Assembly (NCBI RefSeq): GCF_006345805.1
Contig: NW_021826747.1
Coordinates: 1-12,087, forward strand
Origin: Octopus sinensis
Taxonomy: Eukaryota
DNA length: 12,087 bases
Reading direction: 5' to 3'
The position numbers and the translations under genes are program-made. The notes beneath the pieces are model-generated. The model was not told the origin of the DNA. It saw nothing but the letters and a program-made list of their open reading frames with translations, and searched no databases. Positions 1 to 12,087 of the stretch are shown here, piece after piece (position 1 is the first letter of the stretch; the number at the start of each line of letters is the position of its first letter).

Positions 1-346
1 TGCCTGTCGTCAGATGAGGTTCGATATCAACTTCGCTTGCCTCAACAGTCTTTGTGTGTCCAAGGAGGAAAGGCATGTAAAGTGGGCTGGACTCACTTGT
101 CCTGCCTGGTCTTCTCACGCATAGCTATTTCCAATGGTCTCGGTTGTTGGTTATTTCCTCAGTGAGAGCCGAAAGTTTGAAGGTCATGCTTGAACCCTCG
201 TCCCAGGTTTTCCTGGGTCTACCTCTTCCATGGGTTCCCTCAACTGCTGGGATTGCACTTTTTCACAACACCTATTCTTCCATTCCATCTCGCCACATGA
301 CCATACCAGCGCAATCGTCTCTCTTGCACACCACAACTGATGCTTC

Positions 347-2248
347 TTAGGTCCACATTTCTCTCAAGGTACTAACGCTCTGTCGAGTATGCACACTGAC
401 ATTACACATCCTTCGGAGCATACTGGCTTCATTCCTCGCGAGCTTACGCATGTCCACAGCAGTCACAGCCCATGTTTCACTGCCATGTAGCATGGCTGTT
501 CGTACACATGCATCATACAGTCTGCCTTTTACTCTGAGTGAGAAGCCTTTAGTCACCAGCAGAGGTAAGAGCTCCCTGAACTTTGCTCGGTCTATTCTTA
601 CTCTAGCAGTTACACTTTCAGCGCACCCACTCCCACTACTGACTTGGTCACCTAGATAACGGAAGCTATCAACTACTTCTAGTTTTTCCTCCTGGAAAGT
701 GACGGAAGTTGTTTTCTGCAGATTTTCAGAGTTTATTGCTCCTGAGCATCTGCCACATACAAAAACTATCTTCCCAGTTAGCCTTCCTTTGACATTACTG
801 CACCTCTTATGTGTCCATAGCTTACACTGGATACATCTTATAGAGTTTCTACCTACACCTTTTCTACAGATCGAGCAGGGCCATCTTCCTGAAGACATTT
901 GTGGATTGTCTACCTTCCTACTTATTAGTACTTTGGTTTTAGCTAGGTTGACTCTAAGGCCCCTCGATTCTAATCCCTCCTTCCACATCTGGAACTTCTC
1001 CTCCAGTTCTGATAGTGACTCGGCAATTAGAGCAAGGTCGTCAGCATAGAGGAGCTCCCAGGGGCAACCTGTCTTGAATTCCTCCATAATTGCCTGGAGG
1101 ACTATGATAAATAGGAGGGGGCTAAGGACTGAACCCTGGTGGACCCCAACCTCTACATTGAATTCTTCTGTGTACATGTTGCCAACCCTAACCTTACTTA
1201 CGGCATCCCTGTACATGGCTTGCACAGCTCTCACCAGCCATTCATCTATCCCTTGTTTCCTCATTGACCACCAGATAAGGGATTGGGGGACCCTGTCAAA
1301 GGCTTTCTCTATGTCAACGAAAGCCAGGTACAGGGGCTTATCTTTGGCTAGGTATTTCTCCTGCAGCTGTCTCACCAGAAATATGGCATCAGTGGTGCTT
1401 TTCCCTGGCATGAAACCAAGCTGCATCTTCTCCAAGTTGACTCTCTCCCTAATCAGTTGGGCTATGACCCTCTCCGTAACGTTCATTACCTGATCCAACA
1501 GCTTCATACCTCTGTAATTATTTGTATGTCGGGCGTCTCCTTTACCTTTGTAGCAGCTTACTAGTATGCTGGTACCCCAGTAATTGGGTATGACTCCTTC
1601 GTGTATTACCTGGTTAACTATACGAGTGACTAGGTTATGGCCAACACTGCCAGATATTTTGAGCATGTCTGCAGTAATTCCTGATGGGCCTGGGGCTTTC
1701 CCTGTCTTCATGCTTCTAATTGCCTTAACTACCCAAGAATTGTCAACTCGGATGGCTGGTCCCACTGTTGGGTCAACATTCGGCAGACTCTCTTTATCCC
1801 ATTCATTTTCTTTATTCAGCAACCTTTCATGGTGGCATCTCCAAACCTTTCTCTTTGCATCCTCATTTAGTGCAAGTGAACCATCATCCATGCAGACACA
1901 TTTCTCTCCTAGCACATCACGATTCTCTCTCACACACTGTCTTGCAACACAAAATACCTCAAGTCTTTCATCCTCACGGCGCAGAACATTGGCAAATTTT
2001 TTCTTATTTGCTTCCCCTCTGGCTAAATAAACCTGTCTCCTAGCTTCCCTTCTGGCTGTCTGATACAATTCCCTGCTACCACCGTTCTTCCAGTCCCTCC
2101 AAGCCTGTTTCTTTTGTCTAACAGCTCTGTCAACCACATTGTTCCACCACCATGTTACTCTGGGTCCTGAGGGGACTTTGCTCCATCCACAGATCTGGTC
2201 AGTGGCTGTCAGCAGATTGTCCTGTAGAAATCTCCAGTTGTCTTCCAC
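347..2248 (-). pseudogene. LINE reverse transcriptase segment, 633 open codons (linker + RT + inserted PHD finger); bounded by frameshifts at both ends
   Basis: KAPGPSG, NYRGMKLL, QLGFMPGKSTTDAIF, FVDIEKAFDRV, GVHQGSVLSPLLF, YADD (1037-1048), LRVNLAKTKV, FRYLG (650-664). The GTG start and the TAA at 347-349 result from 1-nt losses; homologous sequence continues in other frames (…ASLNVEDNW upstream, DLRSISCGVQERRLRWYGHV downstream). Confidence 0.92.
746..877 (-). other. PHD-type zinc finger (Cys4-His-Cys3) embedded in the RT domain
   Basis: CSIC-x10-CIQC-x4-HKRC-x14-CGRC, 44 aa; all eight ligands present with PHD spacing. Confidence 0.85.
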
Positions 2249-2249
2249 A

Positions 2250-3088
2250 TTAAGTGAAGCATATCCCCTTTATTTTCGTAAAAGGCTTCGAGTAGTATAT
2301 CTCTAAATCTCTGTCCATTTGCAGGATCTTTAAGCTTCCAGACCCTCTCCTCCAAGGCTGGTCTTCTGGGCAACCATTTAGCTCTGATCCTGAAGTCGCT
2401 AACTACAATCTATGTTGAGGAGTACATTCTTCGCCTGGAAAGGTTTTGGCATTTATAAGCAGCCTTCTTTTCCTCTTTCTGGCGAGGATGTAGTCAATCT
2501 GGGTAGTGTGTCTGCCAGAACGGTAGGTGACTAGGTGAGAGGTGGGTTTCCTGAAGTTGGTATTGCAAACCATAAGGTCATTTGCATCGCAGAACTCCAG
2601 CAGCCTGGTTCCCTGCCCATTGCGAGAGCCAAAACCGTAGCCTCCATAAACGCCATAGAAGCCCCCCGACATGCCGTCCAACATGTCCATTGAAATCACC
2701 TGCCACAAAGAGAAGGTCACTGTCATTTGTCAACGAGGTAGTCCGCAATAGGGTGTCGTAGAATATGGGGAAGCACTAATCTAATCTTAAGTACTCTGTC
2801 ACTTACTCTGACTACCTCGATTACCTTATCTACCCATTTCTCCGCAAGAAGTATACCCACGCTTCCGACCCCGTCAGTGTTCCCTGCCCAGAAAATCTTG
2901 TACCTGTGTTCCTTGCCTTTGAGGAGCCTAGTGGAACCTCCTCTCCTCCTTACTTCCTGGATGCAGCATAAATTCACACGTCTTCGTTGAAGCAGCTCAA
3001 CAATCATTCCAGACCTACCTTTCAATGTGCCAACTCTGAGGGTGTAGGAGGTGTGGGCCTCTGAGACCCTGGGATGAGGGACAGCCAT
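2250..3088 (-). pseudogene. APE-type endonuclease domain and linker of the RTE LINE, frameshifted and internally deleted
   Basis: Likely start MAVPHPRV (ATG 3088-3086). Fragments in ORFs 2723-3130 and 2403-2726. Frame changes near 2765, 2665, 2404 and 2262. The SAYAPQ-type motif expected between IRLVL and FYDTLL is absent. Confidence 0.88.
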
Positions 3089-3242
3089 GTCATGTACCTG
3101 AAAAGAAAGCTTGCATTTGGCAGATTTCATATGGAAACACTAGACTACAACCTGCATACATTTCACAGTTTTTGCGCTATATGATCAAATAAACCCTACA
3201 TAGGGGTGCGGGGGGGGATAGTCAAGTAAGACAGAGGTAGAA

Positions 3243-3277
3243 ACTTCCGGTATTGGTGGAAGGGGTGGGAGGGTGGG
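3243..3277. promoter_or_regulatory. ETS-type site (ACCGGAAGT on minus, 3243-3251) next to a G-quadruplex/CACCC-box tract (GGGGTGGGAGGGTGGG, 3262-3277)
   Basis: Exact motif matches in a GC-richer patch 155-190 nt upstream of the LINE ATG; function not shown. Confidence 0.35.
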
Positions 3278-3294
3278 CGCACTGCGAAGGAGCA

Positions 3295-3732
3295 ACGCGG
3301 TTGAAGATAATTCGTAGGGAATTCTCTGCAACAAAAATTACTGAAACAGCTAATGCCGAAATCGTGAGATAGAGTTGAAAGCTGAAACTTTGGGATTTGA
3401 GGAAAACATAATTTAAATAAATGAAAACCGCAGTGCTAAGTCGAAAGAGAGAGACAGTGAGTCGGTGGTGGGGTCAGAGCCTTAGGTGGTCAGGCGTTAA
3501 GTAAGTAATAAATACGACACGAGGAAGAAAGAATATTTTGTAAGGAATTCGGGGGAATGGAATAACAAAGGGATAACCTTGAAATAAAAGAAGAATAGAA
3601 ATATGCATGATCTTAAGACAGACAGGAAGCTATCGGTGCCATGTTTACAAGATAGAGAAATAGATAATAGAGAACGAGAGAGAAGGGGTTAGGGTTACGA
3701 ATCAACGCTTAAAAATATGAATGAACGAGGTT
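3295..3732. repeat. Direct repeat copy 1 (438 bp) of a duplicated LINE-upstream segment
   Basis: Aligns by eye to 3930-4346 with roughly a dozen substitutions, one 22-bp indel and a 1-bp G-run difference. Confidence 0.95.
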
Positions 3733-3882
3733 GAAAATTAAAATCGCTTAGCTGGTCATTTTTCTGAAATCCGTGTTTTGTCAGCAAGGAGATGTAAATC
3801 GAGTAGAGGGAAGAAACAGACCGTACGCTGGTTTATAAAGAGTTAGGGATTTGGGGGAGGGTGTATCAGGTGGTAACATGAA

Positions 3883-3886
<4 letters not shown>

Positions 3887-3920
<34 letters not shown>
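3887..3920. repeat. (GA)17 microsatellite
   Basis: Direct read of sequence. Confidence 0.97.
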
Positions 3921-3924
<4 letters not shown>

Positions 3925-3929
3925 CAGAC

Positions 3930-4346
3930 ACGAGGTTGAAGATAATTCGTAGGGAATTCTCTGCAACAAAAATTACTGAAACAGCTAATGCCGAAATCGT
4001 GAGATAGAGTTGAAAGTTGAAACTTTGGGATTTGAGGAAAACATAATTTAAATAAATGAAAATTGCTGTGCTAAGTCGAAAGAGAGAGACAGTGAGTCAG
4101 GGGGGGGGGTCAGAGCCTTAGGTGGTCAGGCGTTAAGTAAGTAATAAATACGACACGAGGAAGAAAGAATATTTTGTAAGGAATTCGGGGGAATGGAATA
4201 AAAGAGGAATAGAAAAATGCATGATCTTAAGACAGACAGGAAGCTATCAGTGCCATGTTTACAAGATAGAGAAATAGATAATAGAGAACGAGAGGGAAGG
4301 GGTTAAGGTTACGAATCAACGCTTAAAAATATGAATGAACAAGGTT
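3930..4346. repeat. Direct repeat copy 2 (417 bp) of a duplicated LINE-upstream segment
   Basis: Offset 635 from copy 1 at the left end; lacks caaagggataaccttgaaataa; ends at an (AT)6 tract at 4348-4359. Confidence 0.95.
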
Positions 4347-4393
4347 CATATATATATATCTATACAATAATATGTTACATTACTCGATAGTCA

Positions 4394-4456
4394 AGATAAA
4401 ACTCTGAGTTTCAGATGCCGAAGTGGAAATCCACAACACCATCTCTTCGGTTATCT
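4394..4456 (-). ncRNA. Type I hammerhead ribozyme fold (variant core) in the PLE1 3' region
   Basis: Minus strand reads AGATAA CCGAAGA GATG-[GTGTT GTGGA TT TCCAC TTCGG]-CATC T GAAA CTC A GAG T T TTATCT. Stem I AGATAA/TTATCT (6 bp), stem II GATG/CATC extended by a GTGGA/TCCAC hairpin, near-palindromic stem III ACTC-A-GAGT, GUU triplet. Deviations: U4 to C, extra U before G12. Confidence 0.75.
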
Positions 4457-5030
4457 GGTTATTTGAAAACGCTATGAAAAATACCGTTATATAAAGGGAA
4501 ATTATTGTGTTATAACTCTGCTTGCCTGCGTACTTATACATCGCTTGCATTTTTCGTCATAAAAATTATATAAAAATACATAAAAATATATAAAATCTTC
4601 TTGGGACATAACATAGAAAGCATGTTTTATCTGTTTTCTTTAGGGGACCAAAAACATAACAGAAATTTAGTGACATGTGGGCATGATCCGAAAAGTTCTG
4701 TCCTTGTGTTTAGACATGTAGTAGGGTCTAAGCTGCTTTTCCAGATAAGCCATCTCTCCATGTCGCATAGACTGCACCTTCCGCTGCCGTTGGTATAGGG
4801 CTTACATCTGGCCAAAATCTTCCATTGTATGTTATAATCGACACCTTTATCTCTTAAAGACCAAATATAATTAGATAATTGTGTCGCTTTTCTTTTGTTC
4901 CAGTGCCTAAAGCTCAAAGTGTGGTTATTGAACCTGGCCTTGAAATTACCCTCTGTAAGGCCCACGTATTTCTTCGTCGAAACGGTGTCTTTAGTGGTTA
5001 TAGAGTTTAAGGTAGCTTCATATATGATGG

Positions 5031-5355
5031 TCTTGGACATGCAAGCTCCATTTAGCAGGCACAATTCTTTATTCCTGCATGAACAGCTGTTTTCTTGTTG
5101 TGTTTACACCCTCTTACTCACCCGAGGTGGCCTTCAATATAGGTAAATATTTCCTAGCACTGATAGATAGACATTTTCCAGTTAACCATACTTATAGGAA
5201 ACTCTTCAATAGACACAATTTAAAAATTAGTTTTAGTTCCACTACCAATTTTAAAAACATAATCAAACATAACATACAAAAAACACAACAAGAAAACAGC
5301 TGTTCATGCAGGAATAAAGAATTGTGCCCGCTAAATGGAGCTTGCATGTCCAAGA
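5031..5355. repeat. 75-bp inverted repeat (5031-5105 / 5281-5355, 1 mismatch) around a 175-bp spacer
   Basis: Reverse complement of 5031-5105 equals 5281-5355 except at position 5329. Confidence 0.96.
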
Positions 5356-5991
5356 TGGTGCCTTACTGCTCTTGAAAGAAACTACGTTGTAATTCCGGCA
5401 TTAAAAGTTGTTTTTTGAGGATGCTATTGAAATACTCCAGTCAATTCAGCACTTGACTAAGTTCTAGTATATTATTGATCCTTTTTTTATCAATTAGTGT
5501 CAATAATATAATGAAATCCGGCATGAAATATTAGTGATTTACAGTTGGAACTATGTGACACTAATCTATAATAATGAAAATATTTCTTTGGTTGAAGATC
5601 CACCATATATTATAAGCTTTTATATTGATTATAGAAACTGATAAGAGACAATCAGATAAAAGAAAATCTTGGATATTGTATGATTTAAATTCAACACAGT
5701 TAGACAATTAACTAACACTTCATCTCAGCTGAATAAACTTAACTTACATGTTTTTTTAGTCACAGCACAAGGCTAATTTACTATAGATGTGTACTAGCAC
5801 TGATTTTATCAACACTAAAGTAATAAAAAGTAAAATTGATTTCAGTAGTCTTTGAAATCTAGACCAGAATCCTGTACAACTCATCACTATTTATGCCAAC
5901 TCCTGTTATTTTATCACATTAGAAAATATTAAAATGGAAAGAGAAAAATCTTTCTTTGATAGCTGTTTTTTTTTTTTAATTTATGAAATAC

Positions 5992-6081
5992 ACTAATTAC
6001 TAATTATATTTTTCCCCTTTTTTTTTTTAGGTAAGTGTCATTTCTAAATGCATACAATATCAATTTTTAAAAGGTAAGTGT
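5992..6081 (+). promoter_or_regulatory. Candidate recursive splice site (3' ss fused to 5' ss) with a downstream second 5' ss delimiting a 43-nt RS-like exon
   Basis: ACTAAT twice (5992-5997, 5999-6004; TACTAAT at 5998-6004), 21-nt pure pyrimidine run (6008-6028), AG 6029-6030, GTAAGT 6031-6036, AAG|GTAAGT at 6071-6079. Confidence 0.6.
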
Positions 6082-6767
6082 TTGGTAGGTACGGTTTCTT
6101 AAATAATGCCCTGGCAGCTTTCACTGCCTAAGCTATAACTTTATTTTTTACTCTGATCTACCATTGGACAAGTAGAAAAGTTTTTTTCCCTCTACTTGCC
6201 TACATATGCATGTTACATAGGTCAGTTCTATCCAGAGTTATTCATTTCTCATGTTTAACTTTGAAGGCATAGCCAAGTACATATTATATATAAAGTTGTC
6301 CCTCAGTTTGCATGGTACTGTATGCACAGTTTCATTTTAGTACAGTTTAGCTTTCGTGCAAATTTTTTACTATTTTTGATATTATAGCTATTTCTGTTTC
6401 AGTTTTACATTTCCTTTTATTTTACCTTTGTTTTCATACTCTGATAATGAGGTAGACTGTACATTTGTTAGAATCATCTCATACTAGCAAACGCACTTGT
6501 CCTTTGGATGGTTTAAGTTGCTCTGGTGGTATTTTTTTCACCAAATGATTGGACTACCAACAAAATTTATGAGTAGTATGGCAATCTATGTATCCGATTA
6601 ACTTAGGAACAGAAACCAAATTGAAGGCTGGTTACTGTGGAGGTCATTGCAAGCGATGCAAAATAGAGCTACTGAAGTGTTTTGGGAGTAGATTATGGAT
6701 ATAATGACTACAAAATATAGTTGTTTTACATAAAAGTGAAATTTCTTGTCAGAAACAGCCACATATA

Positions 6768-7173
6768 TCTTTCTCTTTTCTCTTTTACTTATTTCAGTCA
6801 GTTGACTGCGGCCATGCTGGAGCACCGCCTTTAATTGAGCAACTCGACCCCGGGACTTATACTTTTTGTAAGCCCAGTACTTATTCTATCGGTCTCTTTT
6901 GCCGAACCGCTAAGTAACAGGGACATAAACACACCAGCATTGGTTGTCAAGCAATGCTAGAGGGACAAACACAGACACACAAACACACACACATACATAT
7001 ACATATATACAACAGGCTTCTTTCAGTTTCCGTCTACCAAATCCACTCACAAGGCTTTGGTCGGCCCGAGGCTATAGCAGAAGACACTCGCCCAAGGTGC
7101 CACGCAGTGGGACTGAACCTGGAACCATGTGGGTGGTAGACAAGCTACTTACCACACAGCCACTCCTGCGCCT
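6768..7173 (-). mobile_element. tRNA-derived SINE, full length, resembling the abundant octopod SINE family
   Basis: Pol III A box TGGCTGTGTGG (7162-7152) and B box GGTTCAGTCCC (7119-7109); CCTTGGGCGAG core-like segment; internal (TG/TA)n at ~6968-7011; A/G-rich simple tail (AAAAGAGAAAAGAGAAAGA). Family assignment from recall only. No TSD visible. Confidence 0.88.
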
Positions 7174-7650
7174 GGTGTAAGGAAATTGAAAGAAGACGTT
7201 GAAACTTTCCCCTGTGAGTTTATTTTATTCAATTTCAAAGGGAGCTATTTTTTCGGAGAGAAGTATGATTGGTATGTTCAGAAATGGCAATATAAAGGAA
7301 TGTATTTGCTATGTTGCTTACAGTGTGCAACCACTCTGAAATTGACTTCAGGTAATGAAAAATGAAGACATGAAAAGTTTTACTTCAGTTCATGAATGCT
7401 GCTTTTAATTTTTAGCAGTTTGCAATGAAAAGATATTGTGTTCAAAATATCATAATGGATGGGTAAATAAGCATCCTTAAAGTGAAACAACGTATTGGTA
7501 GGTAAACAAAGGTATCAACAAATAGAAGAGAAGGAAGGGAACATCATTTTTCAAGTAACTCAGAATAGGTAAAAGTAAGCTTGCCAAATTTAAATTCAGT
7601 TTAAATATGGAGATTGAGATTGTTTGGAATTGGATATCCATTGCATACAG

Positions 7651-9687
7651 TAGGGGTGTCAAACTCAATCACACAAGGGGCCAAAACTCAAAGCACACTT
7701 TAGGTTGCAGGTCAAACAAGATAAACATTTATTGAACAGACTAAAACTTTTTGAACATGAACATGTTTTAAAACAGATGGTATATAATTTTATTCCAAAA
7801 ATGAACTAACTTTAACTTAGATTATTTAAAATATTTTGCTCTGCATGAAAATATCTTCTGTCAAAATGATAAAAATTTAAAATAGAACATGTAAAAAAAA
7901 AAAAAGAAAATATAAATAAAAAATGTGCTTTTTAGTGAAAATTATAATAATAAATTAAAACTTTCGATTTTCTTTATGCAATTTTGTCTGACCTACATAC
8001 TTGGCATCTTTTCTTGGCAACAAGTTTATTGATATTTGGGGCAAGGTTCTGTGTTGTTGAGATTCTCAGGATGGATTTCAGGTGTTCATCTGTGAGATGA
8101 CTCTTATGTGACGTTTTATTCATCTTCATCACAGAGAACAGCCGCTTGCACAGATAAGTGCTTCCAAGCAAAGACAGTATTTGAGCTGAATGTAAACGGA
8201 GCTGGGGCATTGCTTCAGGTATGAAGCGAGTGACCTGTGCGGGCCCCACACAGTCATACTTTGCTTTTAATGTCCCGTTACACTGCAGTTCTATCAACTC
8301 CATTTGAATCTGTACAGATGCAGTTTCCATATTGATGGCAAATGGATTGCAAAGCAACTCGAAATTATTTCTGTACTTCAAAGTCACTAAAGTGCCATGT
8401 GAATTCAGTGTGGAGCACACTCAATTTTTCACCACACATTGCAGGTACTCCATCTGTTGTAAGTCCAAGTTTGCCCCAAGGCAGATTCATGTCAGTTACA
8501 CTCTGACATATTTTTTCAAAAAGGTCCTTTCCTGTTGTTGTCCCGTGCACCAATTTAATGTCCGAAATTTCCTGCATGACGAACGCTCCACTGATGACGA
8601 TAGCCAGCTGTGCCATATCAGTCAAGTTGTCTCATTCACAGCAAGAGAGTATGCAAGAAAATCTTTTCCTTTTTCAATCAACTGTATTTTCAAATTCGTG
8701 GCCATCTCACACACCCGATCAGCAACTGTATTTCTGCTAATACTTACATTAGCAAACAGTTGCTTCTTGTCTAGACACATTTTTATCACACAGCTCTTCA
8801 TCAGCTGTCCTTCGGTAAATAGCCGGACTGATTTTGCAATCTCCTCTGCCACAATAAAATTTGCTATAACAGCAGCTTCACTTTGTAATTTTGCTTTGGT
8901 TAAAAAGAGTCTGTTGTAATGTAAGATTCCTCTTCAGCTCATCTACCTTTTGTTGCTTCTGCTCAGCAGTGAAGTATTTATACTTGATGTTTTGTCTCAG
9001 TGGCATTTGAGATTAAACTTTTTAATTACAGCAACATTAGCACCACAATTAAGACACACAGGTTTGCCTTCAATGTCAGTAAACATGTACTCGGTTTCCT
9101 ACTGAATTTGAAAGGCTCTGTTTTCAGCACCAACTTTCCTCTTGGCCATTAATATAGACAGCTACTACTACTGAATGATGTCATGTGAAAATGATCACCA
9201 GAAAGAAAGGTAAGGTGGCTATTGCAGTGCATTATGGGATTAGTAGATTTTGCATCATCAGTGCTTCACAATACACAGAGAATCGAAGGAGGTGCTTCCC
9301 AGCATGTTTTGTTGCAGTTACAATTAAGACTTGTGACTGTGTTATGCCTCTTTAAACTGTTTTTTTTTTTGTACAGACAGGGTGTAATAGTTACAGTGGT
9401 GTTGTTTTTTGTTGTGTATTAAATCTTTGCTACTTTTGATGACGCCCTTAGTAAGAAAGGTAGTACAGTCAGTGCTATATATAATGTAATGGCCTGCTTT
9501 AGCTACACACTATGTATTTGTAGTGGTAACAAGAAGGCATGGGTATTGCTGAGGGCAGCAAAATACTCTATTTGCTGATGTTGCTGTTTCAACCAATTTC
9601 ATGCTGATATCAAAATGGTCCCATGGGCCAAATGAAATTGCTGCATGGGCCGGAAGTGGCCCGCGGGCCAAGAGTTTAACATATCTG
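7651..9687 (-). mobile_element. hAT DNA transposon (Charlie/Buster-like), non-autonomous deletion derivative
   Basis: TIRs TAGGGGTGTCAAACTC (7651-7666) and CAGATATGTTAAACTC (reverse complement of 9672-9687), 11/16 identical. Degenerate 8-bp TSD gcatacag / gtggacag (5/8). GGGCC-rich subterminal repeats at 9620-9670. Confidence 0.88.
7974..9149 (-). pseudogene. hAT transposase of the GTF2IRD2/EPM2AIP1-like (Buster/Charlie) type, with stops, frameshifts and a large internal deletion
   Basis: MAKRKVGAENRAF…KPVCLNC…H (BED-like), LFANVSISRNTVADRV, YSLAVNETT, MAQLAI, GLTTDGVPAMCGEK joined directly to LSVL…EF, NPF, LIELQ, GSTYLCKRLFSVMK…K…LTDEHL…LRI. Confidence 0.9.
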
Positions 9688-9889
9688 GTGGACAGTTGAA
9701 ATAAATATATACACTTTTATAACATTCACTTTTATAATATTCTCTGACCAAGTAATAATACACAATTACAACATAATAAATAAATAATAACAGGTGGGCA
9801 GTCAAAATAAATAGACAAAATCCTTTCACATTTATAATATTCTCTCACCAAGTAATAATACACAATTACAACATATAAATAAATAATAA
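9687..9889. repeat. Imperfect tandem duplication of a ~100-106 bp AT-rich unit
   Basis: 9725-9790 vs 9825-9889 nearly identical (ttcac.tttataatattctct.accaagtaataatacacaattacaacat…); 9687-9707 vs 9793-9813 also align. Confidence 0.85.
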
Positions 9890-9970
9890 ATCAAATAAAT
9901 GTGAAAACTACTGAAAAAATATTCTTTAATGCCAATATACGACCATATAGATTAAAAAAGTATGTATATA

Positions 9971-10026
9971 GTGTTCCATGACTTGTTCCTATGGAGTGCC
10001 CACTATAGGAACAAGTCATGGAACAC
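9971..10026. repeat. Perfect 22-bp inverted repeat with a 12-nt loop at the 5' end of PLE2
   Basis: gtgttccatgacttgttcctat (9971-9992) / ataggaacaagtcatggaacac (10005-10026). Confidence 0.97.
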
Positions 10027-10750
10027 AAAAAAGAAAATAGGGAAGGCCCACTCTTGGTATGATAGCCATAAATACCAGAATGTTCGTTGACACCACCCCT
10101 GGAGGTGAACTGGCGTACCGCTTTAGAAGGACCCTAGACAAACTTAAACTAAGGATTAAGGTTGTTGAAAAGCCAGGCAACCCTATCAAATCTATAATCG
10201 GTAGAACCTATCCTTTTAGTAGAACCCCCTGTACAGATAAGTACTGTACTGTATGTAGATTTAGCCCACAAACAAACTGTAAAGCCAGAAATGTAGTCTA
10301 TAGTATAAGATGTATAGAGGGACTATGCAGTAACAAGACAACGACATACGTAGGGGAAATGGCAAGAAGCATAGGAGAGTGGGTAAATGACATTGGAGAG
10401 AACTCAAGGAAGGTAAAAGCTCATCGATTCTGTACCAACACGCGAAACAGGAAAACGGGGGATCAATCAACAACATAGAACTTAAAATATTGTCCACACA
10501 TAGAACAGATGCAACAATCAGACAAATTACAGAAGCTACACACATAATAGAAGATAAACCTTGCCTGAACAGGAAACTGGAATGGAACACTAGCACACAC
10601 CGCAACCTATGACAGTAGAGGATCCCAATAAACTGGTTACAATATAAACAAAACCGAAAACATAATAAATAAAATACATAGATAAATAAACAAATAGAAA
10701 TAAATAACTATATAAGTTTTTTTTTTGTTTAATTTAAAAGATTTTTTTTG

Positions 10751-10754
<4 letters not shown>

Positions 10755-10784
<30 letters not shown>
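10755..10784. repeat. (ATT)10 microsatellite
   Basis: Direct read of sequence. Confidence 0.96.
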
Positions 10785-10786
<2 letters not shown>

Positions 10787-11055
10787 TAGTATTGTTATTA
10801 TACATACATACAAGCATACGTAATAATAAGTGGATGTAAACACATGAACAAAATAAGAATAAACAAAAACAACAAAACAAATTACATGAACGTATATAAA
10901 CAGAAGATACAAATATTACAGGCATCCCCCCCACACACTAGATAAACATAGACGCACATAGAGATATAAGCATGCGCAAATGAAGACATACAATAGAAAT
11001 ACAAAATGGCTGACGGTTAGTAAGGAGAGACACAAATAAGAAAGAAGAAAACAAA

Positions 11056-11100
11056 GGACCACTGATACGGTCACAGGAGTGTGACGAAAGAACTCTGGCC
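11056..11100 (+). ncRNA. Degenerate minimal type I hammerhead ribozyme fold in the PLE2 3' region
   Basis: GGACCA CTGATACG GTCACA GGAG TGTGAC GAAA G AA C T C TGGCC. Stem I GG(A)CCA/TGGCC, 6-bp stem II, 2-bp stem III, CUC triplet. Core CUGAUACG departs from CUGANGA. Confidence 0.55.
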
Positions 11101-11339
11101 GAAATAAGATTAAGATTAATGTAAAAAATAAATAACACTGAAGCAAAATAACACCAAATATATAGTGCGTGTGTTTTTATTGGCTAAACTGGCAAAATTA
11201 CCATTCCGAAATATAACAATATCTGTTTCAACACACGACTTCACGTAAAAAATCTTGCACAACAAATATATATAACTAAAAGTTAATGAATAAGAACAAA
11301 TGAGTGTACAAATACTAAACTCTTAAAGCTGTTTCTAAC

Positions 11340-11460
11340 ATGGGATTGCTATATCTTCTAAGTCTTCCACATCACGCCAGTGATATACAAGGATGAACAA
11401 ACATTTGACAGGGGTTGGACAATAGTTGAGCCCCAAGGCTTCATCAGAGAGACCATATGT
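11340..11460 (-). mobile_element. Possible very old PLE relic (N-terminal GLN[FY]CPTP-like motif)
   Basis: LSDEALGLNYCPTP…DVEDL resembles the LS..E..LL.KGLNFCPTP…DLE motif of PLE ORFs. Short match only. Confidence 0.3.
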
Positions 11461-12087
11461 TAGGAAAGCAACATGTGGGGAAGGAAGGAAGTAAGTTAAA
11501 ATAATAGAAATCGTAATGGATGATAAGAACGTCATTTCAAGGTGCTATCATAATCCATGGTATTACATCTTATGATAAAGAAAGTCACTTCCAGGAGAAA
11601 TTTCCTCAGCCTGTGAGGGTTACATCGTGTTTCAATTATACTGGGGGAAATAGCGAGGGTGAGACGTTGTGGAGTGAGTTTAATGGTATGGTCCATGTCA
11701 CAGGGGTCAGAAGTTAGAGGCTAACTCCTATTTGATAGGGCATCATAAAAGGAATTGGCAGAATTAACTTAAATTGAACCTGTTTGGGAAAATTCAATAC
11801 ATAAGTATATCAATGAAAGAAAAAATTAGATAAAACTTTAGTGTGATGTTATTACTTGTTACTTATTAACAGAAACCTAATCCCAATACCCCTATGGATA
11901 GAAGGATGAGGCCAAAGTTAATCCTACAACTTAATTGGTCAGCTAATATTTGTGTCAATAAAGTACAAGTAAAAACAAAAATAAAAGTATTTAAGGAATG
12001 AATAGTCTAAGGGATGACTGGGCGATGAAAAGCACTTACGGATATGGATATAGTGTTTTATATGAATATATCTGAGATATACAAACA

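Follow-up and report, generated by a model that had tools for sequence, protein, structure and literature searches.

In Drosophila, more than 500 intronic ratchet points have been described (PMC8605326), the first genome-wide survey having reported 197 of them in 130 introns (bioRxiv 10.1101/006163). The fly host introns span 11-133 kb and are removed in recursive segments of at least 2.6 kb, and the ratchet points within them carry an especially prominent pyrimidine tract, with TT at positions -5/-6 in 196 of 197 cases (bioRxiv 10.1101/006163). Their function further requires a cryptic RS-exon, some 50 nt long, poorly conserved and not in frame, that runs up to a downstream donor. Of the two donors, that of the ratchet point is generally the stronger, and flies switch to full inclusion of the exon once this ratchet donor is weakened (PMC8605326). 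Recursive splicing is also established in vertebrates, where the RS-exon has been presented as a ‘binary switch’ (PMC5126111), and the RS-exon mechanism has been described as unified across metazoans (PMC8605326). In a motif-based comparison of genomes that included no mollusc, the large introns of five invertebrates, namely sea urchin (8 fold), bee, beetle, mosquito, and fly (22 fold), had ratchet-type sites 4-22 fold enriched on the sense strand, as against a sense/antisense ratio of ~1 in vertebrates and a control-strand background of ~0.1 per 100 kb (PMC2773006). Since enrichment was found in every invertebrate tested, sea urchin included, recursive splicing outside insects is to be expected. 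Our literature search on recursive splicing in cephalopods, molluscs, and invertebrates returned no substantive mollusc report, which agrees with the remark of an earlier note on the present DNA that it was aware of no characterisation of the process in molluscs.

The locus considered here lies near the middle of a 12,087-nt stretch of octopus DNA (the window). The earlier note had proposed it as a candidate recursive splice site with an RS-exon in a probable cephalopod intron, and we found that the sequence-level features of such a site are all present and in register on the plus strand, as follows:

5992 to 6006, plus strand: 7-nt tandem, ACTAATT twice, containing two CTAAT branch-point-like motifs
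5996, plus strand: second candidate branch A, at -34 from the junction
5998 to 6004, plus strand: TACTAAT, with the candidate branch A at 6003, at -27 from the junction between 6030 and 6031
6009 to 6028, plus strand: purine-free polypyrimidine tract TTTTTCCCCTTTTTTTTTTT, 20 nt, T5 C4 T11
6029 to 6030, plus strand: acceptor AG, with the junction after 6030 (TAG/GTAAGT at 6028-6036)
6031 to 6038, plus strand: candidate recursive donor GTAAGTGT, the intronic half of a 5' splice site
6031 to 6073, plus strand: candidate RS-exon, AT-rich, 43 nt (3 x 14 + 1), frame-shifting
6071 to 6081, plus strand: downstream donor AAG/GTAAGTGT (AAG/GTAAGT at 6071-6079), with the junction between 6073 and 6074
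6085 to 6094, plus strand: weak donor-like motifs read from the sequence, G/GTAGGT at 6085 and G/GTACGG at 6089

Direct reading of positions 5800-6300, together with a script, located the described sequence where the earlier note had placed it. Its account of the TACTAAT with the A at 6003 (27 nt ahead of the junction), of TAG/GTAAGT at 6030/6031 with a second AAG/GTAAGT 43 nt further on, and of a frame shift plus stops in two of the three frames of the 43-nt segment could be reproduced in full; the pyrimidine run, which had been given as 21 nt, measures 20 nt (6009-6028). This copy of TACTAAT is the only one on the plus strand of the window (script check), and pyrimidine runs of at least 20 nt number two in all on either strand, the tract being one of them. 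The tract continues directly into the splice sites as T5C4T11-AG/GTAAGT (6009-6036), so that the acceptor and donor are juxtaposed in the form (Y)nAG/GTAAGT, and the T residues at -5 and -6 (TT at 6025-6026) supply the dinucleotide that is typical of fly ratchet points. The short, out-of-frame candidate RS-exon (6031-6073) leads to its own downstream donor, AAG/GTAAGT; two of its frames contain stops and frame 1 is open (VSVISKCIQYQFLK), and with these stops and the frameshift its inclusion would be that of a poison exon, a property that is relevant only if the host intron interrupts a coding sequence. The donors at 6031 and 6074 do not differ in their intronic half (GTAAGTGT) and have the 10-mer AGGTAAGTGT in common, with T5A ahead of each. 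The weak GT motifs at 6085 and 6089 may be extra U1-binding sites, or they may be meaningless.

Our tentative reading is that a plus-strand octopus pre-mRNA carries here, most likely within one of its long introns, an RS-exon cassette competent for splicing, and we would put the chance that this is correct at a little under even. Under this reading, U2 snRNP and U2AF would recognise the branch site A6003, the 20-nt tract, and AG6030, while U1 bound at 6074, together with the upstream signals, would define the 43-nt exon 6031-6073. Joining of the upstream exon to G6031 would then remove the first part of the intron and regenerate a 5' splice site (exon end/GTAAGTGT), the donor at 6031 being re-formed by the ligation itself. 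The regenerated 6031 donor would compete with the donor at 6074. If 6031 were used, the 43 nt would leave with the rest of the intron without a trace (recursive, or ‘zero-nucleotide’, splicing), and if 6074 were used, a frame-shifting 43-nt poison or alternative exon would be retained in the mRNA.

The balance between the two donors is the atypical feature of this arrangement. The donor at 6074 has a favourable exonic AAG, while the exonic half of the donor at 6031 would be set by whichever upstream exon is joined to it, so that 6031 is equal to 6074 at best. Given equal intronic halves and the AAG at 6074, the outcome should depend on the last bases of the upstream exon, and the sequence accordingly predicts partial or switch-like inclusion of the 43 nt, in the manner of the vertebrate binary switch (PMC5126111), rather than a fully silent ratchet point. 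In such a switch, correct upstream exons would permit traceless, stepwise removal of the intron, and cryptic upstream exons or promoters would end in inclusion of the 43-nt poison exon. A fuller proposal goes further: no recursive splice site would have been identified before this one in a mollusc or any other member of Lophotrochozoa, its two donors would be equal and of maximal strength, and it would act as a switch governed by how the upstream exon ends; this proposal we consider doubtful. Points that speak against the cassette reading as a whole are that the protein search described below gave no gene around the site, that a perfect downstream donor is atypical of a silent ratchet point, that the second donor may be a small duplication, and that cephalopod genomes, being large and repeat-rich, could behave in the vertebrate manner, with a sense/antisense ratio of ~1. 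RNA folding of 5985-6110 (z = 0.29) yielded no structure able to bias donor choice.

We then consider whether a host gene is visible around the site. Outside the transposons, every stretch of 33 aa or more that is free of stops was joined end to end into one concatenated query (3,396 aa), which passes over exons shorter than 33 aa and non-coding ones. A search of 5.8 billion proteins with this query gave 0 matches; the ORFs of the window themselves were likewise not present in the protein collection. A 12-kb stretch with no detectable coding exon fits a long intron, and it equally fits intergenic DNA. With at least 6 kb of the window on each side of the site, these 12 kb lacking a detectable coding exon leave room both for a long intron and for recursive segments of the fly length (2.6 kb or more). 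As for the strand, the LINE, SINE, and hAT elements of the window share a minus-strand orientation. Retroelements in introns are in general more often found opposite to the host gene, and given this bias, the orientation of these elements weakly fits a gene on the plus strand.

The window as a whole is a transposon mosaic, with the following elements around the site:

~347 to 3130, minus strand: LINE, with an intact 633-aa reverse transcriptase plus PHD-finger ORF at 347-2248
2403 to 2726 and 2723 to 3130, minus strand: upstream ORFs of the LINE, frameshifted, probably its endonuclease part
4627 to 5064, minus strand, and 5079 to 5375, plus strand: GIY-YIG-type nuclease ORF fragments
6764 to 7174, minus strand: SINE that contains an (AC)n/(AT)n tract and shares 89% identity over 424 nt with the O. 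sinensis copy at L001:17059-17480
7646 to 9687, minus strand: decayed hAT of the GTF2IRD2/FAM200 type, with frameshifts and an internal deletion

The site itself occupies a 1.4-kb AT-rich stretch (5380-6763, 26-31% GC) between a GIY-YIG fragment and the SINE. No repeat of 5380-6763 was found within the window, and 5380-6765 had no significant match in 73 kb of Octopus DNA, which consisted of three annotated, non-orthologous loci (one from O. sinensis GCA_006345805.1 and two from O. vulgaris GCA_951406725.2). The earlier note's description of the DNA as non-repetitive therefore holds within the reach of these comparisons, and its attribution to a cephalopod is borne out by the SINE and hAT, whose DNA matches the O. 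sinensis and O. vulgaris loci at 83-94% nucleotide identity and marks the window as octopod DNA. In the search for RNA families, none reached the Rfam gathering score, and over 5400-7400 a threshold of E≤10 gave only chance-level matches, on which grounds we reject a structured RNA at the site; the tRNA search found no tRNA. A minus-strand U1 snRNA gene or pseudogene, considered in view of the two copies of ACTTACCT, was likewise rejected, there being no Rfam match to the U1 covariance model beyond the 5' octamer, either at the gathering score or, over 5400-7400, at E≤10.

Several of the surrounding elements deserve description in their own right. The closest proteins to the LINE reverse transcriptase in the 5.8-billion-protein collection are only 55% identical, and with best relatives this distant, the LINE family seems to be absent from the annotated or assembled data searched. 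An unclassified octopus repeat (88-648) overlaps the 3' end of the LINE region; its parts 88-344 and 491-648 match one and the same O. sinensis place (L001:2097-2513) at 82-85%, in opposite orientations. Beyond the LINE, a ~635-bp unit is duplicated in tandem (3295-4346, 95-96% identity in three collinear blocks), and this tandem includes an (AG)20 microsatellite (3882-3921) and has strongly positive GC and AT skew. A 75-nt inverted repeat (5031-5105 and 5281-5355, 99% complementary) links the two GIY-YIG fragments, and the pair looks like a recent hairpin-like inversion or duplication in a Penelope-like or other GIY-YIG element. A 139-aa, cysteine-rich, ATG-initiated ORF on the plus strand (10059-10478; CTDKYCTVCRF...CIEGLC...YVGE) resembles the zinc-finger plus GIY-YIG region of the 4627-5064 fragment; it had no Pfam match, and, searched as part of the concatenated query, none in the protein collection.

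In the 73 kb of Octopus DNA, as many as 12 matches overlap the SINE (6764-7174), which we take to be the common octopus SINE; no tRNA was found within it by ARAGORN or Rfam, and its sequence was not found in the literature search. The hAT DNA is 82-85% identical over ~2 kb to O. sinensis and O. vulgaris copies, and the encoded protein is ~70% identical to many teleost proteins and to Octopus proteins alike, which hints at horizontal transfer of the family between fishes and cephalopods. The protein similarities of the LINE and hAT left the organism ambiguous, and it was the DNA comparison with the Octopus loci that settled it. Beyond the hAT, copies of a 51-nt segment, 96% identical, recur at a spacing of 100 nt (9725-9875), and nearby the arms of a perfect 22-nt inverted repeat (9971-9992 and 10005-10026), set 12 nt apart, may mark a transposon terminus or a hairpin.

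Splice sites were scored with an approximate metazoan weight matrix drawn from general knowledge, which serves for ranking only. On this scale, the acceptor at 6030 ranks first of the 1,547 AG dinucleotides on both strands (12.7 bits, the next best reaching 8.8), the donor at 6074 is at the top of the 1,371 GT dinucleotides on both strands, and the donor at 6031 is third among those on the plus strand. The window contains two copies of AGGTAAGT, both at this site, where 0.57 would be expected, and one instance of Y12-N-YAG/GTRAGT, a pattern that appeared in 0 of 200 shuffles. For expectations at the genome scale, we simulated 200 Mb with an order-4 Markov model, for which 63 kb of octopus DNA served as training data. 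Per Gb of strand, this null gives ~17,700 copies of AGGTAAGT and ~10 copies of (Y≥12)AGGTAAGT, or ~90 in a more lenient form, and an empirical product of pyrimidine-run density and base composition gives roughly 170 sites of the (Y≥12)AGGTAAGT type per 2.7-Gb genome. The second donor raises a separate question, that of local repetition. Over 85 kb of octopus DNA, the share of positions at which a non-simple k-mer is met again within 100 nt is 1.4% for 8-mers and 0.67% for 10-mers, where independence would give ~0.2% or less. Local k-mer recurrence in octopus DNA is 5-70x commoner than independence predicts, and the second donor is less surprising than it would be under independence. Taken together, the full composite is expected from neutral sequence at roughly 0.1-2 per 2.7-Gb genome, an estimate in which the branch heptamer is not counted, and from this figure we consider that the arrangement is probably not due to chance; the branch heptamer adds support beyond that estimate.

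These figures bear directly on the most serious alternative, neutral coincidence, in which a T-rich run, common in this AT-rich genome, happens to abut AGGTAAGT, the second donor arises by duplication or chance, and the DNA is intergenic, antisense, or untranscribed. Its ingredients are not rare: pyrimidine runs of 12 nt or longer are common, 21 being counted per 24 kb of strand, at least two copies of AGGTAAGT fall within a window in 23 of 200 shuffles, the 10-mer shared with its T5A belongs to the class of non-simple 10-mers with the recurrence given above, and at relaxed stringency the control-strand density of ~0.1 ratchet-like motifs per 100 kb amounts to thousands per large genome (PMC2773006). 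The protein search, moreover, gave no gene to host the site. The second donor may be a small duplication rather than a selected feature, but the local alignment of the two donor copies extends over only 18 nt, with a score that was reached in 17 of 500 shuffles, which makes a weak case for duplication. Against the coincidence stands the expectation of only ~0.1-2 composites per genome even under the least favourable null, and a consensus branch heptamer at the right distance would have to be a further coincidence. We therefore regard the arrangement as possible by pure coincidence, yet improbable, and the neutral account as a whole as unlikely, if a contender to be taken seriously. A different account would make 6031-6073 an ordinary 43-nt exon (alternative, poison, or lncRNA) of an unannotated, non-coding or UTR transcript, spliced in at 6030 and out at 6074 with no re-splicing, the likeness of its first six bases to a donor being fortuitous. 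A very strong acceptor and a perfect donor 43 nt apart are what such an exon would look like, one of its frames is open, the regenerated donor can be no stronger than the one at 6074 (a balance that, in the donor-competition model, tips the outcome towards inclusion), and thousands of expressed mammalian exons start with donor-like sequence (PMC8605326). A perfect GTAAGT at the exon start, however, is expected in fewer than 1/1,000 exons (an estimate from base composition), and once ligated it would be a strong 5' splice site that is hard to silence, so that the exon would itself act as an RS-exon; the length of 43 nt is also not divisible by three, and the segment is AT-rich with no detectable coding signal. 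An ordinary exon thus appears to us quite improbable.

The transposon content of the window suggests one more origin, namely that the tract is the antisense A-rich tail of a minus-strand retroposon extending from 6029 on, or part of a low-copy repeat. Read on the minus strand, the tract is A11 G4 A5 and tail-like, the window is dense in transposons that lie mostly on the minus strand, and nearly half of octopus genomes is repeat. If the motif were derived in this way, it would reflect the element and not selection in the host, with exonisation still possible, as for antisense Alu. Yet no target-site duplication was found, as 5970-6010 shares no k-mer of 10 nt or longer with 6037-7800, and the segment carries no tRNA-like or other RNA-family signal and no within-window repeat. 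The stretch 5380-6765 is also unmatched in the 73 kb of Octopus DNA in which the SINE has up to 12 matches, a comparison that low-copy families could escape. We rate a transposon by-product as very unlikely. Returning to the RS-exon cassette, we consider the locus a good candidate, judged on its sequence, for a known kind of site in a phylum with no reported recursive splicing.

In coleoid cephalopods, genomes are large, introns are very long, and RNA is extensively processed in neurons, and, to our knowledge, how very long cephalopod introns are spliced accurately has not been studied. If the site is real, the RS-exon mechanism of flies and vertebrates operates in lophotrochozoans as well, which would argue that it is ancestral to bilaterians; a unified RS-exon mechanism would then reach a third major animal lineage with very long neuronal introns. 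The locus would also offer a concrete case of donor competition in which both donors are optimal. Its main value is as a seed for a genome-wide analysis of sense/antisense enrichment and for the re-analysis of octopus total RNA-seq. Of the interpretation in the earlier note, then, the sequence anatomy and the cephalopod origin stand; the combination of fly and vertebrate signatures to which it pointed is not a new one, being already part of the unified fly/mammal model (PMC8605326).

Among the described systems, the non-insect invertebrate predictions (Shepard, McCreary and Fedorov 2009, PMC2773006) resemble the octopus candidate in being motif-only and in concerning invertebrates with large introns, but they constitute a genome-wide statistic, whereas the octopus candidate is a single locus. 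The vertebrate cases (Sibley 2015; Blazquez 2018, PMC6224609; PMC5126111) come from long neuronal genes, in whose very long introns they are located, have RNA evidence behind them, and involve regulation by the exon junction complex, and the fly sites lie in long introns, show ultraconservation of the acceptor/donor junction, and have saw-tooth, junction, and lariat RNA evidence, whereas the octopus site is known from its sequence alone. With the vertebrate sites it shares YAG/GT, a strong acceptor, and a competing downstream donor, and, as in vertebrate RS-exons, stops and a frameshift would make a poison exon of the segment if it were included, with regeneration of a donor by the upstream exon deciding the outcome. 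The fly ratchet points (Hatton 1998; Burnette 2005; Duff 2015; Joseph, Kondo and Lai 2018; Joseph et al. 2021, PMC8605326) differ in that their RS-exon donor is generally the weaker of the two, where here the downstream donor is at least as strong as the ratchet donor can be, and in that the present site belongs to the phylum Mollusca. In other respects the likeness to the fly sites is extensive, comprising (Y)nAG/GTAAGT, the pyrimidine tract, TT at -5/-6, an out-of-frame cryptic exon of ~50 nt with a downstream donor, and the absence of a coding exon nearby.
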